Of a DNA stretch of 47,393 nt, positions 1-47,393 are shown piece after piece. This DNA is from a virus. Its lineage: Duplodnaviria > Caudoviricetes. The stretch is from positions 1 through 47,393 of IMG/VR virus record IMGVR_UViG_3300036798_000553. The stretch is one strand, 5' to 3'. The stretch's first letter is position 1; every line of letters starts with the position of its first letter. The notes under the pieces are model-generated. The model was given only the letters and a program-made list of their open reading frames with translations. It searched no databases and was not told the origin of the DNA. The translations under genes were made by a program, and so were the position numbers.

Positions 1-97
1 GCCAGACGTACCGGTCCGGACGCATACTCACCCGGCATCGGTTCGACCGGGCGGCATCCGGCTCGTTGTAGTCGGCGGTTTCGTCGATCGCTTCCAT
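1..97 (-). CDS. partial hypothetical protein (runs off the left edge)
   Basis: ATG at 97 overlaps the stop of the upstream gene; MEAIDETADYNEPD... is open to the window edge. Confidence 0.55.
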   Translation of the reverse strand, partial: MEAIDETADYNEPDAARSNRCRVSMRPDRYVW

Positions 98-534
98 CAA
101 TCCCTCGATTCCTTGAAATCAGCGCGATTCAGCGGCCATTCGACCGACTGGAAATCAGGGTGGTCCTTGATCCAGATCGTGTGCTCGGCCTCGATCGTGG
201 GCGGGATTTCCTTGATGGCGACCTCACCCGCGATCAGGAAGCGCAACTCGGCGCTGTTGTCGTGCACAATGATCAGCCCGCGCCAGGACAGGAGCTGGCC
301 GGAGACCAGACCGCGGACAGCCCAGCGGCGGCGAGCATCGCAGCCCCCGATCCGGCCGGGCACGCCGCCGATGTGCCGGCCGTCCTGGTGCCCGAAACTG
401 GCCATCGTGAATCGCGAGAAGGGATGAGCCAGCTCCTCGACGGCGGTGATCCGGCCGCTGGGTACCTCCAGGGCGTTGGTGACGTCCTGCCAGTTCGGCA
501 CCGCCGGGATGACAAAGGGCTTGGGGGCGTTCAT
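97..534 (-). CDS. hypothetical protein, tail/neck module
   Basis: MNAPKPFVIP... starts at an ATGA overlap with the upstream gene; it is the 3' part of track ORF 97..1104. Confidence 0.65.
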   Translation of the reverse strand: MNAPKPFVIPAVPNWQDVTNALEVPSGRITAVEELAHPFSRFTMASFGHQDGRHIGGVPGRIGGCDARRRWAVRGLVSGQLLSWRGLIIVHDNSAELRFLIAGEVAIKEIPPTIEAEHTIWIKDHPDFQSVEWPLNRADFKESRD

Positions 535-1007
535 GCCGGCACCCACTTCAGTTGGATGTCGAGCATGTAACGGGCGAAACCGGCCGGGTCGCCGGGGATC
601 TTGCGCGGCTCGGACAGGGCGTTCGCGGTTTTGACCAGTACGGGCGGATAGGTCACGCCACCGGCTACCGGCACCAGCCGGGAGTGCGCCGGCGTCTCGG
701 CGTAGCAGGCCGCGAACACGTACTCGGCCAGCCGTGCGGCGGCATCCCACGGCGGCTTCTTGCTGCCGGTCCGCGTCGCCCAGGTGAAGATGGTGGCGAC
801 CGGCTGCCGGAACGGGAAGTCCGGGTGCGGCGAGCCCCCGGTGGTCAGCACCTGGAGGAAGCCGGTGGCCGCCCAGCTCGGCGGCGCCCCCGCGGGCAGC
901 GTGGCGCCGACCGGCGGCTGCGCGGCCAGCGCGGCGACAGCGGGGATGGCGGCCACCCAGGCGATCGCCACCACATCGTTGTTGAGGACTGGTGCTGGCG
1001 CGCTCAT
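531..1007 (-). CDS. putative tail terminator/completion protein
   Basis: 158 aa, directly after the HK97 gp10-like gene; ends RYMLDIQLKW, as tail terminators typically do. Confidence 0.6.
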   Translation of the reverse strand: MSAPAPVLNNDVVAIAWVAAIPAVAALAAQPPVGATLPAGAPPSWAATGFLQVLTTGGSPHPDFPFRQPVATIFTWATRTGSKKPPWDAAARLAEYVFAACYAETPAHSRLVPVAGGVTYPPVLVKTANALSEPRKIPGDPAGFARYMLDIQLKWVPA

Positions 1008-1318
1008 GAGTAGTCCCGCAGGCGGTAGAGCGCCGGACGCAGGAAGGGCTGCGGATCCACCACATGCCCGGTGTCGACCCCGTGTGAGACGACCCGATGG
1101 CCATTCTCGACCGCGGCGGCGTAGCTCGTGTGGGCAGTGACGACCAGCTCGTGGTCAGTGACCCGATGGTCGATGTGGTCGCGCAGGTGCCCGGTGTCGA
1201 CGGGAGCGAACCGCTTCGCGTCGGCGACGATGTCCGGCCCGAGCCGGGTCTCGAAGAACGTGTCGACCCTGGCGGCTAGTTGTTCGCGCCAGTCGTCGAC
1301 CATATCTTGGTTCGCCAT
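1004..1318 (-). CDS. HK97 gp10-family neck/tail-completion protein
   Basis: AKRFAPVDTGHLRDHI, YAAAVENG and PQPFLRPAL motifs. Confidence 0.85.
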   Translation of the reverse strand: MANQDMVDDWREQLAARVDTFFETRLGPDIVADAKRFAPVDTGHLRDHIDHRVTDHELVVTAHTSYAAAVENGHRVVSHGVDTGHVVDPQPFLRPALYRLRDYS

Positions 1319-1366
1319 GATGCTCCTTTTCGGACTCGTGGCGGGTGGTGCGGCCTCTTCGGCTGC

Positions 1367-1732
1367 TTACGGTGTTGCGGCCCCTCCTGTGACACGTTCG
1401 AGCTGGAGCACCCAGTCGCCGGCCGCGACGACCGAGTCTCCCCGCGAGCAGGTGGTAACCCAGAACAGCCGCTGGTGGGTGAGATCGAAGATCTGGTCGT
1501 CCTCCTGGAGCACCAGGTCGCCGTTGCAGCGGCCGGTGGTAACCCGGATGGTGCGCGGCACGAGGCCACTCGGGTCGAAGACGCTCTTGGTGCGCTCGAT
1601 GATCGACATCGGGATCTTGGTGTAGACCGGCTGACGGTCCGTGCCGGCCTGGACTTCATCGCCGTCGGAGTTTTCCTCTGTGGCGCGCAGGATGTTGGCG
1701 TAGCAGTTCGCGTTGCCGTACATCAGCCCCAC
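1367..1732 (-). CDS. putative head-to-tail stopper
   Basis: 121 aa, beta-rich, in the canonical position between adaptor and gp10-like gene. Confidence 0.6.
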   Translation of the reverse strand: MGLMYGNANCYANILRATEENSDGDEVQAGTDRQPVYTKIPMSIIERTKSVFDPSGLVPRTIRVTTGRCNGDLVLQEDDQIFDLTHQRLFWVTTCSRGDSVVAAGDWVLQLERVTGGAATP

Positions 1733-2187
1733 CCGCCTCCGGAGATCGGCTGCCAGCCCATCTCGTGGTCGGGCTCGGCGTCGCGCACCCAGGTCTGTTG
1801 CAGGGCCAGCATGTTGCGGCCCCGGCGGTTGGGGTGCAGCGCGCGGGCGCGCTTCCAGCGCAGCTTGCCGATCGCTACTCGGGCCAGCGGAGCCAGGATG
1901 ACGGCGTCCGGATTGGTGTAGACCGAGGAGACGCCATCCTGTGAGACGCCCTTGACGTCCTGGCGCCCCAGCAGGTCGGGCTGCGACTGCATGAACTTGG
2001 TCTGGTAGCAGGTGGCCTTCTTCAGGCGCACCAGGTCTTTCTCCCAGATCAGTTCCAGATCGATGTCGTCAGAATCCAGGTCGGCGTAGAGGTCCACAAT
2101 GGCCTGGGCTACGGCGATGTCGTTCTCGTAGGCGATCGCGCCGGTGAGATTCTGCACGTCGACGGGAGTGGCCCAGATAGCGCCCAT
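1723..2187 (-). CDS. putative head-to-tail adaptor
   Basis: starts MGAIWATPVDV after GGAGG; LKKATCYQ and VSQDGVS motifs; lies just downstream of the capsid gene. Confidence 0.7.
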   Translation of the reverse strand: MGAIWATPVDVQNLTGAIAYENDIAVAQAIVDLYADLDSDDIDLELIWEKDLVRLKKATCYQTKFMQSQPDLLGRQDVKGVSQDGVSSVYTNPDAVILAPLARVAIGKLRWKRARALHPNRRGRNMLALQQTWVRDAEPDHEMGWQPISGGGWG

Positions 2188-2398
2188 GTGGCTCTGGCCT
2201 CCCTCCGTGTGCACTCAACCAGCGTTGTGGATTCGGGGTTCCGGCCCGGCCGGGGCCATTCCGAGGGGAACTCGAACTGAGCCGGGCGTCCGGCCGGGCC
2301 GGTGACCCGGGCGCCCGCGCTCCCCGCGAACGAGAGCAACCCGGGACAGGCGGGCCGGCGTGGGACCTGGGGAGAAGCACGCCGGCCCGGTCTCGGGG

Positions 2399-3361
2399 TC
2401 AGTTGCCGACCAGCTCCAGCACGGCGGCACCGAACAGGTTGCCGTAGCCGAAGCCGCGGCGGGCGCGGGCCTTGAGCAGGGCCTGGTCGGAGGTGAACGC
2501 CGGACCGCTGTCGGAGTCGGCGTATTTGAACTCCGGGCCAGAGCGCTTGCCGACGACCAACAGGCGGGTGTTCACCACGAACAACAGCGGGTTGCCGGGG
2601 GCGCCGGCCGCCCCGCCGGTCGCGGCGGGCTGCCAGGTGGCGGTCGCCGAGGTCTTGGCGCCACGGGAATACCGGATCGGCACCTCCCACAGCATGTCCG
2701 GGATCGGGCCGGCGCCGGCCACGAAGATCGGCCGGTTGAAGTTGTCCTTGACCTCACGCACCTGGTTGCGGAACTTGCTGTGCGCGATGATCAGCATGTA
2801 CTCGTCTTCCCACCAGTCCGAATCCTCCACGAGGGCGAAGACCTCGGAGAAGTTGTCGTAGGTGGCGCCGACGTGCCCGGTGGCGGTGGCGATGTAGTTG
2901 TCGTTGGCCAGGTAGCCGACGGTGGCGTCGTTGTTGCGCAGGCTGTAGTACAGGCTGTTGTACGGCAGCGTGGTACTGCCGGTGCCGGCAGCCGTGACGC
3001 CCAGCGTCGCGTTGTCGAAGTACTTGCCCCAGCCCCTGGCCCAGTCGACCTGCTTGGTGGACACGAACGCGACCGAGGAGTCCTTCATGTCCTCGTCGGC
3101 CAGCGTGAGAATCGTGCCGGCCTTGCGGGCGGTCAGCAGGATCGAATCGTTGTCGTCGCCGGAGAAGTCGTAGACGGTGTTCTTGTCGACGCCAGCCACC
3201 GGCACGTCGCCGGTCCGCGGCACCTTCTTGGTGTCGGAGATCATCGTCTCCGGGCGGCCGTAGGTGTCGACCACCGAATTCTTCGCCACCGCCTGGATGA
3301 CGTCGGAGCCCTGCTCCTCCTGTACCCAGCCTTCAATTGTGGACGGAGTATTCACCGTCAT
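2399..3361 (-). CDS. major capsid protein (HK97 fold)
   Basis: 320 aa from MTVNTPS (AGGGAG RBS); LTARKAG, VKDNFNRPIF and ALLKARARRGF motifs; follows the scaffold gene. Confidence 0.9.
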   Translation of the reverse strand: MTVNTPSTIEGWVQEEQGSDVIQAVAKNSVVDTYGRPETMISDTKKVPRTGDVPVAGVDKNTVYDFSGDDNDSILLTARKAGTILTLADEDMKDSSVAFVSTKQVDWARGWGKYFDNATLGVTAAGTGSTTLPYNSLYYSLRNNDATVGYLANDNYIATATGHVGATYDNFSEVFALVEDSDWWEDEYMLIIAHSKFRNQVREVKDNFNRPIFVAGAGPIPDMLWEVPIRYSRGAKTSATATWQPAATGGAAGAPGNPLLFVVNTRLLVVGKRSGPEFKYADSDSGPAFTSDQALLKARARRGFGYGNLFGAAVLELVGN

Positions 3362-3599
3362 AGCGGTGTGCTCCCTGCGGGAAAGCCGCGAGCGCCGGGC
3401 TCGACGGACGGAGTGAATGGGCCGCTCCGTCCGGAGCCGAACAGCACCCTCGCCAGCGCACCGGGGCGCACCTGCGGGGACCCGAGGAAGAATCCTCGAA
3501 TGCCGGGCGCGTCGCTCGTGGGCCGCGCTTGTCCCGCAGAGTAGCACGCGCGTGCGCTTTCGTGCTAGGCACCCTGACCTGCGGGTTCAGCAGAAAACA

Positions 3600-3637
3600 C
3601 CCGGCCCGAACCCCCTGGAGCAGGATTCGGGCCGGGT
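3600..3637. terminator. GC-rich hairpin between scaffold and capsid genes
   Basis: CCCGGCCCGAA ... TTCGGGCCGGG inverted repeat. Confidence 0.4.
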
Positions 3638-3675
3638 GCTGGGTAACTGCGTTGGTCGCGCTGTCGGTATTCAGC

Positions 3676-4500
3676 CTACCCGCTGCGCGCTTGGTTGCGC
3701 TGTCCGTACTCCTTGCTGAGCAGATATTCGGCGGTCGACGCGTAGGTCTTCGGGCCGCCCGCCGCCGGGGTGCGGCCGCCCGCGCCGGGATTGATGCGCG
3801 GTTTCTTGGTTGCCGCACCGTTGCCGTTGGCCGCAGCCCGCTCCGCGGCAACCGCTGCCGCATCCCCGGTGTCAGCGGCGAACAGGCCGGGCAGCGCGTC
3901 CTGGACCAAACTGATCTGCTCGTCCAAACCCAACAGGTCGCCGTCGGCGTCGATCTCGATGTCGTCCATCTCGATCAATCGCAGCACCTTTTTCATAGCG
4001 ATGCGCGCGGCGTCGGCGTCTGCGGGCAGTTTCAGACCAGCCTCGCGCAGGCCCGCTTCGACCGTGCGCTGTTTGGATGCCGCCTGGGCCTGGGCCAACT
4101 GCTCCTGGGCCGCGTCACGCGAGGCCTGGGCGTCGAGAACCAGTTTGCGCAGCTCGGGCGACAGGTCGGCCAGTGGGTCGGCGGATGTCGCCGAAGCGGC
4201 GGCGGTCTCGGCGCCGTTGGCGGCGATCGACTTACCCTTGCTGTTGACGCCGGCCGCCTTGCGAGCGCGGCGTTCGCGGACCGCCTGGGCCGCCGCGCGA
4301 GCCGCGCGGGCGTTGGCCTCGGTGAGCTGGCGCTGGAGTTCGGCCACCGACGGCTGCTTGGCAGCCGGCTTCGCGCCGTCGGCGTCCGCATCCTCGTCGT
4401 CCCCGTCGACATCCCCCGTGTCGGTGAGGTCGAGGTCCAGCCCGTCCTCGTCGACCGGGTTGTCCGGACCCTGGGTCACATCGTCGTCTTCGTCTGCCAT
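3676..4500 (-). CDS. capsid scaffolding protein
   Basis: starts MADEDDDV; acidic N-terminus, Ala-rich coiled coil, LDEQISLVQDALPGLF; upstream of the capsid gene. Confidence 0.8.
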   Translation of the reverse strand: MADEDDDVTQGPDNPVDEDGLDLDLTDTGDVDGDDEDADADGAKPAAKQPSVAELQRQLTEANARAARAAAQAVRERRARKAAGVNSKGKSIAANGAETAAASATSADPLADLSPELRKLVLDAQASRDAAQEQLAQAQAASKQRTVEAGLREAGLKLPADADAARIAMKKVLRLIEMDDIEIDADGDLLGLDEQISLVQDALPGLFAADTGDAAAVAAERAAANGNGAATKKPRINPGAGGRTPAAGGPKTYASTAEYLLSKEYGQRNQARSG

Positions 4501-4543
4501 CTTCTTCTCTTTCCCCTCGGAATTTGCGGCTGGTGCTGCTGGG

Positions 4544-4813
4544 TCAGGCCGGCTGGATCCAGGCGGCATTGGCTGTGGTTGCGGCGACAATGCCGTACAA
4601 GTCGTGCGTTTGGCCGCCGACGCACGGAATCGGCACGCTGGTGCCCTTGGCGATCGGAAATCCGGTCGCGGTGGTGACGTTCGGGCCGCCGACAAAAATG
4701 GTCTGTACCGCGTCGAGGTTGGCCACCAGGATCGCGGCGCCGGAGAGCTGGACGGTGGCGATCAGGGTCGGTGTGACGCCGACCGCGACCTCGCCGTTGA
4801 GGAACACTCCCAT
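4544..4813 (-). CDS. small beta-rich hypothetical protein, possibly virion-associated
   Basis: 89 aa, IFVGGPNVTTATGFPI motif, AGGA RBS, located in the head module. Confidence 0.6.
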   Translation of the reverse strand: MGVFLNGEVAVGVTPTLIATVQLSGAAILVANLDAVQTIFVGGPNVTTATGFPIAKGTSVPIPCVGGQTHDLYGIVAATTANAAWIQPA

Positions 4814-4869
4814 GTGGATTCCTACGCTTTCTATTAGGCCCGGAAGGTGGTCGGCCGCAGCGCTACGCG

Positions 4870-7044
4870 CTACGCCCGGAAGGAGATATTAGTCCGGCTG
4901 GACGCGTCGGTCGGCGCGTTGCGCACGTCGGCGACCATCTGGGCGATCAACTGCTGTGCGGTGCTCTGGTCGATCGAACCGCCGGCGATAGCGGCGCCCA
5001 GGGCCTGGGCCGCCTCGGCGACCTGGAGGACCATGGCGATCCGGGCGGTAAAGCCGGTCGACGGAGCCGGCCAGCCGGCGATCTGGGAGCTGGTGTAGCC
5101 GGCTTCCTGCATCACCTGGTCGTAGGGCACACCGATGGCCACCTTGCCGGCGAGCACCTGCCAGCCGGGCAGGTCGTCGATCATCTGCGACTGCGCCCAC
5201 TGCACGTGCACGACCACGTCCCGATGCCCCATGATGGACATCAGGAATTCCACAAAAGACTCAATGGTGGGTGTCATCACCCGCTTGCGGGCGGCGCACT
5301 TCTTGATCAACGGCCCGGTGTTCTCGCGTTGGGTGGCGGCGTTGGGCATCTGGCCCATGGCGTCGTAGAAGGACATCGGCGTGCTGCATACAAAGGACAT
5401 GAACTTGATGTACTGGAGCATCGGGTCCAGGAAGCCCTTGGGGTCCGCGGCCGCGAGCTGCACGAGCTGGTCGACGTCCTTGAGCAGGTTGATGACGCCG
5501 GGCCGGTCCTCCACCACCGAGGTGTGCGCGTCCGGCGGCAATTCGTCGACCATGTCCTCGTCGTAGGCGTTCTGGTCGATGGTCGCGGATTTCTGGAGGG
5601 CGAACCTCGCCGGGAAGCCCTGCGCGTCGGTGGTCGCCATCTGCACCGCAATCAGCTTGTTGATGGCGTTCTGCGGGCCGTAGGCGTTGTAGTGCTCGGG
5701 TACGCCGTAGGCGTCGTCGTCGGTGGTGCGCAGGTGGAAAATCGGGATCTGGCCGTGCGGATTGGGGACCGGCCATCCCCCGGCGGCCGAGGCGGCGTTC
5801 GCCAGGGCCGCCTGCTGCATCGCCGGGGTCGCGGCCAGGGTGGTCGGCGCCGGCCCCAGGGTGTCCGCCTCGGCCTGAAGCGCGGCGTAGAGGTTGGCGA
5901 CCGAGGTGTCCGGCGGCACCAGCGAGTTCAGGAACGGGTAGCCGGTGAGCAGCTGGCGGCCCGCCGGTCCGAGCCGCTGGGCCTGCTCAATGTCGATCGG
6001 CTCGTCGGTGATCTCGTCCAGCGGATCGACGTAGGGCAGGTAGTCCTGCGGTTTCTCGCCGGTCGCGCCGTTCTTAGTGACCAGCTTGACGAGCCAGTGG
6101 TCGTAGTAGAGGTTGATCCGCTTGCCCCCGGTGGTGGTCTTGAACCAGCGCGCCGCGAACAGCGGGACCGTCTCGTCCTCCTCGTCGTAGATCACACAGG
6201 TGGTGGTCGGGTCCAGCGTCTGCACCTGCACGCCACCGGACCCGTCGTCCCAGGCCAGCGCGTAGCCGTCGCCGTTGATCAGGGACTTCTTCACCCACCG
6301 TGGGAAGAAATTGCCCAGCTTGTTCGCGCGCCACAGCTTCGCCCATTCGCGTTGCAGCGCCGCCGCCGCGGCGTCGGAGTCGGCGGGCAGCGTGGTCAGG
6401 ACCATCCCCGGCGTGTCGGTGCCGCCCGGGTCGTTGGCAACCGGCGCCGCCGAGGTGTCGGCCGGGTCGTCGGCCCCCGGCTGGCCCAGCACCGCGTCGC
6501 GGGCCGCCAGCTTGGCCGGGCTCGGCGCGTCCCGGGTCGGAGTGGGAGCGTCGGTGCCGCCCGGCGGCGGTGCGCCGGTCTGGGTCGGAAACACGCTCGG
6601 CGCGGCCACGTCCGGGCCGGCGGACAGGGTCGGGTCGGACGCCCCGGTGTCGCCGGTGACCGAGGAGGACAGCGAGTCGTTGATGTAGGGGCTGCGCACG
6701 TCGTCGGACAGCGGACGCAGCAGGACCGACTGCACCTCGATGCGGTTGTAGGCCTCGTCGACCACCCGGCCGGAGAAATTGCACAGATAGTCGCTGCCGG
6801 TCTCCCGCAGGATGTCGGCGATGTACTCGGTGGCGAAAATCTCCTCGATGTTGCCCTTGTAGAACCGTTGCGCCTGCTCGTAGTGCTGGGTGCGCTCGTT
6901 GAAGTGGTCGATCACCCGCTGGATGTCGGCCTGGTACGTCGCCACATCGCGCAGATCCGCCGCTGATGCCGGGTCCTGGCCGGGCCGGTAGTTCTCGTCG
7001 CCGACCAAGTCGAGGAAATTCGCGTTCGCGTTCGCTGTGGTCAT
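4870..7044 (-). CDS. portal protein (SPP1 gp6-like) with low-complexity insertions
   Basis: FYKG, NFSGRVVD, LINGDGYALAW, NPHGQIPIFH, YGVPE and QNAINK motifs. Confidence 0.88.
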   Translation of the reverse strand: MTTANANANFLDLVGDENYRPGQDPASAADLRDVATYQADIQRVIDHFNERTQHYEQAQRFYKGNIEEIFATEYIADILRETGSDYLCNFSGRVVDEAYNRIEVQSVLLRPLSDDVRSPYINDSLSSSVTGDTGASDPTLSAGPDVAAPSVFPTQTGAPPPGGTDAPTPTRDAPSPAKLAARDAVLGQPGADDPADTSAAPVANDPGGTDTPGMVLTTLPADSDAAAAALQREWAKLWRANKLGNFFPRWVKKSLINGDGYALAWDDGSGGVQVQTLDPTTTCVIYDEEDETVPLFAARWFKTTTGGKRINLYYDHWLVKLVTKNGATGEKPQDYLPYVDPLDEITDEPIDIEQAQRLGPAGRQLLTGYPFLNSLVPPDTSVANLYAALQAEADTLGPAPTTLAATPAMQQAALANAASAAGGWPVPNPHGQIPIFHLRTTDDDAYGVPEHYNAYGPQNAINKLIAVQMATTDAQGFPARFALQKSATIDQNAYDEDMVDELPPDAHTSVVEDRPGVINLLKDVDQLVQLAAADPKGFLDPMLQYIKFMSFVCSTPMSFYDAMGQMPNAATQRENTGPLIKKCAARKRVMTPTIESFVEFLMSIMGHRDVVVHVQWAQSQMIDDLPGWQVLAGKVAIGVPYDQVMQEAGYTSSQIAGWPAPSTGFTARIAMVLQVAEAAQALGAAIAGGSIDQSTAQQLIAQMVADVRNAPTDASSRTNISFRA

Positions 7045-7418
7045 GTGGTCACCCGCGTCAGCTCAGCGAGCACCTGCGGCCAGCTCTCGAAGCGAACAGC
7101 CCGGTCGTCGATGTAAGCCACCGCTGGCAGCTTCCGCCGGGTCACCAGAATACTGTCCTGGTCCTGCCAGAACTCCGGCAGCCCCTCCTCGTCGCAGTAG
7201 ATCGTCTCGATTCCGCTGCGCTGCCTGATCCACTCCGCCACCGGAGCCGGATCGCGGGTGGTATGCACGAACACAGCGTTGGTGCGCATCAACAGCCGCA
7301 GCGCGTCGAACGCCCCCGGGACAGGCGCGTCGTAAATGCTGCCGTCCTGCCAGCCCTTGCTGTAGGCGTGGATAACCCCGTCGAAGTCGACGGCAACGGT
7401 CCGCAGGCTCATGCTCAC
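7041..7418 (-). CDS. small HAD-superfamily phosphatase
   Basis: VAVDFDGVIH (DxD), VHTTR, KLPA and YIDDRA match HAD motifs I-IV. Confidence 0.85.
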   Translation of the reverse strand: MSMSLRTVAVDFDGVIHAYSKGWQDGSIYDAPVPGAFDALRLLMRTNAVFVHTTRDPAPVAEWIRQRSGIETIYCDEEGLPEFWQDQDSILVTRRKLPAVAYIDDRAVRFESWPQVLAELTRVTT

Positions 7419-8110
7419 TCGAAAGCCCCCTTTGTGGAATAGCATTCGACGGGATAAGGGAGCCATGAGTACGGATACGGCGGTGCGTAACGCCGCCTTA
7501 TGCACTCCATTCCGGCGCTGGCCAGATCCTGCATGTAATCGAAAGTCAGCGGCACCGATGGCGGTAGCGGTTGCTGTAGACCGACCGCGCTGGACTGCAT
7601 TTCGCTTGGGTGCGGAACACCCCAGTTGTAGGTGTTGGCCAGCTCCTGGAGGGCCGCGAGGCGCAGCATTGCCAGGTAGCGAGCGGCAGCGGACTGCTCC
7701 CGTGCGAAAGGCTGTTGCTCGGGCCAGACCGGCGGCCGGCTCTGGCACAGTGTCGGCTCGGCGTCAAAGGTGCTCATTCTGTCGCTCTGTTGCCGCACGC
7801 GCAACGAACGCCACTGCTCCGCGCTGATCTCCCAGCCCGCACCGCGAGGTGTTCGCGCGGGCAGCGCGTAGTCTGTCGGCCTGTCCGCTCCGTCACGCTC
7901 CACAATGGACTGTTTGAGGTAGCACGCCAAATCCAGCGCCTCCTCATAAGCATCGCGCAATGCGTCGCGGCCGTTGTGGGGTTGCAGGCTGGTGCCGTAG
8001 CGCTGGATGCCCAGCAGCTCGCGGCAGTCCAGGTCGTCGCGGACCAGGGACTGAATCGAGGGGTGCTCGTTGGGAACGGGCAGCGGCTGTTCGGTGTGTT
8101 CGGCACTCAT
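7415..8110 (-). CDS. hypothetical protein with a MazG/dUTPase-like all-alpha N-terminal domain
   Basis: GIQRYGTSL...DAYEEALDLACYL. Confidence 0.55.
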   Translation of the reverse strand: MSAEHTEQPLPVPNEHPSIQSLVRDDLDCRELLGIQRYGTSLQPHNGRDALRDAYEEALDLACYLKQSIVERDGADRPTDYALPARTPRGAGWEISAEQWRSLRVRQQSDRMSTFDAEPTLCQSRPPVWPEQQPFAREQSAAARYLAMLRLAALQELANTYNWGVPHPSEMQSSAVGLQQPLPPSVPLTFDYMQDLASAGMECIRRRYAPPYPYSWLPYPVECYSTKGAFE

Positions 8111-8784
8111 GCGGGGTCCTCGGGAATGGAAGTGGAAGCAGCGGGAGTGTAGGTGAACCAGTTGGTGCAGGTGCGGATTTCGAGCATATAGGCCAGTTGC
8201 GCCAGCGGAAGGCCAGAGCTTTCGGCGAAGGCGTAGACAACAGCTTGCGCCAGCTCCGCGTCCGGCAGAGCGACAATAGCGCCGTACTTGACAACAACCG
8301 GCTCGTCGGGCGTGGGAGAGGAGGGCAGCGGCGGGCAGGCGACCGTGCGGCGCACCTTCAGCCGAGTCAGGGCGAACGCGCACTCCGGTGAGGAGGGGTA
8401 GACGCTTTCACTGCGGATGAAGCGCCAGTGCCGGGTCAGCTCCTCGACGCACTCGGCGACCAGCTCCGCGTCGGTGTCCTGGGCGCCCAGGGTTAGCAGT
8501 TCGTCGCGCTTGATCGCGTGGCCCAGGGTGGTGTGGGACGAGTTGCGGAGGACTGAGGCCTCCACGTTGCGTATGCGATCGAGCATCCGCCCTCGGCGCT
8601 CCCTGGCCCGAACCGTCACCTCACTCTCCTTCAGAGCTTCCTTTTTGCCCACAACAGCCGCCGTCGCCAGATAATCCGCACTCGCGCGAGTAGCGGCCAG
8701 AGCAAGCATATTCTCGTGGTCTTGCTGGTACTTCGCGGCGACACTGGGAGAGAGGGTCTGCTTCGCGGTACGAATTTCGGTCAC
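8107..8784 (-). CDS. hypothetical protein
   Basis: GTG start overlaps the TerL stop, GGAGGA RBS. Confidence 0.65.
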   Translation of the reverse strand: MTEIRTAKQTLSPSVAAKYQQDHENMLALAATRASADYLATAAVVGKKEALKESEVTVRARERRGRMLDRIRNVEASVLRNSSHTTLGHAIKRDELLTLGAQDTDAELVAECVEELTRHWRFIRSESVYPSSPECAFALTRLKVRRTVACPPLPSSPTPDEPVVVKYGAIVALPDAELAQAVVYAFAESSGLPLAQLAYMLEIRTCTNWFTYTPAASTSIPEDPA

Positions 8785-11186
8785 GCTGTCCTCCGGTAGT
8801 TCGCGGTACCCGCGTAGGCGCGCTGCTCCACGCGTGGGGCCGCACGCTTCTGCTTGCGCTTCGGGTCCTTGTAGAGGAAGAAGTGGCACCCTGTGGACGC
8901 CGCGTCGACAGTGTCGTCGTTGGCGGTCTGGGGGTAGGCCAACTGCTCCTCCTCCAGGGGGACGAACTTGTCGGCGTGCACCACGCGCGGGTCGAGGTGC
9001 TTGTAGTAGCCGGCCAGCCTCGCGATGCGGGTGTCCTTGGGCTCGGACTGGGTTTTGACTTGGACGTGTACCGGCAGCTCCAGGAACGGGTCGGAAACGA
9101 AGTCGTGGCCCTGGTTGGTTTCGATGAGAATGGTGTCGATCTCGGGAAACCGCTCCAGAATGGATAGTACGTAGAGCTTCAGCTTGTGCGGCCGCATTTT
9201 CACGCGGTTGGCCCAGGCGACCTCGCACCGTGGGTGCGGCCCCGGTGGTAGCAGCTCGTCCGGCGCCGTGGGTGCGGATATGGATTCCGGCGGGGAAAGG
9301 GAAGCGCCCCAGCTCTGGTTGCCCGGAGTGCCGTTGTCGCGGCGCTGCTGGTGCCGCTGCCGGGCGGCCGTATCCCGATCCGTGAACGTGGGGTCGAAGA
9401 GGCTGCCCGCTGTGTCGCGGGCGCCGGGTGGAGCGCTGGTGGGTCGCGAGCGCCGGGTGCTGGTCGCGGCCAACAGGTGGGCGGGGATGAACTGGCGCAG
9501 GTCGGCGTAGAAGGCCTCGCGCTGGGCCTGTGAGGCACCGGGGGGCAGGCGGCGGCCCCGGCGGGCGGCCGCGCGGCGCAGGAACTCCTCGGCGGTACGG
9601 GGCTCGCCCTGGACGCTGCTCTCGGCCGGCACCCGCGAGTAGAGAAGGGCGCTGTCTCGCGGGTGCCGGCCGAGAGCAGCGGTGGACAGCCGTTGGGCTA
9701 CCTCCTCGAAGGCCGCCTCCGGGTTGGCCGGCTGGTAGCGGATCACGGCCAGGCCGGTGTAGTCAGAGGTGGCCGTTGCCGTTACCGCCGGGTCGATGGA
9801 CAGGATGGTGCGGGTGCAGCCGGCCAGGCGGGTGTAGGTGATGTCGCCGGATTCCCAGAAGTCCCCGTCGCCGACCGGATTGTTCTGCATATTTTTCATA
9901 AAGTCGTTGGTGCCCAGGCGGGGACGCAGTTCTTCTACCGGCCACTTTTCCGGCCACAGAGAGACGAGCTCTCCATCGGAGGGATTGATGGAGAGCGCGG
10001 GATAGTAGTGCCCCCGGAAGTTCTGCTCCCTGATCCAGTCGGCCACCAGGGCGCCGTAGCGATGTGGGTTGGTGGGAGTGGGGTGCTCGGGGGCGGTACC
10101 GGGGTTCAGCACGGACTGCACCATGTCGTGCATGATCGACCCGGCCATCGTGACGGTGCCGACCATCACCACCCGGGCGAACTCGTTCAGGTAGAGGATC
10201 TTGTCGCGCAGCCGGTTGACGCCCTTGAGCTTCATCGCGGTGGAGTATTTGTCCTCGGACGGCTCGATGTCGTCACATACGATCAGGCTCGGCCGCTCGT
10301 TGGAGCTGTTGACCAGACCGACAATCTTCCCGTCGATGGTATGCGCCTCGAAGGTGAAGCCGGACTCGGCCACGTAGGCGTTCTTATTGTCGTTGACCGC
10401 GTTTCCATTCGCCCTGCGCGCTGGCGTGCACAGTTCGGGGAAATCCTCGCGCAGGGCGGCGTTGTTGTCGATGTTGTCATGGAACTTCGCCAAGTGCTTC
10501 TGCACCTGGTCATCCGAATCCGAGAACGCCGCGATGAAGCGCTGGTGGCCGTGCGCCGCCGCCCACAGTGGGAGGATGGTAAATACCAGGGTACTTTTCC
10601 CAGCCCCGCGAGGGGCGATGTAGCAATCGCGGTCCTGGCGGGTGGTGCTGGCCGGGAACGCCCATTCTTCGCCGGCAATGAACAGGTCCACATGGAACTG
10701 GCAGAGCGTGATGCCGCCGTGTGAATCGGGAATACCGCTGCGGGTGAGCGCGTTCGGTGAGTCCAGCACCAGGTAGTGCGGGACGTAGAGCAGCGCCCAG
10801 AGGAACGGGTCGTAGCGGGTGGCCTCCCGGCGGCCGGCGGTCGAATCCAGCGCCCCGGAGGCGTACAGGCGCCTGAGCAGGCGGAACTTCTGCTTCAGGA
10901 AGGCTCTCGGGGTCGGATTGCCGCTGCCGGTGAGGCTCAGGCGGGGGGCGCCCCCGTCCTTGAGCAGCGGATTCGCGCGGGTGGTGGTGATGGGCGCAGC
11001 GGGTGCGTAGGGCGGCTGGGCCTGCCTGGGCGCTGCGGGGCGGTCTGGCTGCGGATGTGAGGAGGCGGAGCCGCTGGTGGTACGCCGGCGGCCGGTGTGG
11101 CCCGAGGAGGACACCTGGGCCGGGGGTGCGGGAGATTCCGCGCCGCGCCGCCGCGCCCGCCGGTCGGCCAGGCGAGTGGGTCGCAT
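8781..11186 (-). CDS. terL: terminase large subunit
   Basis: Walker A IAPRGAGKST, Walker B LIVCDD, MVGT, nuclease SIDPA...DYTG, IETNQG, NDDTVDA; start position uncertain. Confidence 0.92.
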   Translation of the reverse strand: MRPTRLADRRARRRGAESPAPPAQVSSSGHTGRRRTTSGSASSHPQPDRPAAPRQAQPPYAPAAPITTTRANPLLKDGGAPRLSLTGSGNPTPRAFLKQKFRLLRRLYASGALDSTAGRREATRYDPFLWALLYVPHYLVLDSPNALTRSGIPDSHGGITLCQFHVDLFIAGEEWAFPASTTRQDRDCYIAPRGAGKSTLVFTILPLWAAAHGHQRFIAAFSDSDDQVQKHLAKFHDNIDNNAALREDFPELCTPARRANGNAVNDNKNAYVAESGFTFEAHTIDGKIVGLVNSSNERPSLIVCDDIEPSEDKYSTAMKLKGVNRLRDKILYLNEFARVVMVGTVTMAGSIMHDMVQSVLNPGTAPEHPTPTNPHRYGALVADWIREQNFRGHYYPALSINPSDGELVSLWPEKWPVEELRPRLGTNDFMKNMQNNPVGDGDFWESGDITYTRLAGCTRTILSIDPAVTATATSDYTGLAVIRYQPANPEAAFEEVAQRLSTAALGRHPRDSALLYSRVPAESSVQGEPRTAEEFLRRAAARRGRRLPPGASQAQREAFYADLRQFIPAHLLAATSTRRSRPTSAPPGARDTAGSLFDPTFTDRDTAARQRHQQRRDNGTPGNQSWGASLSPPESISAPTAPDELLPPGPHPRCEVAWANRVKMRPHKLKLYVLSILERFPEIDTILIETNQGHDFVSDPFLELPVHVQVKTQSEPKDTRIARLAGYYKHLDPRVVHADKFVPLEEEQLAYPQTANDDTVDAASTGCHFFLYKDPKRKQKRAAPRVEQRAYAGTANYRRTA

Positions 11187-11303
11187 CGGGCCTCCTGGTG
11201 GGCGGTAGTGGAGCGGCGAGCCGCGGTCGGGTGGGTATGGGTCAGCAGCGGTGCGTTACACCGCTGTTCGGCGCAGTGTAGCGCACGAAGGCGCACGTGC
11301 GGG

Positions 11304-11654
11304 CTAGTCGAATTTTGGCGCCCCGGCCAGGATGCTGGAACAGGGGCACGCCGAGCCCACCGCCACGCCCAGTTCATGCAGGATGCGGTGCCAGAGCAAC
11401 AGTGTGCCGCGGGGCATGGGTGATTCTTCCGCATTGTGCTCGACAGCGCGCAGCGCCTTGACGGCCGCGGTGACATTGTTGCGGTGCGCCACGGCCAAGG
11501 CTTGGTGCGGCAGCAGGAGGGAGGATTCGTCTGGCGTGGTCTGGATTCGCTGCCGCAGGTTCGCGCAGATCGTGTGGGTGATGTGTTCGAGCCGCAGCGC
11601 GAAAGGCAGCAGTGCACGGCTGTCACGCTGCGCGGGGATGACGGAGGCGCTCAT
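11304..11654 (-). CDS. hypothetical protein
   Basis: AGGAG RBS and ATGA coupling to the upstream gene. Confidence 0.5.
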   Translation of the reverse strand: MSASVIPAQRDSRALLPFALRLEHITHTICANLRQRIQTTPDESSLLLPHQALAVAHRNNVTAAVKALRAVEHNAEESPMPRGTLLLWHRILHELGVAVGSACPCSSILAGAPKFD

Positions 11655-11971
11655 CGGACACTCCTGTTGATCACATGCAGCGCTGAGGTATTCGGGTGTG
11701 CGTCCCCGCCGGCCAATAGGCGGGCGTGGGTACTTGTGTTAATTCCTAAATTAATTTCATGAAGATTAGCGCACATACCGTCTATCTCCTCTGGCTTGAT
11801 AGCGCCGGGGTGTTTGGCTGCCACCTTGCCTAGTTCAATGCGGCAGCGGTTGAAGTCTCCCCCTCGGCCCCAGTCGATGAGGTCCCCGCCCTTGCCGCCG
11901 ATGGACCAGTAGCGCCGCAGCGCCTCGGGCATGGAGCCGTGGGGCCGGGATTCAGATTCAGCTCTACTCAT
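11651..11971 (-). CDS. conserved actinophage hypothetical protein
   Basis: LRRYW..GKGG..IDWG..GDFNRC...GMCANLH, a motif I recognise from actinophage head-module proteins. Confidence 0.65.
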   Translation of the reverse strand: MSRAESESRPHGSMPEALRRYWSIGGKGGDLIDWGRGGDFNRCRIELGKVAAKHPGAIKPEEIDGMCANLHEINLGINTSTHARLLAGGDAHPNTSALHVINRSVR

Positions 11972-12151
11972 GGAAGCGTACTATACCTCCTCGAAGTAGG
12001 GCACATTACATTTTCACCACAAAATGCTCAAAATTAGCAAAACTCACTGAAATGCTAGCAATTTCAGCGTTCCTTCCAGCACCCCACTCCCAAGATCAAT
12101 GGACACCCCTAAATTTGATCTTTACCATCTTGTGACCCCACCGGCGAACCG

Positions 12152-12164
12152 GGTAGGGTACATT
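12152..12164 (+). promoter_or_regulatory. repeated motif GGTAGGGTACATT (contains a -10-like TACATT)
   Basis: 40 nt upstream of the ATG at 12204; recurs at 42631, 45388 and inverted at 35252. Confidence 0.6.
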
Positions 12165-12203
12165 CGTGCTGTCAGCCAAGCACCACCGACCAGGGGAGTT
12201 CAC

Positions 12204-12653
12204 ATGGACGCCAAGACCTACGCAGAGGAGAAGCCACGGTGGACCGTGGCCTACCGCACCACCCGCAACCGCGGAGTCTTCCATCGCGTCTCCCTCGAAC
12301 TCACGTGGCATCAAGCCGTGGACATGGCCACCTACCTTGTCAGGGTGCTCGACACGGCCGTCTGGTACGTCCCCAACCGCCAGGCGGAGTTGGACGGCTG
12401 GACCGCGATCGAGGACGTGCAGAACGTCATGGTGGACTCCGGCCGCCGCGTGCGCATCGCTGAGGATGGCGTGCTCCCGTTCGACACCAACCCGCCGGTC
12501 GCCCTGTGGTCGGAGGCCTCCGGCACACCCGACCCTGTCAGCCGACCCGCCGACCCGTTCGCCACCATTCCGAACGCCCACAGCGCCTACAGCGACCCTG
12601 CGGTCCGGTCCGCGATCCGCGAGACTGTCCGCCAGAATTCATGGCCGCTGTGA
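12204..12653 (+). CDS. hypothetical protein
   Basis: GGGGAG RBS, MDAKTYAEEK... Confidence 0.7.
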   Translation: MDAKTYAEEKPRWTVAYRTTRNRGVFHRVSLELTWHQAVDMATYLVRVLDTAVWYVPNRQAELDGWTAIEDVQNVMVDSGRRVRIAEDGVLPFDTNPPVALWSEASGTPDPVSRPADPFATIPNAHSAYSDPAVRSAIRETVRQNSWPL

Positions 12654-12832
12654 CCGGCTCTGGCCTCACGGCCTACGGCTGGATTCAGGTCGACCCGAAT
12701 GCCTGCCCCGACGGCTGCTCCAACTGCGGAGGCTGCTCTCACCTCCGCTGCACCACGCACGAGAACTACTGCCACTGCCCCCAACCCGACCCGAACACCG
12801 ATTTCCGTCCTACCGGAGGAGCGACCGCATGA
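12650..12832 (+). CDS. small Cys-rich hypothetical protein
   Basis: GTGA and ATGA overlaps on both sides; CPDGCSNCGGC..C..CHC. Confidence 0.5.
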   Translation: MTGSGLTAYGWIQVDPNACPDGCSNCGGCSHLRCTTHENYCHCPQPDPNTDFRPTGGATA

Positions 12833-13593
12833 CCAACCTTCTGGACTGCGGACACGTCGCCGTGCCGGACGGAATCGGTACCGGCTACGCGACCGACCCC
12901 GACACGAACACCACTCTGTGCTACTCGTGCGCCGATAAGCGTGAGCGCGCTGCCATGGCGAACGCGACCGCTTTCATCTGCTACGTGTCCACCGACGCCC
13001 GCACGCTGACCACCTGGTCCGGCGGATCACTGGCCACCATCGACCACACCGACACCAACCAGCCCGGCAACCGCCGGTGCACACCCACCGGCGGCTACTG
13101 GTCCCGCTACGCCTGGCATGCGACCGATCCGGCTGGCAACCGCTGGTACGGCGTCAACGGTGGCCCCGGAATGTTCATCCGCATCCGCAGAATCAAGGGA
13201 GCCACCGCCATGAGCGACACCGACGTCCGCCTCTACACCGCAGTCAAAATCGTGACCGAAAACGACACCAACGGCAATCCGCGTCGCGGCTGGCTAATTC
13301 ACGCCCTGCCGGCCGGCGGCCTGGTCGGTTTCGCGGCCGATAACTACCGCGGCCACGTCGCGCTCAGCACCGCGGCCGCCATTCTGGCCGGCAACCAGCA
13401 CGCTGCACAAGCCGGGCGTGTCAACGGTGCGATCGAATCCACCGGTCCGAAGGGAACGGTCCGCATCATCGAGCTGTGCGAGCTGGACGTGCGTCCGATG
13501 GAGTACCGCTTGGCCTGCCAGATGGGCACCAAGAAGGACGCCTTCTACGACCCGAAGCTGACCGCCGAGGAACAGACGCACAGGCAGTTCTGA
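12829..13593 (+). CDS. hypothetical protein with an internal in-frame start at 13210
   Basis: GGAGGAG RBS, MTNLLDCGH...CYSC; second AAGGGAG plus ATG in frame. Confidence 0.7.
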   Translation: MTNLLDCGHVAVPDGIGTGYATDPDTNTTLCYSCADKRERAAMANATAFICYVSTDARTLTTWSGGSLATIDHTDTNQPGNRRCTPTGGYWSRYAWHATDPAGNRWYGVNGGPGMFIRIRRIKGATAMSDTDVRLYTAVKIVTENDTNGNPRRGWLIHALPAGGLVGFAADNYRGHVALSTAAAILAGNQHAAQAGRVNGAIESTGPKGTVRIIELCELDVRPMEYRLACQMGTKKDAFYDPKLTAEEQTHRQF

Positions 13594-13713
13594 CACGCGA
13601 ATGGTGCGTAGCACCACGAGCCTCTGACCACAGTCCAGCGCGCGGCCGGCAGCGTCCGCCCGTTGGCTCGGTAGCCAGAGCCACCGAACCCACTCACCAG
13701 AGGACTGATACGC

Positions 13714-14532
13714 ATGTTCGCAACTGATCTCGACACCGACACGCTGGAGAAGGCCGCGCGCGAGGCGTTGACGCGCCCGTCGGACTTCGGTTACTTCGGA
13801 GATCTGCCCCTGTTCGAGTCCTGGGGATTCGTCGGCGGCCAGAATGCCGCCTCGGGCACGGTAGAGCGCAGCAACTACCGCGTGACGCTGGCAGAGCTAC
13901 AGGGCCGCGCCACGCACGACGACGGCGACCGGGCAGAGGACCCGTCCGAGTACGTGCAGGAAGTGCCGGTCTCCGATTGGCTGGTCGGCAGCGCCGATCA
14001 CCTGGCCGCCCGGGTGCTGATCGACCCGGACGGACCGGTGGAAGCCGAGAACCTGACCGCGACGTTCATCCGTGCCACCGAACTTGCCCTGTCCCTACAG
14101 GACTACCCCGTGTTGGACGAGTCCGACTGGTCCGAACTGGAGTCCGAGGAGCAGGAAGCGGCTTGGGATTCGTGGCTGAGCACGGTGGTTCTCGATGACA
14201 TCACCGAACACTTCGGAGTCGACGACATCGACGAACTCACCCTTGCCGCGTCCGACACGAAGTTCGACAGCTACAACAAGATCAGTGATCTGTACTCGGA
14301 CACGAACGCGGAAGCCGTCCGGGAGGCCTACTACCGCCACGATTCGACCGAATGGGTAGAAGAAGGCACCTCGTTCTACAACGCACGGCATGAAAACGTG
14401 GTGCGGGACCTGATCGAGCGGCTGTTCGTCCCGCGCGCGGAGCAGATTGACAGCGCCCACTCCACGGCGCTGGTCGAGGACACCGACCGCACCAACGGCC
14501 CAAATCAGCTCACGCTGGACGTGGCGGAGTGA
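13714..14532 (+). CDS. acidic hypothetical protein
   Basis: 272 aa, GAGG RBS, GC-rich third positions. Confidence 0.75.
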   Translation: MFATDLDTDTLEKAAREALTRPSDFGYFGDLPLFESWGFVGGQNAASGTVERSNYRVTLAELQGRATHDDGDRAEDPSEYVQEVPVSDWLVGSADHLAARVLIDPDGPVEAENLTATFIRATELALSLQDYPVLDESDWSELESEEQEAAWDSWLSTVVLDDITEHFGVDDIDELTLAASDTKFDSYNKISDLYSDTNAEAVREAYYRHDSTEWVEEGTSFYNARHENVVRDLIERLFVPRAEQIDSAHSTALVEDTDRTNGPNQLTLDVAE

Positions 14533-15794
14533 CAACCGCCGACACGCTCGATCGGCTGTTCGAGCGGTTCCGAGTCGACGCTCGTGTGTCCACGGTGGAC
14601 GTCGGACCGACCTATACGCGTTACGCCGTCTCCCTGGGAGACGGCGTAGCCGTCGAACGGGTGATCCGGCTCCAGCGCACGATTGCCGTTGCGACACAAC
14701 AGGAAGCCGCGCGGGTGACCGTCGGCGCCGAACTGGCGGTAGAAGTCCCAAATGTCACCCGCCGGATCGTGCCACTACACCCGTTGTCCGGGCCGCCGCT
14801 GACCGTGCCGGTCGGCGAGACTGTCCAGAACAGACCGATCAAAACCGACCTGGCAAGACTCCCCCACCTGTTGGTGGCAGGATCGACCGGATCGGGTAAG
14901 TCGAGTTTTCTCAACGCCGCGCTGTGCACGCTGCTAGCCCAACCGCCGGACGCGGTCCGGCTGGTCCTGATCGACCCCAAACGGGTGGAGTTCACGCCCT
15001 ACGCCGCAGCACCGCACCTGTGGTGTCCGGTCCTGACCGATACCGGCGAGTCCGTCACCGCGCTCGAACAGTTGGGTGCGGTGATGGAGGACCGGTACGC
15101 CGCACTCGCCACGGCCGGCGCGCGTGAGGTGACCACCGAGTTCCCGCGGATCGTGGTAGTGGTCGATGAGTTGGCAGACCTGATGTTCGCCGACCGCAAG
15201 CGGGTGGAGGCAGCCGTCGTACGGATCGCCCAGAAGGCCCGTGCGGTAGGCATTCACCTCGTACTGGCCACTCAGCGCCCGTCGGTGGACGTGGTCACCG
15301 GTCTGATCAAAGCCAACGTGCCGGCCCGGGTGTCGTTCGTGCTGCCCTCCCAGATCGACTCCCGGGTGGTGCTGGACCGTACCGGTGCGGAGCATCTCCT
15401 GGGGCACGGTGACGGTCTGTTCTCCCCCGTGGCCGCGCACGCCCCCGTCCGGTTCCAAGGCGCGCTGGTGACGGACACCGAGGTCCAACAGGCTGTCCGC
15501 CGCGCTGCCTACCGCTGGCCCGCCCCCGCGGCCCACACGCCCCGCCGCACACTCGCCGACGTGCCAGAGCCCGTCCTGTCCGCTACGACCACCACCGGTG
15601 CCCTCACGGCCGTCTGCGAGGCAGTCTTGGCTTGGGCCAGCATTACCGGCCGCACGATCACCCGACGCCAGGTGCACGAGATGGCGTCCACCCTGCTGGC
15701 CCGCCGCTCGATCCCGGCCGTCCCGCCGGACGCCTGGCTGCTCCCCCTGGTAGCCCAGCAGGCCGCTTCCGTCGGTCTGGCAACCGCCTTCTGA
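14529..15794 (+). CDS. FtsK/SpoIIIE-family ATPase lacking the N-terminal membrane region
   Basis: PHLLVAGSTGSGKS, LIDPKRVE, VVVVDELADLM, KARAVGIHLVLATQRPS, GAEHLLGHGDGL. Confidence 0.93.
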   Translation: MTTADTLDRLFERFRVDARVSTVDVGPTYTRYAVSLGDGVAVERVIRLQRTIAVATQQEAARVTVGAELAVEVPNVTRRIVPLHPLSGPPLTVPVGETVQNRPIKTDLARLPHLLVAGSTGSGKSSFLNAALCTLLAQPPDAVRLVLIDPKRVEFTPYAAAPHLWCPVLTDTGESVTALEQLGAVMEDRYAALATAGAREVTTEFPRIVVVVDELADLMFADRKRVEAAVVRIAQKARAVGIHLVLATQRPSVDVVTGLIKANVPARVSFVLPSQIDSRVVLDRTGAEHLLGHGDGLFSPVAAHAPVRFQGALVTDTEVQQAVRRAAYRWPAPAAHTPRRTLADVPEPVLSATTTTGALTAVCEAVLAWASITGRTITRRQVHEMASTLLARRSIPAVPPDAWLLPLVAQQAASVGLATAF

Positions 15795-15810
15795 CCCGCG
15801 TTCCCACCGA

Positions 15811-15836
15811 CCCCCGGCCAAACGGCCGGGGGTTTC
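15811..15836 (+). terminator. intrinsic terminator
   Basis: CCCCCGGCC-AAAC-GGCCGGGGG followed by TTT, just after the FtsK-like stop. Confidence 0.7.
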
Positions 15837-15847
15837 CGCGTGCCCAG

Positions 15848-15948
15848 AAACGGACAAATAGTACAAGGGCAAAACGGACGTTTAGTACAAGTCAGGCGTC
15901 GGTCAAATCGGACATTTTGGATAATCCAGGTATAGGTCAAATCGGACG
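15848..15948. repeat. short direct repeats next to AT-rich DNA
   Basis: AAACGGAC x2, TAGTACAAG x2, GGTCAAATCGGAC x2. Confidence 0.6.
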
Positions 15949-16208
15949 TAGCGGAAGTCGATCAAGAGCGGCGGCGCCCGGATGGACCGAGTAATATGTC
16001 CTTTATACTAAGTTTATAAGCGCTAGCGCTGCCTAGATATGGAAATTTTTAATTATCAATTAAGTACTTTTAGAACTGTCCACATTGAACATTTTTATTG
16101 CCTGAATAAGATAACTGGAGCAAAGGAAGCGCGAAAACGCAAGCGACCATCTGACAGGGTCCTGAGTCTGCGGTGCATATGCAATACTGCATGCAGGGAA
16201 CTCTGTAG

Positions 16209-16550
16209 CTAAATGTCACCTTCTAGATACGAAGCAGCACGCATAGCGTTGTAGGCGCTGTTGTTCAGGAATCCGATAGCCCTGTTGCAGCTAACACACA
16301 GCCAGCCTCTGAAGACCGAGGTCTGCGGATGTTCGTCGTAGCACGGAGGAGTCATAGGTCTTTCGCAGATTCCGCAAGGCTTGCCTCTCATCTGGTCTCT
16401 CTGCTTGACGGTTGCTCTGTAGCGCCTCCTCCACATAATCATGCACGCTCGACAGGCTCTCGTCGACACCATGCGCTCCGTGCCACCGCACCTAGGGCAA
16501 GCAGCACCCTCGAACGTCTCGGGCTCAGCTCCGCCTGGGAGACCTCCCAT
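16209..16550 (-). CDS. endonuclease VII-like (His-Me finger) protein
   Basis: CGIC...YDEHPQTSVFRGWLCVSCNRAIG plus an N-terminal CxxC..CxxC; start uncertain. Confidence 0.75.
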   Translation of the reverse strand: MGGLPGGAEPETFEGAACPRCGGTERMVSTRACRACMIMWRRRYRATVKQRDQMRGKPCGICERPMTPPCYDEHPQTSVFRGWLCVSCNRAIGFLNNSAYNAMRAASYLEGDI

Positions 16551-16672
16551 GCACACCAACCTCTCTGAAAGTATATCTACGGCAGTATAACACAATTACC
16601 AGAGCTTCGACAGTGGCTGCTTGCTCTAAAAAGCACATTGAGTTTATCTCCGCGAGCATTTATCCAAAGTAG

Positions 16673-16826
16673 TCTGGCCCTCCTTTTCAAGGAGGGTGGT
16701 TTCTCCTTGGCCTGACCCTCCTTTTAGGACAGACGCTTGCTGAGCACCTATGTCCAGGGTGGTCTGGCCCTCCTTTTAGGACAGACGGTACAAAGCGGAC
16801 AGGCAAGATCATCTGGCCCTCCTTTT
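16673..16826. repeat. four direct repeats of CTG(G/A)CCCTCCTTTT
   Basis: copies near 16674, 16712, 16764 and 16813; two extend with AGGACAGACG. Confidence 0.8.
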
Positions 16827-16867
16827 TCGAACAAGTGTTCGAACGGCTTACTCGAACAGGTGTTCGG
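16827..16867. promoter_or_regulatory. tandem actinobacterial LexA (SOS) boxes
   Basis: TCGAAC-AAGT-GTTCGA (16827-16842, perfect) and TCGAAC-AGGT-GTTCGG (16852-16867). Confidence 0.65.
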
Positions 16868-17609
16868 GGTCCCACCGGGCCACAGTCGCGGGCCGGGCGG
16901 CCCAGTCTCGAACGCCGAGCATCCGCATCCGTACGGCGCCGACGGGGATGCCGGTTGCTGCCGGCTGAGAGGGCCGTGGAACGCCTGGGGGGAGTTCCCG
17001 GCGGTTCTCTGCTCGGGAGCGGATCTCGGCCGCCCTGGAGGCGCTGAGGGCCTTCAGCTCGGGCAGGAGGTTCGCCACCCGCAGATCCTCGGCTTTGACG
17101 TGCACGTTCGCCGTCTCCAGGCGCTTGGGGGCGTCCGAGCCGATCGTGTCGGCGACCCGCTTCAGGAGCGTGGCGAGCGTCGTGGCGGCCTGGAGCACCG
17201 GCTTGGCGTCTTGCAACGGCGGAAGATCCGGGTCGGTGACCCACTTGGCCAGCGCTTCGTCCCATCGCTGCTGGTAGACCACCCGGCCCTCGCTCACGTA
17301 CGGGTGGTCGGCCCGCAGCACGTCGATGACCTTCTCGGTGGCCTCGTCGAGCTGGAGAAGCGCCAGCTCACGGCGCTGGTCGACGGTCTTCCAGGGCACC
17401 AGCTCCAGCGCCTGGCGGTACAGCAGCGAGATCGTCGACTGCGCCAAACCGAGCTGCTTGGCGATCTGCTGTTGCGTCAGACCGTCGACCATCAGCTCTC
17501 TGACCTGCTCCAACTGTTCAGCTCGACGGTGCGTCACCACAACCGTGTTGCCCTTTGGTCGTCCAGGTCTTCCATGTCTATCAGGAACTTTCGTACCATC
17601 CCACTTCAT
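16848..17609 (-). CDS. HTH protein, probable terminase small subunit
   Basis: GLTQQQIAKQLGLAQSTIS HTH followed by RRELALLQLD and IGSDAP, a pattern seen in actinophage TerS. Confidence 0.65.
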   Translation of the reverse strand: MKWDGTKVPDRHGRPGRPKGNTVVVTHRRAEQLEQVRELMVDGLTQQQIAKQLGLAQSTISLLYRQALELVPWKTVDQRRELALLQLDEATEKVIDVLRADHPYVSEGRVVYQQRWDEALAKWVTDPDLPPLQDAKPVLQAATTLATLLKRVADTIGSDAPKRLETANVHVKAEDLRVANLLPELKALSASRAAEIRSRAENRRELPPGVPRPSQPAATGIPVGAVRMRMLGVRDWAARPATVARWDPEHLFE

Positions 17610-17743
17610 AAATCCCCCACTATATCATAGTGATATCACATTATCGATTTTTATCGATTTCTTATGCAAATGCCAGTAAAGTCCGATTTATACACATTTT
17701 TCATTACTCTGCGCTCAACTACTCACAGTCACGTGATCGACAC

Positions 17744-17826
17744 GTAACCGCTGTAACCGCAGTCCTGGCGATTGAAGAAAATTCTCTCTCATTAGGCTTG
17801 AGTGGGCATGCGGTTACAGCGGTTAC
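17744..17826. repeat. 18-bp perfect inverted repeat, candidate replication origin
   Basis: GTAACCGCTGTAACCGCA (17744-17761) / TGCGGTTACAGCGGTTAC (17809-17826). Confidence 0.7.
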
Positions 17827-17834
17827 ATCCCTGG

Positions 17835-19691
17835 TCAGCTCGTCTCACGCCGCATCCGACCCGGTGTGCCAGCCAGTTCGATCGACACCCCCAGCCGCAC
17901 CCCGGACCACGCCTTGACCGCCACTCCCGGTGACTCCGACTTTCCATCCCCGTAGAAGCTCAGCGTGGTCGAGTCCGGCCGTACCGCACAGCGCCGAATT
18001 CCCGGCCGGCTGAACAGCGAGTGCCCCTCGAACCTCGACGCGATCAACTTGGCCGACCAGACCTTGTTCCCCTGCACCTGCTGCCAGTCGTTGAACGCCC
18101 GCTGAAAATCTCCTACCGGCACCGCCGATCCGCCGGTCACCAGCACGTTCTCCTGGATGAACGCCATGACCTGATCAGCGCTCTCCCGCCAGGAGTTGGT
18201 GGCCATCGCAACCGCGGGGGGCATCTCCGGTGTCCGGCGCCCCCGCGCGTACCACCGCACCGCCTGTTCGACGAGGGTGGCCAGCACCGCCTCCCACTGG
18301 CCCTGGGCGCCCGTTTTCATGCGCTGGCGGATGCCGGGGTCTCCCGGCCGCTCCAGTGGCCCCTGCATCCGCGCGCCGGGATCGACGTAGGTGTAGGGAA
18401 ACGGCACCAGCACCAGACGCCGCCAGGTGCCGTGATCGACCTCCGACACCACCGGTAGCGGGTTGGTGTTGATCACCAACGAGTGCGTCGTCTGCCACGT
18501 GACGTTGTCCCGGCGGATGGCCCGGGCGGTGATGGTCTCGGTACCGACCAATTCCTTCAGGGCCGCCACGTTGAGGTGGCCGCCCTCGTCCAGCTCCTCC
18601 AGGATGGCTAGCCGGGCACCGCGCAGGGGCATCTTCTCCGTCGAGTGGTCGCTGGGCGAGCCGAACAGCGCTTTTCGGGACAGCGTGATGGCGTAATCGC
18701 CCAAAGCGGATTTGACCGCCGACATGATGGTGGTCTTGCCGTTGGCGCCGTCACCCTGGAATATCGGCAGGCGGTCGTCGTCAGGTGTGTAGCCGGTAAC
18801 CGCCTGCCCGAGCCGGGCCAGCGCGTACTCGCGATCATCCTGATCCAAAGCCGTCAGTGCGGCCTCCCAGTCGGCGTGCCGGGCCTGCGGCCGGTAATTC
18901 ACCGGCGTGTGCTTGCGGACGCGCCGGATCGGGTCGTGCCCGTGAATCTCTCCCGTTCTCAGGTCCACCACTCCGTTGCCCACCACGAGCAGGTCCGGAT
19001 CGGCATCGAAGGCCGCCGCCTCGGCCCGGACGAGCGGGTTTCCTCTGGCCAGCGCCACCAGCGGCAGCATCAGCTTGCGGCCCAGTCGGTCCCGCCAGCA
19101 CTTGGCCACTGCCGTGCGCGCCTTGACCGCTTCCTCCGCCTCACCGTCGATCTGGGCGGCCGTGCGGTCTTTCTCGGCTTCCAGGTAATTCAGCCGGAGC
19201 CAGCCGTGCACCGCGTGCTCCACGTCGACGTCGTGCACATCCGCCCACACCCGGCCGTTCCACTTCAGCCAGCCGTCCGCGGGCGTCCACAGGTAGTGCC
19301 CGGCCAGCACTTTCTCGACCACCTCGGCGGACAGGGCCTGGTCGGTGAATCGGCCGAACGATGCGGGCGCCCCTTCGCCGACGCTGGCCCCGGACTCGAC
19401 CTGCCGCTGCGCCTCCTCGGCGAGAAGCTGGTCCTCCTGCGCCAGCGTCCGCATCCGTGCCATCCTCTCGGCCCTGGCCGAAACAGGCACTGCGGCCCCG
19501 TTGATCTGCCGGCGTTCCCGGCGCAGCGGCCGAGCCCGGCCGACAGCAGCTCCCGCGGGAGCTGCTGGGTGTGGCGAGGAATTGGAAGCCGAAACCGGAG
19601 CTGACAGCTCGATCACATACTGTCGATTCACCACTCCGTTGCCGAAGAACAGGAAGACGCAGTTCGCACCCAACGGGCGGTGCCGGCTCAT
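17835..19691 (-). CDS. D5/P4-family SF3 helicase (primase-associated)
   Basis: WLKWNGRVW, FDADP, NGVVDLRTG, GDGANGKTT, LRGARL, NTNPLP, GTWRRL; start uncertain. Confidence 0.9.
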   Translation of the reverse strand: MSRHRPLGANCVFLFFGNGVVNRQYVIELSAPVSASNSSPHPAAPAGAAVGRARPLRRERRQINGAAVPVSARAERMARMRTLAQEDQLLAEEAQRQVESGASVGEGAPASFGRFTDQALSAEVVEKVLAGHYLWTPADGWLKWNGRVWADVHDVDVEHAVHGWLRLNYLEAEKDRTAAQIDGEAEEAVKARTAVAKCWRDRLGRKLMLPLVALARGNPLVRAEAAAFDADPDLLVVGNGVVDLRTGEIHGHDPIRRVRKHTPVNYRPQARHADWEAALTALDQDDREYALARLGQAVTGYTPDDDRLPIFQGDGANGKTTIMSAVKSALGDYAITLSRKALFGSPSDHSTEKMPLRGARLAILEELDEGGHLNVAALKELVGTETITARAIRRDNVTWQTTHSLVINTNPLPVVSEVDHGTWRRLVLVPFPYTYVDPGARMQGPLERPGDPGIRQRMKTGAQGQWEAVLATLVEQAVRWYARGRRTPEMPPAVAMATNSWRESADQVMAFIQENVLVTGGSAVPVGDFQRAFNDWQQVQGNKVWSAKLIASRFEGHSLFSRPGIRRCAVRPDSTTLSFYGDGKSESPGVAVKAWSGVRLGVSIELAGTPGRMRRETS

Positions 19692-19842
19692 GCGCTGGTT
19701 CCAACGGGCGTTCCCGTGCTAGGATTTACAGCGGACATGGCATCCGTCCTTTCAGCGTGCTCGGCACACGCGATTCAGGCCCCCGCACCGCTACCCGGTC
19801 GGGGGCCTGAGCCTATCTCACGCCTCGATCAGCGGAAGATCT

Positions 19843-20721
19843 TCACAGCTCGGAGCCCGAATCAGGGTCTGGACCAGCACCATAGAGACAACCGAAGGGA
19901 GCTGGTTCCTCGCGCGTCCGGCGCTTCAGCGTCCAGTCGGACGCGTAGGGGCCGGAGCCGTCCCAGGGACGCGCGCCGCCGGCCCCCCGGCCGTTCCGAC
20001 CTTCCACTGCGGCCCGGCGGTCCAGTTCGGCGGTTGCCGCGCGCAGCTCGGATAGGCGGGCGACCTCCAGCTCGTCGAAGTCCAGACCGGCGGCGATGTG
20101 GTCGGACAGGTCGGCGTGGCGGTGTTCCGGCGCTGGCAGCAGGATCTGGATCCCCAACGCCGGCCAGTGGCCGTGCCGGATCAGGCCCAGGCGGGTGCGG
20201 TAGGCGTGCCGCAGACCGGTCGGGTCTCGGTCGGCGACAATCACCACCTCCGCGCGGGCACAGCCAGATTCCCGCAGCCGGTCCGCGCGAGCGAACCAGG
20301 CGAGCATCCCCGGCGTCCAGCCGCAGCCGTGCGATGCTGCGGCGCCCAAATGTGTGGTGCTGGCACAGACGTCCCAGCTCACCCGGGCGGCGTCGGCATC
20401 CTTTTCGCCCTCGCAAATCAGAATGCGCTGCCCCTCCCAGACCGCGGGCAGCAGCTCGTCCAGCGCGAAGGGGATCGAGTCCGCCCCCGGGGGCTTGGCG
20501 TGGGTCCACCACACCCGACTACCAGACCGCTGCTGCTCGGCGGTCTGGTAGCGATACTCGTACTTCTTACCCAATGACTCGCCGGTCTCCCGGTCGAACA
20601 GCAGGATCTTCTGCTTCCAGAACAGAACCGTTCCGTCCACATTGACGTACGGCCAGCTCTCGCCGGCCTCCCGGCGCGGCCTCGGGCGCACGGGCGCCAC
20701 CTCGCCGCGCCGGGAGTTCAT
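19843..20721 (-). CDS. Toprim-domain primase-like protein
   Basis: ICEGEKDADA, VVIVADRDPTG, ADLSDH. Confidence 0.85.
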   Translation of the reverse strand: MNSRRGEVAPVRPRPRREAGESWPYVNVDGTVLFWKQKILLFDRETGESLGKKYEYRYQTAEQQRSGSRVWWTHAKPPGADSIPFALDELLPAVWEGQRILICEGEKDADAARVSWDVCASTTHLGAAASHGCGWTPGMLAWFARADRLRESGCARAEVVIVADRDPTGLRHAYRTRLGLIRHGHWPALGIQILLPAPEHRHADLSDHIAAGLDFDELEVARLSELRAATAELDRRAAVEGRNGRGAGGARPWDGSGPYASDWTLKRRTREEPAPFGCLYGAGPDPDSGSEL

Positions 20722-20951
20722 GCCTGGGCCAGCCGGATCAGGGCGAGGGCGCAGATCGACTGCACGGCCTCGTGAGTAGATCCCGGCTGGCGCAGGTCGT
20801 CCAGATACAGCAGCAGGTCGATGGTCGCCTGCTCCACGCCAGCCGATTCGATACCCAAGGCGGCCACGCGCACGAGCCGGTCGACCTCAGCGCCGTAAGA
20901 GGCGGCGAACTGGTCGAACAGCGTGAGGGTGGAGGGTTCGAGGTTGCTCAT
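20718..20951 (-). CDS. hypothetical protein
   Basis: ATGA overlaps at both ends. Confidence 0.6.
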   Translation of the reverse strand: MSNLEPSTLTLFDQFAASYGAEVDRLVRVAALGIESAGVEQATIDLLLYLDDLRQPGSTHEAVQSICALALIRLAQA

Positions 20952-21319
20952 GTCCGACCCAGCCGACCCAAGACCACCAGCACACAGGCCGGATGCTTGC
21001 CTTCCTTGAGCAGGAACCGGACCAGTTCGTCCTGGGGCAGCGCCGCACCACGCAGTTGGCGCAGGATGCGTCCTTTCTCCACCAGCAGATCGACATCCGC
21101 GCCGAAGGCCGAGACCCAGGCGGCGGCGCTGTGGAAAACCGGGATTTCCGCCCGACCCTCCATCACCTCGATCGCCCGGCTAGCGTGCTTCCGCCACAAC
21201 TCGTCGACCTTCTCCGAGGCCGCCTGTCCCCACGGCGAGCGCAGGTTCTCGTCGATCGAGAGTAAGTAATCCTCGTAGAGATACCGGGCCAGCCGCTCGA
21301 CACGCTCGGCCTCATTCAC
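20948..21319 (-). CDS. hypothetical protein
   Basis: GTG start with GGAGG RBS. Confidence 0.65.
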   Translation of the reverse strand: MNEAERVERLARYLYEDYLLSIDENLRSPWGQAASEKVDELWRKHASRAIEVMEGRAEIPVFHSAAAWVSAFGADVDLLVEKGRILRQLRGAALPQDELVRFLLKEGKHPACVLVVLGRLGRT

Positions 21320-21462
21320 GGCCTCCTCCTCTCCACGACCACCACGCCGACGGCACCCCAAATCATCCAGACGACACCAAACCCGAACGGATTGAGCAGT
21401 GGCTCGCCGGTCAGTGCATACAACACCACCGCAAGCAGGAGGATTACTGTCGGTCCTGGCAT
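21316..21462 (-). CDS. small two-TM membrane protein
   Basis: MPGPTVILLLAVVLYAL...FGVVWMIWGAVGVVVV. Confidence 0.55.
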   Translation of the reverse strand: MPGPTVILLLAVVLYALTGEPLLNPFGFGVVWMIWGAVGVVVVERRRP

Positions 21463-21509
21463 CCAAGTCTCGGACCACCATTTGTAGCCACGGTCACGAT
21501 GGGAAGACT

Positions 21510-21767
21510 TCACGGCAGCACCACCACATCCGCCGCATCCAAGTCCTCGGCGGTTTCCGTTGTCCAGTCCTCGGGGTCGTCGGGCCGGGCGAACGTGACC
21601 TCGCCATCGACCACCGCAGTAATGTTGTAGACGTTCCCGCTCAGCGGGAACCGTAGCCGCTTGCCGGCCGCATACTTGAGTCGACAGGAGCGGCTGTCGC
21701 ACGGGCGGTGCGGAAACTCCGGCGCGCCAGCGGCGTCACACGAACAGCGCGGCTCAAGATCAGGCAT
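21510..21767 (-). CDS. hypothetical protein
   Basis: AAGGAG RBS, MPDLEPRCSC. Confidence 0.55.
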   Translation of the reverse strand: MPDLEPRCSCDAAGAPEFPHRPCDSRSCRLKYAAGKRLRFPLSGNVYNITAVVDGEVTFARPDDPEDWTTETAEDLDAADVVVLP

Positions 21768-22062
21768 CGAATTTACTCCTTGCCGCCAGTTCGACAACAG
21801 CGTCCAAAGTATACGGTCCGAGTGCCGCACGCAGCAGGGCGAAGGTCTCGGGCGGCACGGCGTTCAGCAGGACAGCCAGCGCGTCCACCGGTATGTTCAG
21901 CGACTTGCGCCGGCCAGTAAGAACGAGGCGCGAGCGGTTGTAATCGGCGCGGACCGCACAGCACGGCGGGCACGCCTTCTCGCGCAGCTCGGCGTGCACT
22001 GCGTAACCGCTCAGCGAACCACAGAGCCGCCCCGGCCCGGCGAGTGTTTCGGTCTGTGTCAC
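21760..22062 (-). CDS. small putative Zn-binding protein
   Basis: CGS..GY..H...EKACPPC motif common in actinophage proteins. Confidence 0.6.
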   Translation of the reverse strand: MTQTETLAGPGRLCGSLSGYAVHAELREKACPPCCAVRADYNRSRLVLTGRRKSLNIPVDALAVLLNAVPPETFALLRAALGPYTLDAVVELAARSKFDA

Positions 22063-22382
22063 CTAACACTCCTCAGCTCGAACGCACCGCCGCAGGGGTA
22101 GCCGTCGGGCTGGGTCATCCGACATTCAGTACCCACCTTCGTTGCCGCGCTGAGTGCGCATCGGTTGCAGCGTCCACAGCGGAGCTCTGCCTCTCCTGCC
22201 GATGCGGCACCAGCCTCGGAGAGGCGGTCCAGCTCGTTCTGCAAAGCCTCACACCGAGCCTCCAAAGGGCCGACAACGCGCATGACGGCATCGCCCACCT
22301 CCAGCGAGGAGCCGGTACGCACATGTCGACTGATGGCGCGGCGTACCGCCAGCTCCACCGCACTCACTGTTTCCAGTCCCAT
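22059..22382 (-). CDS. hypothetical protein
   Basis: coupled ORF with a Cys-rich C-terminus. Confidence 0.55.
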   Translation of the reverse strand: MGLETVSAVELAVRRAISRHVRTGSSLEVGDAVMRVVGPLEARCEALQNELDRLSEAGAASAGEAELRCGRCNRCALSAATKVGTECRMTQPDGYPCGGAFELRSVR

Positions 22383-22642
22383 TACTTAATCCCTCCTCCT
22401 CGGCTGATATTCTCGGCGCTGGTGCGCAGTCTGTCGTGCAGCTCGCGCACCTCGCGCATCAACTCGTCGAACTGAGCGGCCAGGCGGATGGCGTGCGAGC
22501 CGAAGTGGTCCGTGGCCGCTTGGCCCGAATCGGCCAGTAGCGGCAGGGTATCGCGCAGCGCATCCGCCGCAGCCTGGGCGTAGCCGTTGTCCAGCCGCTC
22601 GGCGGCGGCCAGCAGGCACGCGACCGTATGCTCGCTGCTCAC
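22382..22642 (-). CDS. ~86-aa helical-hairpin paralog 7 (WXG100-like)
   Basis: MSSEHT...SGQAATDHFG...SAENISRGG. Confidence 0.75.
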   Translation of the reverse strand: MSSEHTVACLLAAAERLDNGYAQAAADALRDTLPLLADSGQAATDHFGSHAIRLAAQFDELMREVRELHDRLRTSAENISRGGGIK

Positions 22643-22965
22643 GAGTTCGACACCTTGAAGTAGTCCCGGATACCGCCCTTGTAGAAGTCGTCAAAATCGA
22701 ACACCTCGGGCAGCGTCAGCGTTCCCACGACCTTGTTCTGGCTGGCCATGTAGCCGCCTTCGGCGTGCTCGACCAGGGTGTCCACCGTAGCTTCGTCGGT
22801 GGGATTGTCGAGGTCCAAGGTGTATTCCGGGTCCTCGTCATACGTGTCATGGAGCGCGACGAGCAGGCGCGCGAGTGCTGTGGCGTTACCGTCGCACTGA
22901 AGCCAGAAGTGCCAAGTCTCGCCTTCCCAGTCGTTGTTCTCGGTGAATTTCACGAATGTGCTCAC
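22639..22965 (-). CDS. acidic hypothetical protein
   Basis: AAGGAG RBS; KFTENNDWEGETWHFW ... DDFYKGG. Confidence 0.7.
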   Translation of the reverse strand: MSTFVKFTENNDWEGETWHFWLQCDGNATALARLLVALHDTYDEDPEYTLDLDNPTDEATVDTLVEHAEGGYMASQNKVVGTLTLPEVFDFDDFYKGGIRDYFKVSNS

Positions 22966-23099
22966 TCGGTTCTCCTTCGAATTTCGTAGTCCTCCAGCAG
23001 GGCTTGGGCGAACTCCTCCAGCGTCTCCGCACCGGCGGCGGCCGCATCACCGAGCTTGCGGACGAGTTCGGCCTCGGTGACGTCGGAGTCGGGATTCAT
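22962..23099 (-). CDS. small hypothetical protein
   Basis: overlap-coupled ORF, MNPDSDV. Confidence 0.5.
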   Translation of the reverse strand: MNPDSDVTEAELVRKLGDAAAAGAETLEEFAQALLEDYEIRRRTE

Positions 23100-23491
23100 G
23101 GCGCTCTCAGCAATCCGACAACGGCCAGGCCATCCACCATGCAATCGGCCCAGTCGGCGTTCATCTCCTCGGGCGGCCGAGCCTTCAGCATGGCGGCGGT
23201 CGCCTTCAACGACTCGATGGCGGCGGTCCGCGCTCCCGTACCGAGCGGCACGAGCAGTCCGGTGCTGTCCAGGTCCCCTGCCATACGGTCGGCCCAGGTA
23301 TGGTCGGTGATCCTCAACAACGCGTCCATGTGCAGGGCCACCGCGCTCGCCTGTAGCGATGCGACAACGGCGTCGTGAACGGCACTGCCGAACAATTCAC
23401 CTCCGCTCGTCAGTTCGCGGATCGCACGCATGTTGTCCAGCGCGAGCCGGTAGTGGGTACGAATCGCTTCCTTGGTTTCCTCGTCGGTCAT
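23096..23491 (-). CDS. hypothetical protein
   Basis: overlap-coupled ORF. Confidence 0.65.
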   Translation of the reverse strand: MTDEETKEAIRTHYRLALDNMRAIRELTSGGELFGSAVHDAVVASLQASAVALHMDALLRITDHTWADRMAGDLDSTGLLVPLGTGARTAAIESLKATAAMLKARPPEEMNADWADCMVDGLAVVGLLRAP

Positions 23492-23748
23492 TTGATCGAC
23501 CCTCCGTGGGCAATGCGTGCGGCGGACTGGTGGATTTCTCGGTACAGCCGCGCGAACCGGACCTGAATGTGATCGAGTTCCTCGGCCAGTAGCAGGGTCT
23601 GCTCGCCGAAGTGGTTGACGGCGGCCTCGCCCGCGGCGGCGAGATTGGCGTGGGCCTCCCGCAGCAAGCAGGCGGCCGCCTCGATGTAGCCGACATTGAT
23701 CACCTCGGCGGCGTGACTCAGCTTGGCGGCGGTGCTTTCGCTACTCAT
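23488..23748 (-). CDS. ~86-aa helical-hairpin paralog 6 (WXG100-like)
   Basis: MSSEST...AGEAAVNHFG...SAARIAHGG. Confidence 0.75.
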   Translation of the reverse strand: MSSESTAAKLSHAAEVINVGYIEAAACLLREAHANLAAAGEAAVNHFGEQTLLLAEELDHIQVRFARLYREIHQSAARIAHGGSIK

Positions 23749-23755
23749 CTTCGCC

Positions 23756-24139
23756 TCACCGCTGTTCCTCCTCGGACGCGTCGTCGTCGGCTAGGTGCTG
23801 GGTATTAGCCAAAGCATCCTCGGCACTCTGGCGCGTCAGGAACCGCCACGGCGCCATGCCTGGCGCAACAAGGTCCCAGCATGGCTGATGGGAGTGCTCG
23901 TCGAACGCCTCGACGAGCTCCCACTGTGGGGCGGAGCCCTGCTTCTCCTCGACATTGTCGACGGCCAGATGCTGGTCGGTCATCGCAGGAAAAGTCGTAG
24001 CTGACCGAATCGCAGTCGATTTCCAGCCGAACGTTCGCGTGGTGCAGTTAGCCGGTACGCCCCACATGGCCATATCCAGCTCGGCGGCCTCGTGGTCGGG
24101 GTATTCGTATTCCAGGAATCGAATCACACGGACGGGCAT
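23756..24139 (-). CDS. hypothetical protein
   Basis: GGAGGA RBS; VRVIRFLEYEY. Confidence 0.65.
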   Translation of the reverse strand: MPVRVIRFLEYEYPDHEAAELDMAMWGVPANCTTRTFGWKSTAIRSATTFPAMTDQHLAVDNVEEKQGSAPQWELVEAFDEHSHQPCWDLVAPGMAPWRFLTRQSAEDALANTQHLADDDASEEEQR

Positions 24140-24177
24140 CTAATCCTCCAGAAAGCCGGTGCACAGTGAAGCGGATC

Positions 24178-25329
24178 TCATTTCTGCCGCAGCACGACGA
24201 CTTCGTCGGCCGCGCGAGTGATGGCGGTGTAGAGCCACTTCGTAGCGTCCCGGCCGAAGGCGCTGGACTCGTCGAAGACCACCACCCGCGGCCATTCCGA
24301 TCCCTGGGATTTATGCGCCGTAATAGCGTAGGCGAAGCCGAACAGGGGCAGATGGCTGAAGCCCTCGATCTGCATCAGGTCGGCCTCGGGCACGTCCGCG
24401 GCGGCGAGCTGGGCGACGGTGTACTGCTCACCGTTGATCAGGCCGAGCTTCGGCTCGTTGCGCAGGCAGACCAGGCGGTCCGCGTCGTCCAGGTCGTCCG
24501 GCGCCCGGCCCAGCACCGCGCGCAAGGCGGTGTTCAGGCGCAGACGGGTGGCGTTGCGGCCGCAGATCACCTGGTCGTACTCCAGCAGCTTCTCAGCCAT
24601 CTCGACGGTGGGGGCGAAGGAGTCCACGTAGTTCAGGCCGCTGCCCTCACGCCAGGAGTCCACGCCGCGAGGGCCGCGTTCGCGCACCCGGGTGGCGAAG
24701 TAGTGCACCGATGAGTCCAACGCGAAGCGGTGCGGCTGGGTGAGCAGTACCGTCGGCTTGTAGTCCTCGCCAGCCAGCGGGCTGACCGCCTTGACTGGGG
24801 GGAGCTGGGCCGGATCGCCCAGCGCCAGCACCGGGATGCCGAAGGACATCAGATCGGCCAGCAGTTGTTCGGAGACCATGCTCGCCTCGTCGAGGATAAT
24901 CGCCTCGACCTTCTCGGCCAGTTCCTCCTGGAGCACGAACGTCGGCGAGCTGAGGATGCCCAGCAGCGTCTGGATCCGCTCGCGCAGCTCCTCCTGCTTC
25001 GCCTTGCTCCTTTCCTTGGCCAGCAGCTTGGAAAGCCGATCCAGCTCCTTGCGCGAGTCGCCGACCGCCCGGTAGATCAGCGAATGCACCGTTGTCGCCG
25101 GCACGCCCTTGTTCCGCAGCACCAAGGCGGCTTTGCCGGTGGGTGCGCAGAACGCGACCCGGGCGGCGACCCGGGCGGCGATGTGCCGGGCCGTTGTTGT
25201 TTTGCCCGTTCCGGCATGCCCGAAAAGCGTGCTCAGCGGAGCACCCTTGCGCAGCCGGGTGGCCAGCAGCTCCACCGCCCGGTCCTGTTCCTGGGTGAGT
25301 TCTACCGCCGGTCCGGCCGCCGGCCCCAC
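24178..25329 (-). CDS. Dda/RecD-like SF1B helicase
   Basis: GHAGTGKT, APTGKAA, TVHSLIY, ILDEASM, GDPAQLPPV, YAITAHKSQGSEW, YTAITRA; GTG start inferred from GGAGGAG. Confidence 0.9.
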   Translation of the reverse strand: MGPAAGPAVELTQEQDRAVELLATRLRKGAPLSTLFGHAGTGKTTTARHIAARVAARVAFCAPTGKAALVLRNKGVPATTVHSLIYRAVGDSRKELDRLSKLLAKERSKAKQEELRERIQTLLGILSSPTFVLQEELAEKVEAIILDEASMVSEQLLADLMSFGIPVLALGDPAQLPPVKAVSPLAGEDYKPTVLLTQPHRFALDSSVHYFATRVRERGPRGVDSWREGSGLNYVDSFAPTVEMAEKLLEYDQVICGRNATRLRLNTALRAVLGRAPDDLDDADRLVCLRNEPKLGLINGEQYTVAQLAAADVPEADLMQIEGFSHLPLFGFAYAITAHKSQGSEWPRVVVFDESSAFGRDATKWLYTAITRAADEVVVLRQK

Positions 25330-25616
25330 AGCAGCCGCAGCTCCTCCACGGAAAGCCCCAGGCGCCGGGCCGCCTCCGGTTCCGGCACCAGTGTTGTCGA
25401 ACTCTGGTTGTCCTGATCCAACACCAGGATCCGGTGCGACGGGACTGTCTCTGACTGCTCCGGAACGTGCCATTGTTTGCCACTCTCCTTCTGTCCGATG
25501 AGCTGAAAGCGCACTACGGTAGCCTCGGACGCCATCACCACGCCCATCACCCACTGCGGCTCAGCGGGCGGCAGTTCGTAGAAGAACTGAAGCACCTCGC
25601 CCCAAGTGAAAATCAC
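25302..25616 (-). CDS. hypothetical protein with a C-terminal HTH-like segment
   Basis: GTG start, AAGGAG RBS; EAARRLGLSVEEL. Confidence 0.55.
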   Translation of the reverse strand: MIFTWGEVLQFFYELPPAEPQWVMGVVMASEATVVRFQLIGQKESGKQWHVPEQSETVPSHRILVLDQDNQSSTTLVPEPEAARRLGLSVEELRLLWGRRPDRR

Positions 25617-25945
25617 GCTTCGCTCCTTTCCACGGCGCATGCCAACAGTTTCAGTTCGATCGAGCGTGCGACAGCGGCCATGCCGGGCCGGCTGTCCTCG
25701 TGCTCGGCTAGCGTGCGGATCACCTCGGCGACGAGCTTTTCGACGGACGCACCGCGCCCAACCGCTCCTGCGGCGCGGTGCGTTAACCGCCAGGCAAGGT
25801 GCTCCGGCGTGCTGGCCTCTGACACTTCGACGGGAGAAGAATTCAGGTCGTAGGTGTCCCACCGCCGTTGCAGGCGGGCGGTGCTGACGCGCAGGGCGCG
25901 CAGGTCCCCCACGAGCTTGCGAGCAAGAGCGGCATTATCCGTCAT
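25613..25945 (-). CDS. hypothetical protein
   Basis: coupled ORF. Confidence 0.6.
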   Translation of the reverse strand: MTDNAALARKLVGDLRALRVSTARLQRRWDTYDLNSSPVEVSEASTPEHLAWRLTHRAAGAVGRGASVEKLVAEVIRTLAEHEDSRPGMAAVARSIELKLLACAVERSEA

Positions 25946-26205
25946 GGACTGATACTCCCGCCCTGCCGGACCCGGGCCGAGGCTTGTTCCAGGTTCTGGC
26001 GCAACTGGCTCATTCCGACCACCGACTCGTGCAGCGCCTGCTCAATAAGGTTGAATATCAGTCCGAACTCCTCGATCGCGGGGAGACCGGCTACGGCCAT
26101 GAAACCGGCCGCCGCTTTGACGTTGTCGCGGATCTCCGCGAGCAGCTCGACCTGGAGGAAGTTGCCGGCGATCAGCAGACTGTCAGCCGTGTCCTCGGCG
26201 CTCAT
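25942..26205 (-). CDS. helical-hairpin paralog 5 (WXG100-like)
   Basis: MSAEDT...AGLPAIEEFG...ASARVRQGG. Confidence 0.78.
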   Translation of the reverse strand: MSAEDTADSLLIAGNFLQVELLAEIRDNVKAAAGFMAVAGLPAIEEFGLIFNLIEQALHESVVGMSQLRQNLEQASARVRQGGSISP

Positions 26206-26463
26206 TTAGATCGGACCACCCGTCGCCACCGAATCGGCCGAAGCCTGAAGGTCGACAGCCAGCCCCGCCAACATGGTGGAGCCCTTGTCGAGATACTCGA
26301 TCAGCCGATTGATACGTGCGCCGTACTTCTCCGTCGCGGGTTCTCCCGCGAGCCCGACGAAGGAAATCACCGTGGACATCCGCTCGATGACCACACCCAT
26401 CTGGCTGAATGGCACGTTCCATGCGGCCTGTTCGAGTACACCCGCTGTATTCTCGGAACTCAT
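26206..26463 (-). CDS. helical-hairpin paralog 4 (WXG100-like)
   Basis: MSSENT...AGEPATEKYG...SADSVATGG. Confidence 0.78.
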   Translation of the reverse strand: MSSENTAGVLEQAAWNVPFSQMGVVIERMSTVISFVGLAGEPATEKYGARINRLIEYLDKGSTMLAGLAVDLQASADSVATGGPI

Positions 26464-26721
26464 CTAGAGCCAACCTCCCGCAGCCACACGCTCGGCCGCC
26501 GTCTGGATGTCATTCTGGATGTCCACCAGTTCATGGGCCGTTGCCTCCAACAGTGCGGCGGCATCGGCGACCCGGCTTCCGAATTTGTCCACCGCCGCCG
26601 TGCCGGCCAACGCAAGGGCTTGCAGTGCGGCCTTGACCTCCGTGGAGGCGTTGTTAACCGCGCCGTAAGGAAGGTTGCTGGCGGCCTGCGCCAGTGCTCG
26701 GGCGGTGTCCTCGGAGCTCAT
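26464..26721 (-). CDS. helical-hairpin paralog 3 (WXG100-like)
   Basis: MSSEDT...AGTAAVDKFG...AAERVAAGG. Confidence 0.78.
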   Translation of the reverse strand: MSSEDTARALAQAASNLPYGAVNNASTEVKAALQALALAGTAAVDKFGSRVADAAALLEATAHELVDIQNDIQTAAERVAAGGWL

Positions 26722-26978
26722 GCGATCGCCCCTCCCTTGCGGACTCGGCCGGCAGCGGTCGTGAGTTCGTTCAACAGCGTGGTGGCGGAGAGCACCAAAG
26801 CGGAGAGATCCTCGTTCAGCGACTGGACATGGGCGCCGAAGTGCTCTCTGGCTGGAGCCCCCGCCAGGTCGATGAAGGATGTCACCGTGGACATCTGCTC
26901 GGCCGCCGAAGCCAACTGTTCGGTCGGCACACTGTCCGATGCCGACGCCAACGCGTCGGCTGTGTTCTCGGAACTCAT
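26718..26978 (-). CDS. helical-hairpin paralog 2 (WXG100-like)
   Basis: MSSENT...AGAPAREHFG...AAGRVRKGG. Confidence 0.78.
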   Translation of the reverse strand: MSSENTADALASASDSVPTEQLASAAEQMSTVTSFIDLAGAPAREHFGAHVQSLNEDLSALVLSATTLLNELTTAAGRVRKGGAIA

Positions 26979-27238
26979 CAGGTGACCGAGCCTCCCTGTT
27001 GGACCCGGGCGGACGCGGCCTGGAGATCGCTCTTCAGGCCGTCCATCGCGGATGCCACGGCGCTCAGCTGTTCGGAGATCGCCGCCGCCCGGCTGCCGTA
27101 GCTCTCCACCGCCGGTGCGCCCGCCGCCGTCAGCGAGCCCAGAACGGTGTCCATGCGCTCGGCGCAGGCAACGGCTTCGGCGGCGGGAATGCTGTCGGCA
27201 GCCTGCTTCAGAGCACTGGACGTATCCTCGAAACTCAC
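26978..27238 (-). CDS. helical-hairpin paralog 1 (WXG100-like)
   Basis: GTG start, MSFEDT...AGAPAVESYG...ASARVQQGG. Confidence 0.78.
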   Translation of the reverse strand: MSFEDTSSALKQAADSIPAAEAVACAERMDTVLGSLTAAGAPAVESYGSRAAAISEQLSAVASAMDGLKSDLQAASARVQQGGSVT

Positions 27239-27267
27239 AGAGTCCTGCTTTCTTGGTAGATAGCGAT

Positions 27268-27534
27268 TTATCGACGCCGGCCGTCGGATTGGCCGGTGCG
27301 TTGGTGGTGTTCTTGGGCGAGCTGGTAGACCAGTGACACGCCGCGCAGGCGGGCCTCGGCGCGCAGGCGGTCCAGGTCGGTTCGGGCGAACAGCGGGCGG
27401 CCGGCCACGAGGTGCCGCGTGACGATACCGTCGGCCAGCCAGCGGTAGAGGGTGCTGCGGGAAACCAGGAGGTATCGGGCAGCGTCGGCCGCCGACAACC
27501 ACTCTGAGTAGATTTTCGCCGCTGGCCGATCCAT
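27268..27534 (-). CDS. excisionase/MerR-type HTH DNA-binding protein
   Basis: WLSAADAARYLLVSRSTLYRWLADG...FARTDLD; GGAGG RBS; first gene of the leftward operon. Confidence 0.85.
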   Translation of the reverse strand: MDRPAAKIYSEWLSAADAARYLLVSRSTLYRWLADGIVTRHLVAGRPLFARTDLDRLRAEARLRGVSLVYQLAQEHHQRTGQSDGRRR

Positions 27535-27706
27535 CAACCCTCCTCTCTCGCCGTGGTGTGTCAATGTACACACATGCTCCGGCCGCGTCCAGCCGCACGA
27601 AACCGCACGCGAGTGCGCGTCCGTGTGAGAAAAGTTCGCCGACGCTGTTACCATTCACGGTGGACGCATGCTGCATGACCTGCACCGATGCGAGAGGGAG
27701 GGTGCG

Positions 27707-27970
27707 GTGGCCGCCGCTGTTTCGATCTTGTCAGCGCTTCTGGGAATAGCTGTAACGGTGGGCATCTGGGCGGCCGGGCGGGTGGATACTGTCAGGCGGG
27801 AGAAAGACCAGGAGATCGCCGCATGGAAGACGGCGTTCGAGGGTATGAAAGTAGCGCACAGTGAGGTGGTCGATTTGCAACGGAATTCCCAGCAGGCCAC
27901 GGCGATCACCAACACTGTCATGCTCGCGCTGAAAAGCCAGCTCCCGCCCAGTCCAGCAGGAGGATCATGA
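27707..27970 (+). CDS. membrane protein (N-terminal TM plus coiled coil)
   Basis: GGAGG RBS, VSILSALLGIAVTVGIW. Confidence 0.6.
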   Translation: MAAAVSILSALLGIAVTVGIWAAGRVDTVRREKDQEIAAWKTAFEGMKVAHSEVVDLQRNSQQATAITNTVMLALKSQLPPSPAGGS

Positions 27971-28278
27971 CTATGAAGATCTCCTGGCGCCCCCGCCGTG
28001 ACCGGCCGGCACCTGGAACTTCCCCGCCCCCCGCCGTCCCCGCCGAGACGCCGTCACTCAGTGACGAGGCGCGCGCTGCCCTGCGGGCCGCCGAGCAGGC
28101 CCAGGCCGAAGCCTCGCGCACGAGCGCCGAGATGGCCCCCATCCTGCGCTCGATCCGCCGGCACCTCGCGCATAACGACATCAAGGACACGATCAAACGT
28201 CTGGATATCTATGCGGCTCTGTGGCAGACCGAGACGGATCTGTTGCGGCGCAACCAAGAGGGAGGCGAGAGGACATGA
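27967..28278 (+). CDS. hypothetical protein
   Basis: coupled ORF, GGAGG RBS. Confidence 0.6.
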   Translation: MTMKISWRPRRDRPAPGTSPPPAVPAETPSLSDEARAALRAAEQAQAEASRTSAEMAPILRSIRRHLAHNDIKDTIKRLDIYAALWQTETDLLRRNQEGGERT

Positions 28279-28646
28279 AAGAGAGTGTGGACCGTCTGGG
28301 CGACATCGGCAAAGAACTGGTGGGTGCTGTTCGAAGCCTTGAGGGCCGCACCAAGCGCTCTGAGATCGGATTGGCGATTTCTTACGTTCTGATTGTGGTG
28401 GACGTCCTGCTGTCGATCTTCCTGGTCGTCAGCTTAGTCAACCAGAGCGATGCCACCCGCCAGCTCCAGCAGGTTCAGCAAAACGGCGCCCAGGTGCGCC
28501 AACAGGTCCTCTGCCCCCTCTACCAACTGCTCGTATCCTCCTACTCGACGAGGGCGAGGGACGCCTACCCACAGGGGGCCGCAGCCTATGACCACGCCTT
28601 TGCGGTCCTGCGCGACAGCACCAAGATCCTTAACTGCCATTCCTAG
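28275..28646 (+). CDS. single-TM membrane protein
   Basis: LAISYVLIVVDVLLSIFLVVSLV followed by VLCPLY. Confidence 0.65.
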   Translation: MKESVDRLGDIGKELVGAVRSLEGRTKRSEIGLAISYVLIVVDVLLSIFLVVSLVNQSDATRQLQQVQQNGAQVRQQVLCPLYQLLVSSYSTRARDAYPQGAAAYDHAFAVLRDSTKILNCHS

Positions 28647-28701
28647 CAGGGTGTAGTACACTACTGGCCATCCGACCCGCCGCTCTCGATCGGAGCCTGC
28701 T

Positions 28702-29655
28702 ATGACCTCGCGCTACTACGGGCGCCTCCCCAACTCCGGCAAACCGCGCGTGCGCCTGCACCGCGCCCACCTCGCCGTTCCGCATTACCAAGCCCCGCTG
28801 GCGCCGGTGGACAATTACTCCCGGTTGCCGGCCGCGCTGTGGGGTATGGACGACAACGACCGACTCGGCTGCTGCACCGTGGCGGACGTCGACCACGAAA
28901 TCAAGTCGATGGACGACTACGCAGGCAGCCTCACTTTTCCGCAGACCACCAATGCGGAGATCGACACCGTCTACGAGCTGTTCGGTTATAACCCAGCCGA
29001 CCCCGCCACCGATCAAGGGGCGGAAATGCAGGCCGTCCGGGCGGCGTGGCGCAAGACCGGTTTCGTTTTCGGCGGCATCCGCGACCAGATCGCCCTGTTC
29101 GCCGAACTCGATGTCGCCGACGTCGGTCTGATCCAGACCGCCCTGCGCGAATTCGGCGCGATCGGCCTGGGCATCAACTGCCCAAAATCCGCCGAGGACC
29201 AGTTCGACGCCGGCAAGGACTGGGTCGCCGTCAACCCCGACGGCGGAATTGTCGGCGGCCACGCGATCGCCCTGGTCGGCTTCGACACCAACTGGCTCTA
29301 CGTGCTCACCTGGGGCCGAGTGCAGCGAATGTCTTATTCCTTCTGGGCGCGGTATGGCGAGGAAGTCTGGGTATCGCTGTCCCAGGATTATGTGGACAGC
29401 ACCGCCGGTACCGCAAAGGGGCAGAGACTCTACGGTCTGGGCGCCCAGTTCTTCCTCCTGACCGGACAGTCCAATCCCTTTCCCGCTCCCGTTACTCCGC
29501 AGCCCACACCCCCGCCTGCTCCCGTTCCAGGGCGCACAACCGTAGATGCCGAGTTCGCCGCTGACCTGCATCTTTGGCTGCGTGAACGCCATGTGCTGGA
29601 AAACCATAAATTGGCGCTGGCGGCCAAGAAGTGGCTGATTGCCATGGATCTGTAA
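28702..29655 (+). CDS. papain-like (C1-type) cysteine peptidase, possibly lytic
   Basis: NDRLGCCT (catalytic Cys), GGHAIALVGFD (His), LTWG; Pro-rich linker and short C-terminal domain. Confidence 0.8.
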   Translation: MTSRYYGRLPNSGKPRVRLHRAHLAVPHYQAPLAPVDNYSRLPAALWGMDDNDRLGCCTVADVDHEIKSMDDYAGSLTFPQTTNAEIDTVYELFGYNPADPATDQGAEMQAVRAAWRKTGFVFGGIRDQIALFAELDVADVGLIQTALREFGAIGLGINCPKSAEDQFDAGKDWVAVNPDGGIVGGHAIALVGFDTNWLYVLTWGRVQRMSYSFWARYGEEVWVSLSQDYVDSTAGTAKGQRLYGLGAQFFLLTGQSNPFPAPVTPQPTPPPAPVPGRTTVDAEFAADLHLWLRERHVLENHKLALAAKKWLIAMDL

Positions 29656-29834
29656 TGGACATCGACATCACCGTCTTCTCCTGGCGCCGCTGGCTCGCCG
29701 AGCGCAGGCTCATGGTGCGCAACCAGCGCGCCTCTCCCGGCACCTGTGGAGCCTGCGGCAGCTACCTTATGGGCGGCCTCAGTCACGCGCACTACACTTT
29801 CCGCTGGTTTCATCTTCTTCGAAGGAAGCGCTAA
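29655..29834 (+). CDS. small hypothetical protein
   Basis: TAATG coupling; CGAC. Confidence 0.45.
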   Translation: MDIDITVFSWRRWLAERRLMVRNQRASPGTCGACGSYLMGGLSHAHYTFRWFHLLRRKR

Positions 29835-30353
29835 ATGGACCTGCGTATGAACCCCACTACCGGTCAGCTCGCCCAGCGGCTGCCTGCCGCGGCCGGTACT
29901 GACCCGGGCTGGTTCGTCTGGGCCTGGGAGTCCAGTACGATCACCACCGACATCCTCGGCGACGCCGACCTGGTCGACTGGGTTCGCGCCGAGGTCACCG
30001 CCGTCCCGGACGAGCCAGTCTTCCTGTTCGCGGTCGGCTGCGTCGACTGCCAGCCCGACCACGAGCCCGCGAGTACCCCGTTGGAACGCGAGCGCCACCT
30101 CGCCTACCACGCCCCCGGCCACGCGACCGCCCCCTACGCCGTCAAGGCCGTCCACCCGCACTACGAACCCGACGCGGAGCCCGAGGTCGGCGACACGGTC
30201 ACCTTCTTCGGCTCGACCACCGCTCAGGTCGTCGGCTTCGTCCACGCCGAAGTCACCGCCATCAACGGCGCGACCGCCCAGATCACCGCCGAACACGACC
30301 ACCGCCTGCTCGTCCCACTGACCGCCCTGGCTTACCTCCAGGACGCGACGTGA
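29835..30353 (+). CDS. hypothetical protein
   Basis: ORF with GC-rich third positions. Confidence 0.65.
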   Translation: MDLRMNPTTGQLAQRLPAAAGTDPGWFVWAWESSTITTDILGDADLVDWVRAEVTAVPDEPVFLFAVGCVDCQPDHEPASTPLERERHLAYHAPGHATAPYAVKAVHPHYEPDAEPEVGDTVTFFGSTTAQVVGFVHAEVTAINGATAQITAEHDHRLLVPLTALAYLQDAT

Positions 30354-30598
30354 GCGGCGAGCACGTACCGATCGGCGGCCGCCTGGACGCCCTGGGCCTG
30401 CTCGCCGGTATCGCCGACAGCCAGCACATCACCGCCGCTCTGGTGATCCTCAAGGTCGTGGACACGACAGAAGACGGCATGGAGCCGAATTTGATTATCG
30501 CCACCGACCCCGGCACCGACTGGATCGACGAGCGCGGCCTATTGGGCTGTGCCCAGGAGATCTTCCAGCAGGTTCGAGCCGAAAGGATGGAAGACTGA
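30350..30598 (+). CDS. hypothetical protein
   Basis: coupled ORF. Confidence 0.6.
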   Translation: MSGEHVPIGGRLDALGLLAGIADSQHITAALVILKVVDTTEDGMEPNLIIATDPGTDWIDERGLLGCAQEIFQQVRAERMED

Positions 30599-30840
30599 TG
30601 CAGCCGTACCAGCGCGAGTGGCACGTGGTAGTTGGCAACGAGCCGATTAAGCTCAATGCTGCCGAGCAGTCGTTTATCGTTGTCACCGCAGACGGAGGTC
30701 CCGTGACACATCTCGATGAACAGTGGATTCAGGCCGTGCTCAACGCCGCACGGACCGGCAAGCCGATGCCACCGCCGAGCCTGGAGACCGACCCGCAAGG
30801 AGCCGTCGGCGTTGCCTATCGAGAGGCGCGGGAGCTGTAA
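30598..30840 (+). CDS. hypothetical protein
   Basis: TGATG coupling. Confidence 0.55.
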   Translation: MQPYQREWHVVVGNEPIKLNAAEQSFIVVTADGGPVTHLDEQWIQAVLNAARTGKPMPPPSLETDPQGAVGVAYREAREL

Positions 30841-31085
30841 TGCAGAATGTGCTGCCTTACCGGGGGGAGGACGGCGCTGTTCGCGAAAGCGGCTACACGG
30901 TCGACTTCCACCACTGCTTCGATTTCCTGAGGCCGCGCTTGCTAGGGAACCCAGAGGGCCTTCTCGCCATGCGCGCGTGGCTCGACGCACTTGACCGCGA
31001 GCATCAGGCGGCGCAGGCCTACGAACAGGCGAAGCGAGAGGCCTCGGACGACCTGGAGGCTCTGGGCGGGAGATTGCAGCGATGA
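30840..31085 (+). CDS. hypothetical protein
   Basis: TAATG coupling. Confidence 0.5.
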   Translation: MQNVLPYRGEDGAVRESGYTVDFHHCFDFLRPRLLGNPEGLLAMRAWLDALDREHQAAQAYEQAKREASDDLEALGGRLQR

Positions 31086-32938
31086 CAACGGTGGCGGTCA
31101 GTGCGGATATCCGGTGGCCGGTGACGCTGGCGGGTGCGGTGGGGACAGTGACGTTCCAGCTCATGCAGCCGCTGGTCGACGGTGGGACGGTGTACGGCAC
31201 CAACGTGACACTGACCGAGACCGTGGAGGCCGGCGACTTTCCGGCGCCGGTGAACCTTCAGGCCGGCGCGGTGTGGGAGGTGACGGTTCAGACCGACGCG
31301 TGGCGTGAGCAGTTCGAGGTGTATGTCGCCGCAACGCCCTCCAGCATCACCCTGGCCGCGTTGTTCCAGCTCGCCCAGCCAGCGCCCTCGGCGCCCGCGC
31401 AGTTCGTGCCGACCACTCTGCTCGGCGCGCTGAACGGGGTCGCTACGCTCGGCGCCGACGGGGTGCTCATCGAGTCGCAGCGCCCGTTGCTGTGGCAGCT
31501 CGCCGAGCGGTACGCCGGGCTGAGTAATCCATCGGCGATTGTGCCCTACTCCGGAAACGACCCGAATAACGCGATCACTCTGGCCAGCGGGACCTACCAG
31601 AACCTACTGTTCCACTGCTCCGAGCTGATTATCCCCAACAACGACACCAAGCTCGTCAACTGCGACATTGTCTGTACCAACAGCAACTTCAGCGTGCGGC
31701 TGGACGCCAACACTGGCCTGGAAACAGGGCGCTACCTGGAGCACTGCCGTATCACCGGCCCCGGCGCCGCACTGGCCGGTGCGGGATTCCGGGCGCGACT
31801 GTGCGAGGTTTACCACACCGGGGACGACTCGGCCCGGCTGGGACGTTCGCACGCCGAACCCACGGTGTTCGAGCTGTGCCACTTCCACGATTACATGCCC
31901 GCTGCGAACGCCCACTGCGACGGCATTCAGATCGTCACCTACCCGGCCGCCGACGTGGTCGTCCTGGGCTGCTCGATTACCCTGACCACCGCCCCGGGCT
32001 ACGTCCGGCCCGGCGGCGCCGGCTACACAGGCGCCCTATTCGTGGACACCGCCGACGTGCCGATCGGCGGTTCGGATCCGGAGCCCGCCCGCCGCGGCGG
32101 TATCTGGGCGGTGGGCTGCAAGTTCGTCGCCGAGGACAACTACTCGGTGGTCATCGACGGTCCGAACACCGACATCCGCGACTGCACCCTGCTGCCCGGC
32201 TCGACCGCCGTCGAGAGCATCCAGGCCGGCGTCACGGTCACCGGAGGCAACAACTCCGACCTCAATGGCGTGCCCCTTGTGGACACCGACATCGGCGGTA
32301 CGCCGATCACTCGATTCCTCACCGTTGGCGACCCGCGCCAGACCGGCGGCGGAGGAGGTGCGACCACCTTCGCTGCTTTGACCGACGTTCTGCTCACCAG
32401 CCTTGCCGACGGCCAGGTCCCGACCTGGTCGGCCAGCGCCTCGAAGTGGGAAAACAAGACCCCGGCCAGCGGAGGTGGTGCGGGACCGGCGATGTCCATC
32501 GTGTCGGGTCAACTCACCTCCGGCAACGTGGCCGCCACCAACACCGCTGGCGCCTTCCTGCCTATCGCTGGGACGTCAGTTTCTATCTCGGCCGCCCTGG
32601 GCGACCAGGTCAGCGGACAGTACGGCTTCACCGACGCGTCGGGTGCTGGCAGTTACTACGACATCGGCGTAACGGTCGGCGGCGTGCTGGTGCGGCAGCT
32701 CTACAGCCCCGCCTTCCCGGCCACCAGTAGCTACGAAGGTATGCCCGGCGCGCTGCCTGACAACCCGCCCGCATTCTTCGGCCCGGTCGCGCCGCGGTGG
32801 TTCACCGTCACCTCGGGCGACCTGGATTCCGGCGGTGTGGTGACGTTCTGCCTGTGCCGGCGCTCGACGGGCTCGGGCTCCCTGCTGATGAGTGCGGATA
32901 TCCCGGTGACCTATTCGCTCTACAACAACCACCACTAG
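31082..32938 (+). CDS. putative tail fibre/spike or appendage with a beta-helix (pectin lyase-like) domain
   Basis: GALNGVATLGADG fibre motif, AHCDGIQI, ALTDV..ADGQVPTWSASASKWEN, Gly linkers. Confidence 0.65.
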   Translation: MTTVAVSADIRWPVTLAGAVGTVTFQLMQPLVDGGTVYGTNVTLTETVEAGDFPAPVNLQAGAVWEVTVQTDAWREQFEVYVAATPSSITLAALFQLAQPAPSAPAQFVPTTLLGALNGVATLGADGVLIESQRPLLWQLAERYAGLSNPSAIVPYSGNDPNNAITLASGTYQNLLFHCSELIIPNNDTKLVNCDIVCTNSNFSVRLDANTGLETGRYLEHCRITGPGAALAGAGFRARLCEVYHTGDDSARLGRSHAEPTVFELCHFHDYMPAANAHCDGIQIVTYPAADVVVLGCSITLTTAPGYVRPGGAGYTGALFVDTADVPIGGSDPEPARRGGIWAVGCKFVAEDNYSVVIDGPNTDIRDCTLLPGSTAVESIQAGVTVTGGNNSDLNGVPLVDTDIGGTPITRFLTVGDPRQTGGGGGATTFAALTDVLLTSLADGQVPTWSASASKWENKTPASGGGAGPAMSIVSGQLTSGNVAATNTAGAFLPIAGTSVSISAALGDQVSGQYGFTDASGAGSYYDIGVTVGGVLVRQLYSPAFPATSSYEGMPGALPDNPPAFFGPVAPRWFTVTSGDLDSGGVVTFCLCRRSTGSGSLLMSADIPVTYSLYNNHH

Positions 32939-32946
32939 GGGGCGAC

Positions 32947-33321
32947 ATGAGGCATCCTGCCTTGGAGAGGCATCTCGAACAGCGCGCGGCCAGCGCACAG
33001 CTCCGTGTCGCCGACGCCATTACCGCCTTCGCCGGGTCGATGAATTTCGTCTACCTGCACGTGATGGTCTTCGCTGGCTGGATGCTGTTCGTCGAGCGCA
33101 ACCCCTGGCCCACCCTGACCCTGGTCGTGTCGCTCGAAGCGATCTTCCTCTCCACATTTGTGATGATCGGCCAGAACCGCGCTGCCGCGTTCCAGCAGGC
33201 GAAAGCTGATCACGACTTCGAGGAGCAGGAACTCGAACTCAAGACCAACACCGAACTGACCCGTGAGATCCATGCGATGACCGTCGAGCTCCAGCGGCGC
33301 CTGCCAGTCGGCGGTTCGTGA
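32947..33321 (+). CDS. DUF1003-family membrane protein
   Basis: ADAITAFAGSMNFVYLH...LTLVVSLEAIFLSTFVMIGQNR. Confidence 0.85.
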   Translation: MRHPALERHLEQRAASAQLRVADAITAFAGSMNFVYLHVMVFAGWMLFVERNPWPTLTLVVSLEAIFLSTFVMIGQNRAAAFQQAKADHDFEEQELELKTNTELTREIHAMTVELQRRLPVGGS

Positions 33322-33530
33322 TGTTCCGCACCGGCACCAAGAACCCATACGCCGTGTGGTGGTCGGACGACGCACCGGGCAGCACGGCTGACGATGCTTT
33401 TGTGTGCATCGCCATGTCTCCATTCGCAACAGAGGTCATCGCGATTGCTCTGAACGACAAGCCGAGCTTCGCCTCGTCGCGTAGCCGGCTGATCGATTCT
33501 GCGCCCGCTGTACCGCGCAGGGAGGAGTGA
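33321..33530 (+). CDS. hypothetical protein
   Basis: coupled ORF, MFRTGTKNP. Confidence 0.5.
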   Translation: MFRTGTKNPYAVWWSDDAPGSTADDAFVCIAMSPFATEVIAIALNDKPSFASSRSRLIDSAPAVPRREE

Positions 33531-33916
33531 TGCTGTACGGCCTCCTACTGGCACATTTGGTCGGCGACTACCTTCTGCAAAGCCACTGGATGGCTACCGA
33601 GAAGACCAAGCGGTGGTGGCCAGCCTGGGCGCACGCCCTGACCTACGGGCTCCCGTTCCTGCTCGTGACCTGCTCGCCGGTGGCACTGGCGGCCATCGTG
33701 ATCACGCACGCGGTGATCGATCATTACCGACTGGCGCGCTACGTGGTGTGGCTCAAGAACCTCATGGCACCAGCCGAACAGCGGCACCCGTGGCGCGAAT
33801 GCACGGCGACCGGCTATGCGGCCGATGTCCCAGCGTGGCTCTCGACGTGGCTGCTGATCATCGCGGACAACACGATCCATTTGGGTATCAACTGGGCATC
33901 GGTGAGGTGGCTATGA
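33527..33916 (+). CDS. DUF3307-family membrane protein
   Basis: LLAHLVGDYLLQS, HAVIDH, ADNTIH. Confidence 0.85.
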   Translation: MMLYGLLLAHLVGDYLLQSHWMATEKTKRWWPAWAHALTYGLPFLLVTCSPVALAAIVITHAVIDHYRLARYVVWLKNLMAPAEQRHPWRECTATGYAADVPAWLSTWLLIIADNTIHLGINWASVRWL

Positions 33917-34869
33917 CCTATCTATTTGACGGCATCAACCATCCGTCTGCTCAGCAGGTTATCGACGCAGGCGCGAATGGCTGTTTGATGTACGGCGGCA
34001 CGCCAGGTGATGGCCTGGGCAAGGATTTCACCGTCGCGCAGTATGCCGACTACAAGGCACGCGGATTGCTGACTGCGTTTGTCTACGAGAACTCGGCCAA
34101 CGACATGGCCACCGGCATGGCTGGTGGCGCGGCGCACGCCGATGCCCTGCTGGCAGACTTGCACAACAAGGGCGTCGCCTCAATCGAACCGATCGGCGTT
34201 ACCGTCGACGAGCACGTTACCGCGGCGAACATCCCGCTTGCGGTCCAGTACCAGACCGGCTTTTATCGGCGGGCGCTGGCTCTGGGATGGAGCGGTGCGC
34301 GGGGCGGCTACGGGTTCGCGGAGTTCCTGATCGCGATCCACGACGCGGGGGTTGCGGATTGGTATTGGGGAGCCGGCAATCTCTCGCTGCTGCCTGCCTA
34401 TGTGAACATCTGGCAGGATAACACTGGCACGATTCTCGTGGGCGGTGCAGTTGATGACAAGGACTGGATTCGAGTTCCATTACCCACAGGAGGAAATATG
34501 GAACTAACCTATGCACTGCCAGACCCACTGTCCGTTGCTGGCTCGGGAACCGTTGCCGAGGGCCTGACCGTTGCACTGGACGGTATCGCGGGCAAACGCA
34601 ACGGAGGCGCGCTGGCCAACGCGCTCGGCAACATCCAGGCCCAGCTTGTCACGCTGGCCAGTGCTGTCGCCGGAGCGAGTGCCCAGGAGAAAACCGATGC
34701 GGCAGCGACGATTACCGCCATCGGCAAGGTAGGCCAGCTCGATCCGACCGCGCTGGAGGCCGACCTGACCGCCGCGCTCAAGGCGCTGGGTTGGACCGCG
34801 CCGTCCACGCCCACCCAGACCGCAGCGGCGGTACTGGCCCTGTTCCAGTCCCAACTCGCCAAGCCGTAG
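33913..34869 (+). CDS. endolysin, DUF1906/GH25-like glycoside hydrolase
   Basis: GKDFT..Y..RGL..FVYE, VTVD, GGYG, IWQ...VDKD; lies directly before the holin. Confidence 0.8.
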   Translation: MTYLFDGINHPSAQQVIDAGANGCLMYGGTPGDGLGKDFTVAQYADYKARGLLTAFVYENSANDMATGMAGGAAHADALLADLHNKGVASIEPIGVTVDEHVTAANIPLAVQYQTGFYRRALALGWSGARGGYGFAEFLIAIHDAGVADWYWGAGNLSLLPAYVNIWQDNTGTILVGGAVDDKDWIRVPLPTGGNMELTYALPDPLSVAGSGTVAEGLTVALDGIAGKRNGGALANALGNIQAQLVTLASAVAGASAQEKTDAAATITAIGKVGQLDPTALEADLTAALKALGWTAPSTPTQTAAAVLALFQSQLAKP

Positions 34870-34878
34870 GAGAATCTC

Positions 34879-35139
34879 GTGGACATCAACAACCTGATCA
34901 AGTTTTTCCGCACGCCACAGACCGCGATTTCCTTCCTGATCACTCTGGTCAGTCTCGGCGGTACGGTCGGCCTGCTCAGCACTGATCTGACCGCCGCGCT
35001 CAAGGCGGTGCTGATCGCGGCCCTGGGTCTGATCGCTGTGTTCACCCACTCCACGGCAAGCACCGCACTGGTGCGCAGAGCGCACGCCCAGGCGCTGAGC
35101 CGGGCACCGAACATTGAGGCCGGTGCGACCACCGACTGA
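34879..35139 (+). CDS. putative holin
   Basis: 86 aa, two TM segments, directly after the endolysin, AGGAG RBS. Confidence 0.75.
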   Translation: MDINNLIKFFRTPQTAISFLITLVSLGGTVGLLSTDLTAALKAVLIAALGLIAVFTHSTASTALVRRAHAQALSRAPNIEAGATTD

Positions 35140-35196
35140 CCCCAGAACGTGCGCTCCGCCGGCTGCGCGGACGGCTCGCGTCGAGCGCACTCACGG

Positions 35197-35238
35197 CACC
35201 CCACCCGGGAAGGAGGAGCGGCCATCCCGGGTGGGGTG
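35197..35238 (+). terminator. terminator hairpin
   Basis: CACCCCACCCGGGA / TCCCGGGTGGGGTG followed by TCTCTTT. Confidence 0.7.
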
Positions 35239-35579
35239 TCTCTTTGTCCAGAATGTACCCTACCGCTCTCGCCAGAAAACCGGCCCCAGAATTTTTTGCG
35301 CCCCTGACCTGCGAAAACGCAGTCGGCCCCTAATAGGGGTTGCGGTCTCCGTTGATGCGCCCTACCGTTGTGTCATCGCCCCACCAGACCAGCCACTCAC
35401 CCGGCCAGGAGATGCGGAGCGCACGTTCTCTGAAAACTGAATGGTGGCCCGACACCGACAGACGTCCCCCGAGCAAGGGCTCGCATAGCGAGATCGATCC
35501 TGCCGAGGGCATCGAGGCATAACGCCAACATTTTCTCTTTCGTAAACCTCAACACCCACTTCCGTAAATGGAGTTCGCT

Positions 35580-35969
35580 ATGACCACCACCGAAGACCTC
35601 CCCACGATCACCGTCGACGGCCGTACGAAGCTGGGCTGGATGCTCAGCACGTACGACGAGCTGTACGAGGTAAAAACCGTTCTCCGCAAGGAACTCGAAA
35701 CCGCCGATCAACAGCTCACCGCGCTGGTCGACGAAATCAAGCTCGAAGCCGCCAAGAACGGCATTGCCGACGCGAACCTCGACAGCACCAAACTGGCCTA
35801 CGTCCTGCGCCTGCGCACCACTCCCCAGCGCCGCATGACCGAGGCCGACCTGAAACGCTTCCGCGCCGACCACCCGAACCTGTGGCTGGCCTATAGCACC
35901 GAGAAGGTCGTCCACACCCTCCGCAGGCTGACCGGCGCTCAGTGGCGCAAGCCGAAGGCCGGTGCGTAA
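35580..35969 (+). CDS. hypothetical protein
   Basis: GGAG RBS, coiled coil, DLKRFRADHPNLW. Confidence 0.7.
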   Translation: MTTTEDLPTITVDGRTKLGWMLSTYDELYEVKTVLRKELETADQQLTALVDEIKLEAAKNGIADANLDSTKLAYVLRLRTTPQRRMTEADLKRFRADHPNLWLAYSTEKVVHTLRRLTGAQWRKPKAGA

Positions 35970-36389
35970 TGCCCATCCGCTGCGGGCACTGCAGGAACTA
36001 CCACGAGACAGTCGAGGCGGTGCGGGTCTGTTCCCGTGCACCGGGGCCGGTAACGACCACCACCGTCGAGCCGATCACCGAGGGCGTCTACCAGCACCCC
36101 GACGGCCTAATCTTCAAGGTCCAGACCAGTCGAGAGTCCGGACGTCTCTACGCCAAGATATTCTGCGACGTGCCCGGCGACAAGCCCAGGTTCGTTTTCC
36201 CCCGGTGCCTTGCGCGCCATCAAGGCCGAGTACCGTATGACCGCCGAGCAGGCCTCCGCATTCGGTGCGCTCTACGGGGTCTGCTGCAACTGCTTCCGCG
36301 AACTCACCCGCGAGGAGTCAATGCGCCGGGGTTACGGGCCAACGTGTGCGGAGAAGAACGCTTGGCCCTACGACCACGGAGCAGACTGA
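35969..36389 (+). pseudogene. frameshifted DUF6011-like Zn-finger protein
   Basis: frame 0 reads EGVY...KVQTSRESGRLYAK; the +1 frame from ~36201 reads PGAL...CCNCFRELTREESMRRGYGPTCA. Confidence 0.65.
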
Positions 36390-36493
36390 TGAGATGTCGA
36401 TGCGGCTATGACGCCAAAGGCGAACTCGATCTGGAAGAACATGTCCTGGCTATGATGCACGTCGACGACGGATCAAGCCACGGAGCGGACTGA
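36389..36493 (+). CDS. small putative Zn-binding peptide
   Basis: GGAG RBS, TGATG coupling, CRC...H...H. Confidence 0.45.
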   Translation: MRCRCGYDAKGELDLEEHVLAMMHVDDGSSHGAD

Positions 36494-36588
36494 CAGACCA
36501 TCCGAATAGCAGTAAATCGGTAGGGGAAGATGCCGGCGCGGGTTGGTGAGACCTGCGCTGGCACCCCACAACGGAAGAAAGAGTGCTG

Positions 36589-36693
36589 ATGCCCAACAAT
36601 GTCGACGGCGACGCGGGATTCGGAACCTTCTGTCTGCTGCGCGTCTTCGCGTTCATCGCGGCGACCGTGGCCCTGGCCGTAGCTTTCACCTGA
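36589..36693 (+). CDS. small membrane peptide
   Basis: MPNNVDG...LLRVFAFIAATVALAVAFT. Confidence 0.4.
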   Translation: MPNNVDGDAGFGTFCLLRVFAFIAATVALAVAFT

Positions 36694-36762
36694 ATCATTA
36701 ATGCGTTCGTCCGGAGATCAACACCAGCCAACACTCCCCCGTCGGCTACTCCGGGCGCGTGG

Positions 36763-36827
36763 CCCGCGGAGCCTGTTTCTCCTCCCCCGAGGACAGGCTG
36801 TCTGGAGCTTCGAAACTCCCTGCGGGA
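36763..36827 (+). ncRNA. D-armless tRNA-like element
   Basis: CCCGCGG/CTGCGGG acceptor-like stem, GCCTGT/ACAGGC stem, GGAG-CTTCGAAA-CTCC T-arm-like hairpin. Confidence 0.35.
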
Positions 36828-36922
36828 CGAGGGCAGCGGTGGCTTCCTGCCGGATGACGCCGGTTATAAGGTCGCCCGAAGCGCAGTCTGTTGGCCAGTC
36901 TTGTCACAGGGCTGGAGGCTGC

Positions 36923-37204
36923 GTGAAGTTCCGGCCCCATTCGCTCGACGAACTCCACCGGAGCCGCTGCCTCACTCTGTCAGATCGGAGAATTTCTGTG
37001 GAAAAAGAAGGTTATCGAGGCGTTCCACTCCCGTCGGACTGGATCTACTACGGGTACGAGCAACGCAACGCATGGCACGGAGGTGTCGACGCCGCGCTCG
37101 CCGCCTGTACGCCGAGTGTCGAGGTTCGCAACAGTGTCGGCACCACCGCACCGGGCGCGACGGTGATTCAGGCCGGGAACATCGACAACGGCATCAGATT
37201 CTGA
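36923..37204 (+). CDS. hypothetical protein
   Basis: GGAGG RBS, GTG start. Confidence 0.5.
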   Translation: MKFRPHSLDELHRSRCLTLSDRRISVEKEGYRGVPLPSDWIYYGYEQRNAWHGGVDAALAACTPSVEVRNSVGTTAPGATVIQAGNIDNGIRF

Positions 37205-37212
37205 AAGGAGGT

Positions 37213-37764
37213 GGCTGTATCGAGCGCTCGTTCCTGACGTACTCGCCTGTTAGGTTGTAACTCGACATCCGCAGCACGAGTGGGTGTCGAGCTATCCGAA
37301 CAGGAAAGTGTTGGTAACTGTCAACCTCATCAACCTCATCAGGGTCAACAACCCAACTGGACACCGTACGGTGAAGTGCCCCTCCAAGCGTTAGGGGCAA
37401 GGAACCCAGTCCCGTTCGAGTCGGGCTACGGTGGCGGAAGCGGAAGGTCTCGTCGAGATACGCAAGTAGGCCCAGGAGAATCCGTCCTGAACGGTGTTAA
37501 GTCAAGGTCGAAAGTCCTCGCGGTAAGGCTACGCTTCAAGAATGGAGAGTGCTCAGGAGTCCGGAGGATTGCCAGAGGTGTTCGGGATGACATTTTGGCA
37601 ATCCACAAGGTAACTGAGGTCGTGTTGATCAGACCCGTCGAACGCCGAAGGACCGCGGAACGGCGGCCGGCGGTGAACTGCGGGCGACCTTTGCAACCGG
37701 AGGAAGGCCGGTCGCTCTCCAAACGCAGCCGGACGCGCAGTTGCTCGCGCTCCGCGCGTCCGGC
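37213..37764 (+). ncRNA. candidate large structured ncRNA
   Basis: no credible CDS; many stems (see findings); abuts tRNA-Arg. Confidence 0.55.
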
Positions 37765-37768
37765 ACTC

Positions 37769-37840
37769 GCCGCACTAGCTCAACGGACAGAGCTTCGGTC
37801 TACGGAACCGAGCGTCGAGGTTCGATTCCTCGGTGTGGCA
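37769..37840 (+). tRNA. tRNA-Arg (ACG)
   Basis: GCCGCAC/GTGTGGC acceptor, TCGGT-CTACGGA-ACCGA anticodon arm, CGAGG-TTCGATT-CCTCG T arm; no encoded CCA. Confidence 0.9.
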
Positions 37841-37858
37841 CTGAAAGGGGGCTGTTTC

Positions 37859-38047
37859 ATGCCAGAAAGAATGCCTCCGGTGGTCCTTCCGGATCGCTAT
37901 CAAACCGAGTCCGAACCAGTTTACAACGAACGCGTGTACCGATGGAGATGTTGGCTGGCGACAGAGCCCCGGCCGTTTCTGTGGTACGCTTCCGAGAATG
38001 AAGTTAAGGCCTATAAGAACTGGACTACCAGCAACCCAATACTTTAG
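37859..38047 (+). CDS. small hypothetical protein
   Basis: AAGGGGG RBS-like site, 62 aa. Confidence 0.45.
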   Translation: MPERMPPVVLPDRYQTESEPVYNERVYRWRCWLATEPRPFLWYASENEVKAYKNWTTSNPIL

Positions 38048-38049
38048 GG

Positions 38050-38495
38050 GTCCGGGGCCACGCCGGATGCCTGGGCTCCCCAGATACAGCCCGAACGGCC
38101 AGCACTGCACGCGGGAAACGTGCTTCGAGCGGCAGCCCACATTTCAGTATGGGTACAGTGGCACGCACCGCCGTTCGTACATGGACCGGACGGCGGTGCC
38201 CAACTTGTCCTGCGCCAGACCGGACAGCCGACTCGTGCGCAGCGCGGGTACGGCGAAGCGGAAGAACTACCTACAGCGAACTAGGAAGGTCCCGACGCAG
38301 TCGAGGTTGTTCGCCCTCGACATCTGGCTCTTAAAGTTCCGAGGTGCGTGAACGCATATCGGGATATCCGGGAGGAGACGAGTAGCGCCGTTTCGGGCTT
38401 CAGTGCCCACTCGCATAAGCGTGCACCCGGTGAGGCTGCTTGAGGAGGCGTCATCAGGAGCAATCCTCCTGACTCAGCCAAAGATTCAAGCAGCC
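38050..38495 (+). ncRNA. second hairpin-rich non-coding region
   Basis: serial stems, the last GGCTGCTTGA/TCAAGCAGCC ending 2 nt before tRNA-Lys. Confidence 0.45.
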
Positions 38496-38497
38496 GA

Positions 38498-38570
38498 CTC
38501 TCGCTAGCTCAGTAGGCAGAGCAGCCGACTTTTAATCGGCGGGTCGCTGGTTCGAGCCCAGCGCGGGAGA
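38498..38570 (+). tRNA. tRNA-Lys (TTT)
   Basis: CTCTCGC/GCGGGAG acceptor, GCCGA-CTTTTAA-TCGGC anticodon arm, GCTGG-TTCGAGC-CCAGC T arm; no encoded CCA. Confidence 0.92.
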
Positions 38571-38593
38571 CGTGTCCGAACGAGAGGAAGGGC

Positions 38594-39121
38594 ATGGATG
38601 AAGTAGCACAGTTACGTCAGTTCGCGCTGAGTGAAGCGGTCAAGCTCCACAAGGACCGTGAGTTCACCGGAACACACACGGCCGCCGGCCAGGTTGTCGC
38701 GGCGGCCGAGAAGTTCTTCGGGTTCCTGAACGAAGCGGCGCCGACCGCTCGCTTGGCTTTCTCCATCGTCCTGATCACCGACCAGGCCACCGGCAGTCCC
38801 AGCCCCCACCAGTACAGCGGAGGAATTCCTACCATGCTCGACACCGAACAGTTGGTCATCGCGGTCCAGGCCGAGGACAGCAAGGGTGCCCCCACGTCGG
38901 ACTCGCTGACCTGGAGCGCCCCCGGCGACGTGACCGGCGCCGTCCTCACGCCCTCGGCGGACACCATGTCCTGCACGGTCGCTGCCGGCACGCCGGGTAT
39001 CGTCCCGGTCCAGGCCGTCGACCCCAACGGTGTGACCGGCCTGTCGCCGGTGACCGTCACTGCGGGTGCGGCCACCCAGCTCGTCCTCACCCAGGGCACC
39101 CCGACCCCCCAGGGCGCCTGA
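38594..39121 (+). CDS. hypothetical protein with an Ig-like C-terminal domain (internal start 38834)
   Basis: beta-rich T/V/G/P C-terminal half, LTWS, VTVTAGAATQL. Confidence 0.65.
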   Translation: MDEVAQLRQFALSEAVKLHKDREFTGTHTAAGQVVAAAEKFFGFLNEAAPTARLAFSIVLITDQATGSPSPHQYSGGIPTMLDTEQLVIAVQAEDSKGAPTSDSLTWSAPGDVTGAVLTPSADTMSCTVAAGTPGIVPVQAVDPNGVTGLSPVTVTAGAATQLVLTQGTPTPQGA

Positions 39122-39210
39122 GCCGGTCGCCGCGCGACCAGTGAGCCGGTCGCGCGGCAGCGGTGGGCTATTTCGAATCCTGGTGTCCCAGCAAGGAAAG
39201 GAAGCCTTCG

Positions 39211-39399
39211 GTGATCTTCCGCACCAGCTCCTACAGCGGCGGCGACAACGGCTCGCAGTGCGTGGCCGTCGCCCGCACCACTCGCGCCAGCGCACTCCGC
39301 GACAGCAAGAGCCCGGCCACGGGCACGCTGACCGGCGCGCCCACTCTCCTCGGCGATCTGGTCGGCGCCATCCGCGCAGGGCAGTTGACGCGGATCTGA
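39211..39399 (+). CDS. DUF397-domain protein
   Basis: FRTSSYSGG...QCVAVA...LRDSK.P. Confidence 0.8.
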   Translation: MIFRTSSYSGGDNGSQCVAVARTTRASALRDSKSPATGTLTGAPTLLGDLVGAIRAGQLTRI

Positions 39400-39507
39400 A
39401 AACCCCTTGCGCCCTACTAGGACCTCGGGTAGAGTTCCACTTGTAAGTCTGGACGCCGCCTCTGCGCCTCTGCGCCTCGCATGCGGCACCGGACACGGCT
39501 TAGCTTC

Positions 39508-39577
39508 GGTTCCGCTGTCTTGCTGCTGGGGTTCCTTCTTCGGTGAATAACACCTCGGCGCACTTTTTCTCGGAACC
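39508..39577 (+). ncRNA. short Y-RNA-like unit 1
   Basis: GGTTCCG/CGGAACC terminal stem with CCGCTGTC and TTTTCTCGG motifs. Confidence 0.6.
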
Positions 39578-39594
39578 CAATAACTCAATAAGTT

Positions 39595-39755
39595 GTTCCC
39601 GCTGTCTTGGACTAGGGATACTTCAACTGAAATCGTGTGTTGCGGGTTCGAACCCCGCCGCTGGGCGTACCTTCGGATGGCCCGGCGTAGCTCAATTGGC
39701 AGAGCAACGGCCTGAATCGGCGCAAGCCGGCCTTCGTCCGATTTTTCTCGGGAAC
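39595..39755 (+). ncRNA. yrlA: YrlA-type Y RNA (tRNA mimic)
   Basis: GTTCCCG/CGGGAAC terminal stem; permuted tRNA domain with the T arm (GCGGG-TTCGAAC-CCCGC) before an acceptor-like stem and D arm (TAGCTCAATTGGCAGAGC); adjacent to the Ro gene. Confidence 0.85.
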
Positions 39756-39765
39756 TCAGCTTCAG

Positions 39766-39840
39766 GAGTCCGCTGTCCAGGTTGGGGTTACTTCCACTTC
39801 TAATGGGTTTTGTCGCCTCGATCGCCCTTTTCTCGGACTC
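39766..39840 (+). ncRNA. short Y-RNA-like unit 3
   Basis: GAGTCCG/CGGACTC terminal stem with the same motifs. Confidence 0.6.
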
Positions 39841-39880
39841 GCGCTGAGTCCCCTCCAACCGCCCAGGAGGGATCGATCGC

Positions 39881-41488
39881 ATGAGTAAGTTCAATAAGCC
39901 CGGCTCGCGTCCGTCGAGTGAGTCGCCGGTGTACGCCGAGTCGACGCCATCTGGGCGAACCGCGCTGGGAGCGCCGGGTTACGCGCGAGACGCGCAGTCC
40001 GAGCTGTTTTTGCTGGGGGTAACGAATTTAGTTACCGAAGACGCGTTCCACGAGTCCGCCGCGCAGCGCGATAGCCGGTTCGCCGAGCTGGTGCGGATCG
40101 TGGCCCCGGTCGAGCCGGACTGGACACGCCGTTTCATCCGCTGGCTTCGGCACGATGTGGGTATGCGCTCGGCGCCGTTGGTGCTGGCCAACCACGCGGT
40201 CAACTCGGCGCTTCCGGAGGGTCTTTCCGGTCGGCATTTCGTCAGCGCCGCATTGGACCGGGCCGAGGAGCCGGGCGAGGCGCTGGCGTACTGGCAGCAG
40301 GCTTGGGGGCGGAAGATGGCAATCTCCTGGCGGCGCGGCGTCGCCGATGCGGCCACTCGGCTCTACACCCAGCGGTCGCTGCTGAAGTGGGATTCGCCGG
40401 ACAAGCCGATGCGCTTCGGCAAGGTCATCGAGCTGACGCACCCGACGCCGCGGGACGCTGAGCAGGCCGCGCTGTTCCGCTACGCGATGGATCGGCGGTT
40501 CAAGGGCAACGACGCGGATATCCCGCGCGAGCTGGAGATTGTGCACTACCACCAGAAGCTCATGGGCTGGCCGGTGGCGAAGCGTCGGGCGCTGTTCGAC
40601 AAGCCGGGCGCAGCCGACAAGCTCTGGCGGGCCGGCATGACGTGGGAGAAGGTCTCGGGCTGGCTCCAGGGTCCGCTGGACGCCACCGTCTGGGAAGCGT
40701 TGATTCCGGTGATGGGCTACGCAGCCCTGCTGCGGAACCTGCGCAACTTCGACCAGGCCGGCGTGCGGGACGAGGTGGCCGAGCTGGTGCAGGCGCGGCT
40801 GGCCGATCCCGTGGAGGTGCTGCGGGCGCGGCAGTTTCCGATGGCTTACCTCTCGGCCTACCGGGCGACGTCGGACTCGCTGCGCTGGGGCCACGCCCTG
40901 GAAAAGGCGCTGGGCCTGTCCCTGGCCAACATCCCCGAGTTGACCGGCCGCACGTTGATCCTGGTCGACACCAGCACCAGCATGCGCGATGGTTTCAGCA
41001 AGGACGGCACGGTTAAGCGCTGGGATGCGGCGGTGGTCTTCGCTCTCGCCCTGGCCTCGCGGTGCGCACAAGCCGACGTGGTGTCCTTCTCCTCCAACGC
41101 TCGGTACATGGGAGACCCGCCTGGTGCGAACACCAAGCATTTCGTCTCGCGCCCCGGCGAATCTCTGCTACGCGGCATCGAACGCTGGGACAAGGGAGGC
41201 TACTTCCTGGAAGGCGGAACGGCCACCGGCGAGGCGGTGCGCAAGCACTTCCATGCCGAAGACCACAAGCGCGTGGTCATTCTCACCGACGGCCAGTACC
41301 GGGGCATCAACCCGCACGAGCAGCTTCCGCGGAGCACGCCGCTCTACACCTGGAACATAGCCGGCTACCAGTACGGCCACGCGCCGGCCGGCGGCCACAA
41401 CCGGCACGAGCTCGGCGGCCTGACCGACCGGGGCTTCGAGATGATCCCGCTTCTGGAACGCGGCCAGGACACCGACTGGCCGTTCTGA
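39881..41488 (+). CDS. rsr: Ro60-like TROVE plus vWA RNA-binding protein
   Basis: MSKFN, SELFLL, GMRS, TWE, MGYAALLRNLRN, RQFP, LILVDTSTSM, GGT, ILTD. Confidence 0.93.
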   Translation: MSKFNKPGSRPSSESPVYAESTPSGRTALGAPGYARDAQSELFLLGVTNLVTEDAFHESAAQRDSRFAELVRIVAPVEPDWTRRFIRWLRHDVGMRSAPLVLANHAVNSALPEGLSGRHFVSAALDRAEEPGEALAYWQQAWGRKMAISWRRGVADAATRLYTQRSLLKWDSPDKPMRFGKVIELTHPTPRDAEQAALFRYAMDRRFKGNDADIPRELEIVHYHQKLMGWPVAKRRALFDKPGAADKLWRAGMTWEKVSGWLQGPLDATVWEALIPVMGYAALLRNLRNFDQAGVRDEVAELVQARLADPVEVLRARQFPMAYLSAYRATSDSLRWGHALEKALGLSLANIPELTGRTLILVDTSTSMRDGFSKDGTVKRWDAAVVFALALASRCAQADVVSFSSNARYMGDPPGANTKHFVSRPGESLLRGIERWDKGGYFLEGGTATGEAVRKHFHAEDHKRVVILTDGQYRGINPHEQLPRSTPLYTWNIAGYQYGHAPAGGHNRHELGGLTDRGFEMIPLLERGQDTDWPF

Positions 41489-41507
41489 ATCGACCAAGGG
41501 AGACTGC

Positions 41508-41684
41508 ATGACGGACCCAACCTCCAATGCCGACTTCGCCGTGAACGACCGCGTCTACCTGGATGCGGTCAACCAGGGTAACGGCACGGTCACCAGCTCG
41601 GACGACACCGGCATCGGCGTGCACATGGATGACCCGAACATTCCCGACCAGTTCACGAACTACCGCTACCTCACGCACATCTGA
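41508..41684 (+). CDS. small hypothetical protein
   Basis: AAGGGAG RBS, FAVNDRVYL. Confidence 0.55.
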   Translation: MTDPTSNADFAVNDRVYLDAVNQGNGTVTSSDDTGIGVHMDDPNIPDQFTNYRYLTHI

Positions 41685-41761
41685 TCGGCCCGCCAACCAG
41701 CCACAGCCCCCGTGTGCCAGCGCACCGCGGGGGCTGTGGCGTTACACGAGGAGAAATTACG

Positions 41762-42160
41762 GTGATTACCTTTCCGGAAACCCTGCTGCTGACCGTCCTG
41801 CTCGGCATCCTGACGTGGATCGGCCACATGAGACAGACCGGCAAGCCACCCTGGATGACCCAGTTCAAGGCCGACCTCACCGACACCCTGGCCCGAGTCG
41901 ACACCGCCCTGGCCGAACTGTGGACACGCGCCGCCGACCTCTACAGCATCGGCCTGATCGTCCTGACCGACGCGATCGAGCAGACGCGCCTCGTGCAGGC
42001 CTATGAGTACGTCGGCCGCCACCAACCGCACCTCGGCAGCGTTTCTGTCGCCAAACTCCTGGGCATCGAGGGCGCCTCGGTGAACTGGGCGCAGGTCCTG
42101 CGCGACATGAACGAGGAGATCAAGCGCGAGAACCACGCCCGCTGGGCGGCGATCGCATGA
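41762..42160 (+). CDS. hypothetical protein with an N-terminal TM segment
   Basis: GAGGAG RBS, LLLTVLLGILTWI. Confidence 0.6.
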   Translation: MITFPETLLLTVLLGILTWIGHMRQTGKPPWMTQFKADLTDTLARVDTALAELWTRAADLYSIGLIVLTDAIEQTRLVQAYEYVGRHQPHLGSVSVAKLLGIEGASVNWAQVLRDMNEEIKRENHARWAAIA

Positions 42161-42357
42161 ACGAGCCGCAGCGCTATGCACTCGTCCAAGACGGCGACTG
42201 CCATTGGTACGTCATTGAAGCCGAGCACGTCGAGGAGTTCTACGAACTGGACGACGACGCGATCAATGACGGCCAACCGTGGCTGTGGCAGGTTGGCGGC
42301 GCACCGAACCAAGTCACGTTCACAGACCCGACGATCTTCGGCGAGGCGCTTCGATGA
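42157..42357 (+). CDS. hypothetical protein
   Basis: RYALVQDGDCHWYVI...VTFTDP; coupled ORF. Confidence 0.65.
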   Translation: MNEPQRYALVQDGDCHWYVIEAEHVEEFYELDDDAINDGQPWLWQVGGAPNQVTFTDPTIFGEALR

Positions 42358-42635
42358 CCGCTTCCACTGAAGATTACTGCGCCCTCAACGACATGCCAGC
42401 CTCGATGTGCGCCCACTGCCGCGGACACCTGAGCGTCGAGGAGCAGGTCGCCGCCGAACACACCGACCCAGCACTCGTCCCGCCGGCCGCCTCCGGCTGG
42501 GTGCGGGCGCTGTACTCCGGCGCCTGCAACGGCTGTGGCGAGCCGATCCACGTCGGCGACTGGATCACCCACGACCCGACTTCGGAGTACCGCGCGTTCT
42601 GGCTGGGCGTCTGTTGCGCTGAGGCAGCTCGGTAG
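42354..42635 (+). CDS. small Zn-finger protein
   Basis: C..DM...CAHC and YSGACNGCGEPIHVGD. Confidence 0.65.
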   Translation: MTASTEDYCALNDMPASMCAHCRGHLSVEEQVAAEHTDPALVPPAASGWVRALYSGACNGCGEPIHVGDWITHDPTSEYRAFWLGVCCAEAAR

Positions 42636-42672
42636 GGTACATTCTTGCTACCACCAACCAAAGGAGTTCGCC

Positions 42673-43320
42673 GTGCACCGCACCGCACGCCGCAAGCGCT
42701 TCGCCGGCTACCGCCGGGTCCTCAACCAGTACCAGAAGCTCGGCTACGTCGGCGCCGAGATCCAGTTCCGCGCACACGACCGCCTGAACTGCGCGCCTGA
42801 GCTGGGCGTTCATTTCCGCTGGACTGTGCGGGCGAACCGGCCCGGAGACCTGTCGATCCTCGGCGGCCAAGTCGACCGGTTTGGTCTGCGTTATCTCAAG
42901 ATCATACATCCCACCGAACTGCGGAGGGACTGCGTGGTACTTCAGGAAACCCCAGAGTCGACGGGCTCCGCGATGCAGCAGGTTGATCTCTCCGGCATCA
43001 AGGCAGAGTTCGAGCAGAACGCGAGCGCCTACGCAGCGGAGGAGCTGGGGTTCATGTCCGGTCGCATTCACGCCGAGGTGCCCGAGCAGTACCAGCTCGA
43101 CGTCGATCGAGCGATCGCGCTGGCCCAGGAGATTCTGGACCGCAAGGATCGGGGCTGGGCGCCGAAGTGCCGCCACCGCGCCGGCTTGGACGGCACCTGC
43201 CGGTTCAAGCGCGACGTGCTGCTGGCCTTCTGGCGCTGGCTCCAGGCGCTGTCGATCGAGGAGACCGGCTCGATGCTTCAGGTGCCGGAGATTGTCATTC
43301 GTGCGAGGAGCGAGGCGTGA
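42673..43320 (+). CDS. hypothetical protein
   Basis: AAGGAG RBS, GTG start, preceded by the GGTAGGGTACATT motif. Confidence 0.6.
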   Translation: MHRTARRKRFAGYRRVLNQYQKLGYVGAEIQFRAHDRLNCAPELGVHFRWTVRANRPGDLSILGGQVDRFGLRYLKIIHPTELRRDCVVLQETPESTGSAMQQVDLSGIKAEFEQNASAYAAEELGFMSGRIHAEVPEQYQLDVDRAIALAQEILDRKDRGWAPKCRHRAGLDGTCRFKRDVLLAFWRWLQALSIEETGSMLQVPEIVIRARSEA

Positions 43321-43421
43321 CCGTCGGACAGTTCGTCGAAGACCTGGCCGGAACTTTGGCATGGCCGATTGCCGTTGTCATTGTGATGCTGCTCGTAGCA
43401 CATTGGATAAGGAAGCCGTGA
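43317..43421 (+). CDS. small TM peptide
   Basis: LAWPIAVVIVMLLV; GTGA coupling. Confidence 0.45.
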   Translation: MTVGQFVEDLAGTLAWPIAVVIVMLLVAHWIRKP

Positions 43422-43537
43422 AACTCATCATCTCCCTCGTGGTCTTCGCGGTAATTCTTCTCGGTCTCGCTCTCCTGTTTCCGCACCAGGGCAACGAGGT
43501 CATCAACTGGATCGTCAACAGGGCGAAGGGACATTGA
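43418..43537 (+). CDS. small TM peptide
   Basis: LIISLVVFAVILLGLALLF; GTGA coupling. Confidence 0.5.
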   Translation: MKLIISLVVFAVILLGLALLFPHQGNEVINWIVNRAKGH

Positions 43538-44337
43538 TGGACACGAAGCGAGCGATTGCCGACCAGCACACGATCCTGCGGACGCAGGTCGGCTCGGGAC
43601 TGCACGGGACGGCGATCTCCGGGCAGGACGACCGCGACGAGATGGGGATCTGCGTCGAGCCGCCGGAATACGTGCTCGGGCTGGAGCGGTTCGACCAGTA
43701 CGAGTTCCGCTCCCAGCCGACGGGCGTGCGGTCCGGTCCGGGCGACCTTGACTTGGTCGTCTATGGATTGAAAAAATGGATGCGCTTGGCCGTCGCCGGC
43801 AATCCAACCATCATCCTGCCGCTGTTCGCGCCGGAGTCGGAGGTGCTGGTCAACACACCCTACGGCGAGCGCCTGCGCCAGCAGGTGCCGACGCTGCTCT
43901 CGCGCCAGTGCGCGGACCGCTACCGCGGCTACCTGGAGAGCCAGCGCGCCCGGCTGATGGGCTTGAAGTCCACTGGCACCAATCGGCCTGAACTGATCGA
44001 GCTGTACGGTTTTGACACGAAGTACGCCATGCATATGGTCCGTCTGGGCATCCAGGGTATCGAGCTGCTGACCACCGGCCGCATCACGCTGCCCGTCCCC
44101 GCGCCTCACCTGACGCTGTTGCGTGACATTCGCGTCGGCAAGCTGACTATGCAGGAAACCCTGGTGATCGCCGATGAATTCGACGCCGAGCTGCTGCGCC
44201 TGCGCACTGAATCGCCGCTGCCCGAGGAAGTGGACCGAGCCAAGACCAACGAACTGTTGATCGAGATCTACGAAGCAGCGTGGCACACCAAGCCGGACCC
44301 CATTGTATTTCCGCTCAGTGCGGACTGGCCCTACTGA
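43537..44337 (+). CDS. Pol-beta-superfamily nucleotidyltransferase (RlaP/YcgL-like)
   Basis: VGSGLHG, DDRDEMG, GNPT, GFDTKYAMHMVRL. Confidence 0.85.
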   Translation: MDTKRAIADQHTILRTQVGSGLHGTAISGQDDRDEMGICVEPPEYVLGLERFDQYEFRSQPTGVRSGPGDLDLVVYGLKKWMRLAVAGNPTIILPLFAPESEVLVNTPYGERLRQQVPTLLSRQCADRYRGYLESQRARLMGLKSTGTNRPELIELYGFDTKYAMHMVRLGIQGIELLTTGRITLPVPAPHLTLLRDIRVGKLTMQETLVIADEFDAELLRLRTESPLPEEVDRAKTNELLIEIYEAAWHTKPDPIVFPLSADWPY

Positions 44338-44355
44338 CGCTCGACGGGAGGATCG

Positions 44356-44784
44356 ATGTATCACGGCAAGACAGACCAAATCCACAAGCGCAACCAAACC
44401 TTTCCTCGCTTCTCGCTGTGCGGAATGGAGCGAATCACCGACCAGAACCTGACGCACCGCTGGGAGCGCGTCAACTGCGGCAACTGTATCGCCCTTCAGC
44501 AGACCTCCACTGTGGAGAGCATTGCCAGCCCTGGCACCGAGCAGGACCGCCAGCTCTACGTGGACAGCAGCCAACCTTCCACGGTGTGGGAGCGCGTCGA
44601 GGTGTGGGAGCGCGACGAAATGTGGCCGCTGTCGATCCGCGGTACCCGGCTGCCCCTCGCGACCGCGCCGACCTACGCGCAGGTGAACGCCACGGAGGGG
44701 CCGCTGGTGCGCATCCAGGAAATCGAGCTGCTGTGGCGCTACGTGCGGCACCTGGAGACCCGGATCGGAGACGGAAACCTATGA
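44356..44784 (+). CDS. hypothetical protein
   Basis: GGAGG RBS; H..SLCG..VNCGNC. Confidence 0.6.
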   Translation: MYHGKTDQIHKRNQTFPRFSLCGMERITDQNLTHRWERVNCGNCIALQQTSTVESIASPGTEQDRQLYVDSSQPSTVWERVEVWERDEMWPLSIRGTRLPLATAPTYAQVNATEGPLVRIQEIELLWRYVRHLETRIGDGNL

Positions 44785-45275
44785 GCGCCGAAGACGAGCC
44801 GCAGTTCGTACCGCCCGCGCTCGGTGAGTTGCGGCACTGGGCGGCGAAGATGGGCTGGGAATCCGACGAGACGTTCTTCGAGACCAGCTACCGCTTCCGT
44901 GCCTGGCGCCTGGAGGGCGAACGCCTGCATCTGATCTGGCGCGAGCGCTATTTCGTGCCGGTGGAATCCTGGCTGGAGACCCCGCAGGCCGATCCGCGCC
45001 TCGCGGTTCCCGACCCGGCCGCCGCGATCTGTGCGCTGCGCGTGCACGAGCAGACCTTCGACTTCAGTGCCATGGACGACGGCCAGGTGCTCGACCACCT
45101 CTACACCAAGAAGATCACTTGGCTGAACTCCTACACCGACCAGACCGAACAGGCCGTTGTCCCCGCCTCGCGCAGCACGCGCCTGTCGGTCAGCCGCATG
45201 GGCCGGCGTTTCCTCACTTTCGCCGACACCGCCTTTCGCTCGGTCGCGCTCGATGCGATCACCGACATCAAGTAG
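44781..45275 (+). CDS. hypothetical protein
   Basis: KKITWLNS...FRSVALDAI; coupled ORF. Confidence 0.7.
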   Translation: MSAEDEPQFVPPALGELRHWAAKMGWESDETFFETSYRFRAWRLEGERLHLIWRERYFVPVESWLETPQADPRLAVPDPAAAICALRVHEQTFDFSAMDDGQVLDHLYTKKITWLNSYTDQTEQAVVPASRSTRLSVSRMGRRFLTFADTAFRSVALDAITDIK

Positions 45276-45286
45276 GGAACCGCTCG

Positions 45287-45391
45287 ATGCGTCACGTCCT
45301 CATCCGCGCCATGTTCGTCTTGGGACTGGTGGTCGTGCTGTTCTTGATCGCCAAGCACTTCGACCCCTCTATCTTTCAGCCAGCTAAGTAG
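45287..45391 (+). CDS. small TM peptide
   Basis: MFVLGLVVVLFLI. Confidence 0.4.
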   Translation: MRHVLIRAMFVLGLVVVLFLIAKHFDPSIFQPAK

Positions 45392-45405
45392 GGTACATTG
45401 AGCGC

Positions 45406-47280
45406 ATGATAACGGTGGAGAAGCAGGACAACCGCATCCTGCTGTGGGCGCCCTGGACACCTGACGCCGACCTGTTCGAGGAGCGCAAGCGCCGCTGCAA
45501 GCTGGTCGACGGCAACCGGTGGGTCAAGACGCAGAAGGCCTGGTCCTATCCGCTGGAGTGGTCGACGTGCCTGGAGCTGCGGCAGGTCTGGGGCGCCGAA
45601 CTGCTGATCGGCCCTCAGCTCACCGCCTGGGCGACCGCCGAGAAGCAGCGCCGCGCCGAGCTGGCCGATATCGCCAAGCAGTCCTCTTTCGACCTCGTCC
45701 GCGTGCAGCGGGAAGCGCCGGAACTGGCCGAGGCGATGATGCAGCGCACCTACCAACAGGTCGGCGCGGCATTTCTGGCCCGGCTGAAGCACGGTTTGCT
45801 GGGCGACCAGCCCGGCTTGGGTAAGACGCTTCAGGCGATGGCCGCTGTGATCGAGTCCGGCGTCGAAGGCGTTATTCTGGTGGTGGCTCCGGCAACGGCG
45901 GTCCGCGGGACCTGGCTGCCGGAGATCGAGAAGTGGTTGCCCGGCGACGCGGTATGGGCCTGCACCGGCACGCGTGCGCACCGGATCAGGGTTATCCAGC
46001 AATGTCTCTTTGCACGGCCGGAGTCCGGTCGTCGGTGGCTGATTATCAACCCCGAGATGCTGGAGGTCGGCCACGACATCACCAAGAAGAAGGTGGTCGT
46101 CGGCCACCGCGACATCTACTACCACGACCTCGACGCCTTCTCTTTCGCGCACATTATTGTCGACGAGTCGCACCGAATGCTGATCACCCGCACCGCCAAA
46201 GTCAAGGACCAGCCGTACGTGCGGCAGGGTCTTGGCGCGCTCCAGGTGGTCGAGGGTGGTTTGCGGCTGGCAATGTCCGGCACGCCGATGCGCGGCAAGC
46301 AGGTCAACCTGTGGGGGACGCTGAACTGGCTCCAACCGCAGCGGTACACCTCGTTCTGGCGGTGGGTGGAGAAGTGGTTCGAGTGCTGGGACGACCCGGT
46401 GCAGGGGGATCGGGTGATCGGCGACCTCAAACCGCACCGCGAGCAGGAATTCCACCGCGAGCTGGACTCGGTCATGCTGCGCCGCACCAAGGCCGAGGTC
46501 GTGCCGGACCTGCCGCCGAAGCTCTACGCCGGCCGACGGTTGAAGAACCAGACCAACGGCGCGGCTGGCATCTGGCTGCCCATGACGCTTGAGCAGAAGC
46601 GCTGCTACGCCGAGATCCGCCGAGATGCCGCCGCGACCCTGGACGGCGGCACTCTGATGGCCAACGGCGTGCTCGCCGAGCTGACCCGACTGCGTCAATT
46701 CGCGGTCTGCGCCGCGAAGCTGGACGAAAACGGCGACCTGCGTCCTACGCTACTCAGCAACAAGTTCGAGTGGCTGGTCGCCTGGTTGGCTGAACGCGGT
46801 ATCGAGCGCGACGGCGAAGGCGAGTCCAAGGTGATAGTCGCCAGCCAATTCTCGCAGGTGCTCGACTTGTTCTCGGCCGAACTGAACAAACTCGGCATCG
46901 ACACCCTGATGATCACCGGCGTCGTCTCGGGCGCCCGCCGCGAAGCCGCCAAGACCAGTTTCCAGTCCGACGGCGGCCCGCGCGTCATGCTGCTCACCAC
47001 CACAGCGGGCGGGGTCTCCCTCACCCTCGATGCGGCCGACGACGTGATCTTCCTCGACGAAACCTGGATTCCCGACGACCAGGAGCAGGTCGAAGATCGA
47101 TCGCATAGGGTGTCTCGCATGCACCAGGTGACAATCTGGTACGTCCGCTCGCTCGGTACCGTCGAGCACCAGATCGCTACCGCCAACATCGAGGCCGACG
47201 ACCTTCAGAAAACCCTACTTGACGGCCGCCGAGGCGTCTCCATCGCCCGGCAGCTCCTCGACGACCCGAAGGAAAAGTGA
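45406..47280 (+). CDS. SNF2-family SF2 helicase
   Basis: DQPGLGKT, IIVDESH, MSGTP, LRRTK, GGVSLTL, QVEDRSHR. Confidence 0.93.
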   Translation: MITVEKQDNRILLWAPWTPDADLFEERKRRCKLVDGNRWVKTQKAWSYPLEWSTCLELRQVWGAELLIGPQLTAWATAEKQRRAELADIAKQSSFDLVRVQREAPELAEAMMQRTYQQVGAAFLARLKHGLLGDQPGLGKTLQAMAAVIESGVEGVILVVAPATAVRGTWLPEIEKWLPGDAVWACTGTRAHRIRVIQQCLFARPESGRRWLIINPEMLEVGHDITKKKVVVGHRDIYYHDLDAFSFAHIIVDESHRMLITRTAKVKDQPYVRQGLGALQVVEGGLRLAMSGTPMRGKQVNLWGTLNWLQPQRYTSFWRWVEKWFECWDDPVQGDRVIGDLKPHREQEFHRELDSVMLRRTKAEVVPDLPPKLYAGRRLKNQTNGAAGIWLPMTLEQKRCYAEIRRDAAATLDGGTLMANGVLAELTRLRQFAVCAAKLDENGDLRPTLLSNKFEWLVAWLAERGIERDGEGESKVIVASQFSQVLDLFSAELNKLGIDTLMITGVVSGARREAAKTSFQSDGGPRVMLLTTTAGGVSLTLDAADDVIFLDETWIPDDQEQVEDRSHRVSRMHQVTIWYVRSLGTVEHQIATANIEADDLQKTLLDGRRGVSIARQLLDDPKEK

Positions 47281-47393
47281 GTTCCGTGGAACAAATCAGT
47301 AAGCGCCTGATTAATTGGGCGTCCATTCTGGAGCCAAACACCCGCGCGCAAGCCGAGACGACAGCGTCGATGCCGTTCATCTATCCGCACCTC
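47277..47393 (+). CDS. partial hypothetical protein (runs off the right edge)
   Basis: GTGA overlap with the helicase stop, AAGGA RBS, open to the edge. Confidence 0.4.
   Translation, partial: MSSVEQISKRLINWASILEPNTRAQAETTASMPFIYPHL

Follow-up and report, generated by a model that had tools for sequence, protein, structure and literature searches.

Seven diverged paralogues of a soil actinophage, predicted helical hairpins that resemble WXG100 proteins without their type VII secretion signals

Results

The DNA analysed here (the window, 47,393 nucleotides) is the IMG/VR record IMGVR_UViG_3300036798_000553, a soil actinophage of ∼47 kb labelled G000. A first-pass annotation had described seven small genes, and all seven open reading frames are present on the minus strand, encoding 85-87 amino acids (aa). 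Five stand in tandem: paralogue 1 (26978..27238, 86 aa), whose GTG start sits within a 235-aa open frame, paralogue 2 (26718..26978, 86 aa), paralogue 3 (26464..26721, 85 aa), paralogue 4 (26206..26463, 85 aa) and, last, paralogue 5 (25942..26205, 87 aa). Paralogue 6 (23488..23748, 86 aa) and paralogue 7 (22382..22642, 86 aa, GTG start) are dispersed and are sisters in the tree (95/91). When the complete record was searched with a profile, exactly these seven copies were found; their GC3 values are 0.73-0.83. Contigs of the source run span the region with no differences among those listed; they probably represent the source sample and are hence not independent.

Pairwise identity among the seven is 22-44%, and 21/21 pairs score above the best of 300 shuffles (z 7.9-28.4), which bears out true paralogy. 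The three motifs reported earlier, an MSxExT start, a Gly turn and [IV]xxGG near the end, align in all seven. Their description as Trp-less is correct at the turn but not elsewhere, paralogues 3 and 4 having one Trp each. In 7/7 genes the Gly-Gly codons near the C-terminus overlap a purine-rich Shine-Dalgarno-like stretch, which contains GGAGG in five of them and lies 7-12 nt upstream of the next start; part of the Gly-Gly motif may therefore be conserved at the RNA level.

The tandem five abut or overlap (gaps of -4 to 0 nt), a layout that suggests translational coupling. As proposed, the array lies directly behind a helix-turn-helix gene: paralogue 1 starts 29 nt past an HTH_17/excisionase-like gene (27268..27537, minus strand; Pfam PF12728, E 8.5e-8; phrog_66), which heads the leftward gene run and is also found in a relative, G001, that is without the array. 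A Dda-like helicase gene (24178..25416, minus strand; phrog_325, E 1.4e-77) separates the tandem five from the two dispersed copies, and the other neighbours in the window are small open reading frames without assigned function. The slot that the paralogues occupy after the first regulator is variable. A search of 21000-28000 gave no sigma-70-like promoter, and no RNA data set was listed as containing the sequence. The suggested partnership with the FtsK-like protein of the phage (14529-15794) was abandoned, since this candidate for an EccC-like partner is a single ATPase with an FtsK_alpha domain, which marks the DNA-translocase type.

The family alignment comprises 48 rows, namely the seven window paralogues and 41 further members. 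Among the latter are five genes arrayed in an unrelated actinophage (G003), six that probably lie together on a single 31-kb contig, and a conserved clade, with members from Pseudonocardiaceae, that may be either the origin of the family or its target. Named bacterial homologues include WP_236793310.1 (Amycolatopsis sp. GM8), WP_007023742.1 and WP_019806800.1 (both Saccharomonospora), WP_444830601.1 and a protein of A. iranica. Copy number varies across phages, with seven in G000, 5+1 in G003 and none in G001. The hairpin genes are an accessory module, because G001 is a syntenic relative and no family member was found in it. The G003 copies are 12-27% identical to one another; all seven window copies and all five G003 array copies are intact, and at 12-44% identity they retain their length, the turn Gly and the heptad faces. 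Phage copies sit on long branches, and the tree, which is poorly resolved, does not match subunits of the window array one-to-one with those of G003. Every one of the 48 members is acidic, with a net charge of -2 to -10. Neighbours of the G003 array are phrog_1362, a tRNA-like gene, unknown ORFs and glycosyltransferases.

Among cultured phages and plasmids, tblastn gave no credible match to paralogue 1, P0010, P0026 or P0064, and scans with A3, P0017, P0010 and P0033 found no relative. When a degenerate DNA pattern was scanned against viruses, 1/33 loci was a true member, that of G003; against metagenomes the count was 0/120, of ∼150 loci estimated overall. L036 and L040 were rejected as chance coiled-coil matches, and L037 and L038 were judged to be the same from their partial coverage and their absence among the family matches. 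Eight long proteins (502-2761 aa) of 44 matches were excluded as presumed coiled-coil repeats; one of these, P0012, was checked and is a tape measure.

The seven paralogues belong to no known phage family at cut-off in Pfam and PHROG, as the first-pass annotation had supposed, and match none at cut-off in NCBIfam or PADLOC; the viral fold library gave no match at E ≤ 0.001. None of the seven matches PF06013 at E ≤ 0.1, and the best family homologue scores 16 bits against a cut-off of 27.3. Among sub-threshold matches WXG100 is the Pfam family matched by most members (5/48), and TIGR03930 holds the same place in NCBIfam (6/48, best E 0.0046), no window protein being among them in either case. 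The members' weak matches show no further target family that comes up repeatedly.

A helical-hairpin fold is predicted for the two paralogues modelled, with pLDDT 94.8 for paralogue 1 and 97.5 for paralogue 2. Predicted helices span residues 3-15, 19-39 and 41-80, helix 1 being broken at residues 16-18. The four-helix-bundle dimer envisaged earlier is likewise predicted for paralogues 1 and 2, antiparallel and with full-length contacts; its ipSAE is 0.88 against 0.00 for the best of three controls, a score that does not distinguish hetero- from homodimer. The mark used for complexes is reached by 116/157 solved pairs and 2/215 mismatched pairs. Runs of this complex share at least 97% of contacts, with partner pLDDT of at least 93. 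However, the score may reflect a homodimer, because the alignments for the two chains share most rows, or else memory of solved WXG100 bundles. Conserved residues gather around the turn and the two ends of the chain, and the antiparallel model brings these together.

The likeness to WXG100 proteins suggested by the first-pass annotation is upheld in part. For both hairpin models the ten top-ranked Foldseek matches are WXG100 chains, but at TM 0.59-0.73 and E 0.19-1.2, with no E-value below 0.19 for either. VIA-align places unrelated hairpins first (Z 9.7-8.1 in the best 50 rows), and among the 50 matches listed S. aureus EsxA is the sole WXG100 entry, at rank 37 (Z 8.3). The family profile matches EsxA across the turn with E 0.008, coiled-coil fragments ranking above it. 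Compared by hhalign with 23 Bacillota WXG100 domains, the family scores 25.2 (probability 46), against 10 for FliJ and 13 for CsoR; the ungapped score of 23.0 was reached by 0/60, 0/60 and 1/60 column-block shuffles. Against WXG100 the family profile scores 25.2 when read forward and 23.0 when reversed. With the WXG100 HMM, forward exceeds reversed for 38/48 family members, whereas the family HMM does no better forward than reversed on WXG100 members (12/23). WXG100 HMM matches at E ≤ 0.5 are family members only, in the window (4/318 ORFs) as in the G003 record (3/404), and no other ORF of either is matched. The end of helix 2 in the family, L..AA.RV, aligns with L..IA.KF of WXG100. Homology is favored by the lead in Foldseek and in member counts, but everything falls under threshold and the reversed-profile control is close. 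Because of these sub-threshold scores and the nearly equal control, descent of the phage hairpins from WXG100 is likely rather than demonstrated.

Both type VII secretion (T7SS) signals are missing. The turn Gly is invariant (48/48), and no member has Trp at the turn, either two residues before Gly or one before in the alternative register; W-x-G is found in 23/23 control WXG100 domains. The C-terminal export pattern of WXG100 proteins has been given as HxxxD/ExxhxxxH, including YxxxD/E (PMC3935865, available part). A [YF]xxx[DE] motif occurs in the last 20 aa of 1/48 members vs 16/23 WXG100 controls; at the position aligned with the export signal the family reads V-x-x-G-G, and the chain then ends, 42-49 aa past the turn Gly, with no export arm. 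The idea that the paralogues are themselves T7SS substrates therefore finds no support at the C-terminus or at the turn. No WXG/LXG toxin or cargo gene was found beside the window or G003 array.

Discussion

We propose that these fast-diverging accessory hairpins form WXG100-type bundles and serve as intracellular decoy partners that tie up WXG100-type hairpins of the host and so damp its T7SS, a reading to which we give a probability of about 0.35. According to this proposal the paralogues would be co-expressed early from the HTH-led gene run, and their predicted helical hairpins would pair head-to-tail into four-helix bundles. Since both export signals are missing, they likely stay inside the infected cell. 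There they could pair with Esx proteins or targeting factors of the host, or with its own member of the family, and the mixed bundles would miss half of the bipartite signal; secretion would be damped as a consequence. Several copies may be retained so that more than one host partner or host is covered. The sharper version, in which arrays of signal-less WXG100 mimics poison T7SS in a dominant-negative manner and every paralogue is matched to a host partner of its own, we consider doubtful.

The absence of both signal halves is also expected if secretion plays no part, that is, if the dimers are generic four-helix-bundle agents of counter-defence or host takeover that bind another helical target (a defence protein, an SMC-like coiled coil or a regulator), diversify in an arms race, and resemble WXG100 through ancestry or convergence. 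The generic character of the fold in VIA-align, the close reversed-profile control, the location in a variable slot after the first regulator, with small genes of unknown function around it, and the acidity of all 48 members agree with this explanation. It is somewhat unlikely in our estimate, and has to contend with WXG100 coming first in both Foldseek searches and in the member counts of two libraries, with the agreement in length and turn position, and with the lack of any other recurrent target family among the weak matches. Alternatively, the dimers could be non-canonical T7SS substrates or targeting factors, exported by the host machine or escorting cargo by means of a variant signal built from the bundle ends. 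Variant bipartite signals do exist, as reported for AesA-AesB (PMC13622651, available part), the modelled dimer would juxtapose the conserved chain ends and turn, and one homologue bears an automatic UniRef name of EspC type. Yet a Pfam scan of that homologue, P0064, did not reproduce the name, neither array adjoins a toxin or cargo gene of WXG/LXG type, and the 42-49 aa after the turn Gly leave no room for an export arm, so that we regard export as improbable.

Two further explanations concern the number of copies. The apparent translational coupling of the five window genes, together with arrays of similar size in G003 and probably the 31-kb contig, would suit a fixed hetero-oligomer or filament of several distinct subunits; this is very unlikely given the lack of one-to-one orthology between the two arrays (in a poorly resolved tree), the two dispersed copies and the syntenic relative that has none. 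No better placed is the notion of redundant duplicates of one homodimeric protein, drifting without a selected division of labour. The module is dispensable in a relative and divergence is deep, but the twelve array and window copies are all intact with length, turn Gly and heptad faces retained despite that divergence, and arrays recur in unrelated phages.

Esx systems of actinomycetes act in conflict (PMC13622651), and in Enterococcus phage infection can induce T7SS-dependent killing (review, PMC9333272), according to the available parts of both sources. Literature searches, in a collection with few subscription papers, listed no phage inhibitor or mimic of T7SS and nothing on the present family. 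Should the paralogues be decoys, they would be small T7SS inhibitors of natural origin that can be genetically encoded, and the role of each half of the bipartite signal could be tested with them directly. If they are not, they still constitute an unnamed family amplified to 5-7 diverged copies by unrelated phages, the pattern expected of a conflict gene.

Of the known systems compared, DUF6244 (PF19757) is a lead only. It is an Atlas feature neighbour of paralogue 1 (0.86, 87 aa, Actinomycetota), but its HMM (cut-off 31.6 bits) has no match in the window at E ≤ 10, it is absent from the 25 listed of 67 Pfam families matched by the 48 members, and no literature on it was found. PEST cassettes of Mycobacterium prophages carry one or two WXG100 genes next to genes for a polymorphic toxin and for immunity, with expression in lysogens described for some (PMC10654092, available part). 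They share with the present family phage-encoded WXG100-type hairpins for which dimers are predicted, heterodimers in the case of the cassettes; here, in contrast, there are 5-7 diverged hairpins with signals missing, and no toxin or immunity gene was found. The earlier statement that no such phage system was described consequently needs qualification: phage WXG100 genes are known, but those of PEST cassettes adjoin toxin and immunity genes, as far as the available part of that source describes them. Lap1/Lap2 and EsxC/EsxD, WXG100-like targeting factors without WxG, are also small helical partners, several per locus, in which WxG may be absent; theirs lie upstream of a cognate LXG-type toxin and one partner has [FY]xxx[DE] (PMC10653861, available part), features absent from the window and G003 arrays. 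Closest are the WXG100/ESAT-6 proteins themselves (PF06013, TIGR03930; S. aureus EsxA, B. anthracis EsxB, T. curvata EsxAB), with which the phage family has in common a helical hairpin of ∼90 aa, a Gly turn at its centre with A...[FWY] after it, and an antiparallel four-helix-bundle dimer, predicted in the phage family. WXG100 loci, however, are mono- or bicistronic, whereas the phage genes form arrays of 5-7 within phage gene runs, and in the phage paralogues helix 1 is predicted to be interrupted at residues 16-18.

Results

The seven minus-strand hairpin genes of the window, five in tandem (25942-27238) and two dispersed (23488-23748 and 22382-22642), are as the first-pass annotation described them, both in length (85-87 aa) and in shared motifs. 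All 21 pairs scored above 300 shuffles (z 7.9-28.4), with pairwise identities of 22-44%. Within the tandem set, adjacent genes either overlap or directly adjoin, and the first gene starts 29 nt behind the HTH_17 gene. Because the terminal Gly-Gly codons coincide with a Shine-Dalgarno-like stretch of the next gene in all seven, conservation of this motif cannot be fully separated from translational coupling, though its first Gly is retained in 37/48 family members.

Searching 1.84 billion representatives with a profile built from these paralogues gave 44 matches. Besides the 7 themselves, 29 were short proteins of 74-109 aa; the remaining 8 were long and were left out. A sub-profile search contributed 10 additional members. 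Beyond the seven paralogues, the resulting alignment (A4) contains 41 rows, 48 in all; for P0024 and P0070 length was the reason for exclusion, three fragments were swapped for full-length cluster members, and four ORFs were added from G003, a 59-kb phage record (100% complete). At E ≤ 1e-5, the overlap of G003 with the window is confined to a tail-fibre segment plus a single small gene, and its family members are five inside 2 kb and one weaker, dispersed 112-aa copy. Six further members have one and the same contig, of 31,430 bp, listed as their longest, and probably form a third array. The relative G001 (92% complete) keeps the window's gene order for lysis-side genes, HTH, Dda and primases, and a search of this 92%-complete record found no family member. 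Copy number, which the first-pass annotation suggested comparing in related phages, varies among the window, G003 and G001: seven, five plus one, and none.

The dispersed G003 copy is elongated, lies 5 kb from the array (L039 16692-17030; G003:C1:10146-10484) and has the family's N-terminal motif and turn. A tRNA-like gene call (L039 9625-9714) stands immediately upstream of the array, and G003 also encodes three glycosyltransferase genes. The G001 Dda helicase (L008 8663-11074) is interrupted near its N-terminus by ~1.2 kb, including an opposite-strand ORF (9114-9908), which resembles an intein or homing-endonuclease insertion.

In the tree, a 17-row clade (support 100/99) includes proteins named from Amycolatopsis sp. 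GM8, Saccharomonospora, Actinokineospora iranica and an Actinomycetota MAG, with a named source for only 4/17 rows and the rows pre-grouped by similarity. The A. iranica protein (P0064) bears the automatic UniRef name EspC/type VII, which a Pfam scan of it did not reproduce. Phage copies sit on long branches with poor resolution (13/45 inner branches starred); paralogue 6 groups with paralogue 7 as its sister, and subunit orthology between the window and G003 was not found in this tree, poorly resolved as it is among phage copies.

Models of paralogues 1 and 2 are helical hairpins (H3-15/H19-39 and H41-80, turn at the invariant Gly40), and the heptad faces are broader than a single stripe, as would be expected of a bundle. 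The predicted complex of paralogues 1 and 2 scored 0.88 against 0.00 for the best control, on a measure whose mark is attained by 116/157 solved and 2/215 mismatched pairs. Runs agreed in at least 97% of contacts with partner pLDDT of at least 93, and contacts such as 13-35, 25-25 and 54-65 describe an antiparallel four-helix bundle; WXG100 proteins are built in this way, according to excerpts of PMC3935865 and PMC10653861. Since most rows of the two input alignments are common to both, and WXG100 bundles are already solved, the model shows that the pair resembles WXG100 and tends to dimerise, but does not single out a heterodimer; of the first-pass suggestion, the hairpin and a bundle are predicted, in homo- or heterodimeric form.

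The window record is linear, 47,393 bp long, 70% complete and 65% GC, is found in one soil metagenome run, and encodes terminase, portal, major capsid protein, Dda helicase and primase. The closest cultured relatives of the capsid protein belong to Streptomyces and Microbacterium phages (identity ≤46%), which makes an actinomycete host probable. Downstream of an HTH/terminase-small-like gene, a purine-rich element occurs four times (16663-16826, core AAAAGGAGGGCCAG on the minus strand, 38-52 nt spacing), possibly as operator or RBS-like repeats. Just 3' of the primase-helicase, an origin-like perfect 18-nt inverted repeat (17744-17826), itself built from a short tandem unit, flanks a 47-nt A/T-richer spacer. 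A TROVE-VWA (Ro60-like) gene and a nucleotidyltransferase (39881-41488 and 43534-44337) lie near two tRNA calls (Arg 37769-37841, Lys 38498-38571), a possible RNA-repair module.

Discussion

The hairpin family is real and unnamed, and it probably descends from WXG100. Esx chains filled Foldseek ranks 1-10 for both modelled paralogues, sub-threshold; WXG100 was the commonest weak match (Pfam 5/48, NCBIfam 6/48 members), EsxA matched at E 0.008, and 2 of the first 3 rows of an Atlas structure search were WXG100-containing clusters, below the tool's naming bar. With hhalign the family scored 25 against WXG100, 10 against FliJ and 13 against CsoR, and forward exceeded reversed scores in 38/48 members, which are related and hence not independent. 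However, every similarity value is sub-threshold, the reversed-profile control reached 23 against the forward 25, the reciprocal forward-vs-reversed test was null (12/23), and in VIA-align unrelated hairpins lead, with EsxA at rank 37. By sequence, WXG100 membership fails on two defining motifs: the turn Trp is absent in 48/48 members (the register is ambiguous by one residue, with Trp in neither), and [YF]xxx[DE] occurs in 1/48 as against 16/23 WXG100 controls. The description as Trp-less WXG100-fold mimics fits the missing turn Trp and the leading Esx chains, with homology that stays sub-threshold.

Type VII export is described, in an excerpt of PMC9811218, as requiring a bipartite WxG and YxxxD/E signal. 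A phage hairpin would still dimerise in WXG100 fashion yet present neither half; paired with a host Esx protein or targeting factor it would yield an export-incompetent bundle, and several diverged copies in an accessory slot would fit a decoy set. We give this reading, decoy partners for host Esx or targeting factors, a probability of roughly 35%. That the array actually poisons host type VII secretion is rather doubtful. A helical host target outside type VII secretion is only slightly less probable than the decoy reading; the unrelated hairpins that lead VIA-align speak for it, the Esx chains that lead Foldseek against it.

Variants of the bipartite signal exist, according to an excerpt of PMC13622651, and export of the hairpins by a non-canonical route is unlikely in our estimation. 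Less probable still, and about equally so, are a fixed hetero-oligomer and redundant duplicates. The phage's own FtsK-like protein, which the first-pass annotation proposed to model with the hairpins, is disfavoured as an EccC-like partner: this FtsK/SpoIIIE ATPase (14529-15794, plus strand within a minus-strand region) has an FtsK_alpha domain, a mark of DNA translocases and not of EccC.

In the open-licence literature we found no description of toxin-less, signal-less WXG100-like phage arrays. Phage-encoded WXG100 genes are already known, from PEST cassettes, in which an excerpt of PMC10654092 places them with toxin and immunity genes; the arrays in the window and G003, unlike those cassettes, are toxin-less and signal-less.

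Follow-up and report, generated by a model that had tools for sequence, protein, structure and literature searches.

A folded, protein-poor stretch beside a phage tRNA gene

The window analysed here is a virus record of 47,393 nt, with a completeness of about 70%, whose genes include an HK97-type capsid, a portal, a D5 primase, an Rv2525c-like lysin, DUF397 and an SNF2 helicase, and which is likely a soil phage of actinobacteria. The closest named relatives of its Ro60 protein come mostly from Amycolatopsis and Saccharothrix, so a member of the Pseudonocardiaceae is the likely host. Among sequencing runs, the single one with window DNA is a soil metagenome, probably its source; a contig from this run covering 35641–39208 is identical to the window, with no differences, and none of the runs listed is an RNA sequencing run with window DNA.

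The locus of interest consists, in order, of a 68-aa ORF (36998–37204, plus strand) that has no relative among phage records, the candidate RNA immediately 3′ of it, an adjoining tRNA-Arg(ACG) gene (37769–37841, plus strand), a 62-aa ORF (37859–38047, plus strand) with a weak relative in Gordonia phages (E 1e-3), a second folded stretch and a tRNA-Lys(TTT) gene. Between 36390 and 38593 no ORF carries the phage's usual codon signature. Further downstream lie the Ro60/TROVE gene (39881–41488), preceded by a YrlA-like RNA (39634–39709; 33.6 bits in Rfam, below the gathering score), and a gene for RlaP (43534–44337), which together with the two tRNAs would make up an RNA-protection neighbourhood. 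Phage G001 (83,959 nt), whose capsid is 82% identical, is syntenic at the RNA locus.

Several other features surround the locus. The stretch 39400–39880 ahead of Ro60 contains a repeated TTTTTCTCGG motif along with the YrlA-like RNA and is partly conserved in G001, which suggests that several Y RNAs are encoded there. At 35966–36389, a frameshift near 36200 appears to divide in two what is a single gene in relatives; each half has a match in G001 and in record L083, and the source contig has the same letters. In the intergenic, hairpin-rich stretch 36720–36990, GGCAGCGG can pair with CCGCTGCC to enclose a multibranch element; the z-score there is only −1.18. A near-repeat, TGAAAGG..GGCTGT.TC, occurs at 37202–37221 ahead of the candidate RNA and at 37843–37861 ahead of the 62-aa ORF, and an ATG follows only the latter copy.

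The second folded stretch (38045–38497) is protein-poor and runs into tRNA-Lys, ending in an 11-bp hairpin 2 nt before that gene; with a z-score of −4.27 (0/100) and no Rfam, phage or genome match, it is a candidate second large ncRNA, and a 117-codon frame (37998–38351, GC3 0.74) overlaps it. It shares short, non-significant blocks with the first RNA, and paralogy between the two was rejected for now (local alignment 122/1000, chained blocks 20 and 40/300).

Extent and folding of the candidate RNA

The candidate structured ncRNA of about 560 nt occupies 37205–37764 on the plus strand, its predicted ends lying between the stop of the small ORF (37204) and tRNA-Arg (37769). An earlier note on this DNA had placed a candidate large ncRNA of ~520–550 nt at 37213–37764; its limits are better drawn at 37205 and 37764. 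The region is indeed more A-rich than coding sequence (A content 0.223, against 0.169 in three CDSs) and, as that note proposed, non-coding. The open frame that crosses it (37280–38047, 255 codons) runs through tRNA-Arg with a GC3 of 0.58 versus about 0.85, and its translation, taken across the region as a frame of 162–193 aa, gave no Pfam match, no relative among 965 candidates or 1.84 billion representatives, and none in scans of metagenomes and genomes.

Folding of the region as a whole is weak (z −1.92, 3/100 shuffles), the signal being concentrated at 37240–37310 (z −5.75) and 37540–37725 (z −3.62), each reached by 0/100 shuffles. Perfect helices of at least 10 bp number four, compared with 0.25±0.46 in shuffles (0/200 reach this), and of ten coding controls, one of them truncated, nine contain none and one has two. 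Among the region's four, 37662/37716 cannot coexist with the preferred fold (p 0.0). With the minimum lowered to 7 bp there is no enrichment (9 helices versus 8.1 in shuffles, 90/200).

Every motif named earlier lies at or near the place described: CTCGACATCC at 37261 with GGGTGTCGAG at 37282, nested in CCTGTT (37246)/AACAGG (37299); TGCCCCT (37377)/AGGGGCA (37393); CAGGA (37473)/TCCTG (37485); GGATTGCCA (37566)/TGGCAATCC (37596); the tandem repeat TCAACCTCA at 37321 and 37330; and the final hairpin GCCGGACGCGC at 37728. The sequences GCGACC (37684) and GGTCGC (37710) are likewise found, but their pairing competes with a hairpin at 37696–37712, the one that G001 keeps. The proposed closing helix GGCTGT (37213)/GCAGCC (37725) is disfavoured: its letters are at the site, but the pairing 37213/37730 has a probability near 0, shares 3 nt with the 11-bp terminal hairpin and, if forced, carries a penalty of 9 kcal/mol. 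In the predicted layout, an orphan Shine-Dalgarno run (37205) opens the 5′ part, the helix 37543/37721 closes a domain, and the 11-bp hairpin follows. No promoter was found, and no U-tract terminator was called at the terminal hairpin. The candidate is probably a real structured RNA.

Modules of the candidate RNA

The Shine-Dalgarno-like run AAGGAGGUG (37205–37216, plus strand) is strong and has no usable start codon behind it; it is predicted to pair with 37527–37537, the pair probability of 0.94 for 37211/37532 being a one-sequence prediction not confirmed by comparison. The 5′ module (37233–37304, plus strand) follows, with CCUGACGUA, a long hairpin (12-bp core 37261–37291 inside CCUGUU/AACAGG) and UCCGA, and leads into an A/C-rich, weakly folded linker (37305–37361, plus strand) that holds the tandem TCAACCTCA, has no equivalent in G001, and overlaps a possible TTG-start mini-ORF of 27 codons (37311–37394).

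Absent from the earlier note is a tRNA-like domain (37362–37433, plus strand), which resembles the top half of a tRNA without a D arm. In it, a 7-bp Watson-Crick acceptor stem, which has no CCA, forms a stack with a T-arm whose loop reads UUCGAGU; the two are separated by an 8-nt D region (GG, without a stem) and by an arm of 7 bp that carries a 9-nt loop. A search for the top-half pattern through the 47 kb on both strands returned three matches, this domain and two true tRNAs, and 0/5000 shuffles contained one. As a tRNA it departs from the norm in its absent D stem and a 9-nt instead of a 7-nt anticodon loop, and neither ARAGORN nor Rfam makes a call at 37362–37433. The tRNA fold is also not the minimum-energy one: the acceptor has a probability of 0.08 versus 0.86 for the rival helix 37360/37498, in which the acceptor 5′ strand pairs with 37491–37498, and the tRNA fold costs 1.9 kcal/mol more, with elbow contacts uncounted.

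The 3′ multibranch domain (37543–37721, plus strand; z −3.62) is closed by UGGAGAGUG/CGCUCUCCA with a probability of 0.94, a helix that the earlier note did not have, and contains a CUCAG arm, two long stems and a 5-bp hairpin with a loop ending in AAGG (37696–37712). The GC-rich terminal hairpin (37728–37764, plus strand; 11 bp, GCCG...CGGC, p 1.0) ends 4 nt 5′ of tRNA-Arg.

A likely counterpart in phage G001

R1, a covariance model of the 3′ domain, matched G001 (L109 7899–8038, minus strand) in an unfiltered search, at 21.4 bits, E 2.6e-4. This E-value is rough and too optimistic, and the score alone carries little weight, since the threshold E<=5 was passed by 50 matches, and 18.9 bits were reached by a stretch on the opposite strand that is unrelated. 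The counterpart built around this match (G001:C1:63854-64199, minus, which matches the candidate's strand) is 346 nt long, has a z-score of −6.65 (0/200 shuffles), and likewise lies between a CCNC-motif gene and YrlA/Ro60.

Outside the part covered by R1, further elements are collinear in the two phages. Upstream, CCUGACGUA recurs in G001, with an 11-bp hairpin and then UCCGA after it, a combination found in 0/2000 shuffled flanks (the 9-mer CCUGACGUA on its own occurs in 67/2000), and a GCCG...CGGC hairpin stands directly after the match (8/2000 shuffles), with six pairs unchanged and five double changes relative to the terminal hairpin of the candidate; the tests of the 5′ module and the terminal hairpin were defined after the sequences had been seen. 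Across four flank-anchored helices, anchored by eye once both sequences were known, 17 of 26 pairs are the same, nine are double changes and none is broken, with two double changes each in the closing helix and the last hairpin of the 3′ domain. This count leaves out 11 pairs in the 5′ hairpin and 7 in the inner long stem, where the register is arbitrary; with those 18 included, the 44 pairs comprise 22 same, 21 double and one single change.

The G001 form has a single long arm whose tip, GGACCGC...GCGGCC, matches the second long stem of the candidate and whose base, CUCAGGA, matches the first, which suggests that this arm may have arisen by deletion or fusion. It contains neither the TCAACCTCA repeat nor the tRNA mimic, has no neighbouring called tRNA, and carries its own 16-codon mini-ORF in the middle, different from the 27-codon one; with R2, a covariance model of the tRNA domain, neither G001's region nor L003 gave a counterpart. 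Since the G001 form does without both, the mimic and the adjacent tRNA would not be essential to the family. Sequence similarity between the two elements is not significant on its own (75 and 46 of 1000 shuffles). We regard the G001 element as probably a true homologue, and the comparison with this single relative supports the 3′ helices and a plan of fixed ends and module order around a variable middle.

Elsewhere in G001, a tRNA-Glu-like gene (L109 11412–11527, minus strand) whose anticodon loop is enlarged by about 40 nt was read by eye, having been missed by ARAGORN and Rfam, and L109 also has more gene-free gaps at 9056–9469 and 9758–10220, the second with several CCAGCCGGGCGG-like repeats.

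Searches for other relatives

Among 50,697 phage records and 72,556 plasmid records, blastn showed no real relative of the candidate RNA, and the G001 form likewise gave nothing real among phages. Further BLAST searches covered 401 genomes in the order of a Mycobacterium genome (six short matches, no relative), 401 genomes in the class of a Streptomyces genome (one short match, no relative), and 27 phage or plasmid records plus five single genomes (no relative). Five motif scans of viral contigs left two empty and three with 72, 25 and 12 loci, all judged to be chance, as were 40 loci from a scan of GTDB. A neighbour-gene scan of metagenomes turned up five loci, at none of which the RNA was matched, and single-sequence covariance models recovered only themselves in 48 records and nothing real in 150 genomes. 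These blanks come from insensitive searches, because BLAST, nhmmer and the filtered model search also missed the G001 element. Collecting homologues, as the earlier note had proposed, has given one likely relative, reached by the unfiltered covariance search only, and two sequences cannot establish covariation. No description of the candidate RNA was found in the literature searched.

In two related phage records, L093 (1900–7800) and L097 (2500–6100), eight to nine T-arm-like hairpins lie between genes, a few hundred nt apart, and no tRNA is called there.

Proposed role and alternative explanations

The idea of a large structured ncRNA next to tRNA-Arg is supported by the non-coding character of the region, long stems beyond chance and a syntenic structural match, minus the closing helix, and of the two options offered earlier, a divergent member of GOLLD or ROOL or a new class, the latter fares better, on the strength of two sequences. 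We somewhat favour a modular ncRNA whose family is uncatalogued, whose ends are conserved and whose middle varies, holding a tRNA-shaped insert here, and that would serve as a decoy or scaffold in an RNA-protection cluster.

The specific role is more tentative: it is possible, though doubtful, that the RNA works as a stable decoy or scaffold within the phage's own cluster. The candidate RNA would be co-transcribed with tRNA-Arg, and RNase P, whose cleavage at the 5′ end of tRNAs is established tRNA processing, would free its 3′ end, which the 11-bp terminal hairpin may shield. The tRNA mimic, lacking CCA and unable to decode, might then offer a tRNA elbow, itself staying uncharged, to host proteins that bind or cut tRNAs. 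This decoy or docking proposal leans on the linker tRNAs of GOLLD and on RNase P-cut YrlA, which are analogies and not tests. A bolder version, in which a new class of scaffold with fixed 5′ and 3′ modules holds a swappable cargo slot, its non-chargeable mimic switching folds, and together with Ro60 and RlaP absorbs or disarms host tRNA-cutting defences, is a long shot.

Among the alternatives, the RNA could be a cis-acting leader or attenuator in which a sequestered Shine-Dalgarno acts with a mini-ORF and a terminal hairpin rich in GC to govern whether the tRNA and genes downstream are reached by read-through. In both elements a Shine-Dalgarno-like run is predicted or able to pair just 5′ of the 3′ domain, the middle holds a mini-ORF (of 27 and 16 codons), and a strong final hairpin stands ahead of downstream genes; the candidate has two mutually exclusive folds 1.9 kcal/mol apart. 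Yet the mini-ORFs are unrelated in sequence and in position relative to the Shine-Dalgarno, the downstream genes differ, the hairpin has no called U-tract terminator, and 560 nt with a closed multibranch domain would exceed what an attenuator needs, so that we consider this improbable.

Also unlikely is a patchwork without a single function, in which the remains of a tRNA gene, hairpins that stabilise mRNA or act as terminators, and spacer DNA share an accessory region that evolves fast, and in which the resemblance to G001 comes from convergence of GC-rich hairpins. The weak global z-score, the lack of enrichment of 7-bp helices, the non-significant sequence similarity to G001, the lack of any other relative in any search, and a tRNA-like part that has lost its D stem and normal anticodon loop all fit such a patchwork. 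Against it, random decay would hardly leave both the 7-bp acceptor and the 7-bp arm with perfect Watson-Crick pairing, three modules are collinear in G001 at the same locus and strand, with nine double changes and none broken among 26 anchored pairs, and the search blanks came from methods that missed G001 itself.

GOLLD and ROOL are large ornate phage RNAs with solved structures, for which we know of no established function. That the candidate is a highly diverged, GC-rich member of either, forming a homo-oligomeric RNA cage, is very unlikely. Its size is near that of ROOL, it has the phage tRNA context and, as in GOLLD, a tRNA-like insert in a variable linker, and it contains self-complementary 10- and 12-mers (such palindromes are common in the window, 61 and 16). 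However, the Rfam search matched no family at E<=10 on a 579-nt region. A divergent ROOL in particular is not supported: there was no match to RF03087 at E<=10, a mode in which the published ROOL of NC_007930, taken from an alignment in the PMC12286853 supplement, scored 130.4 bits; this blank counts because the control was detected, whereas the blank in gathering mode does not, the control being missed there. Inspection by eye did not succeed in arranging ROOL consensus motifs in their order on the candidate RNA. The GOLLD model RF02032 (416 positions, against the 179-nt 3′ domain here) had no match in the region, and it detected no GOLLD in 151 + 5 + 2 control records either; with sizes that do not fit, the G001 form being only about 340 nt, a divergent GOLLD is unlikely. 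Finally, a protein-coding gene on the 255-codon frame or a self-splicing intron is largely refuted: the frame exists, but it crosses a tRNA without the GC3 signature, Pfam match or relatives of a gene, and the group I/II intron and RNase P models of Rfam gave no match (E<=10, run without a positive control), with neither flanking gene interrupted.

A modular ncRNA of a separate family, if borne out, would provide a natural deletion pair in its 340-nt minimal form and 560-nt mimic-bearing form, and the nearby Ro60–Y RNA pair and RNA-repair nucleotidyltransferase are named candidate partners through which the role of such RNAs becomes testable. Should the link to G001 not hold, what is left is one curious tRNA-like element.

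Comparison with known RNA families

Resemblances to motifs of RNase P, of group II domain 5 and of cobalamin riboswitches were considered and dropped. The tRNA-like domain of tmRNA (RF00023) resembles the mimic in its acceptor stem, stemless D-loop, helix, T-arm and possible short reading frame. The candidate differs in that pair 3:70 is C:G, with no G3:U70, no CCA and no consensus of the tRNA-like domain, and in that its acceptor halves enclose only 58 nt; ARAGORN and Rfam found no tmRNA in the candidate and called a tmRNA or an element like its tRNA-like domain in control loci. In Streptomyces phage BRock (L207 15304–15384), an 81-nt element matches the two ends of the tmRNA model at 64.5 bits; it is a stand-alone tRNA-like domain, called a permuted tmRNA by ARAGORN and not in the record's annotation.

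According to PMC4201824, YrlA (RF02553) is a tRNA mimic encoded less than 4 kb from Ro60 on the same strand. Here Ro60 begins at 39881, on the candidate's strand and less than 4 kb from it, and at about 1.1 kb in G001. The 7-bp acceptor-like stem could also serve as an RNase P substrate, PMC4201824 also describing a Mycobacterium smegmatis YrlA with a 7-bp acceptor stem that is cut by RNase P. In YrlA, however, the T-arm precedes a full D-arm, whereas the candidate has the normal tRNA order and no D stem; the candidate is four times longer, and the phage's own YrlA is separate, RF02553 giving no match in the candidate region and only the weak one at 39634–39709.

ROOL (RF03087), as described in PMC5737381 and PMC12286853, shares with the candidate a similar length, the phage and tRNA context and a multibranch fold with an unstructured A/C-rich linker; its average of 581 nt (PMC5737381) compares with about 560 nt here, and an RNA of about 580 nt in a phage or prophage near a tRNA also describes the candidate. 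The 5′ and 3′ parts of ROOL are intertwined, whereas those of the candidate are predicted as separate modules, and the candidate contains a tRNA top half.

GOLLD (RF02032) is longer, at >700–800 nt versus about 560 nt for the candidate and about 340 nt for the G001 form, and its 3′ domain spans about 400 rather than 179 nt, with no common sequence motifs found. The two nevertheless resemble each other as large phage RNAs beside tRNA genes with a conserved 3′ region and a variable linker that can include a tRNA-like part. In GOLLD, according to PMC12286853, PMC6582537 and PMC12990946, a tRNA or pseudo-tRNA can sit in the variable linker, and the candidate has its tRNA top half in the variable middle, a feature not exclusive to GOLLD. 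The candidate, which matched no Rfam family, is GOLLD-like in layout.
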